From an uncultured Planctomycetota bacterium (GTDB taxonomy: Bacteria > Planctomycetota > Planctomycetia > Isosphaerales > Isosphaeraceae): a stretch of 64,000 nt of DNA. Below the pieces are notes generated by a model, which had not been told where the DNA came from, did not search any database, and was given only the letters and a program-made list of their open reading frames with translations. The translations under genes and the position numbers were made by a program. The stretch is from NCBI GenBank assembly GCA_963845755.1, contig CAWJTV010000011.1, positions 960,001 through 1,024,000 on the forward strand. Reading direction: 5' to 3'. Shown here one piece after another: positions 1 through 64,000 of the stretch. How positions within the stretch are numbered: the first letter of the stretch is position 1; the number at the start of each line of letters is the position of its first letter.

Positions 1-552
1 CCGCTCGGTTTGCTCATCGACTCCGATGCCTCCCTGTTCCTGGCAGAGCGTCTGGAGGTGGCGGGGTGAGATCTTCAGTTCCGCAGCGATGCCGGCCAAT
101 TTCGCGGCCTCGGCGAACGAGCGGGCGGCGATGGCCATCGCGACCAGGATTGCCCGCATCGTCGGGCTATAGCCGCGGTGATCCAAGCCCTGGCGCGGTC
201 TATTGGGGGAAAAAGACCCGCCGGCATCGCGGGCAAGAGTGCCGTGCCTCTTTGAGGGAGATCGGCCCGTCGCGGGTCTCCAGCGGTCGCTCTTGGATGG
301 TTCCGGCGCAAGCCTGGCCGCAACCGGGACAGGGTTGCTCGTGCTCGGCGGACTCGGCGCATTCGAGACGCGGTTTGCTCGCAGAGCAGGCGTGCCACCT
401 TGCGACCGGCTTCGTCGAGCGCGTTGCTCGATGGTGGCGAAGTCGAGCCCCGCACCCGTCTGATCAACCGCGAAGAATTCTTCCTTGACCATCCCGAGAA
501 GTCGCTGAAGACGGGCATCCTGGGCCGAATCGGTAGGCGAGCCGCGAAACAT
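1..552 (-). mobile_element. ISKra4/Mutator-like transposase, N-terminal part (runs off the window edge; frameshifted)
   Basis: GGAGG then ATG at 552. Stitched reading MFRGSPTD...CPGCG...LETRDG...CPRCRRVFFPQ*, then a shifted frame at TTTTTCCCCC continuing LDHRGYSPT...SFAEAA...ISPRHL, the typical split architecture of these transposases. Candidate terminus GGAGAACTCGACGAATT near 606-622. Confidence 0.6.
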
Positions 553-838
553 GACGATCCTCCATGATCAAGCTATCTTGCCCCAACGTCCTTCCACCCT
601 ATCAAAATTCGTCGAGTTCTCCTATTGACGTTTGGCTACACCCGGATGTGGCGACATTAGCGTTCCTGCTCCCTCCGAAGTCTGGCTGAACGAGTTGAGG
701 TGGAGCGATCGTATCGATCCGGTTAAGATGGCCGTGTGCCGGTCGATTCCGTGGTTCGTTCCGGAGGGGTGTACCGTCCCCACCGGGGCGTTATCGGATG
801 TGGCGGAAGGCCCGTGGATGGGCTGAGGAGATGATTGC

Positions 839-1285
839 ATGGACGCTGAAAACGGGGGGAAGGCGAAGTTTCGCATTTCGAGCCGGTCGATGATGCTGGC
901 CCTGGGTGTGCTGACGGTCCTGACCGTGTCGGTGGTCTGGAGTGTCCGGCAGTCACGGCTCACGCAGGAGGCGCTCCACCGGGCCGTCGCCGCCGAACAG
1001 GCTGCGACGCAAGCGCAGGCGAATACCGCGGAGCCGCACCATCCGCTTCGGGGCAGGGCAAAGATCCTCCGAGACGAGGCGCTCCAGCGGGCGGCCCGCC
1101 GCTCTCCGAAGGACGTCGAACGCGTCGGTCACCTTTACCAGGAGCTCGACTCCCTGATGCAGATCCAGAATCGGATCCAGCAGGACCTTCAGACCCTCCG
1201 TCGCCAGAGGCCCAAGCCGGACGCCGCCGCGACCGGGAACACACGCCCGGTACCAGGGTCCGATCCGGCGGCCGGGCTGCCCTGA
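839..1285 (+). CDS. hypothetical protein with N-terminal TM helix and coiled coil
   Basis: GAGGAG upstream; hydrophobic MMLALGVLTVLTVSVVW followed by a Q/A/L-rich helical region. Confidence 0.55.
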   Translation: MDAENGGKAKFRISSRSMMLALGVLTVLTVSVVWSVRQSRLTQEALHRAVAAEQAATQAQANTAEPHHPLRGRAKILRDEALQRAARRSPKDVERVGHLYQELDSLMQIQNRIQQDLQTLRRQRPKPDAAATGNTRPVPGSDPAAGLP

Positions 1286-1445
1286 CGAGGATGTGAAAGC
1301 ATCGAATAGACGATTCCAGATTCAAGACTTCATGAATGCAATGCCTCATGCAGACAGGAATTACATCCGTCTTCTATCTTGAATCTGCGATCTTGAATCG
1401 ATGCGGCCCCAGCTTCTCAGGGACCTGGGGACTGGAGGACCAACC

Positions 1446-2417
1446 ATGCGAGCGCTGGTGACGGGCATATCGGGCTTCGTTGGCGGGCACCTGGCCGAGC
1501 ACCTGGCCGAGGCGGGCGACCTGGTAGTGGGGGTCTCGGCGTCGGGCCGCTGGCCGGCGGAGCCGGCCCACCTGGGGCGAATCGCTCGGATCGAGCGGTT
1601 CGACCTGATCGATTCGGAGGAGGCCGAGCTGGCCGAGCTGTTGCGCCGCAAGCAGCCGGAGGTGATCTATCACCTGGCCGCGCAGTCGAATCCACAGCAG
1701 AGCGTTTCGGACCCGCGGGGCACCTGGGCGATCAACCTGGGCGGGAGCCTGAACCTGCTGGAGGCGGTGAAGGCGTCGGGCGTGAAGCCGCGGGTGATCC
1801 TGGTCAGCTCGGGGACCTGTTATGGCGATCCGGCGCCGGAGTTCATCCCGGTCCGCGAGGATTGCCCGGTGTGCCCGAATAACCCGTATGCGGCGAGCAA
1901 GGCCGCCGCGGACTTGCTGGGAATCCAGCATCATCGGGGTCATGGTACGGACGTCGTGATCGTCCGGCCGTTCAACCATGCCGGCCCTCGGCAATCCCCG
2001 AGGTACGTCCTGTCCGGGCTGGCGAGCCAGGTGGCCGCGGTCGAATCGGGCCGCAAGGACGCGGTCGAGGTCGGCAACCTCGATGTGGTCCGCGACTTCA
2101 CGGACGTCCGCGACGTGGTCCGCGGCTACCGGCTCCTGGCGACGCACGGCAATCCCGGCGAGATCTACAACCTCGGGAGCGGTCGCGGTACCCGGATCGC
2201 CGATGCGCTGGAACATCTCCGGTCGCTCGCGAAGCGACCGGTCACCGTGCGGGTCAACGCGGCGCGGGTGCGGCCGGTGGACCTGCCGTTGCTCGTCGCC
2301 GACGCGGGGAAGCTCCGCGCCGCGACCGGCTGGGAGCCGCAGTTCACCATCGAGCAGACGCTGGCTGATATGCTGGAGTTCTGCCGTGCAACGGGCGTGG
2401 GACTGACGTCGCGATGA
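1446..2417 (+). CDS. NAD-dependent epimerase/dehydratase, GDP-mannose 4,6-dehydratase / GDP-4-keto-6-deoxymannose reductase (Rmd)-like
   Basis: GGAGG RBS; MRALVTGISGFVGGHL (GxxGxxG), HLAAQS, YAASK, RPFNHAGP, GNLDVVRDFTDVRDVV. Confidence 0.9.
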   Translation: MRALVTGISGFVGGHLAEHLAEAGDLVVGVSASGRWPAEPAHLGRIARIERFDLIDSEEAELAELLRRKQPEVIYHLAAQSNPQQSVSDPRGTWAINLGGSLNLLEAVKASGVKPRVILVSSGTCYGDPAPEFIPVREDCPVCPNNPYAASKAAADLLGIQHHRGHGTDVVIVRPFNHAGPRQSPRYVLSGLASQVAAVESGRKDAVEVGNLDVVRDFTDVRDVVRGYRLLATHGNPGEIYNLGSGRGTRIADALEHLRSLAKRPVTVRVNAARVRPVDLPLLVADAGKLRAATGWEPQFTIEQTLADMLEFCRATGVGLTSR

Positions 2418-2928
2418 CCGTGATGGTGATGCTGGGACCGGCAAAATGGCATTGAGATAAGGATTAACTCCAGATGGTGTGTACACGTTCACGGGCCGAG
2501 GGTGATTTCCGTTCCGATTGGAGCCGGGTGCGGAAGCATGGAACCTGATCTGGCGACCCCCGGGTCAGAGGCACCCACTTGAACGCGTCGGCGCCGTCGG
2601 ACCGACGCACGCAAGAGCCATCCAGTTTGAGATGACCGGTGCGGGGATTGTAGGGCCAGAGGACGTACACCAACTCGGTTCAAAATCCAATTGTCCCGAT
2701 TCGCCAGAGGCGAATACAGCCGGAGATGGGAGAAAGGAGACAGCGGCCATAGACTCCTCCTCCGCTTCCTGATTCGTCCAAGCGGACACTTGACCGCGGC
2801 CCGTTGCCCCTTTCTAATTCGTTCGCTGGGCGCCCGACTCATTGCCCGTTCACCGACGGCGTGCTCCTCTGATCGCGCCGTGTGACGCGGGGGAACCGAG
2901 CGGCCCGACTGAATGATAGAACCCGGGG

Positions 2929-4029
2929 ATGAACACCCAGGACATGACCATGATCCTACAGATTGGGCTGTCCGTTATTGCCTCGCTGGCGCTGTCGCTT
3001 CAGGGGATGGTCCAGAACGGCCCTCTGATTGGAATTGACTGCAACTACACCCTGGACATGGCGAAGCGTAACAAAGCGTGGAAAGATCGGTTTGAACTCG
3101 TTGACCCATTCGAGCTGTTCGCAAAGAACGGATGCCGGAACGCGCGCATCCGCTTGTGGGTCGGTGACGATGGGATCAATCGTCTGCGATACGCCACCGA
3201 GACTGCCCGTCGTGCGAAGCAGGCCGGTCTCAAACCGTACCTTGTCGTTTTTCTGAGCGACGAGTGGGCGGACTTTGTAAAACAACCAGCGCCGGTTGTT
3301 TGGAAGAAACTAACACCAGAGAAGAAATTGGCGGCGGTGGCAACATACACGGAAAACGTCGTCATCCACATGGCCAAGAATGGGGTTGACATCGACACTT
3401 TCGAGATCGGCAACGAGATTGATTTTGGAATCTGTGGAGAGTTCGAAGAAGAATGGCCGCGGCGCGTGAGTGTCGAATTCATGCGAACGCAAGTCTGGCC
3501 GCGCATGACGCCGATCCTCAAGGCGGCGCAGGCCGGTGTGCTCAAGGTCCAGCCCAAGGCGAAATTCATCTTGCACTTGTCGCAGTGGAATAACGTCAAC
3601 TATTGCATCTCCTTCTGGCAAGCGATGATCGCCGCTGGAGTGCAACTCGACTATCCAGGGCTCAGCTACTTTCCTTCTTCGGCGAAAGAGCCTATGCAGC
3701 GTCCGTTCAGTTTTCTGCAAGCGCAGGGTGGCAAGATTGTCGAGGCACTGCACAAGCCGGTACTAATCTGCGAGACCGGATATCCAGCCGCCGCCAACTT
3801 CGGCGGGCAGTTCGCAGAGTGGAATCTGCTGGCCGAAGGGTATCCCCTGAGCGACGATGGACAAGCCAAGTGGATCGCCGATCTGGCCGCGGTCATTCGC
3901 CATGATCGAGATTTCGCCGGCGTATTCTATTGGAGCCCGGAATGGTATGACGGCGGGCTTTGGGACGCATTCGCGCTATTCGATACGCACGGCGTCGCAC
4001 GGCCGGGAGTGCGATCGTTGACTCCCTAA
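2929..4029 (+). CDS. glycoside hydrolase family 53 (arabinogalactan endo-beta-1,4-galactanase-like), secreted
   Basis: RIRLWV, SDEWAD, IGNEI (acid/base), ETGYP (nucleophile), GVFYWSPEW; N-terminal signal-like segment. Confidence 0.8.
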   Translation: MNTQDMTMILQIGLSVIASLALSLQGMVQNGPLIGIDCNYTLDMAKRNKAWKDRFELVDPFELFAKNGCRNARIRLWVGDDGINRLRYATETARRAKQAGLKPYLVVFLSDEWADFVKQPAPVVWKKLTPEKKLAAVATYTENVVIHMAKNGVDIDTFEIGNEIDFGICGEFEEEWPRRVSVEFMRTQVWPRMTPILKAAQAGVLKVQPKAKFILHLSQWNNVNYCISFWQAMIAAGVQLDYPGLSYFPSSAKEPMQRPFSFLQAQGGKIVEALHKPVLICETGYPAAANFGGQFAEWNLLAEGYPLSDDGQAKWIADLAAVIRHDRDFAGVFYWSPEWYDGGLWDAFALFDTHGVARPGVRSLTP

Positions 4030-4542
4030 CGCGCGTCGGTCTGATCGACGAATGGGTGCGCCGTGGCTAAGGTTTGTCTGGTCTTGTCGGGAGTGCCCCG
4101 ACCCCGCTGGAAGAAGGCGGGTCAAACGTTCCGCTGACCTTCAACCGAAAGGATCGAGGGGACAACAGCATGCGGAAGAAGCGACGTGAGGCCCAGCGTC
4201 AAAGGGCCGAGAGACGTTCGCAAGTTAGGCCACGCATGGGTAAGGCTGGATTGCTTGAACTCCAGTCCCAGTGGGTGTGCTCGATCACCGCCGGGAATGA
4301 CGCTGAAACCCGGATTCCTGTCTCACGGGGGCATGCCATTCACCTCCGTGATCTTCCGGCAGGACACACCCTGCAATGAGCAGGGGCAAGGGATGAACGG
4401 AGGCCCTCAACGTGGACCGGACCTGACCGACAACCACGGGATCGCCTAACGGCAGCAATGCCCAAGGCGACAGAGTCCCCGTAGTAGGCATCGGCCCAAG
4501 GGGGACAGGACACAGGGCTTCACCAAGAACGGGGTGACTCGG

Positions 4543-5045
4543 ATGAGTCATTCAGCCCTACTCAGGCTTGAAGCACTGCGGAAGTGCAACACGGACCTCA
4601 ACTGGGTCAACGCGGATCTGTATCGACTCCTCTACAAGACGGATCTCTACATCGTCGCGTATGAGAAAATCAAATCCGCTCCCGGGAACTTGACTCCTGG
4701 CACCGACGGGATGACTCTCGATGGGTTCTCCATGGATGCCATCGACGACATCGTGGCGACCCTGCGAGACGAGGGTTTCCAATTCAAGCCTTCGCGGCGG
4801 GAATACATTCCCAAGGCAAATGGCAAGATGCGGCCTCTCGGCATCTCATCCCCAAGGGACAAGATCGTCCAAGAGGTCATCCATGTGATCCTCGAAGCGA
4901 TCTACGACAGTCCGAAAGGGCCTACCTTTAGCGACTGTAGCCATGGTTTTCGGCCTGGTCGAGGGACTCACACGGCCCTGCATGAGTTCAGGACCAAGTG
5001 GTCTGGTGTGACGTGGATCATCGAAGGGGATATAAAATCCTGCTT
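4543..5045 (+). CDS. ltrA: intron-encoded RT/maturase, 5' part (RT0 to the start of RT3), interrupted
   Basis: AYEKIKSAPGNLTPGTDG, RREYIPKANGKMRPLGISSPRDKIVQE, SHGFRPGRGTHTAL, WIIEGDIKSC then a break. Confidence 0.9.
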
Positions 5046-5068
5046 GGATCGGGCATCTTGATACCCTC

Positions 5069-7114
5069 CTAAAAACGTAAGTTGTTGAGATCTCCTGCCC
5101 GCAGTTGCCGGAACCGGGCCAGGGTCTCGGGAGTGTCGGGAAACAGGTAAGTCCTTCTCTCGAAATTGATGTCAATTTGAATTGTTCCATTGTGGATTCG
5201 ATCATAGATCCAGTGTCGTGGGATATTCAGCTTCATGGCCACCTGTGGGACTGTCAAGAAGCCGGGGATCTGGCGTGGGTGCGATTGATGGCGGTCGCGC
5301 ATCAGACCGTGGCTCAGGCGAAGGAGCTGAACCGTGCTGGGCAGAACGGTTCGGCCCCTGGGCGAACGGAAGCCATCTTGGGTCAACTGGCCGGCGATCT
5401 CCTCATCGGTCTTCCCTTCCCGCGCCAGCCGCAGGATCGTGTCCTCCATCTCTCGGCTGCCTGAGAGTCGGGCCAAGGCGCCCACCGTGACTGCGAGGTC
5501 GGCCTCCGACACGTCACCCCCCTTCCAGACGACGCGACAGTGGACCGTGTCCGGGACCCTCCGATCAACGACGACCTTGTCGATCAGGCATCGCAATAGC
5601 GCCTTCTTCTGCTCCTGTGAGAAGCGGTTGGCCTCCCACCATTCCGGGATCGTCCGCCCGGCGTCACTCAGCGCCTGGCGTGTCGCGCTGTCGAGTCGAG
5701 CCCAGGTCGCTGGCTGCGGCTCTTCTCGTGCCCGCGCCTCTTCGGCCTGCTTGAGTTCCCGTAAGGCGATCTCCCAACGCTTCTCGAGTTCCGCCGTCAC
5801 CAGCCGGTTGTCTGGATCGGACTTCTGGAACTGGCGTTCGGCCAGTCGCGCCTGGTAACGAAGTCGTTCCAACTCTTGCTGCCGTGCCCGATGGATCTGT
5901 TCGTGTTCCTCCGAGAGAGACCCCAGGACGCGCTCGTAGATGTCGAGCTCCGCAGGCGCCAAGGCGGCGAAGAAGACTTGCACGACATGGTCGTCGATCG
6001 GGTCCGCGGGGAGGTACTGGCAAACCGGGACCTGATGTTGTTGGCGCAAATAATTGCAGATATAGTGAGTTTTCGGTTTGTACTGCACGACCATCTGGTG
6101 GCCGCACTCGCCGCAGTAGACAATGCCGTGCAACAAGGCTTTTCCCGGCCGGGGAACGCCTCGGGTCCGATTGCGATCATACTCGCTGTAATTGTCGCGG
6201 ATCATGGCCTGGATTTTCTCATAAGTGGCCCAGTCGATGTAGGCCGGATACTTGTCCGGAATGCGGATTCGCCACCCGGCCATCGGCTGGAGTTTCTGCA
6301 CGGCCGGCTGGTTGGGACCGGTTCGGACCGAGCGGGTGCGCCCGTAGACAAATGCGCCCGCGTAGGCGGGATTCTTCAGGGTCGAGCCCAGACCGGCGAC
6401 CGAGGGCCTCTTCCAGGCGACGTCGCCGAAGGAGTCGCGTCGAGGAATGAGCAAGTTTCGCTCTTTGAAGTACCGGACGACTTTGGCAATGGACCGCAGG
6501 CGGAGGAACGTGGCGAAGACCAGATCGATGCGTCCCTGGACCTCGCGATCCGGATGCTTGGTGACGCGTCCCAGCGGATCACGGATGAGGCCGGTCGGCA
6601 GAGTCAGTGCCAGTTCCCCGCGTTGGGCCTTCTTGAGCACGCCATCGATCAGCCGACCCCGGAGGGTATGGAGCTCCAGCTCGGAGATCTGGCCTTTGAG
6701 CCCGAGCAGAAGGCGACCGTTGGGAGTGGAGGGATCGTAGATCCCATCGCGGTCGCCGATGAGGCAATGACGGTAGCCGCAAAGATCGAGCAGTTGATAC
6801 CACTCGGTGCAGTTTCGTGACAGACGGGTGACATCGTAGGAGAAGATGATGCCGACCTGGCCGAGTGTGACCCGAGTGATGAGTTCCTTCAACCCCTCGC
6901 GTCCCACGACGGTGCTGCCGGTCTTTCCCAGGTCGGCATCGATGATCTCGACGTCCTGGGGATCCCAGCCGCACTCACAGGCGCGTTGCCTGAGATCGTA
7001 CTGGAGCCGTTGGCTCTCCAGATTGTTCAGGACCTGATGAGGGCTGGACTGTCGGATGTAGATCAGGGCCTGGCGGCCCCGGTGGAAAGCCGTTACGAGT
7101 TCTGAGATATTCAT
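5069..7114 (-). CDS. large serine recombinase (resolvase + recombinase + zinc-ribbon + coiled coil), 681 aa, intact
   Basis: YIRQSS catalytic motif, DVTRLSRN, LKNPAYAG, LLHGIVYCGECG...YIC...C zinc ribbon. Confidence 0.93.
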   Translation of the reverse strand: MNISELVTAFHRGRQALIYIRQSSPHQVLNNLESQRLQYDLRQRACECGWDPQDVEIIDADLGKTGSTVVGREGLKELITRVTLGQVGIIFSYDVTRLSRNCTEWYQLLDLCGYRHCLIGDRDGIYDPSTPNGRLLLGLKGQISELELHTLRGRLIDGVLKKAQRGELALTLPTGLIRDPLGRVTKHPDREVQGRIDLVFATFLRLRSIAKVVRYFKERNLLIPRRDSFGDVAWKRPSVAGLGSTLKNPAYAGAFVYGRTRSVRTGPNQPAVQKLQPMAGWRIRIPDKYPAYIDWATYEKIQAMIRDNYSEYDRNRTRGVPRPGKALLHGIVYCGECGHQMVVQYKPKTHYICNYLRQQHQVPVCQYLPADPIDDHVVQVFFAALAPAELDIYERVLGSLSEEHEQIHRARQQELERLRYQARLAERQFQKSDPDNRLVTAELEKRWEIALRELKQAEEARAREEPQPATWARLDSATRQALSDAGRTIPEWWEANRFSQEQKKALLRCLIDKVVVDRRVPDTVHCRVVWKGGDVSEADLAVTVGALARLSGSREMEDTILRLAREGKTDEEIAGQLTQDGFRSPRGRTVLPSTVQLLRLSHGLMRDRHQSHPRQIPGFLTVPQVAMKLNIPRHWIYDRIHNGTIQIDINFERRTYLFPDTPETLARFRQLRAGDLNNLRF

Positions 7115-7162
7115 GAATAACCTCCGCGCAGATCGCTGAGATGTCGTCGATGGCTTGCTGTT

Positions 7163-7438
7163 TCACGGTCTTGGGGAGCTTCGACCAGACGTCTTGGGGC
7201 AGGGACACGGCGTTTCATCCTCCTGGATCAGGGAAAGGAGCTCACGGATGGCGTCCGGAGTCCATTTTGTCCCGGGAAGGGTGATCTGGCTTACCATCGC
7301 GCTGGTCGAGGCGACGGGGATGCGGAGCTGCATCCCGTCGCGATAGGCGACGAGTACATGGCCGGAGCCGTGGGGTGGTCGGGAGATCGAGACGACGGCA
7401 AAACGCCGGCGGAAGAGGGGGTGAGTCGGATCCGTCAC
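7163..7438 (-). CDS. small protein at the head of the recombinase element (DUF5372/Y4bD-like)
   Basis: VTDPTHPLFRRRF...LRIPVAST motif typical of ORFs upstream of this recombinase class; the frame stays open to the element end at 7500. Confidence 0.65.
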   Translation of the reverse strand: MTDPTHPLFRRRFAVVSISRPPHGSGHVLVAYRDGMQLRIPVASTSAMVSQITLPGTKWTPDAIRELLSLIQEDETPCPCPKTSGRSSPRP

Positions 7439-7500
7439 CTCAATCTCTTCGGGAAGGGATTGAGGCGGGTTGTGGAACGGGGCATCATGAAAGGGTCTCG

Positions 7501-8838
7501 TTCGACGAGATCGATCACCACGTCCTGGTTTCCCTGATCCGGAAGAGGATCTCGGACGAACGCTTCATCGGCCTGATCTGGAAAGCACTCCGGGCAGGCT
7601 ACCTATGGAGGAAGGAACCGGGGGCCTCGTTTATCGGGACCCCGCAGGGGAGCGTGGCCAGCCCTATCCTCGCCAACATCTACCTGCACGAACTCGACCT
7701 CTTCGTCGAGGGACTACAGCAGAAGTACGAGAAGGGCAGCAAGCGGAAGGACAGCCCCGAGTATCACCGGATCAACTATCGCAGGCAGCGAGCGTTGAAA
7801 CGGTCAGGTGGGATCATGACGCCGGAGATTCGCGCTTTGACGAAACAGATGCGATCTCTCCCGTCGATGGACACGTTTGACCCTGGCTTCGTCAGAGTCA
7901 AATACATCAGATATGCAGACGATTGGATCGTCGGCGTCACGGGGCCGAGGTCCCTGGCCGAACAGATCAAGGACGAGATTCAGGCGTTCCTATGGGACAG
8001 GCTGAAACTGCAACTCAGCCAGGAAAAGACGGTCGTCACTCACGCCAAGACCGAGGAGGCCTTCTTTCTCGGGACGCGGCTTCAGGTGGGGGCCGTCAAC
8101 CCACAGCCCAAGGTTACCCACTGCCACAACCAACGGCGGCACTACCGGCGCCGGTGTACGGGGTGGAGCCCGCTGATGCGAGCGCCGATCAGGAAACTGG
8201 TCAAGCGTCTTCACCAGAAGGGCTTCTGTGACGGTGAGGGCATCGCCCGATCCAAGACAGCGTGGGTCTGCCTGGAGGTGAAGCACATCATCGAACTGTT
8301 CAACAGCACCAATTGGGGGCTGTTGAACTACTACAGGTTTGCTGACAACTTCGCCTCCATGAGCCGTATCCAGTACATCCTGCATTTGTCACTTGCGAAG
8401 ACCTTAGCCCACAAGTTGCAGAAGCCCGTTAAGCAGCTCCTCTGCGAACACGGACGCACTCTGCAATTCAACTGGAAAGACGGCGAGGGGAAGGAACGGA
8501 ACACCTTCTTCAAAGCCAACTCCGACTGGACCCGGAACCCCACGGCATTTCTAACGGGAAGAGATCAAACCGACCCACTGGAGATGCACGTCCGATTCCG
8601 GACAAGGTCCCGCCTGGACCACCCATGCATCATCTGCGAAACAACGGTCGGGGTGCAGATGCACCACGTCCGTCACATCCGAAAGATGGAGGGCAAACCT
8701 GTCGGTGGGTTTGCCTGGCTGATGCGACTCCAGAACCGGAAGCAAGTGCCCGTCTGCCGAGAGTGCCACCGTAAGATCCACCGAGGAGAATATGATGGCC
8801 TCCGACTGGCGGACCTGGCATACCGGGTTGGACCGTGA
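7501..8838 (+). CDS. ltrA: intron-encoded RT/maturase/HNH endonuclease, 3' part
   Basis: FDEIDH, GTPQGSVASPILANIYLHELD, YIRYADDW, domain X (GLLNYY), HNH (CIIC...MHHVRH...VCRECHRKIH). Joined with the 5' part gives 612 aa. Confidence 0.92.
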   Translation, partial: FDEIDHHVLVSLIRKRISDERFIGLIWKALRAGYLWRKEPGASFIGTPQGSVASPILANIYLHELDLFVEGLQQKYEKGSKRKDSPEYHRINYRRQRALKRSGGIMTPEIRALTKQMRSLPSMDTFDPGFVRVKYIRYADDWIVGVTGPRSLAEQIKDEIQAFLWDRLKLQLSQEKTVVTHAKTEEAFFLGTRLQVGAVNPQPKVTHCHNQRRHYRRRCTGWSPLMRAPIRKLVKRLHQKGFCDGEGIARSKTAWVCLEVKHIIELFNSTNWGLLNYYRFADNFASMSRIQYILHLSLAKTLAHKLQKPVKQLLCEHGRTLQFNWKDGEGKERNTFFKANSDWTRNPTAFLTGRDQTDPLEMHVRFRTRSRLDHPCIICETTVGVQMHHVRHIRKMEGKPVGGFAWLMRLQNRKQVPVCRECHRKIHRGEYDGLRLADLAYRVGP

Positions 8839-8998
8839 CACAAATGTAGATCCTGTGTCTGGAGAGCCGGATGCACGAAAACGTGCCTGTCCGGTTCGGG
8901 AGGGGGCGGTTGGATTCCCTTGAGATCAAGGGGCTGGCCGCCTACCTCATCATTAGCTTAGTCGAAAACCCTGGTCATTTAATGAGTTACGCCAAAAG

Positions 8999-9284
8999 GT
9001 CGCCGTTCGCGGGGCGTAACAGATGGGATGAGGCGACTTTGATCACCGGTTCCGCCTCGGGCACGAGGGAGGGGATCGCATGGCCATCGCGATCAGCTCG
9101 GAAGCACGACGCCAGGTAGTCCAGGACGTTGAGCCCTTGCTGCCGACACCAGGTCACCAGGGTCAGCATCCGCTCCACGAAGGTAGGACGGTGTCCCAGA
9201 GTCGTCCAGGCAGAGTAGGCTGCGGGTTCATGCTGCAGATATTACGAAATTACCGTACAAGGAGTTCGGACCGTGAACGGCTAC
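8999..9284 (-). mobile_element. internally deleted IS66-family element (286 bp)
   Basis: TIRs GTCGCCGTTCGCGG (8999-9012) and CCGTGAACGGCTAC (9271-9284), 12/14 match. Transposase N-terminus MNPQPTLPGRLWDTV (ATG 9231) abuts the C-terminus FVERMLTLVTWCRQQGLNVLDYL...IPSLVP. Confidence 0.75.
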
Positions 9285-9288
9285 GGCC

Positions 9289-10294
9289 ATGGCCCAGTTC
9301 ACGCGGGCGATGGAATTCTTGAACCGGTTCGCGCCGAATTACCCGTCGCGAACCACGGTCCTGGCGGACTACGAATACACTTACCGTCAGCTCGGCCAGG
9401 CGTGTCTGATGTCCGGCTGGACGGCGGGGGCCGAGTACAGCCGGAAGGCCCTGGAATCGGCCTGGGCCTTCGTCGCGGCCGAGCCGGAGAACCTCTGGCT
9501 CCGCAAGAAACTGGCCATCGACTACGACCAGCTCGGCGCCGCGCGATTGCTCCTCGGCGACCTCGACGGCGCGGAGGCGGTTGCTGTATCAGAAATGCCT
9601 GGCCACCAGCGAGACGTTCGCCGACGCCGATCCCGGCTCGGTGCAGAAGCAGGGGGATGTCCTGGAGACCCTGGAAGCCCTCACCGATAATGCCGAGCGT
9701 GCCGAGCAGTTCCCGGAATCGCTCGAGTGGATCAAGCGGACGTTGCACTGGCTCGACCGGCTCGACCGCGAAAAACGCCTAGGGCGCGACGTTCTGGAGC
9801 CGTCGCGGTTGATCGCCATGGGACGGCAGGCGCTCTACCAGCCCGCCATGGGTGGCCTCGGGCTGGATTCCACGACGGCCCCGGCCCCGGATCTACCGCC
9901 CCTCCTGCAAGACTGGTGGAAGCTCCTGCGGGGCCTGGGACTGGCCCGGCGCGGCCGGCACGCCCAGGCCGCCGCCGAGGTCCGTGACGTGCTGAGCCGC
10001 GACGCCCAGAACCCGATCAAGGCGATCCGGGTCGGCCGGGTTTTCGCCCGCTGCGCCGAGGCCGTCGCGCTGGGTAAGGCGGACACGGCACTGACTGCCG
10101 AGGAACGCACGCTTCGACAAGATTACATCGACTCGGCTCTCGATGCGGTCTGGCGGACGATCCGGCTCTCGCCGGATACCACCGCCGACACATTCGCCGA
10201 GCCCGATTACGACCTCCTGTGGCGCCGCGGCGACCTGGCGACCGTCGCCCGCGAGCTGAGCCAGGAGGCGAGCCGGAAGGCCCCGGCGCCGTGA
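9289..10294 (+). pseudogene. C-terminal TPR-like fragment, probably of a Ser/Thr kinase-type protein; 5'-truncated at the IS66 remnant and frameshifted
   Basis: TPR-like helices in two frames (9289-9690, 9581-10294); GLGLARRGRHAQA...YIDSALDAV...EPDYDLL tail resembles the kinase tails at 36588 and 56539. Confidence 0.55.
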
Positions 10295-10356
10295 GTCGTT
10301 CACCCCAACGGTCTCACGAGCCGTGGGCGCGGGATCGGTTCGGCGCGGGTCACGGC

Positions 10357-13300
10357 TCATTTTGCCCGCATGATCTCGCGAGCCCGGACATCGCCCAGAT
10401 CGCGGGTCTCGCCGGGCTCGAGCACGACGCGATCGATCACGACGCCGAATCCCCCCTTGGCGGCTTCCGGCCCGACGGCTTGAGCGGAATACTCCTGACC
10501 GGTGACCAGGCCCTCGTACCGGAACCGGCCGTCGGCGTCGGTCTTCTGGCCGAAGAGGATGACACCCCGGGCCGGGTCGATCATGGCGTCTTGCCAGTCG
10601 CCGGTCATCAGATCGACGCGCGGCCTGGGCTTGCCCTCGGCGTCGACCAGGCGGCCGACGATCGTGCCCCAGGGCTGGAGCTTGACCGTGTACGGCTCGG
10701 CTTCATCGCCCCGAGCGATGAGCAATCCCACCAGCTTCTTCCCGTCGTGACGGAAGAGGAAGCGCTTGGGCCGCATCGGGTTGAGCCTTGAAATCGCCAT
10801 GACGCCGGGCGTCTTCGTCGCCTCGATGCCTTCGTTCCCGGTCGGAAACGCGTGAGTGTGGCCAGTGACGCCGTCCACGGGCATACCGTCGGGTCCGAGG
10901 ACATGGACCTCGCGCTTCCGGTCGGGCACCAGTACCGCCTCGGCGGTCATCAGGCCCGAGTCGTCGGGGGGATTGACCAGCACGATGGCGCTGATTCGGG
11001 TCCTGCGGGGAGTGGACGCGCCCATCACCGACGGCGAGGATGAGGGTGTCCTTGTCGCCGTAGGTCTGGACGGAGCCCTTGACCGGCGCCTTCGCCTTCC
11101 CCGCGTTGAAGAACTCCTCGGGATCGACGCAGGCCGGCCGGTAGTGGCCCTCGGCCGTGCGGACGAGGACTGCTCCCGGGCCCGGCAAGACGCCCAGGAG
11201 GTAGGACCCGTCGCCCTGAGCGATCCCCGAGTTGTAGGGCCCGAAACTTTGCACCGGGTCATAGCCGGGGACTTCCCGGACATGGGGATTTGTGTAGATG
11301 GGCTGATAGCGAACGTCGCGCGCCTCTGACGGGCTTGCCCGTCTCCTGGTCGATCAGCTTGAGTCGCATCGGGATGCCCGGGACGCAGTCCACGTCAAAC
11401 GGGATAGGTGACAGGCCGGCAGTATCGGGCACGTTGGCGCACGTCACGAAGTACGGGGCTTTCTTTCCCGCCAGGACCATCAACCCGTAGCTCTTGCCCT
11501 TGGGAAAGCCCGACAGGGTGTACTGCCCATTGGCGTCGGTGGTTACGCGGGTGTTCGTCTCCTTGCCGCCGACGGCCACGCCGGCCAGAGGCTGTCCGGT
11601 CCGCTTGTCGCGGACGACGCCGGTGAGTGCACGGCCGGGCGGGATCAGGTGATCGAAGCTCGCGCCGTAGATCGTCCTGGCCGCGAACGTGCCCGGAGGA
11701 GTCGAGACCGTCGCGGCGTTGCGGGTCATCGCGGTGATGGTGGCGTTCTGGATCGTCGGCCCCTCGACGGCGATCTCGACGATCCGGTCGCGGCCGATGC
11801 CGGTCATCCGGAATCGACCTTCGGCATCGGTCGTGACATTTGCCGGATGGCCGGGAATTCGCGACCAGTAATTCTTGGCGAATCGGTGGTTGGAAGCCCG
11901 CCTCGGGTCATCGCCGAGGAGCTGGAGATAAGGGTCGATGCCGTCGGCGCCCTCGGCCTCGATCCGGCCGCGCGTGACCTTCGCACCGGCGACGGGGCGA
12001 CCCTGAAGATCGAGGATCCGTCCCGTGATCGGCACGGAGTCATCGACCAAACGGAGGGTCAGGCTCTCGTCGGGCACCTTGCGCAGCTCGACCCAATCGG
12101 GGCCGAGTCCCTCGGCCGTTGCCAGCACGGTGACGGTCGCCCAGGGTCCGCGGCCGATGGCGTCGTCGAACTCCGCTTTCGACAGGGTGACACGAAAGCT
12201 TCCCTTGTCATTCGTCTTGGCCTTGAGGATCGGCTCGGCTCGCTCCCGGATTGAGCCGGGGTCGAACAGGAACACGGATGCTCCTGCCGCCGGCTTGCCC
12301 GCCGGGCCGAGCACCGTGCCCTTGATCCGGTAGGCCGGGATGAGCGTCACGTCCTGCTTCATCACTTCGGCCCCCTTGGGTGGGTCGATCCGGGCGAGGG
12401 CGGCGAAGTTGCCCGTGATGATGCCGTAGGGCGCAACGTTGAGATCGTGCTCCTTCACCCCGTACTCGTCGTCACGTTCGGGGGTCACCAGGTAATGGTA
12501 ATCGCGGTCGTGGTACACGCCGATCAGTCCGGGACCGGGCAAGCCGACGACCCGGTACGATCCGTCTTCCTGGGCGTGGATGATATGGGATGGGATAAAA
12601 CCGCTGAAGCCGGGATAATCCGGCAAGTTCGGGTTGCCATGCAGGGAGAAATACTCCACGCCGACCGACACCGGCTTCCCGGTCACCTTGTCGGTGATCT
12701 TCCCCTCGATCCAGATCCCGCGCCTCAGCTCGAGGGCGGCCGTCACCGGGTCCAGGCCGGGAGTATCGGGCACCTCCTGCGTGATGCAGGGATACGGCTG
12801 ATCGTCGGCCGGCAGGGCCATGATCCTGTTCCCCTTGCCCCGGGGCATGCCCGTGAGCCGGAAGCGTCCGTCGGCGTCGGTGGCGGTCTGGATGAGGTCG
12901 TCGATGTAATTCGGGCGAGTGGCCCGCGTGGAGCTGCGGATCGTGATCCCGGCCAGCGGCTCCTGGGTATCCCGATCGCGGACGACGCCGACGATCGGCT
13001 TGCACGGTGCGGCGGCGTGCTGGAAGTTGGACCCGTAATACGTCGTCATGATCCGCGGCTCGCCGCGATGGGGAGGGTTCCGACTTTCCGGCACTTCGAG
13101 CGTCTTCCCTGGTCGCGTCAGGATATGCAGATGCTGGCTGACGATGGTCGGTCCGTCGAGCTGGGCCGCGACGAGTCGATTGGGGCCGATGCCGTCGAGC
13201 CGGAAGCGGCCCTCGGCGTTCGTCGTGACCGTCGCGGATGGTGCGATGGTATACTGCGGGAGATGCTGGTGCTCGAGCTGGAATCGGTCCCCTTTTTGGC

Positions 13301-14672
13301 CCTCGACGGCCGCGAGCCACGGGCCGAGGTCTTCCCCCGGCGCCGCGTTGATCTGCATCACGCGAAGGGTCGCGCCCGGGACCGGTCGTCCTTCGAGGTC
13401 GATGATCTGGCCGACGATCGGCACGTCGTCCTTTACCAGGGTAATCGTCAGGTCGTCCGACTTCCCGTTCGGCGGGATCTTCACCCAGCCGACGCCGTAA
13501 TTCGGCGCCGCGGCGGCGACGGTGGTCCCCTGGTTGCGGTATTTCGTCGCGGGGACCGTGAAGGCGAACTGGCCGCCCGGCCCGGTCCTCCCGGCCTCGG
13601 ACGACGGCTGCGGCTGATGGGGATAGCCCCATGAAATCGTCAGGTACAGCCTCGCACCGGCGACGGGCTGCCCGCTCGGTCCGAGCACGCGGCCGCGGTA
13701 GGTGAGCGTCTCCGCTTCGGCGGTGGCCTTGGCAGGCTCTGGGACGGGCTCGTGGGCGACGATCCGGGGTAGGGCCGGGATCGGCGCGTTGGAGACGGCC
13801 GGTGCCATGGCCGCCAGGCCGGTGGCGAGGCAGGTCAGCGCGCCCAGGATCAAGGCGGCGGTCGCGGCGATCTTCAGCCGGGCGATCATCATCGACCTCA
13901 TGGCCTGCTTCATCAGGGCCACCGTCGTCGTCGAGACCATGCCGGCCTCAGCCGATTCGCCCAGCGCGATGTGACTGGCGGCCCGGGTCGTCGCCCGGAG
14001 TAGCGGCATCGCGACCGCGGAAACTGTGCGGGCGGCGGATCCGGCGCCGAGCGTGGCGGCGGTGAAGGCCACACCGCGTCGCGTCAACCGATCCCGGAGC
14101 AATTGCTTGCCCCGGGCCAGGCGTCCCCGCGTGGTGCCTTCACTCCATTGCAAGGAGTTGGCGGCCTGCTGGTAGGTCATGTCCTCGAGGTAGCAGAGGA
14201 CGATCGGTCGGCGATAGCGCTCGGGGAGCCGGTCGATCTCCTGGTGGAGCACGGCGCCGGCGTCGTCCCAGGGCGGACCGGAAGTCTCCCGCGCGCCGCC
14301 AGCTCGGCCGCCTTCTGCTCCAGTCGGCGGCGCCGGGCGGCGTCGGTCTTGACCTGAAACGCGATGCGCCAGGCCACGCGATGGAGCCAGCCGCCGATCG
14401 AGCCGTCGATCCAGATCGACCTGGCCTTTCGGGCCAGCAAGAGGAAGCTCGCCTGGAAGGCGTCGTCGGAGTCGTTGGGATCGTCGAGGACGCCGCGGCA
14501 GACGGCCATGACCATAGCTCCATGGCGCTCGACCAGGGCCTGAAAAGCCAGTTCGTCGCGGTGCGACACGTAATGTTCCAGCAACTGACCGTCGGTGAGT
14601 CCCGCCAGGGTCCCCTCGTCGAAGAGGCGGTGGATCTGCCGAAGGGCGGTGCCGCGTCGTGCGCGTAGCCAT
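10357..14672 (-). CDS. ECF sigma-70 factor with TM helix and long extracytoplasmic carboxypeptidase-regulatory-like repeats (several frameshifts)
   Basis: GLTDGQLL...AFQALVERHG...DAFQASFL (sigma2); LHQEIDRLPERYRRPIVLCYLE...RGRLARG (sigma4); repeated GRVLGP.GQPVAGA / TDADGRFRL. Confidence 0.85.
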
Positions 14673-15263
14673 GGGTGGTCTCCCTCAGGATTCGCGGGTT
14701 CCTACCCATACTAAGGGCTGCCGGCCCAGGGTACGCACGGAGTTTCCTCGAATTTCGGCAGTCGGGCACGTCCGCGTCCGCACGGAGTGGAATCAGAAGC
14801 GGATTTCCGGGCGTCGGGTTGATGACCCAACCGGCCGTCGCCATCCGACCTCGCCGCGAGCTTCATCTCGTCCGCCCGGACTTCCCCGCTCGGTCCGGCG
14901 CCAGGATCACGTCGAGGAGTAAACGCACGTCGCGGTGCGCCGAGACCGGATGGCGGAACGGGCAATCGGCGTGGAGCTCGTAGCGGTTCGCCGGCCCTCG
15001 CGGACTCGCGAGAGATATCCGCCTTGCTCCAGGAGGGCTGCTCACTCTACGCGCCGAGGTCTGCTACAGGCGCTGGTCGTTGCACTCACCATTGTGATGC
15101 GCCGTGGGCGTTTCTCGATCGAGTTTCCGCTCAAGCGAGTTGCGGGACGCTCCCGGATGGCCGTTCCTGCCGGGTGAGCCGGGGCGCGACAACCGGTCGC
15201 CCGGTGTCCTCGCCTTCGAACGATTCTCCAACGGAAACTTCGACCCGGAGCCTATTCCGGGTC

Positions 15264-15503
15264 ATGCGGGAGTTCCCACAGAGGAATCCGATCGTCTTCG
15301 CGATGAGGCGCCCCGTCACGACCCTGATTCTGGTCGTGGCCCTGATCAGCGGCGGCTTCCTCGCCTTCAACAAGGTCAGCGACGGTCAGTGGATCGAGGT
15401 CACCAACCTCCAGCACCCGGCCGATCCCCGCAACGACGATCAGTGGGTGCCGATCAATGGCCTGGAGCAGGTGATCCTCGGCGACCTGTTCGACCCTCGG
15501 TGA
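15264..15503 (+). pseudogene. deletion remnant of an RND efflux gene (N-terminal anchor fused to an adaptor-like C-terminus)
   Basis: NPIVFAMRRPVTTLILVVALISGG joined directly to SDGQWIEVTN...INGLEQVILGDL. Confidence 0.5.
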
Positions 15504-15798
15504 GGGCTCGCACGTCGAGCTCGATTCCACCCGAGTCGCAGGCGAGCCACCGCTCCCGGTTCGTGATCTCGCCAAACCCCGCGCCGCGCGCTGGCGCGGC
15601 TTCTCTGAATTGACCGGTCCGCACTCCAGTCGGTGGCTGGACTTTCCGTCGCGGTTGCGGTCGGCCACCGCCTGGAGCCTTGAGTGGGGACAACCCGTTG
15701 TATCCTTGTCCCATCGATCGCTCCCTCGTATCATCGGGGCCAAAGCCAGTGGGACCATTCGTGATGAACCGAGGACCGAAGACGAAGGATCCGCGCCC

Positions 15799-16239
15799 AT
15801 GCTTCCCGAACTCACCGAGACGATCCTCCACACCAAGGCCGCCAAGGGACTGACGTTCGTTGACCTGGCGAAGTTCGTCGGGTGCAATCCGATCTTCCTG
15901 GCCTCGGTCTGCTACCGCCAGGCCAGCGCCACCCGCGAGCAGGCCGAGAAGCTCATCGAGGCCCTCGGCCTTGATCCGGCCTGTCTGGCCGAGTTGACTG
16001 CGTTTCCCGTCAAGGGGGGATTGATGCCGACGATCCCCGTGGACCCGCTCCTCTATCGTTTCCACGAGATCCTGCAGGTCTACGGGCTGCCATTGAAGGA
16101 CGTCATCCAGGAGACCTTCGGCGACGGCATCATCAGCGCCATCGACTTCACCATGGACGTCGAAAAGGAAGCGGACCCCAAGGGCGACCGGGTCAAGATC
16201 ACGATGTCCGGCAAATTCCTGCCATACAGGAAATGGTGA
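15799..16239 (+). CDS. cynS: cyanate hydratase (cyanase)
   Basis: PVDPLLYRFHE, FGDGIISAIDF, DRVKITMSGKFLPY signature; 146 aa. Confidence 0.95.
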   Translation: MLPELTETILHTKAAKGLTFVDLAKFVGCNPIFLASVCYRQASATREQAEKLIEALGLDPACLAELTAFPVKGGLMPTIPVDPLLYRFHEILQVYGLPLKDVIQETFGDGIISAIDFTMDVEKEADPKGDRVKITMSGKFLPYRKW

Positions 16240-16374
16240 ACCGACCGCCGTTCCCCGGCATTCGACCCACACATCGAGATGCGATTTTTCCCCAATTCCT
16301 GAACGCGCCGATCCCCTCACGGCCAGTACCATAGATAGGGAACCTTTGAGAGAAGGCCGGCGAGGGTCCATGCG

Positions 16375-19300
16375 ATGGCGAGGGGATCGACCAAAAGCGC
16401 TCTCCGACAGATCCGGACGCTCTTCGAGCTGGGCACGCTCGGCGGGTTGACCGATGGCCAGTTGCTGGAGTTGTTCCTGACGCGGTCAGGGGACGACGCC
16501 GAGGATGCGTTCGCGGCGCTGGTCCATCGGCACGGTCCGATGGTCCTGGGCGTCTGCCGCAGGATGCTGCCCGGCTCGCACGACGCGGAGGACGCATTCC
16601 AGGCGACCTTCCTGATCCTCGCACGGCGGGCCGCCGCGATCGGCCGGCGGGAGCGGTTGGCGAACTGGCTCTATGGCGTCGCAGTCCGGACGGCGAAGGA
16701 GTCGCGGCGTCGGGCGGCGCGGCAGCAGGCGCGGGAAAGGCGGGCGATGGACAGGAACAAGGTCGAGTCGGAGCGGGCCGGAGATTGGGACGACGTGATC
16801 CCGATCCTCGACGAGGAATTGAGCCGTCTGCCGGATCGATACCGAGCCGCGCTGGTGGCCTGTGAGCTGGAGGGCAAGTCGCGTCACGACGCCGCCCAGC
16901 AACTCGGACTTCCCGAGGGGACGCTCTCGACTCACCTGGCGCGCGGCCGGAAGCTGCTGCGCGATCGACTCGTCCAGCGCGGGGTGAGCCTCGGGGTCGG
17001 GGCCTGGGCGGGACTGCCGCGCGGCGCCGCCGAGGCCGCGGTCCCGGACCGGCTGCTCACCTCCACAGTTCATACGGCGCTCGGTCACGCGTCCGGCGGA
17101 GTGGCATCGGGAATGGTTTCGGTAACAGTCACGGCCTTGGCCGAAGGAGTGCTCAAAATGATGATCCTGACCCGGTTGGCTCTGCTGGTTGCGGCTGTCC
17201 TGGGATTCGGCGCGGCGGGCCTGGGCGCGTATGTCGCCTGGGCGGCAGTGCCGTCGCCAAGGGACGAGCCGTCCGGGGCCCCGGTCGCCGTCAAGGCGGA
17301 GGATTCCACGGCCGGCACTCGCCGGGCCCGGGTCCATGGCATCGTCGTCGACGGGGCCGGAGAAGCCGGTTCCCGGGATCACGGTGCGGGTCGCGAACTA
17401 CGACGACCATCAGTCGCGCGGCGTCACGGACCCGTCCGGTCGGTTCGATTTCGCCATCCGGAGCCCTCTGCTCAGAGACACGATGCTTCTCGCCGGCACG
17501 GCCGACCAGTCGCGGCAGGGGTTCTACGCGTACGACTTCTCCGTTGAGGAGACCGAGACGAAACAGCCCGTCACCATCGTGCTCAAACCGAGCCGGGACG
17601 TGGTTGTCCGCGTGACCGACCCGGCGAAATCGCCCGTACCCGGCGCCGCGGTCGAAGCCGTGGCGTCTTTTCGGACCATCGCGACGGCAACGGCGAATAA
17701 CCAGGGGACGACCTTGTTGCGCATCCCCGCCGAGGCGCCCGTCCAGTGGATCATGGCCCTGAAATCGGGTCAGGGGATTCGACTACTTCGAGCATGGCAG
17801 CAAGCTGCAAACAGGTGCCCCGAACGAGGACCTTCCGGCGATGGTCACCCTCGTCCTCGACCGCGCGCGGACCGCCCGCATCCAGGCGGTGGATAGCGCG
17901 GGCAAGCCGCTCGCGGGGATTGGCTTCGTACCGTGGTATTTCCAGAAGCCCGGCAAGCGCGGGGATGCCAACATCGCGGGGGGCGAGATCGTGCAGGTCG
18001 TGACCGACGAGCGCGGGATCGCGACCTTCGACTGGCTGCCGGCGACGACTTCACCCGTCGTCTTCTTCCCACGCACGGAGGGTTACCATGCCCCGTTGCG
18101 GACGATGCTGGAGAAAGGAGCGGCGGACACCACCCTCACCGCGCGATTGCTGCGGATGGAGACGATCCGGGGCCGGGTGATCGGGGCTGACGGGAAGCCC
18201 GCCGCGGGGATCCTGGTCGTGGCGCAGGGGTGCGGACCGGGCTCCGACAACGGCAGCAGCCGGGCTCGAACCGCGGCCGATGGGTCCTACGAGATGACCG
18301 TCAACTCGGACGAGTCGTATGTCGTGACCGTCTCCGACGACGACTGGGCGGCGCCGGGCCACATCGGGGTCATCGTGCCGCGAGGGCCGGCCTGTCGCGG
18401 GGCTCGACTTCCGCCTCGAACGCGGAACCCTGATCCACGGGACCGTGACCATCGGCTCGAAGGGGAGGCCGGCGGAACGACGGAGTCTCTGGCTCCATCA
18501 GAGCGGGGGCGAGCTTCCCAAGGAGTTGCGGGGGAACGACCGGATCTATCATGAAGTGCGGATGGACCGCTATGCGACGACCGACGCGAACGGACGATAC
18601 CGGATCCGGGTCGGGCCCGGGACCTATGGCTTGGGCATCTCGGGTCAGATCGCGCAAGAGACCGTCACAATCAAGAATGAGCCGGAGCTGATCCACGATT
18701 TCCGCATGCCGAGGCTGGAGCGCGGGCCGATTTCCGGGCGGGTCGTCGTCGCCGGGGAGCCCAACCGGGGCATGGCCGGAGCGAAGATCGACGGTGTGAT
18801 CGCCGAGCCACTCGGGGGTCTCGACCTGATCATGGTCGCCGATGCCGAGGGCCGGTTCCGCGCCGAGCGCGAGCTCAAGAAGATGGTCGTCCATGCCAGG
18901 AGTCCCGATGGGTCACTCGGCGGCATCGTCGAGATCAGCGGTGATGATACCGAGATCGAGATCCCGGTCGGACCGACGGCGATCGCGTCGGGGATCATCC
19001 TCGACAAGCACGGCGACCCGATGGCCAACGCATTGCTCAGTTGGGGTCGCCGCGTTCATGCGGGTGACGAGAATGCACCGTTCCGGGACAGCTTCGGCCC
19101 GAAGGTGGTGACGGATGAGGAGGGTCAGTTTGTGCTCCCGGAGCTGGTCGTGGGCCAGGAGTATCGAATCAGCGTTCCTACGGGGAACGATACCTGGAGC
19201 CAGGTCGGCACGGTCTTACCCAGCGAAGCCGTGCACATCGACCTCGGGACACTCCAGGTCGATGCGAACGGCGGGAAACGGGATGCCTCGTCGTTCCGCG

Positions 19301-19768
19301 ACGGCGGGCCGGATGCGGGCGACCTGGCCCCTGGTTTCGATGCGGGTGGACGTTCTCACGGTGCGCGGACCCTCGATGGCCGTCCGCTCAAATTGGCGGA
19401 CTTCCGCGGCAAGTTCGTCCTGCTGGATTTCTGGGCGAGCTGGTGCGGGCCATGTATTTCCGAGATCCCTCAACTCCAGGCGGTCCATGAAGCCTTCGGC
19501 CGGGATTCGCGGTTTGTCATGCTCAGCCTGAGCGTCGACGAGAGGATCGAACGCGCCTCGGCAATTTCAGGAGAAGCGAAAGCTCCCCTGGATGCAGGGT
19601 TTCCTCGGTATGGGCATTCAGGGCGCGATCCCGGACCGCTATGGTGTCCAGGCGATCCCGGCCTTGGTCCTGATCGGCCCCGACGGCAAGATCGTGGCCA
19701 AGGGGATGCGGGCGGAGATCCGGAAAGAGGTCGCCCGCGCCCTATCGGGAAGTCGGAAGGCTGAATAA
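16375..19768 (+). CDS. ECF sigma-70 factor with TM, carboxypeptidase-regulatory-like repeats and a C-terminal TlpA/redoxin domain (frameshifted)
   Basis: GLTDGQLLE...AFAALVHRHGPMVLGVC...DAEDAFQATFL; LDEELSRLPDRYR; LADFRGKFVLLDFWASWCGPC...YGVQAIPALVLIGPDGKIV. Confidence 0.85.
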
Positions 19769-20211
19769 AACCGGTCCGGACTCCTAGCCTGGATTCCCAT
19801 GGAGGCAGATTGGGCTAACATTTGTTGCCGCATGATTGGAAAAAAGCCCGCGATACTCAGCTTTTCGCCTCGGAACTGGTTATGCTCCTCCAAGAGTTAA
19901 AGGTGGGTCTCCCACTAAGTTAACTTGATCACCATGGATGATATGTTCGTCGATCGAATCTCACTTCCTCCTGGAAAACAAGGGGTTCTTGCGACAAATC
20001 TATCGAATTCACCACAGTGGATGCATTGAGTTGACACCGTGGATGCTCTTTTTTCAGTTTACGGATCACCTAACATCGAGAGAGGCGTTTCGATGAGCCG
20101 TTTCAAGCCAGAACCACTTGAAATCCAGGGGAAAACCCACTTCGACGAATTTTGCTTCGTTTATGGATTGCGTCGTAGCCTACCCCGTTTTTGCCTCCAT
20201 GGGAATCCAGG

Positions 20212-21033
20212 CTAGACCAGCGTGATGAGCACGACCTCGGGGCGGCAGAGGAAGCGGATGGGCGGTGTCACGGTGCCGACGCCCCGAGTGATGAAGACCT
20301 GGGCACACGGGCCTTGAACGAGTCCGTGGAGGTATTTCTGCCCGTACCGCGAGGGGACGACCGGGGCACCGAAGCCGGGCACGATCACCTGGCCACCGTG
20401 GGTATGGCCACTCAGGACCAGCCCAACACGAGGGTCTCGGAGGGTCTCGACAAAGTCCGGGTTGTGCGACAGGAGGAGGACGGCGTCGTCCAGGGTCGCG
20501 TCGCCCATCGCGGCGGGGAGGTCTTGCGAATCCGTCCAGAGATCGCCGACGCCGCAGACCCGCAGCCGGGTCCCGCGGCGCTCGAGCCAGACGCCCCGGT
20601 TATTCAGGTCGGGCAGGTTCGCCTCAGCCAGCGCGGACCGGCTGATGGACGTGAATTCCCGGTTGTCGTGGTTGCCCCGCACTGCGAACCGTCCCAGGGG
20701 AGCTGTCAGCTTGCCCAGCTCGGCAATTCCCGGCTCGATGAAGTCGGCGGAACGGTGCATATAGTCCCCGGCCAGCAGGACCATGTCGGGCCGCAGCGAA
20801 TTGGTCAGCGCGACGACATGCCGGACGTATTCCAGCGGGACGAACGGCCCGTGGTGCACGTCGGCCAGCAGAGCGACGGTCGTCCCCCGGAAGGGTCCAG
20901 GGAGGTTCGGCAGCGCGATCGTTTGCCGCACCACCCCGCACCACCTGGCCTCCAGGAAGGGATAGATCCCGCCAGCCACCGCGCCGCCCGCCGCCACCAG
21001 GCCCACCCGCTTCAGGAACTTGCGTCGATCCAT
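20212..21033 (-). CDS. Tat-exported metallophosphoesterase (YkuE-like)
   Basis: MDRRKFLK; DVHHG, GDY, GNHD, LLSHNPD, SGHTHGGQ. Confidence 0.9.
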   Translation of the reverse strand: MDRRKFLKRVGLVAAGGAVAGGIYPFLEARWCGVVRQTIALPNLPGPFRGTTVALLADVHHGPFVPLEYVRHVVALTNSLRPDMVLLAGDYMHRSADFIEPGIAELGKLTAPLGRFAVRGNHDNREFTSISRSALAEANLPDLNNRGVWLERRGTRLRVCGVGDLWTDSQDLPAAMGDATLDDAVLLLSHNPDFVETLRDPRVGLVLSGHTHGGQVIVPGFGAPVVPSRYGQKYLHGLVQGPCAQVFITRGVGTVTPPIRFLCRPEVVLITLV

Positions 21034-21385
21034 CGATTCCTCCCCGATTCCGGTCGCCCGAAAACACCACGCGCATCGTGTTGGCGTTAGCATGCTGGAA
21101 TTCCATCGAAAAGGCCACCGCAAACGCGACAGGTTCGTGACGCTTCGCGGATCCTCGGGACGATGCATCGCTCTGGAGATGATTGACGCCCCGATGATCT
21201 TACTCTACGATACGCGCTTCCACGATCGAGGTGAAGTAAGTTCGCTTCGGGAAACAGGGTTACGCTCGGTGGTCTGGCGAATCAACCCAGGCGGGTGGCA
21301 CGCATCGTGGTGGTTCGATCATCTCTCTTGCAGCGATTGAAGGGGTAGCTCCCCGAGTCGGACGACCGCACCTGGAGCACTCACG

Positions 21386-22810
21386 ATGGCCGACCGTCCG
21401 TACATCTTCTTCGAACTGACTAATAGCTTGTGCTCGACCTGCCTGCGCAAGGTCGAGGCGAAGGTGATCTTCCAGGAGGGGCGCGTCTACCTGGTCAAGC
21501 ACTGCCCCGAGCACAAGCAGGAAAAAGTCCTGATCTCGACGGACGTCGATTACTACCAGTTCTCGCGGCGTGCGCTCAAGCCGGGCACGATGCCGCGGAA
21601 GTTCAACACGGCGATCGAGCGCGGTTGTCCCTACGACTGTGGGCTCTGTCCCGACCACGAGCAGCACAGTTGCCTGGCGCTGGTCGAGATCACCGACCAC
21701 TGCAACCTGACCTGCCCGATCTGCTACGCCGAGAGTTCGCCGCGTCGCCCGTTGCATCGGTCGCTGGAGCAGATCGCGTTCATGCTCGACTGCGTCGTGC
21801 GGAACGAGGGTCGGCCGGACATCGTGCAGATCTCTGGCGGCGAGCCGACGATCCATCCCGAGTTCTTCGAGGTGCTCGACCTCGCCCGGCAGCGGCCGAT
21901 CAAGCACCTGATGGTCAACACCAACGGCGTGCGCATCGCCCAGGACGCCGAGTTCGTCCGGCGTCTCGGAGCGTACAAGCCGGGCTTCGAGGTGTACCTC
22001 CAGTTCGACTCGCTCGACGCGGTGCCCCAGCAGGCGTTGCGCGGCGCGGACCTGGTCGAGGTCCGCACCCGGGCGCTCGAGCACCTCAACAAGCACGGGA
22101 TCTCGACCACGCTGGTCGTCACGCTCAAGAAAGGGCTCAACGACGACCAGGTCGGCGCGATCATCGATTTCGCGCTGGAGCAGCCGTGCGTCCGCGGGGT
22201 GACGTTCCAGCCGGTGCAGGCCGCCGGACGGATCGAGGGGTTCGACCCGGCGCGCGACCGCTTGACGCTGGGCGAGGTCCGCGCGAGAATCCTCGAACAA
22301 TCGTCCCACTTCCAGCCCAGCGACATCGTGCCGGTCCCTTGCCATCCCGACTGCCTGGCCATGGCCTATGCACTGAAGCTCGGCGGCAAGGTTGTCCCCC
22401 TGACCCAGCTCCTGGACCCCACGACGCTCCTGGAGATGCAGGGCAACACGATCCTCAACGAGCAGGATCCCGAGATGCGCCGGCTCGTCCTCGAATTGTT
22501 CTCGACGTCACACTCGCCCGACTCGTCGGCCTGGACGCTGCGCCAGCTCCTCTGCTGCCTGCCGGAGCTGTCCGTGCCGCAGCAGCTCACCTATGACAAG
22601 ATCTTTCGCGTGTTGATCGTGCAGTTCCTCGACCCGTATAACTTCGACGTCCGCTCGGTGAAGAAGTCGTGCATCCACATCGTCCACCCGGACGGCCGGA
22701 TCATCCCATTTGACACGTATAATTTATTCTATCGCGACACGGTCGCCGCGCGGATGCCCGCGATGCCCTGGAATCAGAGTCTGCCGATCCTGGTCGGAGG
22801 GGTGTCATGA
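21386..22810 (+). CDS. radical SAM enzyme of the Tes/GDGT-MAS (MJ0619) family, bacterial type
   Basis: N-terminal CSTC...CPEH, GCPYDCGLCPDH, RS motif CNLTCPIC, SGGEPT, C-terminal PCHPDC...KKSCIH...IPFDTYN. Confidence 0.85.
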   Translation: MADRPYIFFELTNSLCSTCLRKVEAKVIFQEGRVYLVKHCPEHKQEKVLISTDVDYYQFSRRALKPGTMPRKFNTAIERGCPYDCGLCPDHEQHSCLALVEITDHCNLTCPICYAESSPRRPLHRSLEQIAFMLDCVVRNEGRPDIVQISGGEPTIHPEFFEVLDLARQRPIKHLMVNTNGVRIAQDAEFVRRLGAYKPGFEVYLQFDSLDAVPQQALRGADLVEVRTRALEHLNKHGISTTLVVTLKKGLNDDQVGAIIDFALEQPCVRGVTFQPVQAAGRIEGFDPARDRLTLGEVRARILEQSSHFQPSDIVPVPCHPDCLAMAYALKLGGKVVPLTQLLDPTTLLEMQGNTILNEQDPEMRRLVLELFSTSHSPDSSAWTLRQLLCCLPELSVPQQLTYDKIFRVLIVQFLDPYNFDVRSVKKSCIHIVHPDGRIIPFDTYNLFYRDTVAARMPAMPWNQSLPILVGGVS

Positions 22811-23124
22811 GCGATGCCCCCCTTGCGCCGGATTGCCGACACTGTGGCGCGGTGAACGACTCCGGTGCCTCGGAATGCTGGCAGTGCCACCGACGGGACT
22901 GGCGGGGCTCCCAAGGCCCCGTCGAGGAATCCCCGGTCTTGGCCTCCGTTCGAGGCGCAGGGGTCGTTGACGGGCGGCCTGGTCCTGATCATCACGATCC
23001 TCTGCGCGGTCGTCGGCCTGGCCTTCCGGGCCAGCCCGTACCTCGGCGCGTGGTCCTGCTCCCGACTCTTGTGATCCTTGCCCTGGCGGTCGCCCTGTTC
23101 ACGATCTGCATGGCATTCGGCTGA
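22807..23124 (+). CDS. zinc-ribbon membrane protein, paralog 1 (two compensating frameshifts in the middle)
   Basis: ATGA overlap with the rSAM stop; CRHCGAVN...ECWQCHRRDW; TM segment GLVLIITILCAVVGLAF in the alternate frame; ends LALAVALFTICMAFG. Confidence 0.75.
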   Translation: MSDAPLAPDCRHCGAVNDSGASECWQCHRRDWRGSQGPVEESPVLASVRGAGVVDGRPGPDHHDPLRGRRPGLPGQPVPRRVVLLPTLVILALAVALFTICMAFG

Positions 23125-23134
23125 GGCCACCCCG

Positions 23135-23845
23135 ATGAGCACCATTCCCGCATCGCTCCCATCCGACGCATCGCCACTTCCCGGAAGCGAAGACCGCCCG
23201 TGGTACATCGTCGGCCGCTGGCAGGAATACCAGGGCGAGGCGCGGGCGAACCTGCTGCGGCTGGTGGCCGTCGCCGCGTTCTACGTCATCGAGCTGATCA
23301 ATTATTACGGCGTCGATCTGGGCTTCATCCAGCTCCCGAAAGTCAGCGACCTGGCGTTTCACAAGACCGTCACGGCGATCGCCGCGGCCTGGGTCTTGCT
23401 CGGCGTGGGAGTCCACTTCTGGCTGCGACTTCACCTCATGCCCGAGGCGCTGAAGTACGTCTCCACGAGTCTGGACGTCGTGCTCTTGACCCTCCTCCTG
23501 ATGGTCTCCGATGGGCCAAGGAGCCCGATCATCGCTGCCTATTTCCTGATCCCTGCCCTGGCCTGCCTGCGGTTCCAGCTCCGCTTGGTCTGGTTCGCGA
23601 CGATCGCCGCGATGCTCGGCTACGTCTGGCTGCTGGGTTGGGCGGTCTGGATCGAGAGCGTTCGGAACGTCCGCGTGCCGCGATACCACGAGCTGATCTT
23701 CCTGACGGCGCTGGCGATGAGCGGGATCATCCAGGGCCAGGTGATCCGCCGGGTGAAAGCGCTGGCCGCCGAGTATGCGCGCCGCCTGGCCTCCACCGGG
23801 GAGCCAGCTCGACCTGAGTCGAGCCCGGTTGGAGGAACCTCATGA
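23135..23845 (+). CDS. polytopic membrane protein of unknown function (about 5-6 TM)
   Basis: multiple hydrophobic segments; operonic spacing (10 bp gap upstream, ATGA overlap downstream). Confidence 0.8.
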   Translation: MSTIPASLPSDASPLPGSEDRPWYIVGRWQEYQGEARANLLRLVAVAAFYVIELINYYGVDLGFIQLPKVSDLAFHKTVTAIAAAWVLLGVGVHFWLRLHLMPEALKYVSTSLDVVLLTLLLMVSDGPRSPIIAAYFLIPALACLRFQLRLVWFATIAAMLGYVWLLGWAVWIESVRNVRVPRYHELIFLTALAMSGIIQGQVIRRVKALAAEYARRLASTGEPARPESSPVGGTS

Positions 23846-24201
23846 GCCGGATCGAACCCCGACCGAAACCGGAACCAAAGGGGAGTTGCTGGGACTGCGG
23901 CGCGACCAATTGGGCCGATGCCCGGGGTTGCTGGCTCTGCCACCGCCGCGATTGGAAGTCGGGCGCGATCGCGGCCTCCGTAGGACGCACGGCGGCTGAC
24001 GACGAGCCGACCCCAAAATCGAGAGATCGGGCCGATAAGGCCGCCAGGGTGAGCTCGATCGCATCCACGGTGCTCATCTCTCTAGCCGCGTTTGTCTTTG
24101 TGACGGTCGTCCTACCACTCATGGTCATCGGTTTTGTGACCGTCGCCCTGGTCATCGCCCTGAATCAGTTCTGCTCGGCCCTCACGGCTCACCCGCCTTG
24201 A
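23842..24201 (+). CDS. zinc-ribbon membrane protein, paralog 2
   Basis: GGAGG RBS; CWDCGATN...GCWLCHRRDW; ends VALVIALNQFCSALTAHPP. Confidence 0.8.
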   Translation: MSRIEPRPKPEPKGSCWDCGATNWADARGCWLCHRRDWKSGAIAASVGRTAADDEPTPKSRDRADKAARVSSIASTVLISLAAFVFVTVVLPLMVIGFVTVALVIALNQFCSALTAHPP

Positions 24202-24287
24202 TGGCCGGGCTGGGGAGGGCCCGCTTGGCTTCATCCGGAGACCACGAAGACAGCCCGGATCCCTGGTTTGCAGCAACTGAGGTTCCC

Positions 24288-24740
24288 ATGAGTTCCGAGA
24301 AACCGCCGGCTTCCCTGAGATGCTTCGACTGCGGCGCGGAGAACGACCCCGGCGCCTCGGAATGCTGGCTCTGCCATCGGCGGGACTGGCGAGAGGGCTC
24401 CGCGGGCGCCGAGCCGAAGTCCCTCGACTACGCGCCAGATCATCGAACAGCTCCATCGCGAGCGACTCGTGTCGATGACCGGCCGGATTGGTGTGGTCGC
24501 GCTCGGACTAGTGCTGCTCGCAACTCTCGCGGTTGCGCCGGACTGGCCATCGGGCTGGGGATCTTGGCGGTGCTGATCGCCCTCCCGGTCTGGGGTGCCG
24601 GGACGATTACCAAAGGGATGTCGCCGCTGGCCCGATTCTTCGTGACCTTGGTGCTAAGCCTCGTATTCTTAATCCTGCTGGTCGTGGCGCTCTACATCGC
24701 CCTTTATCTCATCTGCATCGCGATGGGCCTGATCGATTAG
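24288..24740 (+). CDS. zinc-ribbon membrane protein, paralog 3 (probable compensating frameshifts)
   Basis: GAGG RBS; CFDCGAEN...ECWLCHRRDW; ends VALYIALYLICIAMGLID. Confidence 0.8.
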   Translation: MSSEKPPASLRCFDCGAENDPGASECWLCHRRDWREGSAGAEPKSLDYAPDHRTAPSRATRVDDRPDWCGRARTSAARNSRGCAGLAIGLGILAVLIALPVWGAGTITKGMSPLARFFVTLVLSLVFLILLVVALYIALYLICIAMGLID

Positions 24741-24835
24741 AATGGAGCTCGAGAGGCCCCGGGATCACGGGACGAGTTTGACCCTGAGGGATGCCGGCGT
24801 CGGGAAGCGATCCGAAGCGAGAAAGAGTTTCCGCC

Positions 24836-25273
24836 ATGAGCGCCGGGATACCCCAACCGGAACTCCCCTGCTGGCACTGCGGTGCGTGGAACCACCGCGG
24901 CTCGTCGGAGTGCTGGCTGTGCCAGCGCCGGGATTGGAACAAGTCGCCCTTGCTCCCACCGAGGACGGCCGCCCGGTCGCCGCGCGGGCCGCTCTCGACC
25001 ATCGCGGGCCACATGATCTTGATCGCGCTGATCGCCGTGTTCCTGGTCATCTTCATCGCGGCGCCGCCCCTGGCTATCGCCTTGCTGGTTTGTGCCCTGC
25101 CGGCCTGGGCGATCGTCGAGATGAAAGCACGCCGCCGCCGTCGCCGAGGTGACTCGATGTCCGGCATCGAGAGAGCCCTGTGGATCGTCGGTCTGACGAT
25201 CGGGATCCCTATCGTGTTGGCAGTAGCTCTGGCCATCGCCTTGTTCACGTTCTGCGCCTTCATGCAGCGGTAG
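24836..25273 (+). CDS. zinc-ribbon membrane protein, paralog 4
   Basis: CWHCGAWN...ECWLCQRRDW; 3 TM segments; ends VALAIALFTFCAFMQR. Confidence 0.8.
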   Translation: MSAGIPQPELPCWHCGAWNHRGSSECWLCQRRDWNKSPLLPPRTAARSPRGPLSTIAGHMILIALIAVFLVIFIAAPPLAIALLVCALPAWAIVEMKARRRRRRGDSMSGIERALWIVGLTIGIPIVLAVALAIALFTFCAFMQR

Positions 25274-25290
25274 ACGGAGATGAGACACCG

Positions 25291-25996
25291 ATGATCAACC
25301 CGCCGCCTACCCCTGGCCTGGCCTACACCGGGATCATGATCCTGTCGATCGCGACGGCAGTGATCTTGAAGCGCCGGGGCGACCGATCGTTGCCACTGTC
25401 GGCCGCGCAACGGTGGGGGATCGCGCTGGGGGCTTTCTGCGGCGCGATGATCGGCTCGAAGATTCCGTTCGTGCTGGCCGACTGGGAGGGCCTCATCAGC
25501 GGCCGGGCCTGGTTCGACAACGGCAAGACGATCCTGTTCGGCCTGGTCGGGGGTTATTTTGGCGTCGAGCTGGCCAAGGCAATTCTGGGCGTGACGGTCA
25601 AGACGGGGGACAGCTTCGCGGTGCCGGTAGCGGCGGCGGTGGCCGTGGGCCGGCTGGCCTGCTTCGTCGGAGGCTGCTGCTTCGGCAAGCCGACGAGTCT
25701 CCCCTGGGGCGTCGTGTTCCACGATGGCATCCCTCGCCACCCGACGCAGCTCTACGAAGCGGCGTTCCACGCCTCGGCCGCAGTGTTCCTGGCCTGGACC
25801 GAACGCCGGGGACTGTTCCGACTCCAGCGGATCAAGCTCTATTTGATCGCCTACTTGATCTATCGCTTCTTCACCGAGTTCATCCGCCCTGAGCCGGTCA
25901 TCGCCCTGAGCCTGACAGCCTATCAGTGGGGGGCACTGGCCTTGCTCCCGGTTTTCGCCTGGCTCTGGCGGCGCGACGCGGCGCCGCGCTCACTAG
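25291..25996 (+). CDS. prolipoprotein diacylglyceryl transferase (Lgt)-like protein, non-canonical; 3' end approximate
   Basis: VGRLACFVGGCCFGKPTSLPWG, RHPTQLYE, YLIYRFFTEFIR. The track ORF runs on to 26508 through an antisense gene; one indel would stop it at TAG 25994-25996. Confidence 0.85.
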
Positions 25997-26394
25997 AGTT
26001 CGAGGATTTGCTCGCCGCCGTGCGCGGGATTGCCGGCCAGCGAGTGAGATTCCCAGTCCACGACGAGGTCGAGTCGCAGAAGTGGCAGCCGACCGATGAG
26101 GACCGGTGTGCCATCGGGGACTTCCACAACGTCCATCGTGCAGTCTCGCCCCTGGATGGTGAGCCGCACGGGGTCGTACATGGCGGCTTTCTGGTTCTGC
26201 GCCTCCAGTCCGAGCCGATGAATGACACAGGACGGAAGCGCGATCAGCTTCGTACTGGAATCCACCAGCGCGTTGGGAACCCTCACGCGCCGGACATGGT
26301 CGGCGGAGATCAATCCGCGCTCGGCGTCCCAGAGGTCCTTCAAACTCTCGATCGTCGCTTCCGTGAAAACACGCCCCATCGTTTCGGCCTCCAT
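25993..26394 (-). CDS. clan AA (retropepsin-like) aspartic protease homolog with a degenerate active site
   Basis: AAGGAGG RBS; ALVDSST in place of DTGA; VLIGRLPL...LDLVVD. Confidence 0.7.
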   Translation of the reverse strand: MEAETMGRVFTEATIESLKDLWDAERGLISADHVRRVRVPNALVDSSTKLIALPSCVIHRLGLEAQNQKAAMYDPVRLTIQGRDCTMDVVEVPDGTPVLIGRLPLLRLDLVVDWESHSLAGNPAHGGEQILEL

Positions 26395-26616
26395 GGACTT
26401 CGCCTCCTTCGATATCAGGCATTCGGACGATCTGGCCCTATGACCATCGTGCTCCAAATTTCACCGAAAGACCAGTCAAGTCCGCGAGATCGGCGAACTG
26501 CGACGTGAGGTGCAATCCCGGCCCGCCGGTTGACTCGGATCGGTTCACCCCGTTACGATCGGCGGAGACAAACCGCGTAAAGATGAAGCCCGTAACCCGA
26601 GATGGTAAGTCGAGCG

Positions 26617-27375
26617 ATGCAGATCCTTTTGACAAACGATGATGGTGTTTTTGCCCCCGGCTTGCGTGCGTTGCGCAAGGAGCTGATGCGGCTGGGGGAA
26701 GTGACCGTAGTGGCCCCGGCGATGGAGCAGAGCGGCGTGGCGCACTCGATCACGCTGCTCGAGCCCTTGGTGGTCAAGAAGGTCGAGGATGTCAACGGCA
26801 CGACCCTGGGCTGGAAGGTCGAGGGGAGCCCGGCCGACAGCGTCAAACTGGGGATCTGCGAGTTGATGGCGCGCCCCCCGGACCTGATCGTCTCGGGGAT
26901 CAATTCGGGGTCCAACGCTGGGATCAACGTGCTGTACTCCGGCACGGTCGCCGCGGCGATCGAGGGGGCTTTTTTCAAGATCACGAGCATCGCGATCTCG
27001 CTGGAGCTCTCCGAGCACTTCGATTTCCCCCACGCGGCGCGGCACGCCGTGCGGGTGATCGAGAAGATCCTGGCCAATCGGCCGCCGAACGGCTCGCTGT
27101 TCAACGTCAATCTGCCGGCCCACTCGCGCGGCGAGCCCCGGGGCATCCGCGTCGTCCCCATGGGGCTGGGCCGCTACGGTGAAGGCTTCGAGCGCCGGCA
27201 GGACCCCCGCGGTCGCACTTACTACTGGATGACCTACAACCCGCCCTATCACCTCGAAGGACCCGAGACCGACGTCACCAGCCTCTGCGAAGGTTACATC
27301 ACCGTCACCCCACTCCATTTCGATCTGACCCTCCACGATCGGATCGACGAGATCGGTCGATGGAAGTGGGATTAG
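26617..27375 (+). CDS. surE: 5'/3'-nucleotidase SurE
   Basis: ILLTNDDG, VVAP..EQSG, GSPADSV, SGINSGSN, YSGTVAAAIEG. Confidence 0.96.
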   Translation: MQILLTNDDGVFAPGLRALRKELMRLGEVTVVAPAMEQSGVAHSITLLEPLVVKKVEDVNGTTLGWKVEGSPADSVKLGICELMARPPDLIVSGINSGSNAGINVLYSGTVAAAIEGAFFKITSIAISLELSEHFDFPHAARHAVRVIEKILANRPPNGSLFNVNLPAHSRGEPRGIRVVPMGLGRYGEGFERRQDPRGRTYYWMTYNPPYHLEGPETDVTSLCEGYITVTPLHFDLTLHDRIDEIGRWKWD

Positions 27376-27408
27376 CCCTCGGAAGCCTCCGGCCTCAAGG
27401 AGACAGCC

Positions 27409-28032
27409 ATGCCCCCGCGACCGCCATCGCGACCCAACGGTTCCCGACGTCCGGCCCGACGCCGACTCGCCCCCCTGAACTGGCTGGGTGTCGTCGCCTG
27501 CGCCCTGGCTTGCGCCGGCTGCGAGGAGGAAGTCCGGCATGTCGCCGATGCCAAGCGGCCCGAGACCCGTGCGCCGGGAATCGCCGGAGTCGTCATCGAC
27601 CAGGACGACATGGCCCGGCCCGCCGCCAATCCTCAAGCCCAGGCCAAGCTCCAAGCGCCGGCCAAACCCCGTCCGATCCTCAACAAACGCACCAATGACA
27701 TCCGAAACGCGCAGACCGAGCTGCAATCGGGCGGAGCCAAAGTCGCCTCGACCCGGATCGTCGCCAAGGATCCCATCACGCTCCAGGGCAACGCATATGT
27801 CTCCATCATCGGCCGCGCATCGACGGACAACATCAAGCACGCCATCGATCTGTGGCAAGCCGAGAACGGTCGCTACCCCAAGGATTATAATGAGTTCATG
27901 GAAGAGATCATCAAGAAGAACAACATCGCCCTGCCGCAACTCCCTTACTACCAGGAGTACGGCTACGACGAGAATCAGCACAAGCTCATCATCCTGGAAT
28001 ATCCGGACCGCAAGGCGCAACCGCCGCAATAA
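27409..28032 (+). CDS. putative lipoprotein
   Basis: AAGGAG RBS; basic N-terminus, hydrophobic core and lipobox LACAGC. Confidence 0.7.
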   Translation: MPPRPPSRPNGSRRPARRRLAPLNWLGVVACALACAGCEEEVRHVADAKRPETRAPGIAGVVIDQDDMARPAANPQAQAKLQAPAKPRPILNKRTNDIRNAQTELQSGGAKVASTRIVAKDPITLQGNAYVSIIGRASTDNIKHAIDLWQAENGRYPKDYNEFMEEIIKKNNIALPQLPYYQEYGYDENQHKLIILEYPDRKAQPPQ

Positions 28033-28103
28033 TCGGAAGGCTGAAGGGTGAGTCAGAACCGGGCTGATCTCGATTCATCGTCCTCCTTTCCTCCCCGGGA
28101 GAC

Positions 28104-28766
28104 TCAGTTCGGCTTGGGCGGGTTGCTGGGAGTGAGCGAACGGTCGACTTGCGGTGAATAGTGTCGAAGGCCGCTTCCCCCCCGGCCGATCCGGTTCGAA
28201 GAGGGGGTCCCGGAAGGCATGATCTGGGCCCCGTAGGGGATCTGAACCGGGGAGATCCGGTTGACCTTCCAGACACCCGGCTCGGTCTCCTGGAAGCCCA
28301 GCGACCAGACGGAAGTGCCCGAGCCGAGGTTTGTCCTGGCGAGGGCCCCGAACTCGGCGCTGCCCCGTCGCGACTGGTGGCCGGCATTGGTCCGAAGGTT
28401 CCGGATCGCGATGAAATCGAAGGTGGTATGGCTCAACCGCTCCTGGATCAGGCTGCGCGTCGCCTCACCGTCCAGGGCCGTGTCCCCTCTCAAGTATTGG
28501 ACGTTCGGAGTCAGGTGCGTCATCACCCGATCGACGTCCGAATCCAGGACCGCCTGCCGAAGGTCGTAGACCACGTCCTCGATTCGCTCCGTGTCGGTGA
28601 CCCAGACCCACTCGACGGCGACGAGCACCACGGCCAACCCCGCCGCAATCAACGCACCGATCAGGTATTTGCCCTGCTGCGTCACCTTCAGCGCGACCCC
28701 GAAGGCCGCGGCCAGCAGCAACAGCCCCGCCGCCAGGACCGTCGGATCCTCCGAAATATAGGTCAT
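28104..28766 (-). CDS. membrane protein with 2 TM and an NTF2/SnoaL-like domain
   Basis: GAGGAG RBS; two TM helices then VTDTERIEDVV...DVDRVMTHL...GVWKVNRI. Confidence 0.65.
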   Translation of the reverse strand: MTYISEDPTVLAAGLLLLAAAFGVALKVTQQGKYLIGALIAAGLAVVLVAVEWVWVTDTERIEDVVYDLRQAVLDSDVDRVMTHLTPNVQYLRGDTALDGEATRSLIQERLSHTTFDFIAIRNLRTNAGHQSRRGSAEFGALARTNLGSGTSVWSLGFQETEPGVWKVNRISPVQIPYGAQIMPSGTPSSNRIGRGGSGLRHYSPQVDRSLTPSNPPKPN

Positions 28767-29214
28767 CGAGATCCACTCCTCAGAGCCGGATGATTGGTCG
28801 TTCGCAGATGAATTGAACTCTCGACCGCGACTCCACCGGGCCACTCCGATCGCCCTGCGACCGCCACCACCCGGGGGCATCGCCCCGGAAGGATGAAGGC
28901 TGAGTCAGAAATGTCGCCCTCCGGGCACCGAGGCCAGCCAACCCAGGCCCGGCTTCGGAAGTCCGGGGTGGCTGGCGCCGAGCCGGCTTTTTCATCCTTC
29001 ATCCTTCCCGACGTCGTGCCGCGACCACGAGGTTCACCGAAAGGGATTCGCGGGCCATGACGGTTGATTCTCCTCTGACATTTGTCACACTTCTCTCATA
29101 GGCATTGTAGGCTGCGATTCTCGGCGGGAAAGGGGGTATACCGAGATTCCGGGGACAACGAGCGAGACCAGGGTTTCGAGCCGGTCGATCGCGCCAGGCC
29201 GGCGGAGGAACGGG

Positions 29215-30372
29215 CTACGGCCGTTTGGGTTTGGCTGGTTCGGCCGCGGGCTTCTTGGCGTCTTCGGCCTTGGGCTTGGCGACGGCTGCGGGGGCGTCCT
29301 TGGCCTTGGGCTGGTCCTTGGGGGCATCGCCGGGCCGGGTGTGGCGAATGGTCTGAATGTCGGAGAACGTGACGGGGAGGAGGTTATACTCGGGCTCCCA
29401 ATCGACGGCCCGGCCCCTCAAGGAGATCTCGAGGAACCGGAAGAGCGAGGAAGTGACCTTGGGCTCGAGGCGCAGGAGCTTGTAGCCGTGGAGGGCGGAG
29501 GGATAGAGCTCGATCTTGTTGAGCCGGTGGCGCTCGATCAGGGCACGGCTGCGTTCCACGGCGTCCTTGGAGGCATGATCGTTCTCGCCGGCGATCAGGA
29601 ACGACGGGATTCGGGGGGCGATCGAGGCCATGACATGGCGGAGCACGAAGCCGGAGCCCTCGGGCATGGGAGAGATCAGGACCAGGGCGCTGAGGTCGCT
29701 GGGTCGTCCTTCGGTGGTGATGGCCGCGCCGGGCTGAAAGGCCCAGGCCGTGGTGAGGTTGGCCCCGTCGCCCAGGGCGATCACCCCCAGTTTGGCCAGG
29801 TTGAGCTCGCCGCGGTTATGGCGGTCGACCAGGAAATAGAAGGCCGCTTGCAGATCCTCGACGACGCGAGGCCGCTCGATGGCGGTCAGGACCCGCCGTT
29901 GGTTCTGGCCCTGCCCGCGCAGGTCCAGGCTGAGGACGGCGTAGTTGAGGCTCTGAAGATGCTCGGCCAGCCCCTGTCCCTTGAGTTCGAGCACCGGCTC
30001 CTCGAAGTCCTTGCGCGACCGGCCCGACTCGTGGATCAGCATGACCACCGGCGCGGAGGGGCCGAGCTTGGAGCGATAATACGAGGCGGCCAGGGGCGCC
30101 CCATCGAAGGAATGGAGTCGGAAGTTGAAATGGTAAGTGCCCGGGGCCAGCCCCCCGACGCCGCCGCCGGCGAGCTTGGCCAGCGGATCGGCCGCATCGG
30201 GCTTGGCGACCTTCTTCAAGGCCACCCCTCCCTGGTCCTTGACAACGTTCCGCGCCTTCCGCGCCGGCGGTTGCTGGGCCTGGGCCTGCATCATCGCCAG
30301 GCCGAGGATCACCATCACCATGACCAGCGCCAACCACGACTTCGCCGCAAGCGCTTCGCAACGGTCTCGCAT
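29215..30372 (-). CDS. secreted alpha/beta-hydrolase-fold protein lacking the nucleophilic Ser
   Basis: signal peptide; DGAPLAASYY, VMLIH, LDLRGQGQ; elbow reads ALGDGA instead of GxSxG; LVLISP; LHG. Confidence 0.8.
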   Translation of the reverse strand: MRDRCEALAAKSWLALVMVMVILGLAMMQAQAQQPPARKARNVVKDQGGVALKKVAKPDAADPLAKLAGGGVGGLAPGTYHFNFRLHSFDGAPLAASYYRSKLGPSAPVVMLIHESGRSRKDFEEPVLELKGQGLAEHLQSLNYAVLSLDLRGQGQNQRRVLTAIERPRVVEDLQAAFYFLVDRHNRGELNLAKLGVIALGDGANLTTAWAFQPGAAITTEGRPSDLSALVLISPMPEGSGFVLRHVMASIAPRIPSFLIAGENDHASKDAVERSRALIERHRLNKIELYPSALHGYKLLRLEPKVTSSLFRFLEISLRGRAVDWEPEYNLLPVTFSDIQTIRHTRPGDAPKDQPKAKDAPAAVAKPKAEDAKKPAAEPAKPKRP

Positions 30373-31399
30373 GGTTTTGTCCTTAAGTCCGTGGTCCGTG
30401 GTCCTTGGTTTTCTTCCGCGAGCGTCCCGCGACGTTTCGCAGCGCCTTGCGAATCGTCGGTCAACCCGGCGACTCGGTTCGGGCGATCCGGTCGGCACCG
30501 GCGAATGAGCCATCGAACCGAGGACCAAGGACAATGCCCTCTCGTCAATCGTAAGTACCGCTCGCACAATGGACAAGCACAAAGCCTCGCGAGAACGTTG
30601 GGCGGGACCGGCCAGAATCGGGAGCGTCCTCTCAATAATCCGGGAACACCGCGGGCTCGATGTGGCCACTCTTGAGCGTTGCGTCGCCGGACGGAGCGGG
30701 CTCCTCCATCAATCCGAGCGAGGAGTGAGCACGGCCTCCCGATTCGACGCGATCGCGGAGGGTCGGCTCGGTGCGTTCTGGCCGAGCGGCTTTCCGGATC
30801 GCCGCTCCCGGCGGGCGGGTGGTTCCAGGAGCGTGGCACACCCGTGATTTGGGCGCAGGACCCGGTATTGATGTAACGTCATGAGTTCCAAGAACTTCGG
30901 AGGGCGAACCGGTGATATGAATCGGCACCTTCTGGCAACTTTTGCAGCGGTCCGCAGTCCGTGGTCCTCGGTCAGAAAATGCAGGGAATCAAAGAGAGGA
31001 AGAAGATCCGGCCGCACTCTGAGTCTCGTCTTTTCCGGAACAGGAAACATCGAACGTCGCCTCCTATTTACTAGGATGCCGCAGCTTTGGAAAAACGTTA
31101 ATGCACCTACGGCGAAATCGGCCGATTTTCTCGGCGCAACCCCGCACGAGAATGAGACATAAAAATTTTTGATAAATATTTTTGACTGTTGATTAGGGCC
31201 TGGTTCAAGTCGCTCGAAACTCGGCTAACACTTTTCTCGGTAGGCTGCGGCGCTGCTCCAGTCGCAAATCGTGATCAAGCAAGACTTTACTGCCAGAATG
31301 GCCCCAGGCTTTGCACCGGAAAGGGTTGCCCGGCGTTGAACCAGGCCGGATTACGACCGAAGTCGAACCACGGATAACGGACCAGAACTGGGAGAATCG

Positions 31400-34300
31400 A
31401 TGTCCACGCAACGTGTTGTCGGTCCCGGTGTTGTGGGCGAGTCGCTCCGGACGCTCTTCAGCGTCGGCACGCTGTCGGGCCTGACGGATGGGCAGCTCCT
31501 GGAACGGTTCGCGGCGGTCCGCGGCGGGACGCCGGAATCGGAGGCGGCCTTCACGGCGCTGGTGGAGCGCCATGGGCCGATGGTGCTGTCCGTCTGCCGG
31601 ACGGTCCTGGGCGACCGGCATGATGCGGAGGACGCCTGCCAGGCCACGTTCCTGGTCCTGGCGCAACGAGCTGGGTTGATCCGGCGGAGGGATTCGGTGG
31701 CGAGCTGGCTTTTTGGCGTGGCGCGCCGGGTGGCGCTGCGCGCCCGTCGCCAGGCCGCCCGGCGTCGAGAGCTGGAGCGGCGCCGTCGGGCGCGGGTCGG
31801 GGTTGGCGATCCGGTCTGCTCGCCCCCCGCCGAGCCCTGGCCGGAGCTGTACGAGGAGCTCGACCGGCTCCCCGAGTCGTTCCGCGCGGCGGTCGTGCTC
31901 TGCGACCTGGAGGGGCACTCCTACGAGCAGGCCGCGGGGATTCTCCACTGCCCCGTCGGGACCGTCCAGAGCCGGCTGGCGCGGGGACGGGAACGGCTCC
32001 GGCATCGCCTCGAGCGCCGTGGACTGTCGTCGGCCATCATCCTGGCCGGCTCCGGCGCGGGGCCGATGGCACCATCGGCGACCACAGCCATGTCGCCGCA
32101 ACTCATCAAATCGATCGCACGAACCGCGATGGACACGATGTCCAGGGGAACAATCGCCGGCTTAGCCCACGCGCTGGCCAGTGCCGAGATCCGGAGACAG
32201 ATGATGACCCGAACACTGAACGGCCTGGCGGTACTGGTGCTGACCGGCCTGATCGCGGCCACGACGATCGGACTGGCGCTCGCCGGGCGGGGCGACGATT
32301 CCAATTCCCCGGTGGCCGACGTGAGCCGGAAGCTCGATCACGGGCCGATTCACGTCCGCGTGCTGGATATGGAGGGAGAAGGGGCGCCGGGGGTCGCGGT
32401 CGAAGTCCGCAGAGCGGGGCACCCGCAACGCACTTTCCCGACCGATGCCGAGGGGCGTGGAGTCATCCCGCGATGCCATCGGTGATTCGGCGGTCCTGGT
32501 CGCCCGAGCCGGGCAAGAGGCCCTGGCGTGGGGCATCCTGGGCGATCCCAGCCAGAAGCGGCCCGCCGGCACGAAGGACGATCCGGTCACCATGAAGCTG
32601 CTGCCTTTGACCCATCGAGTCGAAGGCTCCTTCGTGGACCAGAAAGGAATCCCGATTCCCGGGGTCGAGATGACAGTCGAGTGGCTCGATCACCCGACCA
32701 ACGGTTCGGCCGGATTGAACGAACGCGAGGCGACCTTCGATCAGGCTGTCACGGACAAAGCGGGCCGATTCACGGTGATGTTGCCTCAAGGAGCCGGTGG
32801 CATCCTCGGAGCCACGCATTCGCGGTATATCGGCCTGGAGGTCGAGGTCGTGGCGGATGCACGAATCCTCGACCCGATCAGGCTCGAGCCAGGCGGGGCG
32901 ATCGTCGGAAGGGTGATCGACGCATCCACCGGAAAACCGGTCCGTGATGTGACAATCATGGCCCAGCTCATCGAGGATCACATGCGAATGTCCAGGGGCC
33001 GGAAGGGTGTGGGCGTAACCGACGACGAAGGCCGATTCGCCGTTCGCAGCCTGGAGTCGGGCGTCTATAACGTCGTTTTCATGGGCGTGCCCGGCCATGA
33101 CCAGCTCACCGCCCGCGCCGTCGAGGGGCTGCGCGTACGGGCCGGTGCTGAGACGCCAGCCGACCTGACCGTCATCCGTGGCCGGTTGTTGCGCGGGGTC
33201 GTGGTTGACCGCGAGACCGGCCGGCCGGTGCCCGGGACCCCGGTCGGCTGTCACGGCCCGGCGCGACCTCAATCCGGCGAGGCCATCGAATCCAACAAGA
33301 CCGACGACCAGGGACGATTCACGTTCCACGTCCCGCCCGGCGAGCAGTACGTCTACGTTCAGGACAGCAACGTGCTCAGTCGCATGGGGAAACGGCGCCT
33401 GGTCGTCCCCGAGCATGGGGAGGTCGAGCCGATCCGACTCGTGCGAGGCCGCCTGGCATTCAATCCCTTCGGGCCCGCGAGAAAGGCGGCGGTTCCACCG
33501 CCCGTGCCTGTCACGGCGACGGTCCCGGAGGCGGTGAAAGTCGAGGCGAAAGCCGCGAGCCAGCCGGAGGTCCCGGCCGGCCGACCCGCAGAGCCGCCGC
33601 TGCCGGAGCTGGCAAAAGTGCCGGCCCCGATCGTCCGCACCGTGGCCGGACTCGTCCGCGATCCCAAGGGTCGGCCCGTGGCCGGGGTCGCCGTGCAAGC
33701 CAATATTCCCCAACCCAATGCGCCACCCATGTCGATCGAATCCGCGGTCACCGACCGCGCGGGCCGGTTCGTCCTCGACGCGCTGCCGCGCCGGCCGCTT
33801 CAGATCATGCTGACTCGTCCAGGCATTCTGTACCAGGACGAAGCTCTCCCGCCCGACCGCGACCAGGTTGAGCTCACCGCCCTCCTCAAGCCCGACCCGC
33901 GCGACGATAACCCGCCGGGTCCCCGGTACGATGAGCCGATCCCGCCCGGTCTCCGCGAACGGTTGACCTTCGTCGATCTGGACTCGCGAGGCAGCGATTT
34001 CCTGGCCGACGGTCCTAGCTACGGCGGCGATGACCTGAACCGCCTGCCGCGCGGAATCCATAAGCTGGCCGATACCTATTTCCGCATCGGCGAGAAGATG
34101 GTCCACGTCCAGGGCCGGTCACGGCCCGACCTGCCCGAGTCCGTCCGGGGGATCCCGGTCCAGGCCCGGGGCGATCAACTTCACTTCCTGCACTCGACCC
34201 AGGGCGGCGACCCGGAGGACACCGAGATCGGCGCCTATGTGATCCACTATTCCGACGGGTCCACCGAACGCATCCCGCTGGTCTATTCCCGAGAGATCAC

Positions 34301-34529
34301 CAACTGGTGGCACCGGGACCCGGGCCGAAAACTGACCGGGGCCAAGGTCGCCTGGACCGGCTTGAATGACGCGGTCGCCATCCACGTCCGTCCCGGTCTG
34401 TTCGTCCGCTTGTTTACCATCACCTGGACGAACCCCCACCCGGAGAAAACCATTGCCGCGCTCGACGTCCTGTCGGCCGGCAAGGACTGCGACCCGTTCC
34501 TGGTGGCACTGACGCTGTCGCGCTGGTAG
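31400..34529 (+). CDS. ECF sigma-70 factor with TM and long C-terminal extension (frameshift near 32470)
   Basis: GLTDGQLLERF...AFTALVERHGPMVL...DACQATFL; LYEELDRLPE...VQSRLARGR; carboxypeptidase-regulatory-like repeats. Confidence 0.85.
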
Positions 34530-34600
34530 ACATTGCGTAAACGCAAAATCTTTCACCGACGAGGACCAAAGGGTTGCACTCGACCGCCGCTCGGTCCATC

Positions 34601-34794
34601 CTAGAGCGCTTATCAGTTGCGTTGCGCACGCCCAGAGCGATGCGAATCCACCCCCCGGAACCCCCCCTTCGCAAGGGGGGGACAGGAAATGGGCCACTCC
34701 TCCTCAATGGTCCCCCCCTTGCGAAGGGGGGGTTCCGGGGGGATCTTTGGGAACCGGCTTCGCCTGTGTGCAACCCAACCGTGAAGCGCTCTAG
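34601..34794. mobile_element. MITE (194 bp), CTAGAGCG...CGCTCTAG ends, with a pair of internal palindromes
   Basis: about 25-bp imperfect TIRs (21/25); two internal C-run-TT(C)GC(G)AA-G-run palindromes in inverted arrangement; homologous copy at 45422-47206. Confidence 0.8.
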
Positions 34795-34861
34795 GAGAGG
34801 GTCGTTCGAAGCGTGCGACGGACGACCATTGTATACTGCATCCTGCCTGGGAGGGACACAC

Positions 34862-36241
<1,380 letters not shown>

Positions 36242-36587
36242 AGCGGCTCACGCTTGGGTCGCGCACGGGGCCGTAGGGTGCCCTGTACGACTCAGTTCGA
36301 GTATCTTGTACGCCGTGCACGATTTCATAACGTCTCGACGTACAAGATGTTGGATTGGCAGAAGGGATCGAAGGATTCTTCTCTGTGCCCTCTGTGAGTA
36401 AGCGTTCACGGGTCAAGGGTGACAAACGTATAGAAGGGGCCGGAATCCAAACCGGGCCATGCGGTATCGGGAGCTTCGCTCCAGATGGCTTCGGTGTCGT
36501 CGGACCGAAGAGCACAAGTCGGGGCGTGCGGTGCCAAGATCGGTTTCTACTCAGGATTGCCAGTGATGGCGGTCCAGCATAACTAGC

Positions 36588-39500
36588 CTACTTCGCCTTC
36601 GACTGTGTTCGCAGCCTCTCAAGAATCGCCACAAATCGTGGATCGCCGCGAAGAGCGTCGATGTCGGGATCGGTTTCGAGCTGGTAATGGTCGTCGAAGC
36701 CGGAAGCGATCGCCAGATCCAGTGCCTCGAACGAGCGATCGATGAGCTTCTTGCGCTCCGCGAGCCGTTCGGGCGACCACATAGCGACCGGGTGATCTCG
36801 GTCGAGGCTGTCGGCGGCGATGGCCAGCGCGAAGGCGCTCTGCAACCGGAACATCGCCGCGGACCGGCTCCTGCTGTTCTGGGCCGCGGCAACCTTGAGC
36901 AGGTTCTCCGCCTTGGTGCGCGCTTCTTGGGTTTTCCCGCAACGGGCCAGGGCGAGCATCCATTCGATCGCGGCTTCGAGGTCTCTGGGTTTGGTGTGCG
37001 AGTATTGCTCGCGGATCGCCAGACACTCGTCGTACAGCGTCTGCGACTCGGATCGGTTGCCCAGCTTCAGGGCGGCCGTGGCCGACTTGTACAGAAACTG
37101 AGAAAGCCTTCTCTTAATAGCGAGCAGTTCCTCGGCGTGCGCTCAGCTCACGTGTCAGGGCGAGTGATTCGTCGTACGTTTTCTTGGCCTCATTGGGCTG
37201 TCCCAGGAAGAAATGCGCATCGCCCAGGGCATCCAGGATGAACGCCAGATTCTGCTTGTAAGACTGGTTTCTCGGCTCGAGACCGAGGATCTCGCGACGC
37301 ATGCCGGCCGCTTTCTCGAAATGCTCGAGCGCGAGCCGTTCTGCCTTGTTGTGTTGATGAAGGGTCGCCATCCGACGGTGGATCTCGGCCACTGCGGTGA
37401 GATTCTCCTCATCGCGGCGCGAAGCCATGACTTCCGCGTACAAGGCGAGGGAGCGGTTGAACAGCGCCATCGCCTCCGCGGGCTTTCCCAACTGGTAAGT
37501 GACCCAGCCCAACTCATCGAGCGACCTCGCGACGAATCCCTTCCGCGCGGTTTCCGTGTACTCGTTCGTGCGCGGAGATCGGAGCACACGTTCGGCAATC
37601 GCGAGCGACCTCGAAAAGCCCTGAAACGCCCTGGCGTAATCTCGGTTCGACATCTCGAACTCGGCGAGGTTCGCGAGAGCCACCGAGAGATTCATGGCAG
37701 CGAGGTCGAAGTCCCGTGCCTCGTTCTTGTCGATCTCTTCGGCCACGGCGATCGCCTGGGCATATCGTTCCCGAACCATCTCGACATCCGCATCGGGGCG
37801 CGAACGCAGGCTATCCGCCTCGTGTAACATCAGCGTCAACTTCGCCCGCTGGTTGATCCCGTCCGAGTCGGCCCGGGAAATCTTGTCCACGAATCTCATG
37901 ATCTGACGGCCAAATTCATCCTGGACGGTCTTCGTGTAGATCGAGCTATCGAGCGTATGACGGAGATCCGTCACGGCGAAGGTGATGGTCGTTCGATAGC
38001 GATCGTACTCCCGCTTCTCACCTTCACGTGCCTTGGCCTCGGCGACACGCGCCGCTTCCGCCTCCTTCCGGCGGCTCTCAGTCCGGATCATGCCTGATGT
38101 CGTCCCCGCGATGCCGGCCAGCAAGCTCAGCAGGACCACGGTGGCGGAAATCACCGCGCCTCGGTGCTTGCGGACAAACTTCCTCATCCGGTAGGTGCGG
38201 CTCGGCGGCGCGGCCGCGACCGGCTCGTGCGCCAGATGCCGCATCACGTCCGCGGCGAACCCGTTGGCCGTCTCGTAGCGGCGCGTGCGGTCCTTCTCCA
38301 GCGCCTTCATCACGATCCAGTCGAGGTCCCCCCGCAAAGCCCGTTTCAGTTGCTCTGGCTCGATGTTGCGGCTGGCGGCGATGCTCGGCAGGGTCTCCGC
38401 CGTGCTGATCTTCGTGCTCGGTTTGGGCGGGTCGACCTCCCGCACCATCCGGAGCATCTCCAGGATAGCCCCGCGCTTGAACTGCTTCGCGTCGATCGGC
38501 GGCGAACCGACCAGCATCTCATAGAGGATCACGCCCAGCGCATAGACGTCGGTCCGGGTGTCGATGTCCATGGACGAGGGATCGGCCTGCTCGGGCGACA
38601 TGTACGTCGGGGTGCCGACGATTGCACCGGTGTCGCCAATGCTCAGGTCGGTGAGGTCAAACTCCGTCGCCTTGGCGACGCCGAAGTCGATGACCTTTGG
38701 GGTAGGCCGGCCGTCAACCTCGGTGACCAGGACGTTGCTCGGCTTCAGGTCTCGGTGAATAATCCCCTTCTGGTGGGCGTGTTGCACGGCCTGACAGACC
38801 GCGACGAACAGCTCCAGCCGAGCCTGCACCGTAAGCCGCCTCTCGTCGCAGTACGCCGTGATGGGAACGCCCTGGACAAGCTCCATCACGAAGAAGGGCT
38901 GATTGGACTGCGTGGTGCCGCCGTCGAAGACGCGGGCGATGTTGGGGTGATCCATCAGGGCCAGAGCTTGACGCTCGGCGTCGAACCGGCCGAGCACAGC
39001 CCGAGAATCCATACCGATCTTGATCAGCTTGAGAGCAACCTGGCGCTTGACAGGCTCGGTCTGATCGGCGCGGTAGACGGTGCCCATCCCGCCTTCGCCG
39101 AGGACGTCTCGGAGCGTGTAACGACCCGCGATGACCCGATCCGCGATGAAGCCGCCGCGCTGGGTGTCGTGAACGATGCTCGATGGCACGTCGATCGTGG
39201 CGTCCTGTCCGGAGACGTCGGTCGCTTCCGCGCTTGTGGCCTCGTCGATCGTGCCGCTTTGTCTGTAGACGCCAGTGGCTTCGGCCGTCCCGACATCGGC
39301 GACCGAGGCCGGCGCCTGGGACCCTGGCCGCGTTTCGCATGCCGGGGTCTGGGTCGCCGGGAGGGTTTCGGCCGAGGTGGGTTCCCACATGCCGGTGGCC
39401 TCGGCGTTCGGGACGGGGCCGGCCTGGTCCTGGACGGCGAGCGGCGCCTCGACGCGGGCGCCTGGCTGGACCGGCTCGACCTCGACCAGGGTCGGGAACG

Positions 39501-39645
39501 TCTCGCGGATCTTGTCGGCCATCTCCGGCAGGCGGTCGACGTACTCCTGCAGGTCCGGCCGCTCGCCCCGGCGATAGCGCTCGGCGAACTCCTTGGCCAG
39601 CTCGTCGAAGCGGCCATGATCGTGGGAACCGGATGATGTGGACAT
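36588..39645 (-). CDS. Hanks-type Ser/Thr kinase with TM and TPR repeats (frameshift near 37140)
   Basis: LGEGGMGTVY, VALK, HRDLKPSN, DFG, GTPTYMSPEQ, DVYALG; tail DPDIDALR. Confidence 0.9.
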
Positions 39646-39647
39646 TG

Positions 39648-40235
39648 TCAGAGATCCTCCCAGCCGCCGGCATCATCGCCAGCGGGTCCTTGACCCGCTT
39701 CAGGGCGCGGAAGTATCGCTTCGCCCCGGCTTCCTGCGTGATCCCGAGCACCTGCGCCGCCTCGGTGCGGGCCGAGTTGCTCGAAGTGTCTCAATGCTAC
39801 CACCTCGCGGACGATGGGGTCGAGGCTCTGCAGCGACTCCCGGGATTGCAGCATCCGCTCGGCGCGGTGGGCTGCCTGGGTCGGCGAGGTGTGCCCACCC
39901 AGGAGTGTCGGAGCCAGCGCAGTCGAGCTGGCCCGGGGTAGGGCGACCTGGTTTAGCGAGATCTCCAGCCCCGCGTACCGCAATCTCGTGCCGAGGTGCT
40001 GGCGGTGCAAGGTCGTCAACCGCCGGCCGACGTGGACGCGCAGCCAGTGCAGCGGTGGGAGCTTCGGGTCGGCCAGGTAGGCGTCGAGGTCGCCGGCGAC
40101 GTCGAGCCAGCCTCGGAGCCGAGGATCCCGGCGCAGCTCCACTTTCGCCGGAGCCGGTCGCGATACTGGTCGAACAGCGCCGCCGGCGCCCGACGGTCGC
40201 CGCCGCGGAGCGTCTTGTCGATGAGGTCCCCCATA
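39648..40235 (-). pseudogene. planctomycete-type ECF sigma factor paired with the kinase, degraded
   Basis: ALFDQYRDRLRR, LHRQHLGT, TSPTQAA, REVVALRHFEQL, KRYFRALKR spread over three frames; part of sigma2 appears deleted. Confidence 0.7.
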
Positions 40236-40648
40236 CCTCTTATCCGCGCCGGACAGGAACCGGGACCGGAAAACCGGAATTGAGATCGGCGGACGCTCTC
40301 GGGTTCTCGGAGGGCCCTCTCGGCATCATGCATGGAGTTCAATGTGGTGACGTCGAGACCGACAGTACAGTACAGCGTGACGCAGCTCGTTGCATCGCAG
40401 CGGCAGGCGGTCTGGCTTGGGCACCGGATGCACGCAGGTCGCGGTCGCGCGGAGAAGCGTGCAGGACGGGGCTTACAATCGTCCTAGCGGGTCGAGTTGC
40501 GCGTCGGTCGGATCGACGAATGGCACTAGCTTAAGCGTAACTCATTTTCAGAAAGAAAGTTGTATCGTGATGGTTTTCCCGTCGATGGTGCTCAGGATGT
40601 TATGAGGCTGGGTCCATGTGGCTTGATTTGAGGCTATATTCTCTATCA

Positions 40649-40843
40649 GTACGCGTTCACACCTCGGTCAACAATTGTCCGAGATTATCACTCGTTCCCA
40701 CGCTCGGCGTGGGAACGAGTCATCGCGTTCTGACGGGGTAATCGGCGGTTTCGATGCCGAATGTCACATAATCTGACATTGATATTTTCTGATGCCTGAA
40801 AACCAGACATCTTACAACTGTCAACCAGGGTGTGAACGGGTAC
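40649..40843. mobile_element. MITE (195 bp) with IS66-like GTAC..GTTCAC ends and an internal REP-like hairpin
   Basis: 30-bp imperfect TIRs (24/30) at 40649-40678 and 40814-40843; perfect 14-bp stem ACTCGTTCCCACGC/GCGTGGGAACGAGT at 40690-40720. Confidence 0.7.
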
Positions 40844-41344
40844 GATCGCCTGGATCAGATTCGTCACATCGAAACTGAACGGGCTGGCTTCCGTGCCAGG
40901 AAATCCGTCCGGGAGATCGCCGGTGCTGCCGAGGAAGGTCGTCTTCTTGAGGAAGTCGCCCAGCCCAACGATCCCGTCGCTGTCGGGATAGCCGTTGACG
41001 CTCACGCGGCCCGGACCGGCGAGGGTCTGCGCTCCCGCGATATCCAGGAAGAGCGTCGCGGATTGGACCGTGGCGCCGTGGGGGAGCGTCGTGATCGAGG
41101 CAATGTCGAATTCGATGTCCGAATCCACCGACAACTGGTCAGCACCGTCCACCACGACGGGAAGCAGTTGCAGCGAGTGGTCCAGGATCGGAGGAGAGTT
41201 CCCAACAATCGTCCTCGTCCCCTCATCGGACGGGCCGATGATGAGAGAATCCGCGAGGCCCGGGACGGCCGTGACGGAGACCGCCAGGGCCGCCCAGAAT
41301 ATCATCGCTGTGCGCCGTCGATTGCGCCGTTGCATCATCACCAT
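40844..41344 (-). pseudogene. secreted protein (PEP-CTERM-like style), 3'-truncated at the MITE
   Basis: signal peptide ...AVPGLA; IEFDIAS...VQSATLFL...FDVTNLIQ, then the reading runs into the TIR. Confidence 0.55.
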
Positions 41345-42018
41345 CTTGAACTCCTGATCTAGGGTGCGAGTGCCGCGCCGAGCGGATTCCCTGTCCTCCC
41401 GGGGCGGGTCAAATGTACTGAAGTCCCATGCCAAAACCTTGAGGTAACGGCCTCCTGAGCGATCGACGAGGCCCTGAGGGATGAGTCGGTCCCGGAACGA
41501 TTGCGCTCGAGGCCGCGTCCGCTCGCCCGAGCGGAACCAGGGGCCCTCGCTACGAAGTACACCCGCGCGGCCGAGTTGGATCGGGCCGGCGAGGAAATGC
41601 AGGCGACGCGAGGGATCCGCCCGCCCGAGACCGGGGGTGCTGCGGGCGCAAGATGCCCGGGTCGATCAGGCTCCTCCTCACACGATCTCCAGAGAGGTGC
41701 TCGGCCGCGGACCTATGGCTTTTCCGCCCCGGATTCATCCGGCGCGGCGATCCCGGTGTATCGCAGGGGAGGGACGAGCTGCCTCGCGGTCGTCGGGCTC
41801 GACACAGTGAGCGCGGGCCGCAGAGCCGTCCCTGCGTGTTGGTTGTTACCCACCCTACCATGGACGCATCAGCCTCTCCCGGCCCGAACGGCCGGGGCAC
41901 CCGCACCATCGCTCCGCCCCCGGCGCTCCGCGCGCGGGGATGGAGCCCACACGCGGACCGGCGGCCGCGCCGCCGTCGCCCTCGAGAGGCCTGAGCCGCC
42001 AAACCGGAGCACCAAGTG

Positions 42019-43203
42019 ATGAAATCCCGACGTATCGCATCCTCGGCCATCCTCGGCTCGGCCGTCGCCGGGCTCGCCCTGCTGACGCTGGGCGGCGGCC
42101 GGGGGCCCCAATTCGGCGACCCCCTGCCTGGGCTCACCGCCGACCAATTGGCCCGCTTCCAGACGGGCAAGGCCGTCTTCGAGCAAGAGTTTGATCCGCT
42201 GGGCGGTCTGGGGCCCGTATTCAACAATACGGCCTGCGCCAAGTGCCACGACCAAGGCGCCATCGGCGGCGGCAGCGACACGCTCGAGACCCGCTACGGC
42301 CAGGTGATCAACGGCGTATTCAACCCGCTCACCCAGTTCGACGGCCAGTTGCTCCATTCCATGGGGATCGGCCTGTTCAACGGCGTCAACTTCGTCGGCG
42401 AGGTCGTGCCGCCGGTGGCCAACGTCGTGGCCCACCGCCGCACCACTCCGCTGTTCGGCCTCGGCCTGGTCAACGCCGTGCCCGACCAGTTCCTCATGGA
42501 TCTCGCCCAGCTCGAGCAGGACTTCACACCGGAGACGGCCGGCCGGGCCCTTGTCCTGACCGATGTCTTCAGCGGCCAGCCGCGAGTCGGCCGGTTCGGA
42601 TGGAAGTGCCAGATCGGCACGGTCCTCACCTTCAGCGGCAATGCCTTCCTCAACGAGATGGGCATTACGACCCCATTTTTCCCGCACGAGAACCCCCCGG
42701 GAGGAGACGTCGCCCTGCTCGCCGCGAATCCGGCCCTGACCAACCCCAACGACACCACCGAGACGGTGATGCAGCTCGCCGACCATACGACGTTCCTGGC
42801 GCCCCCGCCCCGGCTTCCCTTTTCGCCCAAAGCGACGCTCGGTGAAGCGGTATTCCTGGGGATCGGCTGCGCCAACTGCCATCTTCCCGCCATGCGGACC
42901 GGGCCCAATGAGGTTGCGGCGCTGGACGAAGTTGTCTTCTTTCCGTACTCCGATTTCCTGGTGCACGACATGGGTGCCCTCAACGACGGGATCGCGCAAC
43001 CGCCCGCCACGGGCCAGGAGATGCGGACGGCCCCACTGTGGGGCGCCCGGATCCGGACGAGTTTCCTTCACGATGGCCGCGCCAAGACAATCCGAGATGC
43101 GATCTTGGCTCACGACGGCCAGAGCCTGGCGGCCCGCAATCGCTTCGCCGCGCTGCCGAGACGACAGCAGGCGCAACTCCTGGAATTCATCAACAGCCTG
43201 TAG
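42019..43203 (+). CDS. di-heme oxidoreductase family (DUF1111-like), secreted
   Basis: GLGPVFN..ACAKCH, RTTPLFGLGL, GRFGWK, NEMGIT, GCANCH, SDFLVHDMG, RTAPLWG, LHDGRA. Confidence 0.88.
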   Translation: MKSRRIASSAILGSAVAGLALLTLGGGRGPQFGDPLPGLTADQLARFQTGKAVFEQEFDPLGGLGPVFNNTACAKCHDQGAIGGGSDTLETRYGQVINGVFNPLTQFDGQLLHSMGIGLFNGVNFVGEVVPPVANVVAHRRTTPLFGLGLVNAVPDQFLMDLAQLEQDFTPETAGRALVLTDVFSGQPRVGRFGWKCQIGTVLTFSGNAFLNEMGITTPFFPHENPPGGDVALLAANPALTNPNDTTETVMQLADHTTFLAPPPRLPFSPKATLGEAVFLGIGCANCHLPAMRTGPNEVAALDEVVFFPYSDFLVHDMGALNDGIAQPPATGQEMRTAPLWGARIRTSFLHDGRAKTIRDAILAHDGQSLAARNRFAALPRRQQAQLLEFINSL

Positions 43204-43379
43204 GTCGCGATGACCCCGGCTCGACCGGCTCGGGAACCGAGACCCGACGCTGGAGATCGGTCAGGGATTCGAGGGCCCACGTAACCGAGGCCCGCGCGCG
43301 CGCCACTATATAGAGTACGCGGGGAGATGCGAGGGGGGCTGTAGGCTGACGGATGCGTCGGCCTCGGTACCCCCGTTCT

Positions 43380-43567
43380 CCAAGAGATCCTTCCACTTGC
43401 TCGACGGCCGCTTCGGTCTCACCGATGAGAGGCGGACCCTCCTGCAGCTCGGTCGGGAGCTGGGCATCAGCAAGGAGCGCGTCCGTCAGATCGAGACCCG
43501 GGCCTTGCGCAAACTCTGGGACACCGACGAGGCGCGGAGGCTGGCCCGGGCGGCTTGGAGTACGTGA
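43380..43567 (+). pseudogene. orphan sigma-70 region 4 fragment
   Basis: GRELGISKERVRQIETRALRKL with no upstream sigma body. Confidence 0.6.
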
Positions 43568-43658
43568 GTGATTCGCACCGGCGTGCGATCGGATCGGGGA
43601 CGGGACAGTCAAGGGACCGCGCCGTGTCGAACCCGGTCGGTTCGTGGGGGAGAAGACG

Positions 43659-44735
43659 ATGATGCGGATGGGAAATCGGCCGGCGAGCAACGGGGAGTAC
43701 GGCGACGAGGCGAATCGGCCGTCAGCGAGCGAGGACCGGAGCGACGAGAAATTGATGGCCCAGCTCGCGGATGGCCAGCCCGAGGCGCTCGGGCCGCTGC
43801 ACAGTCGCTATGCCGCGCTGGTCTTCGGCCTTGTGGCCCGATCGCTCGATCGGGACGCCGCCGAGGAGATCAGCCAGGAGGTCTTCCTGGCCGTCTGGCG
43901 GCACGCCGCGACCTTCGACCCGGCGCGGGGCTCGTTCCGCACCTGGCTTACTCGGATCGCCCAGACGCGCGTGCTCAACGAGGTGCGGCGCCGCGGCCGG
44001 CGGCCTCGCATCAAGTCAAAGTCCCATGAACCCGTCGAAGTGGATCGACCCGACTCCGGCCCCGGACCGGCCGAGGAGGCGTGGCGGGCACATCGCCGCG
44101 ACGCCGTGCGGGCGGCCGTGGACGCCCTACCGTCGCCCCAGCGCAAGGCGCTGAGCCTCGCCTTCCTCGACGACCTCACGCACGAGCAGGTTGCCGCCTT
44201 CCTCGATGTGCCGCTGGGGACGACCAAGAGCCGGATCCGCGCCGGGGTCAGGGCCCTGCGCACCCGGCTGGCTCCCCTCGTGGCGGCGGGCCTGATCGTC
44301 ACGGGGCTCGCCATCGCCGGCCTTTACGAGATCGATCGGCAGGCCGCCCTCCACCGCCGAGACCGCGCCTTGAGGCTGGTCACCAACAGTGACGTCGTGC
44401 CGCGCCGCCTCGGGCCGGCGCCGGGGATCAACCCCGCGGCCCACGGCAACTACCGCGGCCGGCCCGGCGTCAACCTGGCCGTGCTGACGCTGTCCTACCT
44501 CGACCCGGCCCCCGCCGGCTACGAGTATCGGGCCTGGGCCTTGCACCAGGGGCGCTGGACCTTGCTCGGCCGCGCGACGCTCGAGGGCGAAGGCCGCAGC
44601 CTCATCATCGCCGAGGGTCCCGATTTGACAGTCCTCCCGGATCAACTCCAGGTGACGCTGGAGGCGATCGGCGCTCATGCGGGTGCCGGTGCCGTCCCGA
44701 CCGGGTCGCCGATCGTCCGTTGGCCGACCCCATAA
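43659..44735 (+). CDS. SigK-like ECF sigma factor fused in frame to a TM and RskA-like domain
   Basis: AEEISQEVFLAVWR...FDPARGSFRTWL; LGTTKSRIRAG; TM; LDPAPAGYEYRAW...VTLE...PTG. Confidence 0.8.
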   Translation: MMRMGNRPASNGEYGDEANRPSASEDRSDEKLMAQLADGQPEALGPLHSRYAALVFGLVARSLDRDAAEEISQEVFLAVWRHAATFDPARGSFRTWLTRIAQTRVLNEVRRRGRRPRIKSKSHEPVEVDRPDSGPGPAEEAWRAHRRDAVRAAVDALPSPQRKALSLAFLDDLTHEQVAAFLDVPLGTTKSRIRAGVRALRTRLAPLVAAGLIVTGLAIAGLYEIDRQAALHRRDRALRLVTNSDVVPRRLGPAPGINPAAHGNYRGRPGVNLAVLTLSYLDPAPAGYEYRAWALHQGRWTLLGRATLEGEGRSLIIAEGPDLTVLPDQLQVTLEAIGAHAGAGAVPTGSPIVRWPTP

Positions 44736-45155
44736 TCCGGCGGCCCACACCGGGTCCTCGAGGGGGCGACGAAATGACCGGAGATCACCAGCCGGAGGCA
44801 CGGCCAAGACTGGCCCGTGTCTCCGGCTCGCGTTGGGATCCGATGGCCCCCGCACTCCCGGGCCTTTAGCCACGTCGTCGGGGATGTCGGGGATCGACGG
44901 CGGTCACGGCCTGTCGATCCGCATGATCCCTCTCAAACCGCATGGGGGTTCCGCAACGGGTCTCGAAGAGGGGAGAGACCAATCCAGGACGGACGGGCCG
45001 GTGTATTCACTACCGGAGAGGCGAGATCATCATCGGGGGCCATTCTCTCCCGGGCGGCCAGGGATGCCCGCCCGGCCCCTCACCTCGCTGGCGAGCGAGG
45101 GACTTCAAGATCGAAGGCGACACCAAGGTCCCACAACCCATCAGGAACATCGACC

Positions 45156-45398
45156 ATGAGCTTCGATCCTCACTCGCGTCGCTTCAGCCCGCACTGGATG
45201 TTGCCGGCAATCGAGACGGACGGGGAGGAGACGTCCGAGGCGCCGGACGCGTCTCCCTTCGTCTGGGACGAGGAGTCGCCGAACGCCCCCGCCGAGCAGG
45301 TTCTTGATGACGCACTCGAGCAGATCGCGTCGGAAGCGTGCCGTGTGTGTCCTCTCTGCGGGGCGATCGTGGCGAGAGATGGAACCGTGGTGAGCTGA
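45156..45398 (+). CDS. small acidic hypothetical protein with CxxCxxC
   Basis: AGGA upstream; MSFDPH...ACRVCPLCG. Confidence 0.4.
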   Translation: MSFDPHSRRFSPHWMLPAIETDGEETSEAPDASPFVWDEESPNAPAEQVLDDALEQIASEACRVCPLCGAIVARDGTVVS

Positions 45399-45499
45399 GA
45401 ACCATCCAGCGCGATCTCCCCTTAGAGCGCGTAACGATTGGGTTGCGCACGCCCTTGGGTCGATGCGAATTCACCCCCCTGGATCCCCCCTTCGCAAGG

Positions 45500-47080
45500 C
45501 AGTGAGTTCAGGGTTTTCCTCTGGCTCTAGGGGGCCCCGTCTTTTGCTCATGTGCTTGCTGGAGAACCCGGTAGGTCAACGTATGGTTGCCGAGCACACG
45601 CTTCTTGACTTTCTGATGACCGCCACGGCCGGAGCTGGGCGCTTTCCACCAACGGTCGCTCCAGGCGCCGCGCAACCGCTCCCGCAAGTACGTGCGCACC
45701 TCACTCGCCGTCGGCACGGCGCCCAGCAACGACAGCAACGTCTTGACCTCAACCAACTCGCTGACCGACACCATTTGCCGCTCCACGTCACCGAAGAGCT
45801 TCTCGTTGGAGATCGCCTTGGCCTCACACTCTTGATGCGATGCCAGGTGCGTCCGCACGACTTGCAGGGCGTTGTACGGCAGCAGGCAGAACGACAACTG
45901 GAACAGGACCGCCTTCGGCTGCGTGCCGATGAGGTGCTTCAGCGAGAACACGTCGGTGATCTGCTGGAAGACCGTCTCCAAACTCCAGCGACTGTGATAC
46001 GTCGTGAGCATCGCCTCGGCGGAATACGTCGCCTCGTCCAACAGGTCGGTGATCACGCCCAACTCCTTGCCGTCGGCCAGATGCTTGGTGATCCGGCGCA
46101 CGTACACGCGGTCGGCCTTGGCGACCTTGCCCAGCCAGCCCCACTCCTGCACGATCCGGCGCCCGTCGGCGTCGCGGAGCTCCTGCGCCGGCCGGGACGC
46201 ATCGGCAACGAACGTCGTGTTGCTGCAGTAGCGGATCAGGAAATGGCCGCCGGCCTTCAACACCTCCCGGGGAAAACTCAGGTTGCAGTAGAGTCGGTCC
46301 AGGACCACCAACCACAACTTCTCCCCGCGCCAACTCCGCCAACTTCGGCAGCAGGCCCTCGGTGAGAGCCGCTTCACCGGCTTCGCCGTCGAGGTGGCCC
46401 ACCATCGCGACGGCCAGGCCCGTCCGCAGGTCCAAGCCCACCGACGCCCGCGCACCGAGGATCCCCGCCTGCAAGCCGCGCAACGGCTTGAGGAGCCGGC
46501 GAACGTGCTTGATCGCCTTGCCGTCGGCCCCGAAGACTTCGAACCCGGCCCAACACGCCGGCAACGGCTCCACGGCCAGGGTCTCAGGCAGGACCGCGTT
46601 GAGCCGCTGGGTGCCTTCGGCGAGCAGGGCCTCGCTGAGGGGCAGGGGCAGGTTCCCCAACTTGTCATAGGACGAGGTGATCGAGACCGGCAGCGTGCCC
46701 TGTTCCTGGGCCCGCGTGAAGGCCTGGTAGCCACTCCCCTCGTGCTCGATCAAGGCATCGGTGATCAGATGGGCCAGCGTGCGGAACTTCAACTGCTTCT
46801 CGAAGCAGGGCCCGCGATTTCGCGCCCAGAGATCATCCAGCCACGAATCCGCCATCGCGTAGTGCAGCAACCGCCACACCGAGTCGGCCAGAGGAAGCCG
46901 ACTCAGCACCTCGGCGGCAAACGGGGTGTCGTTGAGGACCGAAGGACTCCGGACGGCTGCGGAAAAGACGGCGACCTCCATAACCGAAGGACTCCTGAGA
47001 GGACCGAAGGTGCAATCCGATGGGTATTTATGATACGGACCTCGGATCCGCGGTGGAACGCCAAGACCCTGAACTCACTG
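45500..47080 (-). mobile_element. IS4-family insertion sequence, 1581 bp
   Basis: perfect 15-bp TIR CAGTGAGTTCAGGGT; 11-bp TSD CCTTCGCAAGG (45489-45499, 47081-47091). Confidence 0.92.
45508..46981 (-). CDS. IS4-family DDE transposase (one frameshift near 46325)
   Basis: ADGK, VLDRLY, YHSRWSLETVFQQI (YREK-like). Confidence 0.85.
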
Positions 47081-47439
47081 CCTTCGCAAGGGGGGAGGAT
47101 TGAGACGGAGCGACCCGTTTCCTCTCCCCCCTTACGAAGGGGGGATCCAGGGGGTTCTTCGGGAGTGAGCGTCGAGTGTATGCAACACAACCGTGAAGCG
47201 CTCTAGCTTGGACCGTGCCACACCCCTCGCATACAGCATCGGGAATGAGCTACGGACCATTGGCCGCCCGATAAGGCCTATCCCTAGTCAACGCGGCCTC
47301 CCTCCCCGCCCTCGCGAATTCCCCCTCCGAAGTCATCCGATCAGGCCATCCCGGTGTATCCCATGCGAGGGGTCGAAACCCCTCACGGTGGCGTGGCCGG
47401 GTCGAAATCCGCGCCGAGATGGGCCGAAGGAGGACGTCA

Positions 47440-48396
47440 ATGATGGCCAATCAAGTCAATAGTGATCATGAGGGCGATGGCGTGGATCGTCGCGGGTTCT
47501 TGAAGTGCATGGCCTGGGCCGGCACCGGGCTCGTCTGGTCGGTCGGCGGTGGGGTCCTTTCATCGCGGGCTTTCGGCCAGGACGCCGGGCGGGCGGGGGC
47601 GGGCAGCTTCTCCTTCGTCCAGATCAGCGACAGCCACATCGGGTTCGGCAAGGACCCCTACAAGAAGACCGTGAAAGCCACGCTCCAGGAGGCCGTGGCC
47701 AGGATCAATGCGCTTCCGCAACGACCCGACTTCCTGATCCACACCGGCGACCTCACCCACCTGTCGACCCCCGAGGAGTTCGACACCGTCGCCGAGATCC
47801 TCAAGGGGGTCAAGGCCGGCAAGATCTTCTACGTGCCCGGCGAGCACGATGTCATCGGCGACGGGTCGGAATACCTCAAGCGGTTCGGCGAGGGGACCAG
47901 GGGTGAGGGCTGGTATAGCTTCGGCCACCGAGGGGTCCACTTCATCGGCCTGGTCAACGTCGCCGGCCAGGGCACCGACAAGGGGCTGGGCGTCCTCGGC
48001 GACGAGCAGCTCGACTGGCTCAAGGCCGACGTGGCGGGGCTCGCCGCGAGCACGCCGATCGTCGTGTTCGGCCACGTCCCGCTGTGGGCGGTGTACCCGC
48101 AGTGGGGCTGGGGTACGCAGGACGGCGAGCGGGCGCTGGGCTGCCTCAAGCAGTTCGGTTCGGTCACCGTGCTCAACGGCCACATCCACCAGATCGCCCA
48201 GAAGGTCGAAGGGAACATGACTTTCCACACGGCTCGCTCGACCGGGTTCCCCCAGCCGGCGCCCGGCCAGGCGCCCGCCCCGGGCCCATTGAAGAACGTC
48301 CCCGCCGAGAAGCTGCGTACGATGCTCGGACTGACGAGCGTGAATTATATCACGGGTCGCGGGCCGCTGGCCGTGGTCGACGAGGCGCTCCAGTGA
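47440..48396 (+). CDS. Tat-exported metallophosphoesterase (Icc/CpdA-like)
   Basis: AGGAGG RBS; DRRGFLK; SDSHIG, TGDLT, PGEHD, GHVP, GHIHQ. Confidence 0.9.
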   Translation: MMANQVNSDHEGDGVDRRGFLKCMAWAGTGLVWSVGGGVLSSRAFGQDAGRAGAGSFSFVQISDSHIGFGKDPYKKTVKATLQEAVARINALPQRPDFLIHTGDLTHLSTPEEFDTVAEILKGVKAGKIFYVPGEHDVIGDGSEYLKRFGEGTRGEGWYSFGHRGVHFIGLVNVAGQGTDKGLGVLGDEQLDWLKADVAGLAASTPIVVFGHVPLWAVYPQWGWGTQDGERALGCLKQFGSVTVLNGHIHQIAQKVEGNMTFHTARSTGFPQPAPGQAPAPGPLKNVPAEKLRTMLGLTSVNYITGRGPLAVVDEALQ

Positions 48397-48998
48397 GCCG
48401 CTACGAGGCGCCCAGCCAACCGTCATCCGGCGAGGGACGGTGGTCCCTCGTCGGCCTCGAACTCCCCGAGAATAACAGTCGGAGGATGGACCGATGATGA
48501 AGACATTCGAAGAGCTCCCGTGAGATCTCAGGCGCCGGGTAGACGCGGTCAGGGATCGTTTCGCGGCGACCTCGCAGGCCGGCGCGGCGCCGCAATTCGA
48601 TCTCTAATTGGAATTGGTGCCGGCCCCGGTGCTTCTCATGCTGATGAGCGAACTGCTGGTCTTCGCAGGCCCGACCGGTGACTCGACTCGTAACGGGAGA
48701 CGACTAGCGCGTCCGCGGCTCGCCGCTCCTCCTGGCGAATCGCACTTGCAAGCAGCCTGTGGCCGTGCAGTCAACCCGGAGGCGCACCATGATGTCGCCG
48801 CTTCCGAAGACCCGTATCTGGCCTCGCTCTACAGGGGGCCGGTCGCACGCAGACGACTCCCTTCAATCTGGCGCAGGCGCTCTTCGGTCGGATCGACCGA
48901 AGGACCTGAGAAGGATTTCTGCGGCTCGATGCGTTTCTGCACGCTTGTCACCCTCGACCCGTGAACGGTTACGTCCCCGGACAAACGTACCATTGTCA

Positions 48999-49195
48999 GA
49001 GTCTGTAGCAACGAGACCGGGTGATAGGAACTCGTTCCCACGCTCCTGCGTGGGAATGCCGTCTTGGCCGCTCTGCGGCCCCGGCGACGCGGAGCGTCGC
49101 ACCCGGACGTTCCCACGCAGAGCATGGGAACGAGGATCCCGATGGTGTGAGGACGAGGCCTTCCTTCCTGAGCCCGGTTCCGTTGCTACAGTCTC
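48999..49195. mobile_element. MITE (197 bp) with Mutator/IS256-like ends carrying a REP doublet
   Basis: 23-bp TIRs GAG(T/A)CTGTAGCAACG..ACCGGG (20/23); 8-bp TSD CATTGTCA at 48991-48998 and 49196-49203; inverted CTCGTTCCCA(C/T)GC pair at 49031-49134. Confidence 0.85.
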
Positions 49196-49367
49196 CATTG
49201 TCACCGAGTTTTCCTTCACGGATTTCGGCGTTGATTGGTTGGTTGCGGCTCGGCGCCTGTGAGCACCCGTTTCCGTGTCCGCCCGCTCCGGTGCTCGCAG
49301 AGCACCCTACTTGCGCTTTTCCTTCTCGCGTGGACCGATTGAGAACGGCGGGACTCGGTTCGACTTT

Positions 49368-50409
49368 CTACTTCTCGGTAGGCAGGAGACCTGCGGTCAT
49401 CTCGCGGAGGCGTACCGTGCCGTCAGCATCTCCCGTGGCAAGCCGACTCCCATCCGGTGAGATTGCCAACGAAGCGACCAGGCCAGGTTGCTGCTGCCAG
49501 GTCGATTCGCGGTGGACCTTCATGGCGTCCCAGGTCTGGATGAGTCCACCCTGAGCCGCCGTCACGAGCTTTCGGCCATCGTTTATGAACGAAACCGATA
49601 TGATCATACGATCAACGTGGTTCACGATCCGCGCGCGGAAGGCCCGTGCCGACATCCCACAGTCCAATTGTCCCATCGGTGCTCCCCGTCGCCAGGGTCT
49701 GGCCATCGGGTGAGAAGGCCATTGTGGGGATGGGTAAGTTGTGCCCGGTTAGCCTCATACGCAGTTGCCACGAGGGATCTGCCCGCTCCCAGAGCAAGAC
49801 CAGGCCCTCGGCGCTCGCCGTTGCCAGGATTTTCCCAAGCGGAGAAAAAGCCACCGCGTTGATCGTCCGATCGTGTCCGTGGAGGACACAACGTACGCGC
49901 GCCTTGACAAGGTCCCGGATCCGGATCGTTTGATCGAAGCTGCCCGTCACGAGACTGCCACCATCGGGGGAGAACGCCACCGCCGTGACCGTCGCCGTGT
50001 GTGACGGAAAGGTCATCGATTCCGCGTCGGCGGCCACGTCCGAGAGCGTGATCGAGCCATCAATATTGCCGACCGCGAGACGCGACCCGTCCGGCGAGAA
50101 TGCGAGACAATACGCGCCGTCGCCATGTCGCGGAAACGTGTGCTGAATCCGGCCGTCATCCGCGTCCCAGAGGATCATCGACCCATCGCCGCCCACCGAG
50201 CCCAGGAGCCGGCCGTTGCTCGAGAACACCACCGACCTGACGCGCTCCGGATGCCTTCCGATCACGTTCCGCGTTGATGGATCGGAATCTTCCCCGGAGT
50301 CCCGGAGCACAACCCACAGTCCCGCGCTCATCGCCAGAATCAGGATCACGGCCCACCGACTGGTCATCGCCGAGGCCCTCGTCTCACCCTCCTGCACTCT
50401 CTCGTTCAT
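49368..50409 (-). CDS. WD40 repeat protein with N-terminal TM (frameshift near 49630)
   Basis: repeated GH...V..VAFSPDG..LATGS.D..I.LWD. Confidence 0.85.
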
Positions 50410-50655
50410 GAGATTAACTCCGTGCTAAGGGCCCGATTGCAACGTTGCCATTCACGTCATCAAGACCTTCCAAGAGTCCAAAACCTTGTCAGCCAACGAC
50501 AATTGTAAAACTAACTACTACGTTTGTCAATGGTACGACGACGGATCGGGCCGTCGCTGCTATCTGGGAACCACTGGATCGGCCGAGATTACCGGCTATG
50601 ATCGTAGAGAGTTCGGAATGGGCCCTTGTCGAATTCGCCCCAGAGGAATCAAAAC

Positions 50656-51981
50656 ATGAACTATTTTCGACTCATTGCGCTCGGTCTGCTCGTGATTCTG
50701 AGCCTGCCCGGTTCCGTTCCGCTCCGGGCCGACGACGACTTCCGGCCGCTGTTCAATGGCAAGGACCTGACCGGTTGGGTGCCGGTCAACGTGGCGCCGG
50801 AGACGTTCACGGTCCGCGACGGGATGATCGTCTCGACGGGCAAGCCGACGGGCGTGCTGCGGACGGACCGCCAGTACGAGAACTTCGTCATCGAGCTGGA
50901 GTGGCGCCACCTTCAGCCGGGCGGCAATGCCGGGCTGTTTGTCTGGAGCGACGCGCTGCCGGCCGTCGGGGTGCCGTTCACGCGCTCGTTCGAGGTGCAG
51001 ATCCTCGACGGGCAGGATGGGCCCAACTACACCAGCCACGGCGACGTCTTCGGCATCTGGGGCGCGACGATGACGCCCGACCGGCCGCATCCGGCCGGCT
51101 GGATGCGCTGCCTGCCGAGTGAAAAGCGGGCGAAACCGTCTCCCGAGTGGAACCACTACCGCGTCATCTGCCAGGATGGCGCGATCAAGCTGGCGGTCAA
51201 CGGCAAGGAGGTCTCGGGCGCCGGTTTTTGCATGCCGCGCAAGGGGTACATCTGCCTGGAGGCGGAGGGCTCGGAATGCCACTTCCGCAACCTCCGCATC
51301 CAGGAGCGGCCCGCGAGTGGCGCGGGCCCGGCCGAGACCGCGGCGCATGATGAAGGCTTCATCTCGCTCTACTCGGGCCTCGACCTCCGCGGCTGGCGGT
51401 CCGACCCGGGCCACACCGGGCACTGGCGAGCGAAGGATTCGATCCTCGACTACGACGGCAAGAGCGCAGCCCGGGACAAGGACCTCTGGACCGAGAAGCA
51501 ATACGGCGACGTCATGCTGATCGCCGACTGGCGATTACCCGGCAAGCCGGCCCCGCGCCGGCGACCGGTCGTCCTATCCAATGGCGACGATGCCAAGAAC
51601 GTCGACGGCTCGGCCAAGACCCTGGAGATCCCCTATGCCGGCGATAGCGGCATCCTGCTCCGCGGCCAGGAGAAGGCCCAGGTCAATATCACCTGTAACA
51701 CGATCGGCTCGGGTGAGATGTATGGTTACCGGGTCAACAAGGCGATGCCCGCAGAGGTCCGCGCTGGCGCCATCCCCAAGGTCAAGGCCGACAGCCCGCT
51801 GGGAGAGTGGAACCGGTTCGTGATCACGATGAAGAAAGACCGCGTGACCGTGATCCTCAACGGTCAGACGGTGATCGACAACGTGCCGCTTCCCGGCCTC
51901 CCCGCCCGCGGCCCGCTCGGTCTCCAGCACCACGGCGACCCGGTGCAGTTCACGAACCTGTTCATCAAGGAATTGGAGTGA
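50656..51981 (+). CDS. tandem DUF1080 (3-keto-disaccharide hydrolase-like) secreted protein
   Basis: LFNGKDLTGW, GNAG, EWNHY and FRNLRI, repeated as LYSGLDLRGW, DSGI, EWNRF and LQHHG. Confidence 0.9.
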   Translation: MNYFRLIALGLLVILSLPGSVPLRADDDFRPLFNGKDLTGWVPVNVAPETFTVRDGMIVSTGKPTGVLRTDRQYENFVIELEWRHLQPGGNAGLFVWSDALPAVGVPFTRSFEVQILDGQDGPNYTSHGDVFGIWGATMTPDRPHPAGWMRCLPSEKRAKPSPEWNHYRVICQDGAIKLAVNGKEVSGAGFCMPRKGYICLEAEGSECHFRNLRIQERPASGAGPAETAAHDEGFISLYSGLDLRGWRSDPGHTGHWRAKDSILDYDGKSAARDKDLWTEKQYGDVMLIADWRLPGKPAPRRRPVVLSNGDDAKNVDGSAKTLEIPYAGDSGILLRGQEKAQVNITCNTIGSGEMYGYRVNKAMPAEVRAGAIPKVKADSPLGEWNRFVITMKKDRVTVILNGQTVIDNVPLPGLPARGPLGLQHHGDPVQFTNLFIKELE

Positions 51982-52040
51982 AGCCGCATCGCCGGGGGTC
52001 GGCAATCCCGACTGCGCCCATGGCATCGTAGCCGAGCCGG

Positions 52041-52541
52041 TCACCCACCGGCGGACGTCCCTTGCTGGCGTTCTTCGAGGAGGGCTTGCAGCTCGGCGAT
52101 CGCCTCCAAATCTTTGGGACGACCCGCGGCACGCTTGAGCTGGATGAGTTTTTCCAGGGTCACGAATCGACAACGCACACCAAAGGTCTCCAGTTCCTGG
52201 GTGAAGGGTAGAAGCTCTTCGAAAAACCCGCCGCCGGCCACCTCTCCCAGCAAGTCCAGGTCGCCGAGGGTGGTGGTCAGGGTGAAATTCAGACCCGACT
52301 TCAGCGTGCGGTCGTCCCAGCGAAACGGCAGGCCGGGCGGGGCACCCCGGAGGTAGGGCTGATAGGGCTGGAGGGCCGTCGCCAGTCGAAGGAGGTTCTC
52401 GAGGTCGCGGGCGTAGACGACGTCCACGTCGTAGGTCAAGCGGGCCGCCCCATGAGCCAGCGCGGCGCCTCCGCCGATGACGATGAAGCGGACGTCATTC
52501 TGAACGAGAACCGGCAGGATCTCGCGGAAGTTGGGCCCCAT
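52041..52541 (-). CDS. nucleotidyltransferase-fold protein
   Basis: VIGGGAALAHG..RLTYDVDV, DLDLL, LIQLKRAAGRPKD. Confidence 0.8.
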   Translation of the reverse strand: MGPNFREILPVLVQNDVRFIVIGGGAALAHGAARLTYDVDVVYARDLENLLRLATALQPYQPYLRGAPPGLPFRWDDRTLKSGLNFTLTTTLGDLDLLGEVAGGGFFEELLPFTQELETFGVRCRFVTLEKLIQLKRAAGRPKDLEAIAELQALLEERQQGTSAGG

Positions 52542-52785
52542 GTCCGGACTCCCTTTGCCGGCCCTTCCGGCCGGCTTCGCGCAACTCCTGGGCGAATTCC
52601 CAGAATCGCTCGAACTTGGCGAACCGCTCCTCCACCGTGAGCTTCAGATTCTCCCGCAGCAGCGTCCGATCCACATCCTTCTTGTACGCCTCGATGACCG
52701 GATCATAATCGTCGGCCGGCGCCGGCTCATGCGGCCGGGCGACCGCCTCGGTTCCTCGCGTCGGTTCGTCGAACTCGCCGCTCAT
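52495..52785 (-). CDS. small partner protein of the nucleotidyltransferase (putative antitoxin)
   Basis: YKKDVDRTLLRENLKLTVEERF; overlaps the NTase start. Confidence 0.65.
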   Translation of the reverse strand: MSGEFDEPTRGTEAVARPHEPAPADDYDPVIEAYKKDVDRTLLRENLKLTVEERFAKFERFWEFAQELREAGRKGRQRESGHGAQLPRDPAGSRSE

Positions 52786-52841
52786 TCCGTTCTCTCCCGG
52801 GTTGCAACCAGGTTACGCGAAGACCAGCGTAGGAGGTAGAG

Positions 52842-52883
52842 GTAGGGTGGGTCGAGCCGCGATTCCTCGCGGCGAGGCCCACC
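52842..52883. repeat. GTAG-type REP-like palindrome
   Basis: GTAGGGTGGG..GCCGCGA....TCGCGGC...CCCACC. Confidence 0.55.
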
Positions 52884-52891
52884 GAAGGCGC

Positions 52892-53119
52892 TCAGGTCGC
52901 GCCGACGGCTTCGTACACTTTCCCGTGACTCTTCAGCCAATCGACATCACCGCGAAGCGCATGCTCTTCGACCTCGCGGAGCCGTTGCACGGTCTCCGCC
53001 TCGTAGCATGGTTCGCTCGGGTCATCCGGGGGGATGACCATCTCGACCTCGACCGCGACGACGAAGCGGTCGGTGTGGATCCACCGGACGCGGGAGATTC
53101 GCTTGCCTGGGATCCGCAT
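52892..53119 (-). CDS. small hypothetical protein (putative antitoxin-like)
   Basis: GAGG RBS; 75 aa; starts 3 bp after the upstream ORF. Confidence 0.6.
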   Translation of the reverse strand: MRIPGKRISRVRWIHTDRFVVAVEVEMVIPPDDPSEPCYEAETVQRLREVEEHALRGDVDWLKSHGKVYEAVGAT

Positions 53120-53122
53120 CGC

Positions 53123-53431
53123 TTAGTCCTCATCGAAGAAATGAACGGTCACGCGCTTCGCGACGCCGGCCTGCCGGAGATGCGACCAGACGGCCTGGAT
53201 TTCCGTTCCGTCCGCCAAGGATTCGCGAACCTCGACTACCGGGTCGGGCTTGGCGTCGCGTCGCTCGACGATCAATTCGCCATCGTCAAGGCCCGCGACG
53301 GCCTGCCATCCCTGACTTCTACGGGATTGAGAATACCCGGGCGTGGACTCACCCGGCCACGAACGAGAGCCTGCTTCAAGATAGCAAAGACGCCCGTCGG
53401 TAGGAAGGTCGCGCGATCGGTCCGACCGCAT
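53123..53431 (-). pseudogene. small toxin-like ORF (DUF4258-like), N-terminus apparently disrupted
   Basis: C-terminal ...PVVEVRE.LADGTEI.AVWS...AKRVTVHFFDED. Confidence 0.4.
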
Positions 53432-53618
53432 AGGATCCTCGGGTACCCCGTCAACCAGCACCCATCGCCCGAGCTGTACGAGTCCACCGTCGAGTGGCCG
53501 ACCCGATTCGGGACCCATCGTGAGCTCGCTCCGACCCGTTTCCCGAGGCCGGCCGATCTGCTATGGTCGTCCTCGACACGATGGACAGCAACGGCCCCGC
53601 AAAGAAGGAGCACACGTC

Positions 53619-55472
53619 ATGTCGGAATCCGAGGCTCAGCTCGATCGGAGAGGGTTTCTGCTCGGCTCCCTGGCCACCGTGGCGGTCGGGGCGATGGGGA
53701 TCCCTGCCGCTGTTCCCCCGGAAGCCGCCGGCTCCGCGCTCGCACCCACGGTCGAGGAGCGATCCCGCCAGTTCCTCAAGGAATACGTCAACGGCTGGCT
53801 GCCGCTGGAGACGGCGGCATCCGAGGCCAACTGGGCGGCGTCAACCGACGTGAGCGAGGCCCACACCGCCGCGCAGGTCGCCAGGAACCTCGAGGTGAAT
53901 CGCTATGTCGGCGCGCCGCGAGTCATCGACACGGTCCGCGACCTGCTGAGCCACAAGGACGTGCTCCCCGATGTACAGGTCCGCCAGCTCGAGAAGATCC
54001 GGCTCCGCGCCGCCGAGGCGCCGGGCACGATTCCCGAGGTCGTCAAGGCCCGCGCCGAGGCCGAGGCCAGGCAGGGCGCCACCCAGGATGGCTTCGCGTT
54101 CACGCTCCGTCGCGGAGACCAGGACACACCCGCCTCGGCCAACGACCTCGACCGGATCCTGGTCGAGTCGCGCGAGCTGAACGAGCGCCGCGCGGCCTGG
54201 GAGGCATCCAAGACGATCGGCCGTCCGCTCCGCGACGGCCTGCTGCGGCTCCGCGACATCCGGAACCAGGTCGCCCAGGCGATGGGCTTCGACGACTTCT
54301 TCGCGCTCCAGGTCGCCGATTACGGCATGACCGTCCCGGAGATGATGACGCTCTGCGACCGCCTGGTCGCCGAGACGAAGCCGCTGTACCAGCAGCTCCA
54401 CACCTGGGCCCGGCATGCCCTGGCGAAGCGCTATCAGGCCGAGGCCCCGCGCGACGGCAAGATGCCCGCCCACTGGCTCCCCAACCGCTGGGGCCAGAAC
54501 TGGCCCGGGCTGGTCGAAGGCGTCAACATGGACGCACCGTTCAAAGGGAAGCCCCGGGAGTTCATCACCGAGCAGGCCGAGCGTTTCTATACCTCGCTCG
54601 GGTTCCCCAGGCTGCCGAAGTCGTTCTGGGAGAAGTCCGACCTCTACCCGGCCGACCCGAAATCCGGCCGCAAGAAGAATAGCCACGCCAGCGCCTGGCA
54701 CATCGACCTGCGCGAGGACGTCCGCAGCCTGATGTCGATCGAGCCCAATAGCCGATGGTTCACCACCGCCCATCACGAATTGGGCCATATTTACTACTAC
54801 ATTAGTTATTCGACGGCCGGCGTCCCCTACCTGCTCCGCGCCGGGGCGAATCGTGCATTCCACGAAGGGATCGGCGACCTGATCGGCCTGGCGGCCGGTC
54901 AGCGGCCGTATCTCAAGCAGGTTGGCCTCCTGGCACCCGAGGCCGAGAAGGCCGAGCCGGTGACGTTCCTGCTCGACACCGCGCTCGACGGCTCGTCGGT
55001 CGTCTTCCTCCCCTGGTCGGCCGGCGTGATGACGCATTTTGAACGCGACTTCTATGCCGGCAAGATCTCCGACGGCGCCCTGAACGCTGCATGGTGGGAA
55101 TTGGTCGGCCAGTACCAGGGGATCACCCCGCCGGGCGAACGCCCTGAAACCCTCTGCGACGCGGCCACGAAGACGCACATCAACGACGACGCCGCGCAGT
55201 ACTACGACTATGCGATCGGGACCGTGATCAAGTTCCAGCTCCACGATCACATCGCCCGTGAGATCCTCAAGCAAGACCCGCGGGAGTGCAACTACTACGG
55301 CAACAAGCGGGTCGGCGACTTCCTCCGCGGCATCCTCGCGGCCGGCGCGACGAAGGATTGGAATGCCGTACTACGCGAGGCGACCGGCGAGGGAGTCTCC
55401 GCCCGCGCCCTGGTCGCCTATTTTGCGCCACTGGCCCAGTGGCTCGAGCACGAGAACCGGGGACGCTCTTGA
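53619..55472 (+). CDS. M2 metallopeptidase (ACE-like peptidyl-dipeptidase), Tat signal
   Basis: AAGGAG RBS; DRRGFLL; PAHWLPNRWGQNW, HASAW, HHELGH, GANRAFHEGIGD. Confidence 0.92.
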   Translation: MSESEAQLDRRGFLLGSLATVAVGAMGIPAAVPPEAAGSALAPTVEERSRQFLKEYVNGWLPLETAASEANWAASTDVSEAHTAAQVARNLEVNRYVGAPRVIDTVRDLLSHKDVLPDVQVRQLEKIRLRAAEAPGTIPEVVKARAEAEARQGATQDGFAFTLRRGDQDTPASANDLDRILVESRELNERRAAWEASKTIGRPLRDGLLRLRDIRNQVAQAMGFDDFFALQVADYGMTVPEMMTLCDRLVAETKPLYQQLHTWARHALAKRYQAEAPRDGKMPAHWLPNRWGQNWPGLVEGVNMDAPFKGKPREFITEQAERFYTSLGFPRLPKSFWEKSDLYPADPKSGRKKNSHASAWHIDLREDVRSLMSIEPNSRWFTTAHHELGHIYYYISYSTAGVPYLLRAGANRAFHEGIGDLIGLAAGQRPYLKQVGLLAPEAEKAEPVTFLLDTALDGSSVVFLPWSAGVMTHFERDFYAGKISDGALNAAWWELVGQYQGITPPGERPETLCDAATKTHINDDAAQYYDYAIGTVIKFQLHDHIAREILKQDPRECNYYGNKRVGDFLRGILAAGATKDWNAVLREATGEGVSARALVAYFAPLAQWLEHENRGRS

Positions 55473-55486
55473 ATTCTCCGGATTCG

Positions 55487-55551
55487 GTAGGGTGCTCCGT
55501 GAGGACCGGGGCGGGCGGGCTCGACTCTTCGATGCTCACAGAACGCCCTAC
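55487..55551. repeat. inverted GTAG REP pair between convergent genes
   Basis: GTAGGGTGCTCCGTGAG and CTCACAGAACGCCCTAC (14/17 inverted); related units at 49290-49310 and near 36273. Confidence 0.55.
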
Positions 55552-55586
55552 GAACCGCCCTCGAGGCTTCTCGTACACCCTCTGAA

Positions 55587-56261
55587 TCAGTAGTCCCTCT
55601 TGTCCGATCGAGCCGCGTATTCTTTCCACACATCCACCGCCTCCGAACGCAACAAGCTTGCCTCAGGCATGGCGCGCTCCGCGGTCGGTTTCAGCAACTG
55701 CGCGTAGATGAATTCGTCATCAAAGTTGCCGTACTTCTTGGAATCGCCGGCGGTCGCCCCGTAAACGATGCCATCCAGCGCGGCCCAGTACGACGTAGCC
55801 AGGCACATCGGACACGGTTCGGAGGACGTATAAAGAATACAGCCGTCGAGTTTCGGCGTTTTTAGCAGGGCGCACGCCTCGCGAATGGCTTGCATCTCGC
55901 CGTGCCATGTGGGGTCGTTCTGGGCGACGACGTGATTCATACCGTCGGCGATCACGGTCCCGTCCTTCGTCACGATCACCGCACCGAAGGCGCCACCCGT
56001 CTTGTACTCCACACCGGCCTTCCGCGAATTGGCAATCGCCCGGCGCATGAATTCTTCGTGCTTCGCCCTGGGGAAGCGCGCCATGATCTCTCCGACGCTG
56101 ACGGTGGCCTTGTCGCTGGGGACTTGAACGAACGCCATCGCCATCTGGGGCCTCGATGCCTGGACCAGCCAGAAGATCCCGAAGGCCAGGACGCCACCGA
56201 GGATCACACCCAGGCTGATCCGTCCTCTACGGGTTCTCAGACCCTCTTGAAGCGAGTTCAT
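55587..56261 (-). CDS. CDA-family nucleobase deaminase (guanine deaminase-like) with N-terminal TM/signal
   Basis: GAFGAVIV, NDPTWHGE, SEPCPMC, FDDEFIY. Confidence 0.85.
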   Translation of the reverse strand: MNSLQEGLRTRRGRISLGVILGGVLAFGIFWLVQASRPQMAMAFVQVPSDKATVSVGEIMARFPRAKHEEFMRRAIANSRKAGVEYKTGGAFGAVIVTKDGTVIADGMNHVVAQNDPTWHGEMQAIREACALLKTPKLDGCILYTSSEPCPMCLATSYWAALDGIVYGATAGDSKKYGNFDDEFIYAQLLKPTAERAMPEASLLRSEAVDVWKEYAARSDKRDY

Positions 56262-56538
56262 GAAGCGATCTCCTTAGAATTGGCACTGAAGGAGGGAGCG
56301 GAATCACCACATTCGGTTTGATGTGGCGAACATCATGCCGATTGCAACTGGCCGGGAGGCTGACATCGAGTCCCAGCTCAACCCTAGAACGCATGTTTCC
56401 ATGTGAGGGAGAAAAACCGACATGCGAAGGACAGGCGGCATCGCTCCCTTAGCCGCCGAACTGCTTCACCGGCCGCACGAGGCGGCCGGGGTCTGATCTC
56501 AGCTCTGATTTGCCATCCGCGGAGACTGAAGACCGGTC

Positions 56539-59500
56539 TTACTGTACCCCTTCGACCAGGGTATTCATGATGGCCTGGAACTCGGGCCGAGACTCCAGGA
56601 CCTTGATGTCGCGATCGGCCTTGATCGACTCGGACAGCTTGGGGTTGGCATCGATCGCGTCGCGGAGCAGGACGACGGTGCGCGTGAGGTGGATCCGCAG
56701 CAAGCGTGCGCGCTCCTCCTGATGGAGTTTCTCATCGCCGCCGGCCTGGGCGACCAGGCGCGCCAGGAGCCGGGCGGCATCGAAGCAGGCCTCCGGACGA
56801 TTGGCGGATGGGACGATCTTGGGCGCCTCGAGGGCCAGCCGGGCCGCGTCGTCGTAGGCGCCGAGCTTCCGGTTGAGCTCGGCCAGGTGGATGAGGTGCT
56901 CGGCCAGCTTGAGCCGGAAGACCGGGGCGTTGTTGCTGAGCCGGACGGCCTGGCGCTGGTGCTCCACGGCGGCCGTCAGTGCGGCCCGGGCATCGGCCGG
57001 CTTGCCGGTCCGATCCAGCCATTCCGCCTGCCCGTCCAGGACGACCCCGAACGCATAGTGAAACTCCATCGACCGGGGAGCCTCGGCCAGGACCTTGTCC
57101 AGGTTGGCGACCGACTGGGCGAAAAATGGCCCGGCCTCCCCCATGCGCCCGGCCGCGATCGCAGCTCGCGGGGCGTCGTTGTTCGGGACGATCGCCAGCC
57201 GTGGCCGCTGGTCCGGGCTGAGGAAATCGGCCAGGTTGTTCTGGGCGATCGCCAGGTTGTAGCGGTCGTTGAGCGTCCCCGCCTGGACCGGCCAGGAGCT
57301 TCTCCGAGATCGCGATCGATTGACGGAACGCGTCCTCGGCGCCGGCGCGGTGCAGTTGGCCCAGGTTACTGAGCACCTCGGCCTGGATGCGCAAGTTGTC
57401 GGACGTCGCGGAGTCGTCGGCTTTCGGAGCGAGCAAGGCCAGGGTTTGGCGATAGCGCGCCTCGGCCTGCTCGGGCCGGCCGGCACTCGCCAGGGCCGTC
57501 CCCAGGTTCTGGAGACAGCGGGCCTGGCCGATCCGGTAGTCGAGGTTTTGCGGATGATCGGCCACCAGCTTCTCGTAGAGTCCCAGCGCGGTCTCGAAGG
57601 CCGGCAGGGCCTTGGCCGGCTCGATCTCCTGCTGGGCGAGGCCCAGGTTGACCAGGTTCGTCGCCAGGGACTCGCGATACCGGGGCTTATCGGCCATCGC
57701 CTTGACCAGGGCCTCGTTGATCGATCGGGCCTGGAGGTAGGAAGGGATCGCCTGATCGAAGAGCCCCTTCTTGCGCAGGACCTCGCCGAGATTGTTGTGG
57801 TCCTTGGCCAGGTCGAGCCGGATCTGCACGTCGTCCCGGGACCTGGCGAGGATGGCGTCGTTGACGTCGATCGCGCGGCGGAGGAACGGCTCGGCGGCGC
57901 CGATCTGGCCCTGCAACTGGAGGACGTTGCCGAGGTTGGTCAGGGTCCGGGCCAGCTCGCGCTGATACTCGAGGCGGTCGGGGAAGTCCTGGGCCAGGCG
58001 GTCCACCAGGGGCAGCTCGCGGCGGAACTGGCGATCGGCATCCCCCAGGCGGCCCGAGTCCTGCTGGAGCATCCCCAGGCTATTGCAGGCCCGGGCCATG
58101 GCCTCGCGGTGGCGGGCGATGGTGGGGAACTCGGCGACCAGCTTGTCGAGCAACTGGAGGGCGCGCCGGAAATCTCCCTCGGCCTTGGTCGCATCGCCCA
58201 GCTCGCGGAAGATCCAGCCTCGGGCGTCGAACGTCCAGGCCAGCTCGTCGCGGATCTCGGCATCGCGCTTGACGTCCGCGGCCTGCGTGGCGGCGGCATG
58301 GGCCCGCTCGAGCTCGGCGATGGCCTGGTCGTAGACCGGTCCGGCCTGGGGATCCTTGCCGTTGAGCCGGAGCAGGTCGCCCTGACTCTTCAAGGTCTGG
58401 CCCAGGTGGAGGATGTCCTCGGTCGTGGCCGCCGGATCCTGCTTGATGTCGGCCAGGATCCGCTGGGCGGTTACCGCCTGCTGGTAGAGCTCATCGGCCT
58501 GACCTTTGTCGGCCCCACGGCGCACCAACAGGTCGGCCAGGAGGGTGCGGGTCCGGGCCAACGCCTGCTTCGCGCCCCGGCCCACATCGGCCCGGTCGGT
58601 CAATGGCAGGAGCATCTCGACGGCCTGGCGATACGCGTTCTCCGATTCGGCCAGCCGGCCCAGCTTGCGATGGATATCGCCCATCTGCTGGTAGGCCCGG
58701 CCGTGCTTCAGCCGTACCGACGGGTCGCGCGAGGCCCGGCTGGTGAATTGCTCGTAATAGGCCAGGGCGTTCTTGAGGAATTCCTCCTGGAGCGGGTCGA
58801 GTTTCTCGTCGAAGCCGATATCGGCGACCTTGGTGAGCAGGTTGACGGCGTTGCGGGCCTGCTGGCCCTGGGCCTCGGCCTCGTTGCGCTCCTGCGAGAC
58901 CAGAAAGGTACTGGTGCCCAGGGCGATCGTCCCGAGGATGAGCAGGCCGGCGGCCGTGGACACCAACGTCTTGTGCCGTCGGATCCACCGCGCGGCGCGG
59001 TGGGTCCAAGGTTCGGGGAACGCCTTGACCGGCTCGTCGGCCAGATGGCGGCGGACCTCCTGGGCCAGCTCGGTCGCCGTGGCGTAGCGATCGGCCTTCT
59101 CCTTTTGCAACGCCTTGAGGCAGACGGCCTCCAGGCCCGGCGCGATCTGCGGCACGATCTGGCGCGGCGAGGTCGGGGCCTCGTTGCAGACCTTCTTGAT
59201 CACCTCGGCGGTCTTCGGCGCGACGAACGGCGGCCGGCCGGTCAGGATCTCGTAGAGGATCGCGCCGAGGCCGTAGATATCGGTCCGCTGGTCGACCAGG
59301 TCATGGCGCGCCTGGGCCTGCTCCGGCGCCATGTAGGCCGGGGTCCCCAGCAACTGGCCTTGCATCGTCCCTTCGGGCCCGGCTCCCGACTCGGGGACGC
59401 CCCGATGGCCGGAATTCGAGCCGGGGTGCGCGCTGCCGTTGGAGCTGGGGGCCGGGTGCGCGCTGCCGTTGGAGTTGTGGCTCTGATCGGAGGCCCCTCC

Positions 59501-60522
59501 CGGGAGGGAGCCGGCGCAGGTTGCGTCATCCGGCGTCCCGGGTTGCCTGAAGTCGTCGTCGTCGGCGCCGGCGGCGCAGGTGACGGCGGTCCCGACCTCG
59601 GGGAGAAGTTGTTGCGCCGCGTCGTCGGGGGCGGTCACGCTCTCGCCCGGCATCGGCACCCGCGAAGGGTCCGGGCCGACGCGCTTGGCCAGCCCCCAGT
59701 CGAGCACGATGACCTCGCCGAAGTCGCCCAGGACGATGTTCTGACCCTTGAGGTCGCGGTGGATGATGCCCCGTGAATGGGCATAGGCCACGGCGTGGCA
59801 GACCGCGGTGAAGTTGGTGAGCAGGTCGACCAGTCCGACCGAGTCCGCCTGGCCGGCGACCCGCTTCTTGTGATACGCCCGGATCGCCTCGCTCAGCGTC
59901 CGGCCCCGCACGAACCGCATGGTGTAATACGGGACACGGCCCTCGCCCAGCTCGTAGACCGGCACGATCCCGGGATGCTCGAGCTGCGCCGTGATCTTGG
60001 CCTCGTAGAGGAATCGGGAGCAGACGATCGTGTTGTCCGACTGGTCGGGGCGCAGTTCCTTCAGCGCGATCTGGCGGCCCAGGGCGCCGTCGCGCGCAGC
60101 CAGACCCGGCCCATGCCCCCCTTGGCGTGCAGGTGGGTCAGCGTGTAACGCTCGCGGCTCTCCGTCTCGCCCGGCGACAGCGTGCCCAGCACGACGTGGC
60201 CGCCCTGCGCCTGCGCCAGCTTGCCCTCATTCACGCCGACCGCACCGGCGACCTCACCGATGGCCTCCAGCGACCGGCCGTCCATGGTCGCCGCCAGGGT
60301 CGCCTGGGGATCGCCCCCGTGGCTCTCCAGCTCCTGCGCCACGGTCTTCTCCAACTCGACTCGTTGCTCGTCGGTCATCAGTCCGCGATCGACCATCAGA
60401 TCGGCCAGTTCCTGCGTCGGCTCCGAGGCCCACGCCGCGCAGGTCTCGGCCAGACAATCCGCGTCGACCGCGCCGTTCTGGAAGGCCACGACGCCGAAAA
60501 GCAGGTTGCGCTCGGTATCCAT
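56539..60522 (-). CDS. Hanks-type Ser/Thr kinase with TM and many TPRs (frameshifts near 60090 and 57290)
   Basis: MDTERNLLFG, AKGGMGRVW, HRDLKGQN, DWG, GTPAYMAPEQ, DIYGLG. Confidence 0.9.
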
Positions 60523-60998
60523 GACAGCCTCACGATCGGGTCAGACAGAGCACCAGTCCAACGAATACGTTCCTCGAGGTCCGGTCCCGGACGATCCCAA
60601 GCCTCAGCTTCGAGTCGCCATCGCCGTCGATTCCTCGGACGCGATGGACCTGATCCGGAATCTCGATCCTGGATGACCGATCCGTCGGTTCTGGACCTCT
60701 TTCAAATCGCGTAGTTTAACGGATTTCCGACGAGTTGAGAAGCCTCCACCGGCCGGATCGCCGGGGGCAGGGCAGGAGGGGAAATGCGGAAGGTGGGACG
60801 TGGCATGAAGATGTGATGAGACCGAACGCAAGGGGGAGCCTGGCGGTCGCCGGGCTCGAATCTGGGGTCGGATTTCGCGGGAAATGAACTCAGAGTCCCC
60901 AAGAGAAGGGGGACTCTGAGACGGCCGGTGAGGGCGACGGGCCGGCATCCGTTCCGGCCCGGGACGGCTCGCCCTGAGGTTCTACGGTTTGCGGGGCC

Positions 60999-63075
60999 TC
61001 AATCCTTGTCGTCGTCCCTGAGAGCCTTCAACTCCTCGGCGAGCTTGGCGATCTGCGCCTCCAGGGCCGCGATGCGACGCTCGCGCCGGCGATCCCTGGC
61101 GGTCGCGGCCTCGTTGGCCGGCCTCGTCTTGCCTCTGGCCGTCTCGATCGCGGATCTCGCATTCCCGAGATCCTTGCGATTCTCGGCTCGTTTCATATCG
61201 GCGTCAACTTTCTTGTTCACGTCTTCAGCGATTTTCTTCGCGAAGTCGGAGCCGGCGCCGAACTTCGCTTCCATCTCCTTGCCGAGATCCTTCATGCTCT
61301 TCTCGAAGTCGGAGCCGGGGCCCAGCTTGCCTTCCAACTCCTTGCCGAGATCCTTCATCTTCTTCTCGAAGTCGGAGCCGGGTCCGAACCTCGCTTCCAT
61401 CTCCTTGCCCAGCTTTTTCATCGCCTTCTCGAAGTCGGAGCCGGGTCCGAACTTCGCTTCCATCTCCTTGCCCAGGGCTTCCATCTTCTTCTCGAACTCG
61501 GGGCCGAACTTGCTCTCGATCTCCTTTTCGATCTTCTCTCCCAGAGCTTCCATCTTCTTCTCGAAGTCGGGGCCGAACTTGCCCTCGATCTCCTTTTCGA
61601 TCTGGGAGAGGTCGAGATCCTTCTTGTCTTTCTTCACGTCGGCCTTGGCCTTGGCCTCAGCCTTGACTTTGGCCTTGGCCTTGTTTCGCGTCGGCCTGAG
61701 CCTTCCTGGCTTCGGCCCTGGCCTTCCTGGCTTCGGCCCTGGCCTTCGCCTTGGCCCGAGCATCATCGTCGTCATCGTCATCATCATCGTCGTCCGCATC
61801 GTCGTCGTCGTCATCGTCGTCTGCATCATCGTCATCGTCATCGTCGACGACGGAGGCGGTGGCGACCGGATCGACGGTCGTGGCCGGGGCCGCGATGGCG
61901 GGCGTTCCGTTCGATTCGTCCGCGACCGGCCGCGCGGCCGACCAGGACGGCAGGGCGAACACGGCCAGGAGGCACGCGATGAGGAGACTCAGGGGTGAGA
62001 GCCGGCAGGGTACGTGGTCGTGCAAGATCATCGTCAATCGCCTTTCGAAGAATCGGCCCGAGCCGGCGACACCCAGCGCGGGCGTGGGCGGCTTGGCCAG
62101 GGACAGGGTCGAACAGATCTGGAAGAGTGCTTCGGCGTAAGTCAGACGGTCCTTGGGGAGAGCCCAGACGACCCAGGCATCGCAGGCCAGCTCGGCTTCG
62201 GCGTCGAGTCGGGTGCGGGCCAGCCAGTAGACGGGGTTCCACCACCAGATCAGGCCGGCGGCCAGCTCGAGCCGGCTGACCCAGTGGTCGCCGCGGCGGA
62301 GGTGGGCCAGCTCGTGGGCCAGGATGCCGCGCCATCGCTCCAGGTCGAGCGATTTCACGAGTGGCGCCGGCAGGAGCAGCTTGGGCCGGCCCAGGCACCA
62401 GACCAACGGTGTACCCAGGTCGGGGACGACCAGAAGTTCGGGCACGCGGACGCCCAGCCACCGGCCGATCCGTTGCGCCTCATCGACCAGGTGGTCCGGC
62501 GCCGGCACGGCCGATCGGAGCCGGCGGTGAAACCGGACGATCCGAGCCGCTTGACCGAGCCCCAGCAGCACGCTCAGGGTTAACCAGGTGAAGATCAGCC
62601 CGCGCACCAGCCAGCCCGCGGCCGCCGGCACCTCGGCCGTGGCCGGTTGGTCCTGGGGGGATTCGGCGGCGATCACGATCGTCTCGTCCAGATCGTCCGG
62701 GAATTGTTGCGGAACACTCGCCAGGTCGCGGGCGTCGGGCCGAGACGAGGAGAGGTCGATGCGCCAGGGAATGACCGTGGAGGTTGTCGGTTCCGAGGGG
62801 AGCACCGGCGCGACCATCAAAGGGCACGGGACCGTGCGATCGGCCGCCAGGGATGAGGTGCGCACGGCCGTCGCCGCGAGGAGGGATCCGTCGCCGGTTC
62901 CCCAAGGGCTGGCCCAGGGCCAGCTCACCAGCGGCGGGGTCATCAACTTGATCAGGACCACGAGCCACAATGCGTGCCGGGCCGTCGGACCGATCGGCCG
63001 TAACCGGCTCGCCAGCGCCGCGACCACCGCCAGGCCCGACGCCACCAGCGTCGTCTCCGCGAACCATCCCAGCAT
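60999..63075 (-). CDS. BlaR1/M56 peptidase with poly-Asp, AK-rich and 21-aa repeat C-terminus (frameshift near 61690)
   Basis: ALWLVVLIKL, AHELAHLRRGD, WWNP, ELACD, FERRL. Confidence 0.88.
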
Positions 63076-63164
63076 CGGAGCACCTCCCGGTGAGTGTTCA
63101 GTCGGTGAGGAACCGACCGCGAGATCGTTTCTCGATCCACTGAAAACCGACAACTGAACACTGC

Positions 63165-63585
63165 CTACTGCGTCTGCTTCGATTTCGTCGGCGGGGGATC
63201 CCTGGGCCGCGGCCTCGTCGAGCAGCCGGCGCATCCGCGCCAACTCCTCGGCCGAGAAGCGGCCGCCCTGCACCAGGGCCAGGACCAGCGGCGCGGCGCG
63301 GCCGTCGCACAGCTCGTCCGCCGCGTCCTTGAGCCGGCGTTCCAGCAGCTCGTCCCGGGTGACCGTCGCGCGAAACACGTGCGGCACCATCGACGGGTCA
63401 CTGGCGACATATTGCTTGGCGGCCAACCGCTGGAGCAACGTCGCCACCGTCGTGTACGCCCATCGCCGGCCCCGTTGCGCCAGCTCGGCGTTGATCGCGC
63501 GGACCGTGCCCGGCCCCCGGTCCCACAGCACCCGCAGGACCTCGCGCTCCGACTCGCTCAGACCCGGCTGATTTCCCGTCCCCAT
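63165..63585 (-). CDS. BlaI/MecI/CopY-family repressor (3' end inferred across one indel)
   Basis: AGGAG RBS; LSESEREVLRVLW, AYTTVATLLQRLAAK. Confidence 0.88.
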
Positions 63586-63627
63586 GTCCGCTCCTACCGC
63601 ATCGTCCTGGTTTTCGCCGACGTCCAT

Positions 63628-63664
63628 CTACAATCTGTAGTAGGCAGATTACTACAAGCTGTAG
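63628..63664. promoter_or_regulatory. two BlaI-type operator palindromes
   Basis: CTACAATCTGTAG (63628-63640) and CTACAAGCTGTAG (63652-63664) upstream of the repressor. Confidence 0.7.
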
Positions 63665-63798
63665 GAGGATTCAAGAGCAATTCGCGGGGAGTGGGAAAAT
63701 ATTTCCGGGGGGGAGATGGCCGGAAAGCCGGCGCGGGAAACCCAACGGCCGGATAGAATCGAAGTCTCGAGAGATCCGTCCCTCGTGGGGAGGTGGCC

Positions 63799-64000
63799 AT
63801 GGTCAAGGAACCGGTCATTCGCAAGCTGATCATCCAGGGCTTCCGGAGCTTCTGCTCGGAGGTCGTGGAGTTCGATAATCCCACGGTCCTGGTGGGCCAG
63901 AACGGGTCGGGGAAGAGTAACCTGATTGATGCGCTGGCGTTTCTGAGCGAGGCGATGGTGAACCCGCTAATGCAGGTAATCGCTCGACGCCATGGCCAAC
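63799..64000 (+). CDS. SMC/RecF-like AAA ATPase, partial
   Basis: GGAGG RBS; IQGFRSF...LVGQNGSGKSNLIDAL. Confidence 0.85.
   Translation, partial: MVKEPVIRKLIIQGFRSFCSEVVEFDNPTVLVGQNGSGKSNLIDALAFLSEAMVNPLMQVIARRHGQ

Follow-up and report, generated by a model that had tools for sequence, protein, structure and literature searches.

A group II intron that likely targets the seam between an IS4-family element and a REP-like hairpin and is itself split by a serine-recombinase element

We analyzed a 64,000-nucleotide stretch of DNA from an uncultured Planctomycetota bacterium (here called the window) and found a group II intron at the seam of two other repeats: the tip of an IS4-family terminal inverted repeat and the loop of a REP-like hairpin. 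Taking the four stacked elements together, the best overall explanation is that the intron targets this composite IS/REP seam, a reading in which we have considerable confidence. Coordinates are those of the window, and features lie on the plus strand except for the nested element and its two genes.

RESULTS

Intron boundaries and RNA pairings

The 5′ flank CGCGCGTCGGTCTGATCGAC-GAATGG (4030-4055) is followed at 4056 by GTGCG, which matches the conserved 5′ GUGYG of group II introns, and the intron ends with ...CCTCAT at 8950, directly before the 3′ exon CATTAGCTTAG, which begins at 8951. The Rfam model RF00029 recognizes domains V and VI at 8862-8950 (62 bits, E 8.7e-10; gathering score 40) and, together with GUGCG, identifies the two ends as those of a group II intron. 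A soil-metagenome DNA contig (X1, record 1) is an intron-less allele of the locus: it covers 3661-4054, continues with 13 letters where 13 are expected, reading as an IS end, and resumes at 8963-9068, with the entire 4.9 kb absent. The contig independently confirms the intron boundaries. In one metatranscriptome run examined for intron splicing, no exon-exon joint was present.

The 4.9 kb between these boundaries had been taken as intron throughout. The intron itself stands, but the intron proper is 2438 bp and the rest is a nested 2457-bp recombinase element (5044..7500, minus strand) that had been overlooked; its junctions are defined by comparison with an intact copy, and the genome has three uninterrupted 2438-bp copies of the intron, one at C7 and two at C34. 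The insertion cuts the open reading frame of the intron-encoded protein into an N-terminal part (4534..5045, to ...GDIKSC) and a C-terminal part (7501..8838, FDEIDH... through the maturase and HNH domains). The intact protein, taken from copy L002, has 615 aa with RVT_1, Intron_maturas2 and AI2M-like HNH domains (Pfam); its alignment with LtrA is full-length (E 3.5e-96), and it scores 252 bits against TIGR04416, under the 300-bit cut-off. We regard 4056-8950 as confirmed to be a group II intron with an LtrA-like RT-maturase-HNH protein, and the similarity of this protein suggests that the intron is IIA-like.

Two intron segments are complementary to the flanking sequence. The stretch ATGCCATTC (4333-4341), comprising delta (ATG) and EBS1 (CCATTC), is the exact reverse complement of GAATGG|CAT, where GAATGG (4050..4055) is the 6-nt IBS1 and 8951-8953 is delta′. 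This 9-nt pairing, as originally predicted, is exact in the window copy; its third delta pair, with T at +3, is not shared by the other six copies, which have CAC and pair at 8/9 positions. The G located 5′ of EBS1 is able to pair with the C at +1. The second predicted pairing also proved exact: EBS2, TCGATCA, which we located at 4281..4287, is the complement of the 7-nt IBS2, TGATCGA (4042-4048), and a single unpaired C at -7 (4049) separates IBS2 from IBS1. IBS2 is conventionally numbered -12 to -8. Thermodynamic folding places the EBS1/delta stretch within an 11-nt hairpin loop (mean P(unpaired) 0.90), and the placement of EBS2 in a loop is not clear-cut (P(unpaired) 0.53).

The IS4-family element and the REP-like hairpin

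The sequence following the intron belongs to an insertion sequence. An 1830-bp element, present in one copy, has inverted ends made up of a motif bearing CA[CT][TG]AGCTT, and its 504-aa transposase has a DDE_Tnp_1 domain (Pfam) and scores 212.7 bits against the NCBIfam IS4 equivalog NF033592 (cut-off 115); the same terminal motif bounds several MITEs of about 229 bp. These comparisons with full-length ends, which had been proposed as a check, identify the motif as an IS4-family terminal inverted repeat, in agreement with the family named in the original prediction. IBS1 is the first 6 nt of this repeat. In the window, the remainder of the decayed IS4-type end (CATTAGCTTAGTCG...) occupies 8951..8997, and the element is truncated by a degenerate, internally deleted IS66-family fragment (8998..9290), whose homology begins at about 8998 and which is 70-75% identical to over 10 copies in the genome; one genomic copy related to it encodes pieces of an IS66 transposase (NF033517).

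The repeat on the other side of the seam is a genuine REP-like hairpin, found also where no IS is present. Dozens of arm-loop-arm copies are present in the genome, and the loop GTCCGACGACAC is followed by CGA.., as in an empty hairpin, in at least 28 of 50 occurrences and by GAATGG in 8. In the window, the left arm CGCGCGTCG and the loop GTCTGATCGAC span 4030..4049, and the same arm and loop are found elsewhere as an empty hairpin. IBS2 had been assigned to the REP arm; it lies instead in the REP loop, which is the target-site duplication of the IS. The window copy of the hairpin comes directly after the stop codon of the upstream host gene, an ORF for a GH53 glycosyl hydrolase (2929..4029; Pfam Glyco_hydro_53, E 4.1e-48) on the same strand as the intron.

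Intron copies share one sequence context

We located the intron's junctions in the genome by BLAST. The REP arm, the REP loop and GAATGG precede the intron at 13/13 5′ junctions, and CA[CT][TG]AGCTT follows it at 7/7 3′ junctions; a 16-nt motif expected 0.01 times per window by chance has 14 exact occurrences in the genome. All five junctions in four related genomes, representing three further genera, have the same REP/IS-end context, and no copy was found in an unrelated one. These contexts are in line with the claim that the intron's site would exist only after an IS has inserted into the repeat. Seven copies are near-identical (99.5-100%), which points to recent mobility, and one young copy (C34:529006) has a T>C change within EBS2. 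The window also contains an unoccupied predicted target at 40492..40651, with a REP arm, the loop GTCGGATCGAC and then GAATGGCACTAGCTTAAGCGTAAC, a MITE end.

Recognition of both repeats and alternative explanations

The contribution of the REP loop to the target can be judged from IBS2. ATCGA is present at -12..-8 beside 7/7 young intron copies, compared to 3/21 unoccupied IS ends (Fisher p = 1e-4, Mann-Whitney p 9e-5), and the three unoccupied ends with a good IBS2 indicate that occupancy is not saturated. If the intron read the IS end only, by way of IBS1, delta′ and the downstream repeat, then its target would be simply an IS, as for RmInt1, and the match between TCGATCA and the loop would reflect coincidence or shared ancestry. 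We consider this improbable, though several observations fit it: IBS1 and the 3′ exon show no variation, the fold gives no clear sign that EBS2 is unpaired, and pairing with IBS2 is not universal among the copies. An ORF-less copy in the related genome G001, with a MITE end as its 3′ exon, has its EBS2 TCGATCA beside the loop TGTCGTCGGAC, with 3/7 pairs in register and five, including wobbles, after a 1-nt shift. However, the bias at IBS2 arises among copies with unrelated upstream flanks, and the copies in G106 and G067, from other genera, occupy the same seam with 7/7 IBS2-EBS2 pairs. The intron variant at C6 (94% identical) has its EBS2 loop rewritten to CCGAC, which, with a 1-nt shift, pairs 5/5 with the different loop GTCGG at its own site; with five changes in 11 nt, compared to 6% overall, EBS2 is the most variable spot between the variants. 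A second IS type, with GAATGGCAT ends and no REP flank, is intron-free in 7/7 copies.

The composite seam has also to be weighed against two explanations that dispense with retrohoming or with the REP. The intron could have spread passively within MITEs or duplicated segments, which is very unlikely in our judgment, even in a genome rich in repeats and with MITEs that are mobile. The direct duplication is missing in 3/8 of the REP-flanked MITE pairs, and their exchanged flanks suggest recombination between copies. Against passive spread, the MITE interiors located 3′ of the introns vary between sites although the introns themselves are 99.5-100% identical, so the intron moved by itself and not as a passenger; moreover, the intron lies within the inverted repeat, 6 nt from the tip, a split that should block the transposase, and passive spread would not yield the bias in the IBS2 loop. 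Lower still is the probability we assign to the whole target lying inside one element, with the "REP" being the outer part of a longer IS or MITE end. The flanks are perfect inverted repeats in 2/8 pairs, and those of a related MITE on C20, though different in sequence, are inverted too, as would be expected of such an element; yet in 5/8 pairs, the full-length IS included, the loop flanks the IS or MITE as a perfect 12-bp direct repeat, the hairpin is seen many times without IS sequence between its loop and right arm, and the loops vary between sites while the IS ends are constant.

A serine-recombinase element splits the reverse transcriptase gene

The nested element, which expands the 2438-bp intron to a 4.9-kb span, has its integration point at a TT core within the codon for Phe in the C-F-D motif of the RT; the core is common to both junctions and to the intact site in the uninterrupted copy. 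On the minus strand, it carries a 681-aa gene (5069..7114) whose Resolvase, Recombinase and Zn_ribbon_recom domains all exceed their Pfam cut-offs, identifying a large serine recombinase. Upstream of this gene lies a conserved 91-aa ORF (7163..7438) that had no match in a Pfam search and belongs to no known family. Relatives of the ORF are present in 46/59 related loci (tblastn, 31-58% identity), most of them at the matching position ahead of the recombinase gene, which makes it a candidate accessory or directionality factor.

We compared these 59 related loci, limiting the counts to those with enough flank. The N-terminal part of an RT adjoins the element in 32/45 loci and the C-terminal part in 26/45; among 35 fully flanked relatives, RT parts are present on both sides in 21 and on neither side in seven. 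In all 18 flanking ORFs checked against Pfam, the match is RVT_1, with the break at profile position 78-81. The relatives come from many phyla and occupy the same RT codon in diverse group II introns; one, with 72% amino-acid identity, interrupts a different RT at GDLSGY|FDAIPH. A second copy of the element itself, 100% identical, is located at C26, not within an RT gene. From this target preference, we propose that the element enters by site-specific recombination at the conserved Phe-Asp codons of RT genes. We found no report of an RT-specific recombinase element in the literature.

DISCUSSION

We suggest a mechanism with four layers, in which every layer provides the target of the one above it. 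The base layer is the genome's REP-like hairpin, with arms ..GCGC[GT]TCG and CGAAGCGC.. and a loop of 11-12 nt of the form GT..AC. The IS4-family transposon and its MITEs enter the REP loop and duplicate it, so that every IS end reads as REP arm, loop and GAATGGCACTAGCTTA.... In the third layer, the IIA-like intron, with its RT-maturase-HNH protein, would retrohome by reverse splicing 6 nt inside the IS end, with EBS1 and delta pairing to the IS terminus (GAATGG|CA) and EBS2 to the duplicated REP loop (ATCGA/TGATCGA), while the protein probably contacts the REP arm on the upstream side and, on the downstream side, the IS repeat. Because such recognition would need an IS/REP seam with a loop that matches EBS2, the full site would exist at such seams only. 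By splitting the inverted repeat, the intron probably disables the IS end, and since splicing cannot repair a DNA-level signal, this disabling would persist. In the fourth layer, the serine-recombinase element has integrated at the TT core in the RT Phe-Asp codons, probably by site-specific recombination. The RT gene of the window copy is split, so its intron protein would have to be supplied in trans by the three uninterrupted copies.

If this mechanism is correct, then the intron's two RNA guide segments read two different repeats, and its homing site is made by another element's transposition and is gone without it. The system would offer a testable model for retroelements that limit damage to their host, perhaps even policing the IS by splitting its inverted repeat. 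For mobile-element ecology, it would be a layered dependency of REP, IS, intron and recombinase element, in which young, identical copies make the order of events readable. Insertion of introns into IS elements and of IS elements into REPs are separately known; the composite target is new. We lean, with a little more than even confidence, toward the broader view that this is a four-tier parasite stack (REP, IS4, IIA intron, serine-recombinase element) with two specificities that are apparently undescribed: an intron RNA that reads across the IS tip into the target duplication, and a conserved RT Phe-Asp codon pair that serves as the natural attachment site of a widespread 2.46-kb recombinase element, making the element a dedicated hyperparasite or hitch-hiker of group II introns across ten or more bacterial phyla or classes.

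The homing site of Ll.LtrB is a conserved gene. Like Ll.LtrB with its LtrA protein, the intron described here has EBS1, EBS2, a delta directly 5′ of EBS1 and one unpaired base between IBS2 and IBS1; unlike Ll.LtrB, it probably homes into the seam of two repeats, and it interrupts no ORF. These elements correspond to the target rules described for IIA introns, in which EBS1, EBS2 and delta pair with the target and the RT reads both flanks (PMC3898094). The closest parallel in habitat is RmInt1, also a bacterial group II intron with its natural target in a multicopy insertion sequence, ISRm2011-2 of Sinorhizobium meliloti, where its insertion is said to block the spread of the IS (PMC5894124). 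RmInt1 is placed among group IIB introns (PMC3898094) and its protein is described as lacking the En domain (PMC1802570), whereas our intron encodes an LtrA-like protein with an HNH domain. The site of RmInt1 is reported to fall inside the IS, whereas our intron lies 6 nt inside the terminal repeat, and IBS2, which makes up half of its base-pairing target, falls beyond the IS, in the REP loop that the IS has duplicated. In group IIC introns, a DNA hairpin stands in place of IBS2 (PMC3898094). Like the IIC introns whose insertion sites follow hairpins (terminators, attC), our intron has a hairpin-forming repeat as its 5′ exon, but it differs from them in its En domain, LtrA-like protein, sequence-matched EBS2 and constant 3′ exon. 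The 3′ flanks of the other intron families in this genome vary.

For the IS, the precedent is ISRm22, an IS4-family element whose copies are all inserted in REP elements, and REP targeting has been reported for five IS families (PMC1525189); the part of that paper available to us links no intron to ISRm22. Our case concerns another host and another element, has a defined insertion point and a defined 12-bp loop duplication, and consists mostly of MITE derivatives.

The nested element resembles those mobilized by large serine recombinases (phage integrases and the XisF, TnpX and Ccr types) in its three-domain recombinase, 2-bp core and inverted-repeat arms at the joined ends, although the recombinase scores 92 bits against the XisF and Ccr models, with a cut-off of 375. 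With its short, highly conserved natural RT-gene site and small partner ORF, the recombinase family offers a candidate integrase for which attB is defined, and the element is a candidate marker for locating group II introns. It differs from its better-known counterparts in being merely 2.46 kb long, with a recombinase and one small conserved ORF, and in its preference, seen across phyla, for a conserved pair of codons in the RT genes of group II introns.

Guide pairing and the split reverse transcriptase of the intron

A GH53 glycosidase gene (stop codon at 4029) is followed directly by a REP-like arm and loop, CGCGCGTCGGTCTGATCGAC (4030–4049), and by the IBS1 hexamer GAATGG (4050–4055); in our reading of the sequence from 3700 to 9300, the intron then begins with GTGCG at 4056. 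Domains V and VI (8862–8950) match Rfam model RF00029 with 62 bits against a gathering threshold of 40, and the intron ends in CCTCAT at 8950, after which comes CATTAGCTTAG. Both guide interactions of the original prediction hold at base-pair level. The EBS1 and delta segment ATGCCATTC (4333–4341) is exactly complementary to GAATGG-CAT across the two exon ends, and the EBS2 segment TCGATCA (4281–4287) is exactly complementary to TGATCGA (IBS2; 4042–4048), with a single unpaired C separating IBS2 from IBS1. Folding gives a 9-bp hairpin whose 11-nt loop holds ATGCCATTC, and the mean unpaired probability of this segment is 0.90; for EBS2, the unpaired probability is 0.53 when the first 490 nt are folded, a fold that is no better than those of shuffled sequences (z = −1.2).

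The window's RT ORF is broken between GDIKSC and FDEIDH by a 2457-bp insert (5044–7500). A BLAST search of both intron halves against the 14.27-Mb source genome found uninterrupted 2438-bp copies, one on contig C7 and two on contig C34. The intact protein has 615 aa with RVT_1, Intron_maturas2 and AI2M-like HNH domains, and it aligns over its full length to the Ll.LtrB (group IIA) protein LtrA (E = 3.5e-96); the second-best PDB match, a ‘maturase reverse transcriptase’, covers only the RT part (9e-32). Because its RT gene is split, we infer that the window copy would depend on protein from intact copies.

All intron copies occupy one sequence context

The BLAST search of the source genome yielded 13 intron 5′ ends, comprising eight loci 99.5–100% identical to the window copy, older variants and fragments; among the eight, one is internally deleted, one is ended by a contig end and one is without its 5′ end. 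Upstream of each of the 13 stand a [CT]TCGG-type arm, a 10–11-nt loop ending in AC and then GAATGG, apart from one GATTGG and one GAATGC, and a pattern search added a 14th 5′ stub. Downstream, all seven intron 3′ ends continue as CA[CT][TG]AGCTT. Collecting the copies and aligning their flanks placed all 13 of the 5′ and all seven of the 3′ junctions in one shared context. Beyond about 16–24 nt, the 3′ exons diverge between sites while the introns there are nearly identical, and the intron therefore reached each site on its own.

RF00029 has 24 matches in the source genome, 21 of them above the cut-off, and seven belong to this intron's family; the 3′ flanks of the other intron families are unrelated to those of the window family. 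At least two further multi-copy families show varied 3′ flanks, among them a four-member cluster at C47:6645-18050. In one near-identical copy (L005, C36:46510-49020), an IS21-like element of about 2.5 kb interrupts the maturase region; it has inverted ends and the 7-bp duplication ACTACAG, and we take its ORFs to be IstA and IstB.

An IS4-type element inserts into REP-like hairpins

The original prediction likened the junction motif to an IS4-family terminal repeat, and a transposase test of a full-length element with these ends upheld that identification. The repeat, GAATGGCACTAGCTTA, has 14 exact occurrences in the source genome, often within MITEs, where two inverted copies are spaced by about 229 bp. 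It also bounds one 1830-bp element (C47:276274-278103) whose ORF encodes 504 aa with a DDE_Tnp_1 domain; this transposase scores 212.7 bits on the NCBI IS4 equivalog model and so passes its cut-off of 115.

The loop strings, with TGATCGAC and GTCCGACGACAC as two variants, are also present without an IS, between the arms GC[GT]TCG and CGAAGC. At least 28 of the 50 occurrences of the GTCCGACGACAC loop run on as CGA and eight as GAATGG, and a strict regular expression for empty REPs gives 38 sites, which is an undercount. In five of the eight REP-flanked pairs, the full-length IS included, the loop borders the IS or MITE as a perfect direct repeat of 12 bp. The flanks are inverted in two of the remaining pairs and differ in one, exceptions that we attribute to recombination between copies. 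ISRm22 is a precedent for an IS4-family element confined to REPs (PMC1525189).

The intron's target probably combines the IS tip with the REP loop

IBS1 is the first 6 nt of the IS repeat and delta′ the next 2, while IBS2 falls within the REP loop that the IS duplicates, and this loop differs from site to site. All seven near-identical copies with a 5′ flank carry ATCGA at positions −12 to −8 (TGATCGA in four, GGATCGA in two and TAATCGA in one), whereas only 3 of the 21 IS ends that have a REP flank but no intron do, and this IBS2 bias between occupied and unoccupied sites is significant by both a Fisher test (P = 1e-4) and a Mann–Whitney test (P = 9e-5). A second repeat family, beginning GAATGGCATTAAGTTA or GAATGGCATTAAGTTAAG, has the intron's IBS1 and delta′ and no REP flank; in six of its seven copies the flank terminates with CCC, and none of the seven (C5:535436, C5:820984, C12:183711, C25:139863, C11:690397, C25:15402 and C43:95246) holds the intron. 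In a variant on contig C6 (94% identical), 5 of 11 positions around EBS2 are changed, and its CCGAC, when shifted by one base, can form 5/5 pairs with GTCGG of its own different loop. There are, however, two counter-examples to matched guides and loops: one near-identical copy has a T>C change within EBS2, and an ORF-less copy in the sister genome (G001) adjoins a non-matching loop.

The original prediction, that the intron's target is a composite junction, is supported by the constant context, the IS4 end, the REP loop and the IBS2 bias, and guide segments that span the IS tip and the duplicated REP loop are probably the mechanism. On the composite-target reading, only an IS in a matching REP serves as a site. 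One predicted target in the window is unoccupied (40492–40651), with a REP arm, the loop GTCGGATCGAC and an intact IS4-type MITE end.

Among known systems, ISRm2011-2 is the homing target of RmInt1, an insertion said to keep the IS from spreading (PMC5894124), and IS elements that target REPs have been described (PMC1525189). Group IIA introns find their sites through EBS1, EBS2 and delta while their RT recognizes the flanks on both sides, and in IIC introns a hairpin stands in for IBS2 (PMC3898094). In contrast to RmInt1, ISRm22 and the IIA and IIC rules, the guide segments of the window intron span an IS tip and a host-derived duplication. Introns entering IS elements and IS elements entering REPs are both known, and their combination in one target is a variant on known kinds. 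Full-text literature of incomplete coverage yielded no description of a composite IS–REP intron target or of an RT-specific serine-recombinase element, and passages of PMC4853749 report neither specificity.

Related genomes, an empty allele and decay of the locus

The intron is present in 5 of 121 genomes of the family, the source genome included. All five junctions in the four others (two in G001 and one each in G021, G067 and G106) follow the order arm, loop and G[AC]ATGG; IBS2 and EBS2 pair 7/7 in G106 and G067, and a MITE end lies 3′ of a G001 copy. G001 (L008, C15) has ORF-less mini-derivatives of about 0.8 kb with domain IV deleted. Contigs of the soil metatranscriptome X15 contain only ORF-less derivatives, with joints from 4581/4590 to 8848. 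No exon–exon joint occurs in the metatranscriptome and soil DNA contigs, which says nothing on splicing at the window locus.

A soil-metagenome DNA contig lacks the entire intron and represents an empty allele: it is 97.7% identical over 3661–4054, continues with 13 letters that read as the IS end and resumes at 8963–9068. Since the empty allele has both the IS end and the IS66 fragment, both predate the intron's arrival. In the window, the IS4-type end is reduced to about 47 nt (8951–8997), and a decayed, internally deleted IS66-family fragment (8998–9290) truncates the element; neither a second IS4-type end nor a duplicate loop was found downstream of the intron. More than 10 copies of this IS66 type occur in the source genome, one of which (C24) adjoins another group II RT gene. 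Across copies, co-orientation of upstream genes with the intron was assessed by a crude test based on GC3, with mixed, unreliable results, and co-orientation is claimed for the window copy alone.

A serine-recombinase element found within RT genes

On the strand opposite to the intron ORF, the insert at 5044–7500 encodes a 681-aa large serine recombinase with Resolvase, Recombinase and Zn_ribbon_recom domains. Comparison of its junctions (attL TGC-TT-GGATC, attR CTCG-TT-CGAC) with the intact site (TGC TTC GAC) puts the integration point at the dinucleotide core TT, which falls within the Phe codon of the RT motif C-F-D. A 100% identical second copy (C26:91221-93677) lies in a non-RT site, ATCTG-TT-CTACG, which has only TTC.ACG in common with the RT site; therefore, the element was recently active and is able to use secondary sites. 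A relative with 74% DNA identity and 72% protein identity interrupts a different group II RT between GDLSGY and FDAIPH.

A scan of one genome per species identified 59 related loci (L031–L089) across Planctomycetota, Chloroflexota, Acetobacteraceae and other Alphaproteobacteria, Cyanobacteria, Desulfobacterales, Gemmatimonadota, Verrucomicrobia, Chlamydiae and others. According to profile searches, whose profiles were built from flanks found via the window protein so that the seeds match by construction, an opposite-strand RT N-part ends at a D[IL]xx[CYF]F codon about 27 nt past the recombinase stop in 32 of the 45 loci with enough flank, an opposite-strand C-part begins with D.I.H about 390 nt before the recombinase start in 26 of the 45, and both parts are found in 21 of 35 loci and neither in 7 of 35. 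As an independent check, a Pfam scan assigned each of 18 flank ORFs chosen for it to RVT_1, with the break at profile position 78–81 and host RTs of two types (Intron_maturas2/AI2M-HNH and GIIM/HNH/RVT_N). Within one MAG (L075–L077 and L079), the same element ends lie in four different RT contexts, a pattern that favours repeated integration over hitch-hiking as the sole route. The source genome also has more distant recombinase homologues (C9, C20, C48 and C13), and these have no RT flanks. The family is apparently undescribed.

Upstream of the recombinase, a 91-aa ORF (7163–7438, minus strand) is conserved in 46 related loci at 31–58% identity and matched no Pfam family; it may act as an accessory or directionality factor. 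Another short frame (6975–7208) that overlaps the start of the recombinase shows conservation in 39 loci, which the overlap alone may explain.

Follow-up and report, generated by a model that had tools for sequence, protein, structure and literature searches.

Among the closest described systems are the Tn4451/Tn4453 transposons of Clostridium, for which Lyras and Rood reportedly described in 2000 a large resolvase, TnpX, and a circular intermediate in which the joined ends create a promoter that drives the recombinase gene. In the insertion sequences IS911, IS30 and IS2, and in those of the IS110/IS1111 type, a promoter is split between the element ends and assembled in the circle or in a tandem, which ties expression to the transposition intermediate. 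Integrase genes of the SSV1 type and intP of the Myxococcus phage Mx8 carry attP in their own coding sequence, and the gene is whole only when the element is free. Integration-dependent immunity in mycobacteriophage BPs, as outlined in the account cited, places attP inside a phage gene whose product changes upon integration (PMC4557955). Large serine recombinases (LSRs) are described in a further source as integrating alone and carrying out the reverse reaction with an excision factor, or RDF (PMC10083194). The RDFs phiC31 gp3 and Bxb1 gp47 are small proteins that are encoded beside the LSR, bind it and set the direction of recombination (PMC10083194, PMC5814800).

The window analyzed here is a stretch of 64,000 nucleotides, of which positions 5044-7502 are an integrated minimal mobile element moved by an LSR. 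The element is 2,457 bp long (2,455 bp plus one 2-bp core), and its crossover core is the dinucleotide TT on the plus strand at both ends, located at 5044-5045 on the left, where it reads AA on the coding strand of the element, and at 7501-7502 on the right. A second copy in the same genome, on contig C26, is 100% identical to that of the window and its surroundings diverge precisely outside the TT, while a third copy, on C6, is 74% identical and likewise departs from the window precisely outside the TT. The empty site (...TCCTGC-TT-CGACGAG...) is read straight through in five other intron copies of this genome, and in one contig from a soil run, 5043 is directly followed by 7501, a skip of 2,457 nt with 2 ambiguous bases at the joint. 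Both cores are fixed by the genomic copies, the empty sites and the soil contig joint, and the borders of the element are therefore exact. The output of an automatic border finder, which gave ambiguous results where A-runs occur, served as a census only, and the borders do not rest on it.

The insertion interrupts the reverse transcriptase (RT) ORF of a group II intron on the plus strand, whose 5′ part (4534-5043, with an RVT_1 match) ends in ...EGDIKSC and whose 3′ part (7503-8838) encodes RT, maturase and HNH regions (Intron_maturas2 at 9.2e-26, RVT_1 and an AI2M-like HNH). Removing the element of the window in silico restores the RT ORF (...DIKSCFDEIDH...). Among 36 elements, precise in silico excision yields an open RT ORF with a D-x-x-x-[FYC]-F-D-x-I-x-H block in 24 under the strict pattern, and the block was restored by inspection in six more (L007, L027, L041, L042, L023, and L024). 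The five identical empty sites in the genome of the window stay unoccupied, and movement is therefore rare or the element mostly silent.

The LSR gene (5069-7114, minus strand) encodes 681 aa, with an N-terminal catalytic Resolvase domain (PF00239, 2.3e-19, residues 16-167) that has the serine nucleophile and in which Y19, R21, Q22, and S23 are invariant in 23 homologues, followed by a Recombinase domain (PF07508, 2.5e-15) and a zinc ribbon (PF13408, Zn_ribbon_recom, 6.1e-08), as in large serine recombinases. Against PHROGs it matches the integrase phrog_95 at 2e-59, and residues 619-647 give a weak C-terminal match of the HTH_17/excisionase type. XisF, the recombinase of the fdxN element (NF041201), was considered and rejected as an assignment, the score of 92.2 bits against the curated equivalog cut-off of 375 marking a relative and not a member. 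As is characteristic of LSRs, whose crossover takes place at a 2-bp core that determines polarity, the two ends carry a matching dinucleotide in 39 elements and attP is imperfectly symmetric; L035, with core TT, lies in the opposite orientation within its RT target. The presence of two 100% identical copies at different sites, together with the empty sites, is indirect evidence that this LSR may perform both integration and excision.

At the ends of the element lie the two parts of a split small gene. The stop codon of the LSR gene, TAG (5071 to 5069 on the minus strand), overlaps a Shine-Dalgarno (SD) sequence, AGGAGG (5070 to 5065; CCTCCT at 5065-5070 of the plus strand), which is followed 8 nt later by an ATG (5056 to 5054) that itself stands 8 nt from the core. 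In the integrated state this ATG reads 12 codons into the antisense of the RT and then meets a stop. At the opposite end, the minus-strand frame is open from 7501 to a stop at 7163-7165, forming the body of a small DUF5372-like ORF (7163-7501; 112 codons plus stop) that has no start codon of its own; no ATG, GTG or TTG occurs upstream of a GTG at 7438, and the flank contributes a stop 22 codons upstream. When the ends are joined through a single copy of the core, a 116-codon ORF results. A preliminary description of the locus had claimed this arrangement, from the SD over the LSR stop to the dead end and the joined ORF, and the sequence confirms it. The two parts reach into the minus-strand arms of attP, which mirror each other. 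The arm at the 3′ terminus (5046-5079) covers the final codons of the LSR gene including its stop, together with the SD and with the ATG of the small gene and 8 nt of its coding sequence, and the arm at the 5′ terminus (7467-7500) also encodes codons 5-16 of the joined protein. The consensus of 27 distinct attP sequences is mirrored at positions 1-5, 12-21, and 25-34 from the core.

The split is conserved. Joining the ends of homologues in silico, as the preliminary description had proposed, brought SD and ATG into frame in all 39 relatives in which both ends are present and the cores match, a set of 30 distinct sequences from several phyla, rather than in the one third expected by chance, although these are not 39 independent tests because the geometry of the ATG plus 8 nt is shared by descent and the spacing of attP is itself constrained. 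In L031 the geometry is identical, but the core at one end does not match that at the other. Independent support is provided by length changes, the absence of stops from the frame, the pattern across codon positions and the invariance of the ATG. The distance from the core to the conserved domain is 64, 61, 58 or 55 nt, and 85 nt in L049, of which the 5′ end alone is intact; all fall into one frame class, and at least four separate length changes, each a multiple of three, have occurred. No stop interrupts the joined frame in any of the 30 distinct sequences, compared with 19 and 28 of 30 for the other two frames, and when only the linker beyond the symmetric arms of attP is considered, the corresponding counts are 0, 15 and 18. 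Entropy is highest at the third codon position (1.65, against 1.36 and 1.18), and the terminal ATG is invariant in all 27 distinct attP sequences, whereas the mirrored positions of the other arm are only 0.56, 0.67, and 0.44 conserved. These patterns establish that the joined frame is coding, though for codons 5-16, the N-N-P motif included, conservation may reflect DNA recognition and not protein function, as they lie within the symmetric attP arms. A purine-rich, SD-like run precedes the ATG by 7-9 nt in all 24 elements compared. In 101 database homologues of the small ORF, conservation begins at the junction threonine codon and the parts upstream are unrelated. The small ORF adjoins the LSR gene in 46 of 59 loci, the remainder being contig-end cuts or partial matches.

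This locus resembles Tn4451/Tn4453 in being a small LSR-moved transposon in which the joint, in a putative circle, creates an expression signal absent from the integrated form. There, however, the signal is a promoter for the recombinase, whereas here an SD and start codon would be joined to the body of an accessory ORF, a form of translational control; targets and accessory genes differ as well. In common with the circle-junction promoters of insertion sequences, a signal is divided between two ends and assembled only when they are joined. This analogy had been drawn in the preliminary description and holds for the logic, but the mechanism differs because the split falls between translation start and ORF body: the DDE/DEDD transposases split −35 and −10, while here coding sequence is split within a serine-recombinase attP. 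The location of attP in the element's own coding sequence is shared with SSV1-type integrase genes and Mx8 intP, where the gene split or altered is instead the tyrosine-recombinase integrase itself. BPs, in turn, also has attP within a gene of the element and an integration event that alters which product is made, but the cited account describes a tyrosine integrase, removal of the 3′ end of a repressor and a protein in both states (136 aa vs. 103 aa; PMC4557955). At the present locus it is the 5′ end with the start that is removed, and the integrated state should give no protein. As with the RDFs of serine integrases, a small accessory protein is encoded beside the LSR, yet sequence and clear fold relation to them are absent and the state of expression would be opposite to that in which an excision factor is needed. 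Circle-dependent expression via joint promoters and attP sites within genes of a few phages are thus already known; what is new is the separation of a ribosome-binding site and start codon from an ORF body, conserved across phyla, in a serine-recombinase element of two to three genes. In the literature searched, neither this element family nor a split of this kind between SD-start and ORF body was found.

The best explanation is probably that the first gene of the element, inside which attP lies, specifies a protein that can be translated only from joined ends, with a partnership with the LSR at the circle stage as the best guess at its role. The attP site sits within the 5′ end of this gene, and integration therefore cuts it between codon 4 and codon 5, leaving the SD and the first three and two-thirds codons, ATG included, beside the LSR stop and the other 112 codons, startless, at the opposite end. 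Once the ends were joined, through excision by the LSR or in two head-to-tail copies, the 116-aa protein would become translatable and would thus report the element's own topology, an arrangement that would let the element sense by itself whether it is free or integrated. Because only 23 nt separate the LSR stop from the crossover and no terminator is present downstream, any LSR transcript should cross the junction, and ribosomes that leave the LSR gene would immediately encounter the SD, making a special junction promoter unnecessary. A scan of 4900-7700 in the integrated form with the sigma-70 consensus returned no promoter-like sites of that type, and a terminator scan of the same interval found none near the LSR stop and one weak site at 6368-6355, fewer than in shuffled sequences. 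In the predicted fold of the junction transcript the attP arms pair, with an ordinary energy (z −0.16). As a circle-stage partner of the LSR, the small protein might favor or secure integration or block the reverse reaction, after which integration would switch the protein off; such a function as integration-phase cofactor is a guess. Should the protein set the direction of recombination, the element would be a minimal serine-recombinase transposon that solves directionality without outside signals, and would supply serine-integrase tools with a compact control part that resets itself.

The small protein matches Pfam DUF5372 (PF17342) at an E value of 0.0084 and 16.6 bits, under the gathering cut-off of 25, but it is a divergent relative of that family because five close homologues (P0012, P0019, P0023, P0029, and P0042) carry PF17342 in a precomputed table. 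NCBIfam and PHROGs gave nothing, Foldseek gave no match at E 0.001 or better, and DUF5372 is mentioned nowhere in the literature searched. The best VIA Z score, 5.1 (rmsd 2.5-3.0, 48-53 residues aligned), was obtained with small SH3/KOW/Tudor-like barrels, so that the model points to an SH3-like barrel, a common fold that gives no function. Complex prediction for the LSR with the small protein scored 0.60, against 0.00 for the best control, a level at or below which 18 of 157 solved complexes passed, as did both of the mismatched pairs that passed (2 of 215). Prediction runs agreed in at least 78% of contacts, with a partner pLDDT of at least 62, and weakly suggest that the small protein binds the LSR. 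Among four matches to longer forms of the small protein, none is a fusion to a recombinase; one carries kinase domains and is read as a read-through from an interrupted kinase gene.

Translation of the small ORF from an internal start when integrated, at GTG 7438 or similar, would leave the N-terminal 25 codons untranslated and the terminal SD and ATG kept only as recombinase-site DNA. The GTG of the window is indeed preceded by a purine-rich run, gene callers often begin homologues there (91-aa entries), and the terminal ATG falls inside attP. Of 24 elements, however, only 3 have GTG at this position, most of the rest having GTA, GTC or GTT, and no in-frame ATG, GTG or TTG lies between core and conserved domain in any of the 24, so the full translation from GTG 7438 named in the preliminary description as a refuting case is not a conserved feature. 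Starts derived from the flank occur in 7 of 24 elements, at seven different offsets; judged from sequence, there is no conserved start for the small ORF in the integrated state. The stop-free upstream stretch, with its coding-type codon pattern and exclusively in-frame length changes, and the invariance of the ATG where mirrored attP positions vary also oppose an internal start, which is considered quite unlikely. An alternative that accepts the split but denies a switch, and that seems unlikely, attributes the overlap of attP with the gene start to tight packing, the protein being needed at a stage that is circular anyway, or dispensable. The element is extremely compact, with LSR stop, SD and ATG in one attP arm and three overlapping ORFs. 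Against mere packing, elements from several phyla keep the arrangement even where the target or the core dinucleotide has changed (cores AA, TT, TA, AC, and CC), and the small ORF is intact in most integrated copies, which points to selection on the arrangement. The outcome would also hardly differ from that of the preferred reading, because the protein would still be made only from joined ends.

Expression of the joined gene mainly from head-to-tail tandems or replicated multimers, rather than from a free circle, would involve a junction sequence identical to that of the circle, and present data cannot separate the two. Serine recombinases excise circles, however, and no tandem junction was found in 62 family records (59 fetched loci, the window and two copies from its own genome), which makes this source highly improbable. 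The junction pattern likewise had no match in viral contigs or in the assembly of the window, and its degenerate form gave 92 matches in metagenome contigs, none from the family; these are chance matches, since tblastn detected no family protein at E 1e-4 and only noise at E 10. Contigs from four soil runs contained the empty-site joint and a different flank, with no back-joint. Assemblies and contigs drop rare forms; those searched contained no circle junction, so that circles and expression are inferred. Overall, the interpretation given in the preliminary description is supported. That the small protein is instead the excision factor of the LSR would fit its position beside the LSR gene, as for RDFs, and the weak predicted binding. 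Such a factor has to be available in the integrated element, though, which is the state in which this gene lacks a start, and an RDF made from the circle would hinder integration, so that this role appears very unlikely. For a factor produced in the integrated state, orfX, which is conserved and has its own start, is the better candidate.

A self-contained direction switch of three proteins, read from DNA topology, is a bolder reading and rather doubtful. An integrated element would express the LSR alongside the orfX product, which would serve as excision factor, and after excision ribosomes ending the LSR gene would run into the completed DUF5372 gene. The product of that gene would bind to the LSR, possibly jointly with the additional outer attP block and the additional C-terminal HTH-like domain of the LSR, and turn the recombinase toward integration. 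The ensuing insertion would again deprive the gene of its start and return the switch to its initial state, and the family would have been retargeted to conserved motifs of other mobile elements, namely group II intron RT, IS3 transposase and other LSR genes. The third conserved ORF, orfX (6975-7208, minus strand; 77 aa), starts with GTG here and with ATG in most relatives, and has no Pfam family match. In another frame, it shares sequence with both the 3′ end of the small ORF and the 5′ end of the LSR gene. A synonymous-shuffle test of the openness of its frame within the LSR gene gave P values from 0.02 to 0.80 across 21 loci, and over its 31-32 codons ahead of the LSR ATG the loci show conservation of the protein sequence.

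At window positions 5044–7502, a 2,457-bp insertion interrupts the ORF of a group II intron reverse transcriptase (RT), the flanking fragments of which match the RVT_1, intron maturase and HNH domains. The minus strand of this element is organized into three ORFs. The large serine recombinase (LSR) gene (7114–5069) encodes a 681-aa protein with Resolvase, Recombinase and zinc-ribbon matches, as well as a weak match to an excisionase-type helix-turn-helix (HTH) at residues 619–647, within an extra C-terminal region. The body of a small DUF5372-like ORF is open from 7501 to its stop at 7163–7165 and has no start codon of its own, and orfX (7208–6975; 77 codons) overlaps the end of the small ORF on one side and the beginning of the LSR gene on the other. 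At the opposite end of the element, the LSR stop codon TAG (5071–5069) overlaps a Shine–Dalgarno (SD) sequence, AGGAGG (5070–5065), that is followed after 8 nt by a terminal ATG (5056–5054) and, another 8 nt on, by a 2-bp core (5045–5044), which reads TT on the plus strand. SD, ATG, LSR stop and small ORF all lie at the coordinates reported in the preliminary description, which proposed that excision builds an SD- and ATG-led gene for a 116-aa protein, in frame, at the circle junction.

The borders of the element are exact. A second copy, 100% identical, is found on another contig of the same genome (C26) and a third, 74% identical, on contig C6, and both diverge from the window exactly outside the TT at either end. 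The C26 copy occupies a non-RT site that is target-like only around the core, and the presence of two identical copies at different sites is indirect evidence of recent movement. The C6 copy interrupts a different, second RT gene, again at the same F-D codons, and its LSR frame is broken near codon 51. Two more distant LSR genes were also observed in this genome, on contigs C9 and C48, their proteins being 48% and 37% identical, respectively, to the window LSR. The genome carries the host intron at least six times, with 100% identity among the copies over 745 bp, and the target site is occupied in only one; the five uninterrupted copies thus provide the sequence of the empty attB (...TCCTGC-TT-CGACGAG...). 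One contig from the soil sequencing runs links 5043 to 7501, a 2,457-nt skip with two ambiguous bases, and given the five empty intron copies it is taken as an empty site that need not reflect excision. Other contigs, from runs X1 and X3, exit the element at 7502 into another flank, one frame of which is RT-like (...D-Q-I-S-H-N-W-L-L), suggesting that the sampled population contains another insertion site.

A search with the LSR recovered 59 loci from many phyla, with 44–75% identity in the best segment; Calothrix sp. PCC 7103 and Ktedonospora formicarum are two of the named isolates represented. In 46 of these loci the small ORF directly precedes the LSR gene, the remainder being contig-end cuts or partial matches. 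Together with the window and the two other copies in its genome, these loci formed a census of 62, in which both termini are present in 40, only the LSR-side terminus in nine (the SD-ATG motif being found in all nine), only the other terminus in five and neither end in two; three retain the far end with a truncated LSR-side terminus (L040, L049, and L057), and three are fragments without the motif (L008, L062, and L064). Borders were set both by the identical dinucleotide at the two ends and by in-silico excision that reopens the target ORF. With a strict pattern, the RT block D-x-x-x-[FYC]-F-D-x-I-x-H was recovered in this way in 24 of 36 elements, and inspection showed a restored RT-like ORF in six more, the rest being inserted in other genes. 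In-silico joining of the ends of homologous elements had been set beforehand as the test of the proposed junction gene, and the terminal ATG falls in frame with the small ORF in 39 of 39. One element, L031, has the geometry of the others but unequal cores (AA vs. AC), indicating that its LSR-side flank is rearranged. In another, L035, the core is TT instead of AA and the element is inserted the other way round in its RT target, which is what a polarity-setting central dinucleotide would predict; its joined gene is nonetheless in frame. Some copies (L049, L040, L057, and L008) have no terminal SD-ATG segment or a truncated LSR 3′ end, and ORFs are broken in L024, L056 and the C6 copy, so that the family includes decayed members.

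The layout of ATG, 8 nt and core is inherited by descent and constrained by attP spacing, and the 39 in-frame joins are therefore not 39 independent trials. Five lines of evidence are independent of this shared layout: length changes, stop codons, codon positions, the ATG itself and the lack of a start in the integrated state. Core and conserved domain are separated by 64 nt in most elements, by 61 nt in two clades, by 58 nt in L056, by 55 nt in L053 and by 85 nt in L049, where only the 5′ end is intact, which amounts to at least four separate length changes, every one a multiple of three. Among 30 distinct sequences, stops are found in none in the joined frame, vs. 19 and 28 in the other two frames; restricted to the 18–27-nt linker beyond the symmetric attP arms, the counts are 0/30 vs. 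15/30 and 18/30, and linker entropy is highest at third codon positions (1.65 vs. 1.36 and 1.18). The terminal ATG is constant in all 27 distinct attP sequences, while its mirror positions in the other arm vary (0.56, 0.67, and 0.44), and recombinase binding symmetry thus does not explain its invariance. Translation of the ORF body from a start of its own in the integrated element finds little support, as no in-frame ATG, GTG or TTG occurs between the core and a conserved valine codon in any of 24 elements, and this codon is itself GTG in only three of the 24. Flanking sequence supplies a start in seven of the 24, at seven different offsets, and database homologues are conserved only from the junction threonine codon onward, the parts upstream being unrelated flank. 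The family in-frame test, together with the stop, length and codon-position evidence, supports a split gene whose SD and ATG join its body in frame.

The attP arms (window 5046–5079 and 7467–7500) have a consensus that is symmetric in three blocks, at positions 1–5, 12–21 and 25–34 from the core, and extends beyond the two blocks usual for a serine-integrase site. The outer block could be read by the extra C-terminal region of the LSR that carries the weak HTH match. Given this symmetry, codons 5–16 of the small gene, including an N-N-P motif, may be conserved as DNA rather than as protein. Different clades occupy conserved motifs of different genes: L010 and L012 lie inside another LSR gene (D-G-x-Y-D-P...R-L-L-L-G-L-K-G; core TA), L053 inside an IS3-type transposase (Y-D-N-A-V-M-E-R-F-F; core AA), L014 inside a protein kinase (H-R-D-L-K-P-S-N; core TT) and L056 inside a cysteine-rich ORF (core CC). 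As RT genes host most members, the family targets mainly other mobile elements.

Integration by the LSR would swap the attP arms and, because attP lies within codons 1–16 of the small gene, would part the SD and ATG, along with the first 11 nt of coding sequence, from the other 112 codons, which excision would rejoin to encode a predicted 116-aa protein. The LSR stop lies 23 nt from the crossover and no terminator-like site was found near it, so that in a circle the LSR transcript would continue into the completed gene; from the geometry of the overlapping stop and SD, ribosomes ending on the LSR might restart immediately on the small gene. The junction of the joined form was absent from metagenome contigs (92 pattern matches, all by chance), viral contigs, the window's own assembly and the contigs of four soil runs. 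As rare forms are lost from assemblies and contigs, these absences do not disprove circles. The split itself is confirmed and its interpretation as a circle-dependent gene is supported, with circles and expression as inferences. Circle-junction promoters of insertion sequences follow the same logic, and integrase genes are split or altered in SSV1 and Mx8. For phage BPs, one study describes a repressor gene that contains attP and whose product is shortened on integration (PMC4557955). Unlike all of these, the present element keeps the body of an accessory ORF apart from its start codon and ribosome-binding site. The literature searched, mostly outside subscription journals, contained no mention of DUF5372, and searches of it recovered neither this LSR element family nor a comparable split.

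Of the 112 far-end residues of the small protein, residues 17–71 are predicted with high confidence to form an SH3/KOW-like barrel followed by a helix (mean pLDDT 76.7; 89–95 over residues 21–70); the closest structural matches reach a Z of only 5.1, and no function follows from the fold. Modeled with the LSR, the small protein gave a complex score of 0.60 (best control, 0.00), with contact agreement between runs of at least 78% and a partner pLDDT of at least 62, a level at which, by the tool's calibration, most passes are false unless binding is already likely; this prediction weakly suggests that the two may bind. According to one study, LSRs integrate unaided and need an extra factor only for the reverse reaction (PMC10083194). 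The small protein is unlikely to be such an excision factor, since its gene is headless precisely when excision is needed. It might instead be a circle-stage partner of the LSR that favors integration or blocks reversal, a tentative role to which we give well under an even chance. A candidate for a factor made during the integrated state is the product of orfX, which has no Pfam family match. The start of orfX, GTG in the window and ATG in most relatives, precedes the LSR ATG by 31–32 codons. This stretch shows protein-level conservation across phyla, with the pattern M-P-x-x-P-x-x-V-W-x-x-L-P recurring, and the ORF then continues in a different frame for 37–74 codons inside the LSR gene.

Follow-up and report, generated by a model that had tools for sequence, protein, structure and literature searches.

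Large serine integrases of the phage type, such as those of phiC31, Bxb1 and the SprA/SprB system of SPbeta, are accompanied by directionality factors, which act at the zinc-ribbon and coiled-coil region of the integrase. Gene-interrupting elements with XisF-like serine recombinases are found in Bacillus (skin, SPbeta), and these, together with the nifD and fdxN elements of heterocysts, are the models for genes switched by excision. In Tn4451 the joint of the circular form creates a promoter for tnpX, and in mycobacteriophages with integration-dependent immunity attP lies within the repressor gene. The clostridial serine transposases TnpX (Tn4451) and TndX (Tn5397) belong to a 'multi-targeting' DUF4368 clade, and the accessible part of the paper on that clade makes no mention of reverse transcriptase (RT) or intron targets (Durrant et al., bioRxiv 10.1101/2021.11.05.467528). 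Cyanobacterial gene-interrupting elements carry their own XisF-like serine recombinase, and some of them interrupt transposase genes; in the accessible part of their description they are mostly larger elements of host genes, read as cases of developmental excision, and an RT or intron target is not mentioned there (Hilton et al. 2016, PMC4874684).

The window analysed here, a stretch of 64,000 nucleotides from an uncultured Planctomycetota bacterium, contains an element in the RT gene of a group II intron. Like the phage-type integrases, its large serine recombinase (LSR) has a three-domain architecture, short att sites, a 2-bp asymmetric core that sets orientation and a precise, conservative exchange, and a small partner is predicted to lie near the zinc ribbon and coiled coil. 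Unlike them, the element is 2.46 kb in all and without phage or island cargo, its LSR has about 200 extra C-terminal residues that match no Pfam family, it targets a coding motif that is conserved in another mobile element and recognised across many diverged genes, and the putative partner gene (orfX) would be cut by attP. With TnpX and TndX, as far as these are described in the part of the source available, it shares an LSR that serves as transposase via a circular intermediate, and several targets per genome with a common dinucleotide core, but it has no DUF4368 and a far more specific target. The XisF-type elements, again as partly described, resemble it in interrupting a gene, in the terminal and often antisense position of the recombinase gene, in restoring the interrupted gene on excision, and in the presence of identical recombinase copies at several loci. 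Its proposed device for circle-only expression is comparable to that of Tn4451, although here the joint would complete a coding sequence (ribosome-binding site, ATG and four codons) rather than a promoter. As in the mycobacteriophages, attP would lie inside a gene, so that what is made from it depends on whether the DNA is integrated or excised; there the repressor loses its 3' end on integration, whereas here the recombinase partner would lose its 5' end (ribosome-binding site and start). Finally, twintrons, the res-site hunters of the Tn5053 type and insertion sequences within insertion sequences are likewise hyperparasites of a multi-copy, mobile, host-neutral target. In contrast to these, the present element uses a serine recombinase, and it targets a codon in the catalytic motif of a retroelement polymerase, conserved at the protein level across phyla.

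The interrupted intron

The group II intron extends from 4056 to 8950 on the plus strand (4895 bp with the insert, 2438 bp without), an extent common to the other copies in the genome. Read directly, it begins with GTGCG and ends with CAT, and conserved homing-site flanks lie at 4030-4055 and 8951-8959. Domains V and VI are intact at 8862..8950 (plus strand; Rfam RF00029, 62 bits, gathering score 40, E 8.9e-11), and domain IV carries an open reading frame for RT, maturase and HNH, which together identify a group II intron; the protein of an intact copy scores 252 bits with TIGR04416, under the cut-off of 300. Upstream lies a host gene for a glycosyl hydrolase of family 53 (2929..4029, plus strand). 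The intron begins 26 nt past its stop codon, so the host coding sequence is uninterrupted. The preliminary description had given the locus as 4543..8838, which holds for the intron reading frame but falls short of the whole intron, at 4056-8950.

The RT gene is in two parts. Its N-terminal half (4534..5045, plus strand), defined by the reading frame, the RVT_1 match and the junction, starts at GTG 4534 or ATG 4543, covers RVT_1 profile positions 1-81 and ends with G-D-I-K-S-C-(F). The C-terminal half (7503..8838, plus strand) starts with (F)-D-E-I-D-H and contains the remainder of RVT_1, followed by Intron_maturas2 (domain X) and HNH. The split therefore falls in the Phe codon of D-I-K-S-C-F|D. 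Read directly, the left junction is ...TCC TGC TT|GGATCGGG, where TT (5044-5045) forms bases 1-2 of the Phe codon, and the right junction is ...GGGTCTCG TT|C GAC GAG, with TT at 7501-7502. The two junctions have only this TT in common, so that bounds of 5044-7500 are equally valid for the insert of 2457 bp, given here as 5046..7502 (minus strand, antisense to the RT) from the junctions, an identical copy elsewhere in the genome (C26) and intact paralogous sites. When the flanks are joined in silico, they form a single open frame of 615 aa from GTG 4534, or 612 aa from ATG 4543, whose product matches, at 100% identity, the protein encoded by four copies of the intron elsewhere in this assembly (one on C7, two on C34, one on C42), all of which lack the insert and are continuous across its site. 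This means that the insertion is exact and that a chance resemblance is out of the question. What had been said of the locus from the sequence, namely a clean split at the conserved RT motif with only the TT core duplicated, a 612-aa RT-X-HNH protein on excision, and an antisense insert in domain IV that spares the ribozyme, is thus borne out by the paralogues, the junctions, the joined frame and the location of the reading frame beside intact domains V and VI. Strand exchange took place at the TT core (AA on the LSR strand) within the Phe codon. In this genome the element is present in one of five full-length copies of the intron with this site intact; a sixth copy (C36) is disrupted elsewhere by an IS21 element.

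The recombinase and the element

The LSR (681 aa) is encoded antisense to the intron at 5069..7114 (minus strand), with its own GGAGG 7 nt ahead of the ATG. A Pfam scan at E<=0.01 returned only Resolvase (PF00239, E 2.3e-19), Recombinase (PF07508, E 2.5e-15) and Zn_ribbon_recom (PF13408, E 6.1e-08), with no family for the last ~200 aa and no DUF4368, the mark of the TndX/TnpX clade. R21, Q22 and S23 are invariant in 12/12 aligned family members, and the catalytic Arg...Ser domain, the Recombinase domain with its zinc ribbon, and exchange at a 2-bp core identify a large serine recombinase. The nearest named NCBIfam family is XisF (NF041201; 92.2 bits, E 3.4e-26), but membership was rejected as the score is far under the curated cut-off of 375. 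With tblastn, hits to further recombinase paralogues of this genome are split.

Within 2457 bp the element has two genes only, that of the LSR and orfX. The preliminary description of a minimal serine-recombinase element was right about the recombinase, but had missed orfX. A second copy of 2457 bp, 100% identical, is found at C26:91219-93675 in the same genome. Two identical copies at different loci point to recent mobility, and to judge from the sequence they are the one sign of activity in this organism. The C26 copy lies off-target, between flanks that match no Pfam family. On C6 of the same genome, a relative with 74% identity interrupts another RT at G-Y-F|D, and both of these copies have the same TT at both junctions. 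In its small size, its content of mobility genes only and its multiple copies, two here and eight in a Wolbachia genome, the element resembles an insertion sequence in the sense of ISfinder. A DDE-type insertion sequence was rejected, since the ends are att half-sites with a short common motif, GG(G)YATCA, and the repeat is the 2-bp core only.

That the element is an assembly artefact, or an integrase left over from some larger prophage or island, might be suspected in a repeat-rich assembly with split hits for other recombinase paralogues. This is hardly credible, as the intact paralogues fix both boundaries to the base, a unit of 2455-2468 bp recurs in 15/20 loci of unrelated genomes, and contigs of independent sequencing runs hold parts and ends of the element.

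Targets of related elements

The LSR has more than 7000 database relatives at E<=1e-20, the best 120 of which are 533-690 aa long (117 of them 680-682 aa) with 63-95% identity, and 550 loci on genome contigs were confirmed by tblastn. Targets were tabulated for a non-random sample of 84 loci, the best 80 of these 550 hits and four from this genome. RT genes are the target in 42 of the 84, and 40 of the 42 abut the same RT column. Both RT halves flank the element in 23 loci and one half in 17 (at RT-profile columns 118-127), while Pfam or manual inspection placed the two further loci in RT genes. The element lies in or beside IS66 tnpB in 15/84 loci (PF05717 abuts it in 10 loci) and in or beside other transposase genes in 5/84; other or unidentified DNA accounts for 17/84, and 5/84 were not assessable. 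The flanking C-halves all start at RVT_1 profile position 76-79 (21/21), and 18/21 contain a group II maturase domain. Rfam domains of group II ribozymes were found in 16/20 loci and belong to six subfamilies (D1D4-1, -2, -3, -4, -6 and -7); the targeted RTs represent a variety of intron classes and belong to many phyla. In two soil runs the same element end adjoins yet another RT (loose end at 7502).

Among 20 loci aligned at both junctions, the core on the LSR strand is AA, several having mismatches either side, and the element measures 2455-2468 bp in 15 of the 20. Across the attB sites, invariance is confined to codon positions 1-2 of D, D, F, D, I and H, and the att arm adjoining the core mimics TTCGA of the target. 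The asymmetry of the core sets the usual antisense orientation; the element is in sense orientation at two RT loci (L041 and L061). In a tree of the recombinases, the RT-targeting clade is separate from a sister clade inserted in IS66 tnpB, and off-target loci are scattered singletons beside RT-targeting sisters. It could be argued that there is no real target preference, and that insertion is widespread but only copies in dispensable DNA, other mobile elements included, survive. Genes of other mobile elements (IstB, rve, IS66) or unidentified DNA do harbour the element at many loci, and in one Wolbachia genome eight identical copies occupy varied AT-rich sites. Survivorship, however, cannot yield 40 independent RT insertions with the same column and core, the targets track the recombinase clades, and the arm by the core mimics its target, all of which make this reading extremely unlikely.

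The element is very probably a small autonomous element, moved by its LSR and target-specific for the RT motif of group II introns. As a parasite of a parasite it is a hyperparasite, not a host switch. Its att site would have evolved to recognise the DNA that codes, in the RTs of group II introns, for the conserved motif D-[IL]-x-x-x-F|D, so that the element would enter, and thereby inactivate, the RT gene of another mobile element. Such a gene would offer a target that is harmless to the host, multicopy and horizontally mobile. The preliminary description had raised such targeting of conserved RT codons, and had proposed tabulating the insertion sites of homologues; the insertions at one column (40/84 loci) and the C6 relative strongly support it. 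Its other suggestion, an excision-gated switch of retromobility, found no support. A domesticated switch would have the host or the intron use regulated excision to toggle the RT, and hence retromobility or splicing. Excision, conservative by serine-recombinase chemistry, would indeed restore the RT gene exactly, as the joined frame illustrates, and XisF, a developmental excisase, is the closest named family (92 bits), albeit far under the cut-off of 375. But with four intact copies of the same intron in the genome, gating one copy controls nothing; an identical copy of the element is at a non-RT site, unrelated intron classes in many phyla are targeted, the sister clade is in IS66 tnpB, and no host regulator is seen within the 2457 bp. 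On the strength of the identical off-target copy, and of another genome (G005) in which three of four intron copies are occupied, we regard a host switch as very improbable.

The element might in addition hitch-hike, as the preliminary description had also suggested, multiplying inside the intron by splicing and retrohoming with RT supplied in trans; a DNA element would then have gained an RNA-mediated replicative route. Its position in the reading frame of domain IV with the ribozyme domains intact, the coexistence of intact RT donors in the genome, and the three occupied copies of one intron in G005, at three loci with different 5' exon flanks, are consistent with this. Independent site-specific insertion into each copy, however, predicts the same picture in G005. 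Composite and intact copies are 97.8-99.7% identical without private shared changes, only one in five copies is occupied in the window's genome, and splicing may be poor in an intron of 4.9 kb whose maturase is broken. We therefore consider this additional route unlikely.

orfX and the circular form

The second conserved gene of the element, orfX, is upstream of the LSR gene. In the window its body occupies 7166..7498 (minus strand; 111 codons, stop at 7163-7165) and is open to the element edge, as it is in 20/20 loci. OrfX appears to be a relative of the DUF5372 family (PF17342): the window's own OrfX has no Pfam match at E<=0.001, its relative P0131 reaches 24.2 bits (gathering score 25), and four relatives carry a precomputed PF17342 label. 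Across 25 sequences, 11 columns are invariant. The opposite end of the element, the P arm of the att site (5046..5068, minus strand), contains a GGAGG Shine-Dalgarno sequence (5064-5068) and, with 8 nt between it and the core, an ATG (5054-5056). We propose that the P arm encodes the first four codons of orfX, usable only in the circle. The att core would thus cut orfX, leaving ribosome-binding site, ATG and four codons at one end of the element and the rest at the other, and because the halves are at opposite ends, full-length OrfX would come only from the excised circle. In 20/20 loci (19 by script, L034 by hand) the Shine-Dalgarno sequence and ATG are in frame across the attP joint. The ATG of the P arm is invariant while the mirror positions in the opposite arm vary, although conservation at the joint is partly forced by recombinase binding and is not independent evidence for coding. 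An internal start codon is absent from orfX in 13/20 loci, and some candidate is present in 7/20; the only one in the window, GTG at 7438, would allow a 91-aa OrfX when integrated. Gene callers in the databases have placed orfX starts internally or in the flank. As internal candidates exist, 'circle-only' expression would not be strict.

The attP joint occurs on two metagenome contigs. One of these, of 3228 bp, has a terminal overlap of 127 bp and is a circle of 3.1 kb in which the joint orfX is intact (131 aa), so the element of relatives exists as a circle. In a model built from our own alignments, the LSR-OrfX complex has an ipSAE of 0.61 against 0.00 for the best control, a value reached by 116/157 solved complexes and 2/215 mismatched pairs; runs agree in at least 63% of contacts, with a partner pLDDT of at least 61. 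OrfX is predicted to bind the LSR at the zinc-ribbon and coiled-coil region.

It is conceivable, at somewhat less than even chances, that OrfX is a circle-specific accessory subunit of the LSR. We infer, purely by reasoning where the direction of its push is concerned, that such a circle-state subunit would bias the LSR to re-integration or block the reverse reaction; for a classical excision factor, the split of orfX would make little sense. Each state would then express what leaving that state requires. More tentatively, the whole may be a two-state machine that combines a circle-made LSR partner for integration, a motif-reading LSR and possibly copying by retrohoming. With attP in codons 4-5 of orfX, integrated copies could only leave and circles only land, and a phage-like regulatory circuit would be unneeded. 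The LSR would read the RT active-site block through its degenerate codons, so that retroelements from many classes and phyla could be parasitised.

Significance

Where genes labelled 'recombinase family protein' adjoin fragments of a split RT or tnpB, as they do in hundreds of cases, the whole can now be annotated as one element. What appears to be new here, from comparison of sequences, is that orfX is supplied with a ribosome-binding site and an ATG solely by the attP joint, and a gene that spans the att site suggests a simple candidate for the minimal logic of serine recombinase directionality. Evidently a serine integrase can keep to a target whose conservation is limited to the protein sequence, a point of relevance to DNA reading by these enzymes and to their retargeting. 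The class of elements is a widespread and apparently undescribed natural enemy of group II introns. Individual intron copies lose their RT/maturase to it, and the copy-number dynamics of these introns in bacteria should be affected; the sister lineage should act likewise on IS66 elements.

The split reverse transcriptase gene

The group II intron lies at 4056–8950, as judged from the extent common to its copies and from its ends, with domains V–VI at 8862–8950 (Rfam). Its 5' end is 26 nt downstream of the stop codon of a GH53 gene. The reverse transcriptase (RT) gene of this intron is interrupted by an insert of 2457 bp (5046–7502), oriented antisense to the RT, with genes for a large serine recombinase (LSR, 681 aa; 5069–7114, minus strand) and for a smaller protein, OrfX (body of orfX at 7166–7498, minus strand). 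Direct reading of the sequence bears out the junctions of the preliminary description, with TT at both ends of the insert. On the left, the RT frame runs to D-I-K-S-C, then TT, followed by GGATCGGG (5044–5046); on the right, the sequence is TCTCG TT, then C GAC GAG, and the frame resumes at 7501–7503. The RT of 612 aa proposed to be restored by excision is likewise found, as a single open frame from the ATG at 4543 once the 2457 bp are removed (615 aa if counted from the GTG at 4534). According to Pfam, the N-terminal half holds RVT_1 positions 1–81, and the C-terminal half the remainder of RVT_1 plus Intron_maturas2 and HNH domains.

The assembly also contains four uninterrupted copies of the same intron (contigs C7, C34 twice, and C42), in which the DNA is continuous through the site. 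They encode a protein with 100% identity to the joined window protein, and the window intron parts are 99.5–99.9% identical to them. An assembly artefact is excluded by these intact paralogues and by independent contigs. In yet another copy of this intron (L084, G000:C36:43000-51000), the RT is broken at about residue 479 by an IS21-type element of about 2.5 kb (~3510–6021) encoding IstA (rve and Mu-transposase C domains) and IstB, with a junction overlap of some 7 bp: an unremarkable IS insertion, elsewhere in the RT than the LSR element site.

The recombinase and its relatives in the genome

The 681-aa protein shows Resolvase, Recombinase and Zn-ribbon domains (Pfam), and when the family is aligned its catalytic-motif Arg and Ser never vary. 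The closest named family is XisF, with a score far under the family cut-off, and the last 200 residues have no match in Pfam or NCBIfam. A promoter scan of 4900–7700 found no sigma-70-like sites. The LSR family is large and uniform; the 120 best database matches, mostly on contigs of 2–5 kb, are 533–690 aa long (117 of them 680–682 aa) and 63–95% identical.

A second copy of the element, on contig C26, is identical across all 2457 bp. No recognisable gene was found at its insertion site, and the loose resemblance of the sequence around TT to the RT site suggests an off-target insertion. A relative on C6 (74% identical) splits a different RT between F and D of G-Y-F-D-A-I-P-H, again at TT and again antisense, and one on C9 (47% identical) sits among IS66 transposase genes. 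Contigs C13, C19, C20, C21, C22, C40 and C48 of the same assembly harbour a second multi-copy family of LSR paralogues, with 35–43% identity to the window LSR; many of these are hit by tblastn in separate pieces, a sign of frameshifts or assembly indels.

Targets of the LSR family

One genome per species was scanned, giving 550 confirmed loci, and the best 80 of these were combined with four from this genome to give 84 loci. Because the selection took the top 80 of 550, and the loci are related by descent, the counts that follow do not represent independent events. The best 80 come from Planctomycetota, Cyanobacteria, Actinomycetota, Acidobacteriota, Chloroflexota, Spirochaetota, Bacteroidota, Gemmatimonadota, Nitrospirota and several classes of Pseudomonadota, one of the latter being a Wolbachia. 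Targets were named with a local RT profile, seeded with the window RT and iterated on the flanks, and with Pfam on all flanking frames; the longest open frame beside the element was rejected as an identifier, being too noisy in GC-rich DNA.

The expectation that homologous recombinases would be found at the same RT codons holds: 40 of the 84 loci abut an RT at columns 118–127 of the profile, which was derived from the same loci that it scored. Both RT halves adjoin the element in 23, and a single half in 17, where the other side is mostly off the contig. Two more RT targets (L002 and L041) were assigned via Pfam or reading. IS66 TnpB ends against the element at profile position 87–95 of 101 in ten loci, an IS66 transposase is a neighbour in three, and two were judged to be IS66 tnpB by eye only. 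Five loci are within or adjacent to transposase genes (IstB, rve, ISL3 or IS91), and seven within or adjacent to genes of other kinds, among them a split NTP_transf_6 gene and one hit in a kinase catalytic loop; the flanks lack any Pfam family in ten, and are too short for judgement in five. All 21 C-terminal halves tested start at RVT_1 position 76–79, with a group II maturase domain in 18 and HNH in 7 (Pfam). The Intron_maturas2 domain of the window RT is the other maturase type relative to those 18. Group II ribozyme domains occur on the RT strand at 16 of 20 loci and belong to six D1–D4 subfamilies (Rfam). As ribozyme subfamilies and maturase types differ, the same codon is targeted across quite different intron lineages. 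Soil-metagenome contigs with the window element show the same element end abutting a further RT, at F-D-Q-I-S-H.

Target preference is inherited along LSR clades. In a tree of 63 full-length LSRs, an alphaproteobacterial IS66-tnpB clade stands apart from the RT clade, while the 'other' targets are scattered singly next to RT-targeting sisters, the pattern that would be expected of off-target events. The preliminary description had offered an excision-gated on/off switch for retromobility. A switch serving the host is unlikely: the genome has uninterrupted copies of the intron alongside the split one, the second, identical element apparently lies off target (C26), and the targets of the family are other parasites, in unrelated hosts.

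Off-target or alternative sites (L037, L066, L007, L039) also fall within conserved motifs; examples are the kinase catalytic loop H-R-D-L-K-P-S-N, the cleanly split NTP_transf_6 gene, an IstB interrupted at profile 60/62, and an rve transposase in which the break follows the core domain. In L077, a contig of 4750 bp, one flank of the element is the reverse complement of the other, probably an assembly fold-back.

The attachment site

Insertion is precise, at a fixed codon, with a core of 2 bp. When the two junctions of each locus are aligned, they have TC-N-AA in common; the base 5' of AA differs in several loci and those 3' of it differ always. These mismatches on both sides place the crossover dinucleotide at AA on the LSR strand, i.e. 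at TT in the Phe codon. The RT profile, when used to score possible pairs of junctions, gives the element length and misses the exact base, because the inner arm of the element mimics the target (TCG-TT-CGAT beside the core, a mimic of F-D codons); the exact crossover base was set by the junction alignments. Restored target sites are invariant only at codon positions 1–2 of conserved residues. Element length is 2455–2468 bp in 15 of 20 loci, the longest being 2980 bp. In three relatives (L086 at 352–1001, L051 and L022) the LSR stop and the att arm are separated by an additional 0.5–0.65 kb, which brings the element to 2980–3101 bp. Of the 40 profile-defined RT loci, 39 are antisense; the exception, L061, is in sense orientation, as is L041, which was read by hand. 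The junction dinucleotides of L041 are TA and TT, a mismatch that is possibly the trace of a wrong-orientation event. For the IS66 clade, cores read by hand as AG, CG and AA conflict between loci. Survivorship of random insertions was discarded as an explanation, since it cannot produce a single RT column and a single core.

orfX and the joint

Upstream of the LSR gene, on the same strand, is a conserved frame of about 111 codons (orfX) with 11 invariant columns in 25 sequences. Some relatives are labelled DUF5372 (Pfam); the window OrfX has no match in Pfam or NCBIfam. The frame is open to the element edge in all 20 loci studied, its length ahead of the conserved block E-V-T-D-P-x-H-P-L varies in whole codons only, and in 13 of the 20 there is no ATG, GTG or TTG ahead of that block. 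The opposite end of the element, which lies 12–14 nt beyond the LSR stop or overlaps it, contains a GGAG-type Shine-Dalgarno sequence together with an invariant ATG at 8 nt from the core. In all 20 loci (19 scripted, L034 by hand), joining the ends as in a circle brings this ATG into the frame of the conserved ORF; for the IS66 clade the geometry check was manual and covered L053 and L073. The ATG positions carry 2.0 bits of information against 0.2–0.7 bits at the mirror positions of the other arm, which points to a constraint beyond recombinase binding. From this geometry, orfX would be completed only across the joint, the attP junction made when the element ends meet. In the window lineage, a GTG at 7438 is a candidate start for a shorter OrfX from the integrated copy.

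A structural model of OrfX (mean pLDDT 75) consists of a small barrel of SH3-like type plus two helices. The matches from a structure search were all weak (SH3-like, KOW or Tudor barrels, E ≥ 0.01) and give the modelled protein no function. In a predicted complex, OrfX residues 24–29 and 74–94, including the invariant H-P-L and the (nearly) invariant T-K-L-T, contact the LSR at the zinc ribbon (333–339, 356–362), the start of the coiled coil (384–400) and residues 472–535. Against 0.00 for the best control, the score was 0.61, a level that 116 of 157 solved complexes attain, as do 2 of 215 mismatched pairs; contact agreement between runs was at least 63%, and partner pLDDT at least 61. The modelling supports putative binding of OrfX to the LSR.

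The two genes share a reading frame with a single stop codon between them (7115–7165 in the window, and in relatives). The distance from the orfX stop to the LSR ATG is one codon in many lineages and 16 in the window, where the residues after the stop are similar to the more extended OrfX tail seen in other lineages. The two genes may once have been fused, or the stop codon may be read through.

Circles and mode of spread

The joint form of the element is present in metagenome contigs. A search with a degenerate 40-nt joint motif returned two contigs with the attP arrangement, both in the order LSR 3' end, joint, orfX, LSR 5' end, from which it follows that circles, or tandem copies, exist. 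One of them, of 3228 bp with a 127-bp terminal overlap, represents a 3.1-kb circle, and has an intact joint ORF of 131 aa. In soil-run contigs with the window element no circle joint was seen, contigs being prone to drop rare forms, and there are no RNA runs among the listed holders of the element. The 2457-bp skip in contigs of four soil runs was set aside as excision evidence, being confounded by the intact paralogues.

The element might also spread as a passenger, copied along when its intron retrohomes with RT in trans, as the preliminary description had proposed; this is improbable. It would fit another genome, G005, in which one intron family has four members at separate loci (L118–L121), three of them occupied by the element and the fourth uninterrupted, but repeated site-specific insertion would give the same pattern, and comparison of the composite copies did not separate the two. 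The contigs of L002 and L003 are homologous to their ends, differing by an inverted segment of about 2 kb, and for that reason are uninformative on the matter. In both contigs, which belong to one MAG, a further insertion of about 2 kb lies in the C-terminal half of the RT, roughly 100 bp away from the element, and its orientation is opposite in the two. Several LSR copies of G005 cluster within 33 kb of one contig.

Element copies also appear to recombine. L093 and L088, like L002 and L010, have the element and one RT flank in common while the other flank differs, which suggests exchange between copies in different introns. A Wolbachia genome has eight identical copies of 2442 bp (L092, L095, L099, L103, L106, L109, L112, L115) at AT-rich non-RT sites, with the same left flank joined to three different right flanks and also vice versa, suggesting rearrangement by recombination between copies.

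Described elements and a probable scheme

Gene-interrupting elements with XisF-like serine recombinases, some in transposase genes, have been reported (Hilton 2016, PMC4874684), as have multi-targeting serine transposases (Durrant 2021 preprint, bioRxiv 10.1101/2021.11.05.467528). Neither 'reverse transcriptase' nor 'intron' occurs in the accessible parts of the main text of either. In the full-text literature searched, to which most subscription journals do not belong, there was no link of serine recombinases to RT, intron or IS66 tnpB targets, and no mention of DUF5372.

The most likely scheme is as follows. Serine recombinases exchange strands conservatively, so excision would restore the RT. 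The element would leave as a circle, and the circle alone would encode full-length OrfX. OrfX may then bind the LSR and either bias it to re-integrate into the RT site or stop the reverse reaction, the direction of this effect being the weakest step, and integration would split orfX again. There is precedent in the circle-specific expression of Tn4451 and in attP sites inside phage repressor genes.

Follow-up and report, generated by a model that had tools for sequence, protein, structure and literature searches.

A widespread pair of a Tes-like radical SAM enzyme and an Lgt paralogue, accompanied by small Cys-ended membrane proteins and probably concerned with protein lipidation

Two described enzymes are close to the products of the locus reported here. 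One is Lgt of E. coli (PDB 5AZB, 5AZC; Pfam PF01790), whose substrates carry the acceptor Cys after an N-terminal signal peptide, within the lipobox consensus [LVI][ASTVI][GAS]C (as given in an excerpt of PMC12462473). Residue roles are described in the available part of Mao 2016 (PMC4728403). In E. coli Lgt the His of the HGGL motif is critical and presumably binds the lipobox peptide. The other is the archaeal radical SAM enzyme GDGT-MAS, or Tes (M. jannaschii MJ0619; PDB 7TOL, 7TOM; NCBIfam NF045702), whose metal sites are named in the accessible text of Lloyd 2022 (PMC9433317). Mss of Thermotoga and Thermoanaerobacter, likewise of the radical SAM type, uses bacterial fatty-acyl tails as substrate and shows that tail-to-tail coupling occurs in bacteria (Sahonero-Canavesi 2022, PMC13159169, in part). 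It is only remotely related to Tes, and the part of the source at hand mentions no Lgt-like or Cys-protein partner; we set it apart by this description.

The window (the whole stretch of 64,000 nucleotides analysed, from an uncultured bacterium of the Isosphaeraceae) carries at 21386-25992 a single operon, with all genes on the plus strand. It starts with a radical SAM enzyme of the Tes/GDGT-MAS superfamily, Lgt-associated clade (rSAM; 474 aa, 21386..22810; assigned by Pfam, NCBIfam and PDB 7TOL), followed by the small paralog P1 (105 aa, 22807..23124), a PilS-like six-helix membrane protein (MEM; 236 aa, 23135..23845), the paralogs P2 (119 aa, 23842..24201), P3 (150 aa, 24288..24740) and P4 (145 aa, 24836..25273), and an Lgt paralogue (conserved core of 234 aa, 25291..25992). 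The paralogs were identified by translation and alignment A3, P1 and P2 also by ATGA overlaps and P4 also by tblastn; MEM was assigned by a weak Pfam match, Atlas clusters and homologs, and the Lgt paralogue by Pfam LGT, hhalign and an AF2 model with Foldseek. For P3 and P4, with ORFs opening at 24198 and 24791, the start was set at the Met matching the other paralogs, and for MEM, with an ORF opening at TTG 23078, at ATG 23135. Direct reading of the sequence located ATGA overlaps at 22807 (rSAM stop/P1) and 23842 (MEM stop/P2), both as tcATGAgc and each preceded by GGAGG. The GC3 value is 0.90 for rSAM, 0.86 for P4 and 0.87 for the Lgt-like core, and the codon-position bias of P1 is weak (GC3 0.70 vs GC1 0.77). 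The gene order, co-orientation and two overlaps given in the preliminary description were thus all found. Its end of the Lgt-like gene near 25996 was not, since the frame stays open without a stop to 26508, crossing a convergent ORF. Relatives of this gene stop 10-20 codons past a conserved WLW[RH]RD, and the extension beyond the core has a non-coding-like GC3 of 0.64.

The four paralogs share an N-terminal CxxC...CWxC zinc-ribbon and a last helix ending in Cys (a single terminal helix in P1). The C-terminal strings quoted earlier proved exact, the Cys being followed by 4, 8, 7 and 5 residues: LALAVALFTIC-MAFG (P1), VALVIALNQFC-SALTAHPP (P2), VALYIALYLIC-IAMGLID (P3) and VALAIALFTFC-AFMQR (P4). 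All 12 Isosphaeraceae members of the family in alignment A3 have C10, C13, N17, C24, W25 and C27, and 11 of them keep the terminal Cys. The family is confined to the operon, with four matches in the 14.3-Mb genome, all at the locus. P4 is the copy best conserved in relatives (43-47% identity to loci L008 and L009 by tblastn), and P1 gave DUF7577/zinc-ribbon matches under the Pfam cut-off. Judged by eye, P2 and P3 allow more than one topology: should their long hydrophobic stretches fold into an even number of helices, the Cys would lie on the cytoplasmic side.

The rSAM protein, single-copy in the genome, matched Pfam Radical_SAM (80.8 bits) and Zn_ribbon_HMPTM (59.6 bits). It resembles GDGT-MAS in domain order and over its full length (residues 11-462 against PDB 7TOL, E 5.5e-70), and the Cys/His ligands of three GDGT-MAS sites, namely the rubredoxin-type CX2C...CX2H, the N-terminal CX3CX2C plus His and the radical SAM CX3CX2C, were invariant in 78/78 homologs. 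Despite this homology, the enzyme is not Tes proper. It scored 293 bits against the NCBIfam Tes cut-off of 450, and its family forms a separate clade (support 0.997, branch of 1.03 substitutions per site). Its best NCBIfam model, that of the TrsS radical SAM (seleno)protein system (NF045646; named in a table row of PMC13188914), gave 329 bits, again under the cut-off (490). Close to the C-terminal cluster, Ser and Asp take the place of two GDGT-MAS Cys in the alignment, and C319, C390 and C391 are invariant Cys peculiar to this family; the chemistry may thus differ from tail coupling. In contrast to the archaeal setting of Tes, the hosts have bacterial ester lipids. Neither a signal peptide nor a membrane segment was found in rSAM, and Pfam detected no peptide-recognition (RRE) or SPASM domain besides Radical_SAM and the Tes-type zinc ribbon. 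Between phyla rSAM is 60-70% identical, compared with 30-39% for the Lgt-like protein and almost no shared sequence for the small proteins, a pattern more in keeping with a lipid substrate than with a peptide one.

The Lgt paralogue is the third copy in a genome with two canonical Lgt genes. It belongs to the same Pfam family as E. coli Lgt (93.7 bits, cut-off 24.9) but stays under the equivalog cut-off (TIGR00544, 39.5 bits against 118.9). Alignment to the canonical Lgt of the genome by hhalign gave a probability of 99.4, and the AF2 model (pLDDT 86.4) has the seven-helix fold; at E<=0.001, Foldseek matched it to E. coli Lgt 5AZB and to nothing else. The paralogue retains the catalytic network of the E. 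coli enzyme, in agreement with the initial assignment as an Lgt homolog: equivalents of R143, D129, Y235 and R239 were found in 59/59 paralogues, as were E or D at the E202 and E243 positions and K or R at the R246 position. Unlike E. coli Lgt, however, all 59 are devoid of the HGGL His (Val instead in 54), 58 of them have Cys at the N146 position, and the periplasmic head-domain insert is missing by hhalign. The charged loops and the positive-inside rule place the conserved residues, as a prediction, on the outer face of the membrane, the orientation of E. coli Lgt.

A comparison of 80 related loci (rSAM 60-94% identical; at least 10 phyla by record titles) found an Lgt-like gene next to rSAM in 74. 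At 69 of these it shares the orientation of rSAM and abuts or immediately precedes it; at one it is upstream and divergent, and at four, all of Isosphaeraceae type, it is downstream. Of the six remaining loci, three are cut at the expected place and three belong to genomes with an Lgt-like gene (304-366 bits) elsewhere, giving co-occurrence in 77/77 evaluable genomes. The pairing sets this family apart from true Tes: among Acidobacteriota Tes above the cut-off, an Lgt-like gene was found within 1.5 kb in 0/28 loci, while the same test gave such a neighbour for 3/3 members of the Lgt-associated family. Lsp and Lnt genes were absent from the recurrent neighbours.

In 61/80 loci (union of a motif and a terminal-domain profile), the pair is adjoined by small proteins that combine a basic cluster with a hydrophobic stretch of about 20 residues and a Cys; such proteins are almost absent elsewhere in the fetched DNA. 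Both the conserved neighbourhood and the terminal Cys that the preliminary description had proposed to look for in Tes-homolog loci were therefore found. The strict terminal-helix-plus-Cys motif was present in 79/1214 co-oriented ORFs near the cassettes of the 80 loci, vs 6/1282 antisense and 10/5515 distant ORFs, and the profile matched 77/1211, 0/1278 and 1/5514, respectively. The copies are in tandem, 1-6 per locus. Within families grouped by BLAST and not by Cys, the Cys was in register in 36/40 members and out of register or absent in four. The only feature common to all small proteins is a signal-anchor-like last helix, with a K/R maximum at -25 to -20 from the Cys, G/A/S at -2 (73%), a mostly hydrophobic -1 residue (68%), and a tail of 1-15 residues (median 7) with few charges; these statistics are partly circular because 75/85 rows of the underlying alignment (A2) were picked for having Cys and at least two K/R. 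The helix thus resembles a lipoprotein signal peptide in its basic stretch, hydrophobic length and small residue near an invariant Cys, but it is the last helix, not the first, and the small residue is at -2 instead of the lipobox -1. With so short a tail there is no mature domain to anchor, unlike in lipoproteins. No recognisable small Cys protein was detected in about eight loci with full flanks (L033, L035, L040, L043, L047, L064, L065 and L081), and five further loci were ambiguous; the small proteins may accordingly not be obligatory. None was seen beside the three unlinked Lgt-like genes. Low-GC Bacillota also carry them, annotated by RefSeq as genes ('hypothetical protein', 8/8 cluster members).

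The operon is, therefore, an Isosphaeraceae-specific arrangement, by local rearrangement, of a three-part membrane module spread over at least 10 phyla, which was not described in the literature searched. The analysis shows which genes the module contains, how they are linked and conserved, which motifs and residues are kept, and the fold; the chemistry given here is a proposal. The product would probably be a lipid-modified membrane protein of a new kind. As to how, we lean tentatively, at somewhat below an even chance, to the following scheme. The last helix of the small protein would insert N-in/C-out, as the positive-inside rule predicts; the Lgt paralogue, with its active site toward the outer leaflet, would by homology move the glyceride of a phospholipid to the Cys as a thioether, its acceptor being at the C-terminal end unlike that of Lgt substrates; and rSAM would perform Tes-type radical chemistry on lipid tails. 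Since rSAM is cytoplasmic, its substrate would more probably be the donor phospholipid, not yet transferred, than the completed conjugate. In the genome studied here, the acceptors would bear a cytoplasmic zinc-ribbon, and the PilS-like protein has joined the module.

Somewhat less likely, but a serious alternative, is that the two enzymes act on free membrane lipids only, for instance to produce or trim a glycerolipid with modified tails, and that the small proteins are scaffolds, regulators or membrane adaptors whose Cys is no lipidation site. The invariance of the pair in every evaluable genome, the full-flank loci and unlinked Lgt-like genes without an adjoining small protein, the four family members without Cys in register and the free phospholipids used by GDGT-MAS (PMC9433317, available part) are all consistent with such a pathway. 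However, tandem, fast-diverging copies that keep one helix and one Cys would not be expected of a plain scaffold, the Cys is predicted at the same depth and side as the Lgt active site, and the acceptor is a protein Cys in every known Lgt reaction, the catalytic network of which is kept.

In the sequence of events proposed in the preliminary description, the Lgt-like enzyme first places diacylglycerol on the C-terminal Cys; rSAM next joins the tails of this group to another lipid, and the protein gains an anchor that spans the membrane. This order has the same linkage and motif evidence as lipidation with a premodified donor, and the single active site of GDGT-MAS gives both macrocyclic and membrane-spanning products (PMC9433317, same part). 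We nevertheless hold it to be improbable. The conjugate would be in the outer leaflet and rSAM needs cytoplasmic SAM and reductant, so both enzymes could not touch one conjugate without an extra step. The ligands differ at the C-terminal cluster, which in GDGT-MAS carries the lipid intermediate, and Tes homologs occur in only 3/14 acidobacteria making iso-diabolic acid (PMC13159169, portion available), indicating that acidobacterial Tes-like genes do not track membrane-spanning lipids. With their tandem copies, fast divergence and conserved Cys, the small proteins also resemble RiPP precursors, and rSAM could attach the Cys by a thioether or another bond, its partner perhaps being a lipid tail, with the Lgt-like protein only supplying or holding the lipid; a carbon-sulfur bond on the GDGT-MAS reaction path (PMC9433317, likewise in part) and the extra invariant Cys near the C-terminal cluster of rSAM are in line with this. 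Its probability appears quite low, given the lack of RRE and SPASM domains by Pfam, the conservation of rSAM across phyla against small proteins with almost no common sequence, and the predicted position of the Cys at the far, outer helix end. That the small ORFs are chance products of GC-rich DNA, where spurious ORFs are common, in a neighbourhood without function, is hardly credible despite the weak codon bias of P1: the motif is more than 10 times as frequent as in antisense or distant ORFs from those loci, the profile matches agree, low-GC Bacillota carry the proteins as RefSeq gene calls, the zinc-ribbon ligands are invariant (12/12), and ATGA coupling is associated with GGAGG sites.

As for MEM, the Pfam 6TM_PilS match is weak (13.8 bits), and its nearest neighbours among the Atlas clusters are PilS-like TM proteins of planctomycetes (score 0.97-0.99). 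Homologs lie within the cassette in 6/80 loci. At one locus, L012, the MEM homolog and the Lgt-like protein form an in-frame fusion, with matches to both Pfam LGT and 6TM_PilS, the latter at 27.9 bits.

Seven co-oriented genes extend from position 21386 to about 25992 of the window on its translation. On the forward strand, the gene for the radical SAM enzyme rSAM (474 aa; 21386-22810) is followed by those for the small membrane protein P1 (22807-23124), the polytopic membrane protein MEM (23135-23845), the P1 paralogs P2 (23842-24201), P3 (24288-24740) and P4 (24836-25273), and finally by the Lgt-like gene (start at 25291, conserved end at about 25992). The two ATGA overlaps reported in the preliminary description were both seen directly in the sequence, each preceded by GGAGG, and 17 bases lie between the P4 stop and the Lgt-like ATG. 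The coding nature of the genes is supported by codon-position GC, with a GC3 of 0.85-0.90 for rSAM, MEM, P4 and the Lgt core and of 0.70-0.75 for P1-P3, P1 being the weakest. By genome search, rSAM is single-copy in the 14.3-Mb genome and the P1-P4 paralogs are confined to the operon. A promoter scan was uninformative (3 promoter-like sites against 0.9 expected, with terminators at chance level), and in seven metagenome DNA runs the fraction of sampled words present was 0.05-0.13, a value from which no conclusion is drawn on expression or habitat.

After a scan of one genome per species, at least 556 stretches were found to encode a relative of rSAM, and the best 80 of the 556, with 60-94% identity, were retained. 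By record title, these 80 loci belong to Planctomycetota, Bacillota, Cyanobacteriota, Acidobacteriota, Verrucomicrobiota, Bacteroidota/Chlorobi-type groups, Omnitrophota, Gemmatimonadota, Myxococcota and Pseudomonadota. Such a survey of Tes-like gene neighbourhoods had been suggested in the preliminary description, and it bore out the expected association: 74 of the best 80 have an Lgt-like gene next to that for rSAM, and small membrane proteins with a near-terminal Cys were detected in 61. The Lgt-like gene is located directly upstream in the same orientation in 65 loci, abutting in 4, upstream and divergent in 1, and downstream in 4, all of Isosphaeraceae type like the window; the order with rSAM first and the Lgt-like gene last was thus seen, among the best 80 of 556 relatives, only in Isosphaeraceae-type loci. 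Three of the six loci lacking an adjacent Lgt-like gene end where the gene is expected, and the other three have none in at least 6 kb on either side. In these three unlinked cases, however, the Lgt-like gene was found on another contig, with 304-366 bits against 45-73 bits for the canonical Lgt copies. Together with the 74 linked cases, the rSAM and Lgt-like genes therefore co-occur in 77 of 77 evaluable genomes.

The stop of one enzyme gene abuts the next start in three of the 74 loci with both genes, and no Lgt-rSAM fusion exists among the 74. No other broadly recurrent gene family was found around the pair in the 80 loci. Genes for AraC, sigma-54 activator, ROK, DivIC, GGDEF, ABC ATPase and HMA proteins were considered as parts of the module and rejected, each occurring in 4-12 related loci and not being lipid-related. 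MEM, a PilS-like six-helix membrane protein by family and cluster matches, has homologs within the cassette in 6 of the 80 loci, all Planctomycetota. In the closest relative of the window (locus L004, rSAM 94% identical), the Lgt-like gene matches as two pieces in different frames (L004:11141-11843), which points to a frameshift or indel error in a long-contig MAG.

The third component of the module, the small membrane proteins, is more diverse. Most loci encode one to six of them, either directly behind the rSAM gene or in the interval separating it from the Lgt-like gene, and BLAST sorts them into several seemingly unrelated families. The members in the window, P1-P4, carry an N-terminal CxxC...CWxC zinc-ribbon, presumably cytoplasmic, and a last helix that ends in Cys; the four C-terminal strings quoted earlier for these helices are present exactly as quoted. 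By eye, the topology is uncertain for P2 and P3. In the 12 family members compared, from the window and its closest relatives, the four zinc ligands never vary, and 11 of the 12 have the terminal Cys. This zinc-ribbon family forms a separate group from the Bacillota family, ending ...ITFLLNAACFG..., the Tepidisphaerales family (...LIFFGxC...) and another Planctomycetota family (...LTCLLPxGxxxxLCG). Alignment within these BLAST groups places the Cys in register for 36 of 40 proteins (18/18, 5/7, 6/7 and 7/8).

A strict motif required a Cys at a distance of 1-20 residues from the C terminus, a preceding stretch of 14 strongly hydrophobic residues and, upstream of these, two or more K/R. Among co-oriented ORFs close to the cassette it matched 79 of 1214, spread over 52 loci, against 6 of 1282 antisense and 10 of 5515 distant ORFs; three of the 79 looked spurious by eye. 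A profile of the terminal 55 residues detected 77 of 1211 co-oriented neighbours and none of 1278 antisense ORFs; the only hit among 5514 distant ORFs looks like a true member just beyond the neighbour zone. The positives of this profile test are in part circular, whereas the controls are not. It was the motif and the profile together that gave small Cys proteins in the 61 loci. The remaining 19 include 4 that end downstream of the rSAM gene, 2 without an Lgt-like gene, 5 with ambiguous candidates and about 8 with full flanks and none. Four clear members of the terminal-helix families lack the Cys (L007:10214-10690, L019:2795-3151, L024:2650-3354 and L058:3609-3977, in comparison loci); all but that of L058 adjoin a Cys-bearing paralog.

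When the small proteins were aligned on the Cys, K/R peaked at −25 to −20, small residues lay at about −19 to −15 and −11 to −9, and positions −8 to −3 were hydrophobic. Position −2 is G/A/S in 73%, whereas position −1 is hydrophobic, with G/A/S in only 20%; positions +1 and +2 are small. The tail after the Cys is 1-15 residues long (median 7) and contains on average 0.45 K/R against 2.6 before the helix, a difference partly due to construction. The basic-hydrophobic-Cys layout is common to these proteins and lipobox precursors. A lipobox precursor, however, has an N-terminal signal peptide, the sequence [LVI][ASTVI][GAS]C and a mature domain behind it, while the Cys helix of the small proteins is the last one, so that they do not qualify as such precursors. 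The small proteins are covered by no Pfam or NCBIfam family; 8 of them, taken from 8 loci, produced no match that reached or approached a cut-off in either library. In public records, the trio of Paenibacillus is annotated as 'radical SAM protein', 'prolipoprotein diacylglyceryl transferase (family protein)' and 'hypothetical protein'.

The rSAM aligns with GDGT-MAS, the tetraether synthase Tes (PDB 7TOL), from residue 11 to 462 (E 5.5e-70) and includes the Tes-type zinc-ribbon/rubredoxin domain by Pfam. The earlier designation as Tes-like thus holds for full-length homology but not for membership in Tes itself: on the Tes equivalog NF045702 the window rSAM scores 293.3 bits in two stretches, below the cut-off of 450, and its family members elsewhere score 208-264 bits against 456-619 bits for true Tes. 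It is also below the cut-off of the TrsS model NF045646 (329 against 490 bits). In a FastTree phylogeny of 112 sequences, which contained no archaeal Tes or TrsS, the family (81 sequences, 3 duplicating loci already included) was separated from the other sequences by a branch of 1.03 substitutions per site, with a support of 0.997. Three metal sites, named after the GDGT-MAS study (PMC9433317), are invariant in 78 of 78 sequences: the rubredoxin-type CX2C..CX2H site (C16, C19, C40 and H43), the N-terminal CX3CX2C+His cluster (C81, C85, C88 and H91) and the radical SAM CX3CX2C motif (C106, C110 and C113). Near the C-terminal cluster, two Cys of GDGT-MAS align to Ser and Asp, and the family has invariant Cys of its own across the 78 sequences (C319, C390, C391 and C429). 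According to the same study, the C-terminal cluster of GDGT-MAS forms a sulfur-carbon intermediate with the lipid. A Tes-type function of rSAM is predicted from homology.

Identity of rSAM as a RiPP maturase is not indicated by its domains. Pfam detected Radical_SAM and Zn_ribbon_HMPTM only, with no RRE/PqqD-like or SPASM/twitch domain, and the SPASM-type maturase models of NCBIfam cover only the core (about residues 96-300) with 28-55 bits, far under their cut-offs.

The association with Lgt was specific to this family in Acidobacteriota. Among 151 genomes sampled, 93 gave any match, including the unpublished genomes G027 and G052; true Tes (456-619 bits) is present in 28 of the 151, and lower-scoring classes occur in many. 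None of 28 true Tes loci (28 of 30 above-cut-off matches, two giving no locus) has an Lgt-like gene at a distance of 1.5 kb or less, while in the same test all three rSAM family members, with locus L123 left out, had one. A third Tes-like class, with 305-346 bits on the Tes model and open frames of about 640-860 aa, occurs in many Acidobacteriota (for instance at L090:1303-3381 and L124:541-2550), without an Lgt-like neighbour in the two loci examined. One genome of this phylum, G001, holds three different Tes-like genes.

The identity of the Lgt-like protein, as claimed initially, was confirmed at the level of family, fold and catalytic network, but not at that of the housekeeping equivalog. 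Its score is 93.7 bits on PF01790 (cut-off 24.9), but 39.5 against 118.9 on TIGR00544 and 85 against 334 bits on NF000778. The genome has two canonical Lgt genes with 204-206 bits on PF01790, the copy in the operon being the third at about 93 bits, and hhalign aligned the paralogue to the canonical Lgt with a probability of 99.4. An AlphaFold (AF2) model built with 59 homologs (pLDDT 86.4) has seven long helices, and Foldseek retrieved at E<=0.001 only 5AZB, the E. coli Lgt structure (E 7e-5, TM 0.58). A phmmer search of the Lgt-like core against PDB sequences gave no match at E<=0.01; the link to 5AZB was made by the fold search and by the canonical paralogue, through which the residues were mapped.

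The catalytic network described for E. coli Lgt consists of R143, E202, Y235, R239, E243 and R246 (Mao 2016, PMC4728403), E202 being in an RHPTQLYE-type motif and R239 in Y-x3-R-x3-E (PMC4728403 and chain numbering). In the paralogue family, R143 (R121), D129 (D107), Y235 (Y188) and R239 (R192) are each retained in 59 of 59 homologs; E202 (E156) is E in 52 and D in 7, E243 (E196) is E in 33 and D in 26, and R246 (position 199) is K in 55 and R in 4. The HGGL motif including H103 was proposed as the lipobox-peptide site of E. coli Lgt (PMC4728403). The paralogue family keeps GGL, but its His position (82) is V in 54, L in 4 and I in 1 of the 59 homologs, never His. The position of N146 is Cys in 58 of 59, and an insert of roughly 20 residues before the RHP motif of canonical Lgt, much of its periplasmic head, is missing. 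By inference from the charged loops of the model and the positive-inside rule, the conserved residues would face the outside, as they do in E. coli Lgt. These sequence features suggest a paralogue that has kept the transfer machinery and changed the acceptor site.

At the E. coli R195/E202 positions of RHPSQLYE, the two canonical copies (L001:1447-2331 and that of L002) read IHPTQLYS and VHPTQLYS, unlike the paralogue, which retains R and E. Prediction of a complex between the Lgt-like core and the last 55 residues of P4 gave 0.00 in both runs, without controls and with a partner pLDDT below 50, and speaks neither for nor against binding. Beyond its conserved end, the Lgt-like frame continues without stop for 172 codons (25993-26508, +) over a convergent ORF of 154 aa (25993-26457, −) whose similarity to clan-AA aspartic proteases is faint (E 0.0085; 16.4 bits, cut-off 57). 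The GC3 is 0.64 for the extension but 0.77 for the antisense ORF, indicating that the stop was lost recently or that the assembly is in error.

In the proposed mechanism, the last helix of the small proteins resembles a lipoprotein signal peptide relocated to the C terminus, with the basic stretch inside, one span, and the Cys next to small residues on the outer-leaflet side. The active site of Lgt is slightly beneath the membrane surface (PMC4728403). Since the Cys would reach this depth and the transfer machinery is kept, S-lipidation of the Cys by the paralogue, with a glycerophospholipid as donor, is the favoured reading, at slightly less than even odds. The rSAM probably acts on lipid tails, because its sequence is much better conserved than those of its partners, its architecture is that of a lipid-tail enzyme and a peptide-recognition domain is missing. 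It may modify the donor lipid ahead of transfer. This is easier to picture than the order proposed initially, in which rSAM couples the tails of a conjugate in the outer leaflet, as rSAM must work in the cytoplasm. The whole chain, Cys lipidation by the paralogue plus rSAM action on lipid tails, is put forward tentatively, as somewhat doubtful when taken as one.

The main alternative is a pathway of free lipids with the small proteins as accessories, favoured by the loci without small proteins; we consider it rather unlikely. A stronger form of the lipidation model, namely a covalent protein-bolalipid, is quite improbable: the Tes-like enzyme would weld the tails of bacterial glycerolipids into macrocyclic or membrane-spanning products, and the paralogue would link these by a thioether to the Cys of a mini-protein. 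If it were true, ordinary bacteria from many phyla would use archaeal-type tetraether chemistry to fasten small proteins into or across the membrane.

If the proposed reading holds, Lgt-type lipidation would exist in bacteria of many phyla as a second route, with an acceptor signal of its own at the C terminus, and both lipoprotein prediction and Lgt as a single-pathway drug target would need revisiting. For this genome, it would explain four orphan zinc-ribbon membrane proteins and the third Lgt copy. It would also give a role to bacterial Tes homologs, hundreds of which have been reported since 2022 as candidate makers of branched tetraethers (PMC8941075). Tes homologs are reported in only 3 of 14 acidobacteria making iso-diabolic acid (PMC13159169). 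A considerable fraction of the Tes-like genes detected here belongs to the separate Lgt-linked clade, and surveys of lipid-biomarker sources should keep these apart from Tes. The Lgt-linked Tes-like module with Cys proteins appears to be new: no description of the link or of the Cys proteins was found in the literature searched, where supplementary tables may list such genes uncommented; papers mentioning both prolipoprotein diacylglyceryl transferase and radical SAM were incidental as judged by titles, and a 2026 review of lipid-modifying radical SAM enzymes (PMC13459092) contains neither 'Lgt' nor 'lipoprotein'. The trio of a culturable Paenibacillus, such as that of Paenibacillus chitinolyticus (L052:7207-9829), offers a compact experiment, with three genes, one Cys and one mass shift.

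The surroundings of the operon are ordinary. Upstream (16375-19764) are an ECF-type sigma factor with a long C-terminal extension and two proteins with a CarboxypepD_reg domain, the second also with a thioredoxin-like/AhpC-TSA domain; SurE is located downstream (26602-27375). On a Tepidisphaeraceae contig, the Lgt-like and PilS-like six-helix proteins are fused in one open frame (L012:161-1615), in which Pfam places LGT over residues 4-239 and 6TM_PilS over 296-426, the latter with 27.9 bits for a cut-off of 27. Divergent to the operon is a YaeI/LpxG-like metallophosphoesterase with a TAT signal (20212-21168, −), scoring 158 against 188 bits for YaeI and 109 against 350 bits for LpxG. This gene, a possible lipid-related neighbour, adjoins the rSAM gene in four Isosphaeraceae-type loci (L005, L006, L007 and L009) with 70-78% identity and was not found in other phyla.
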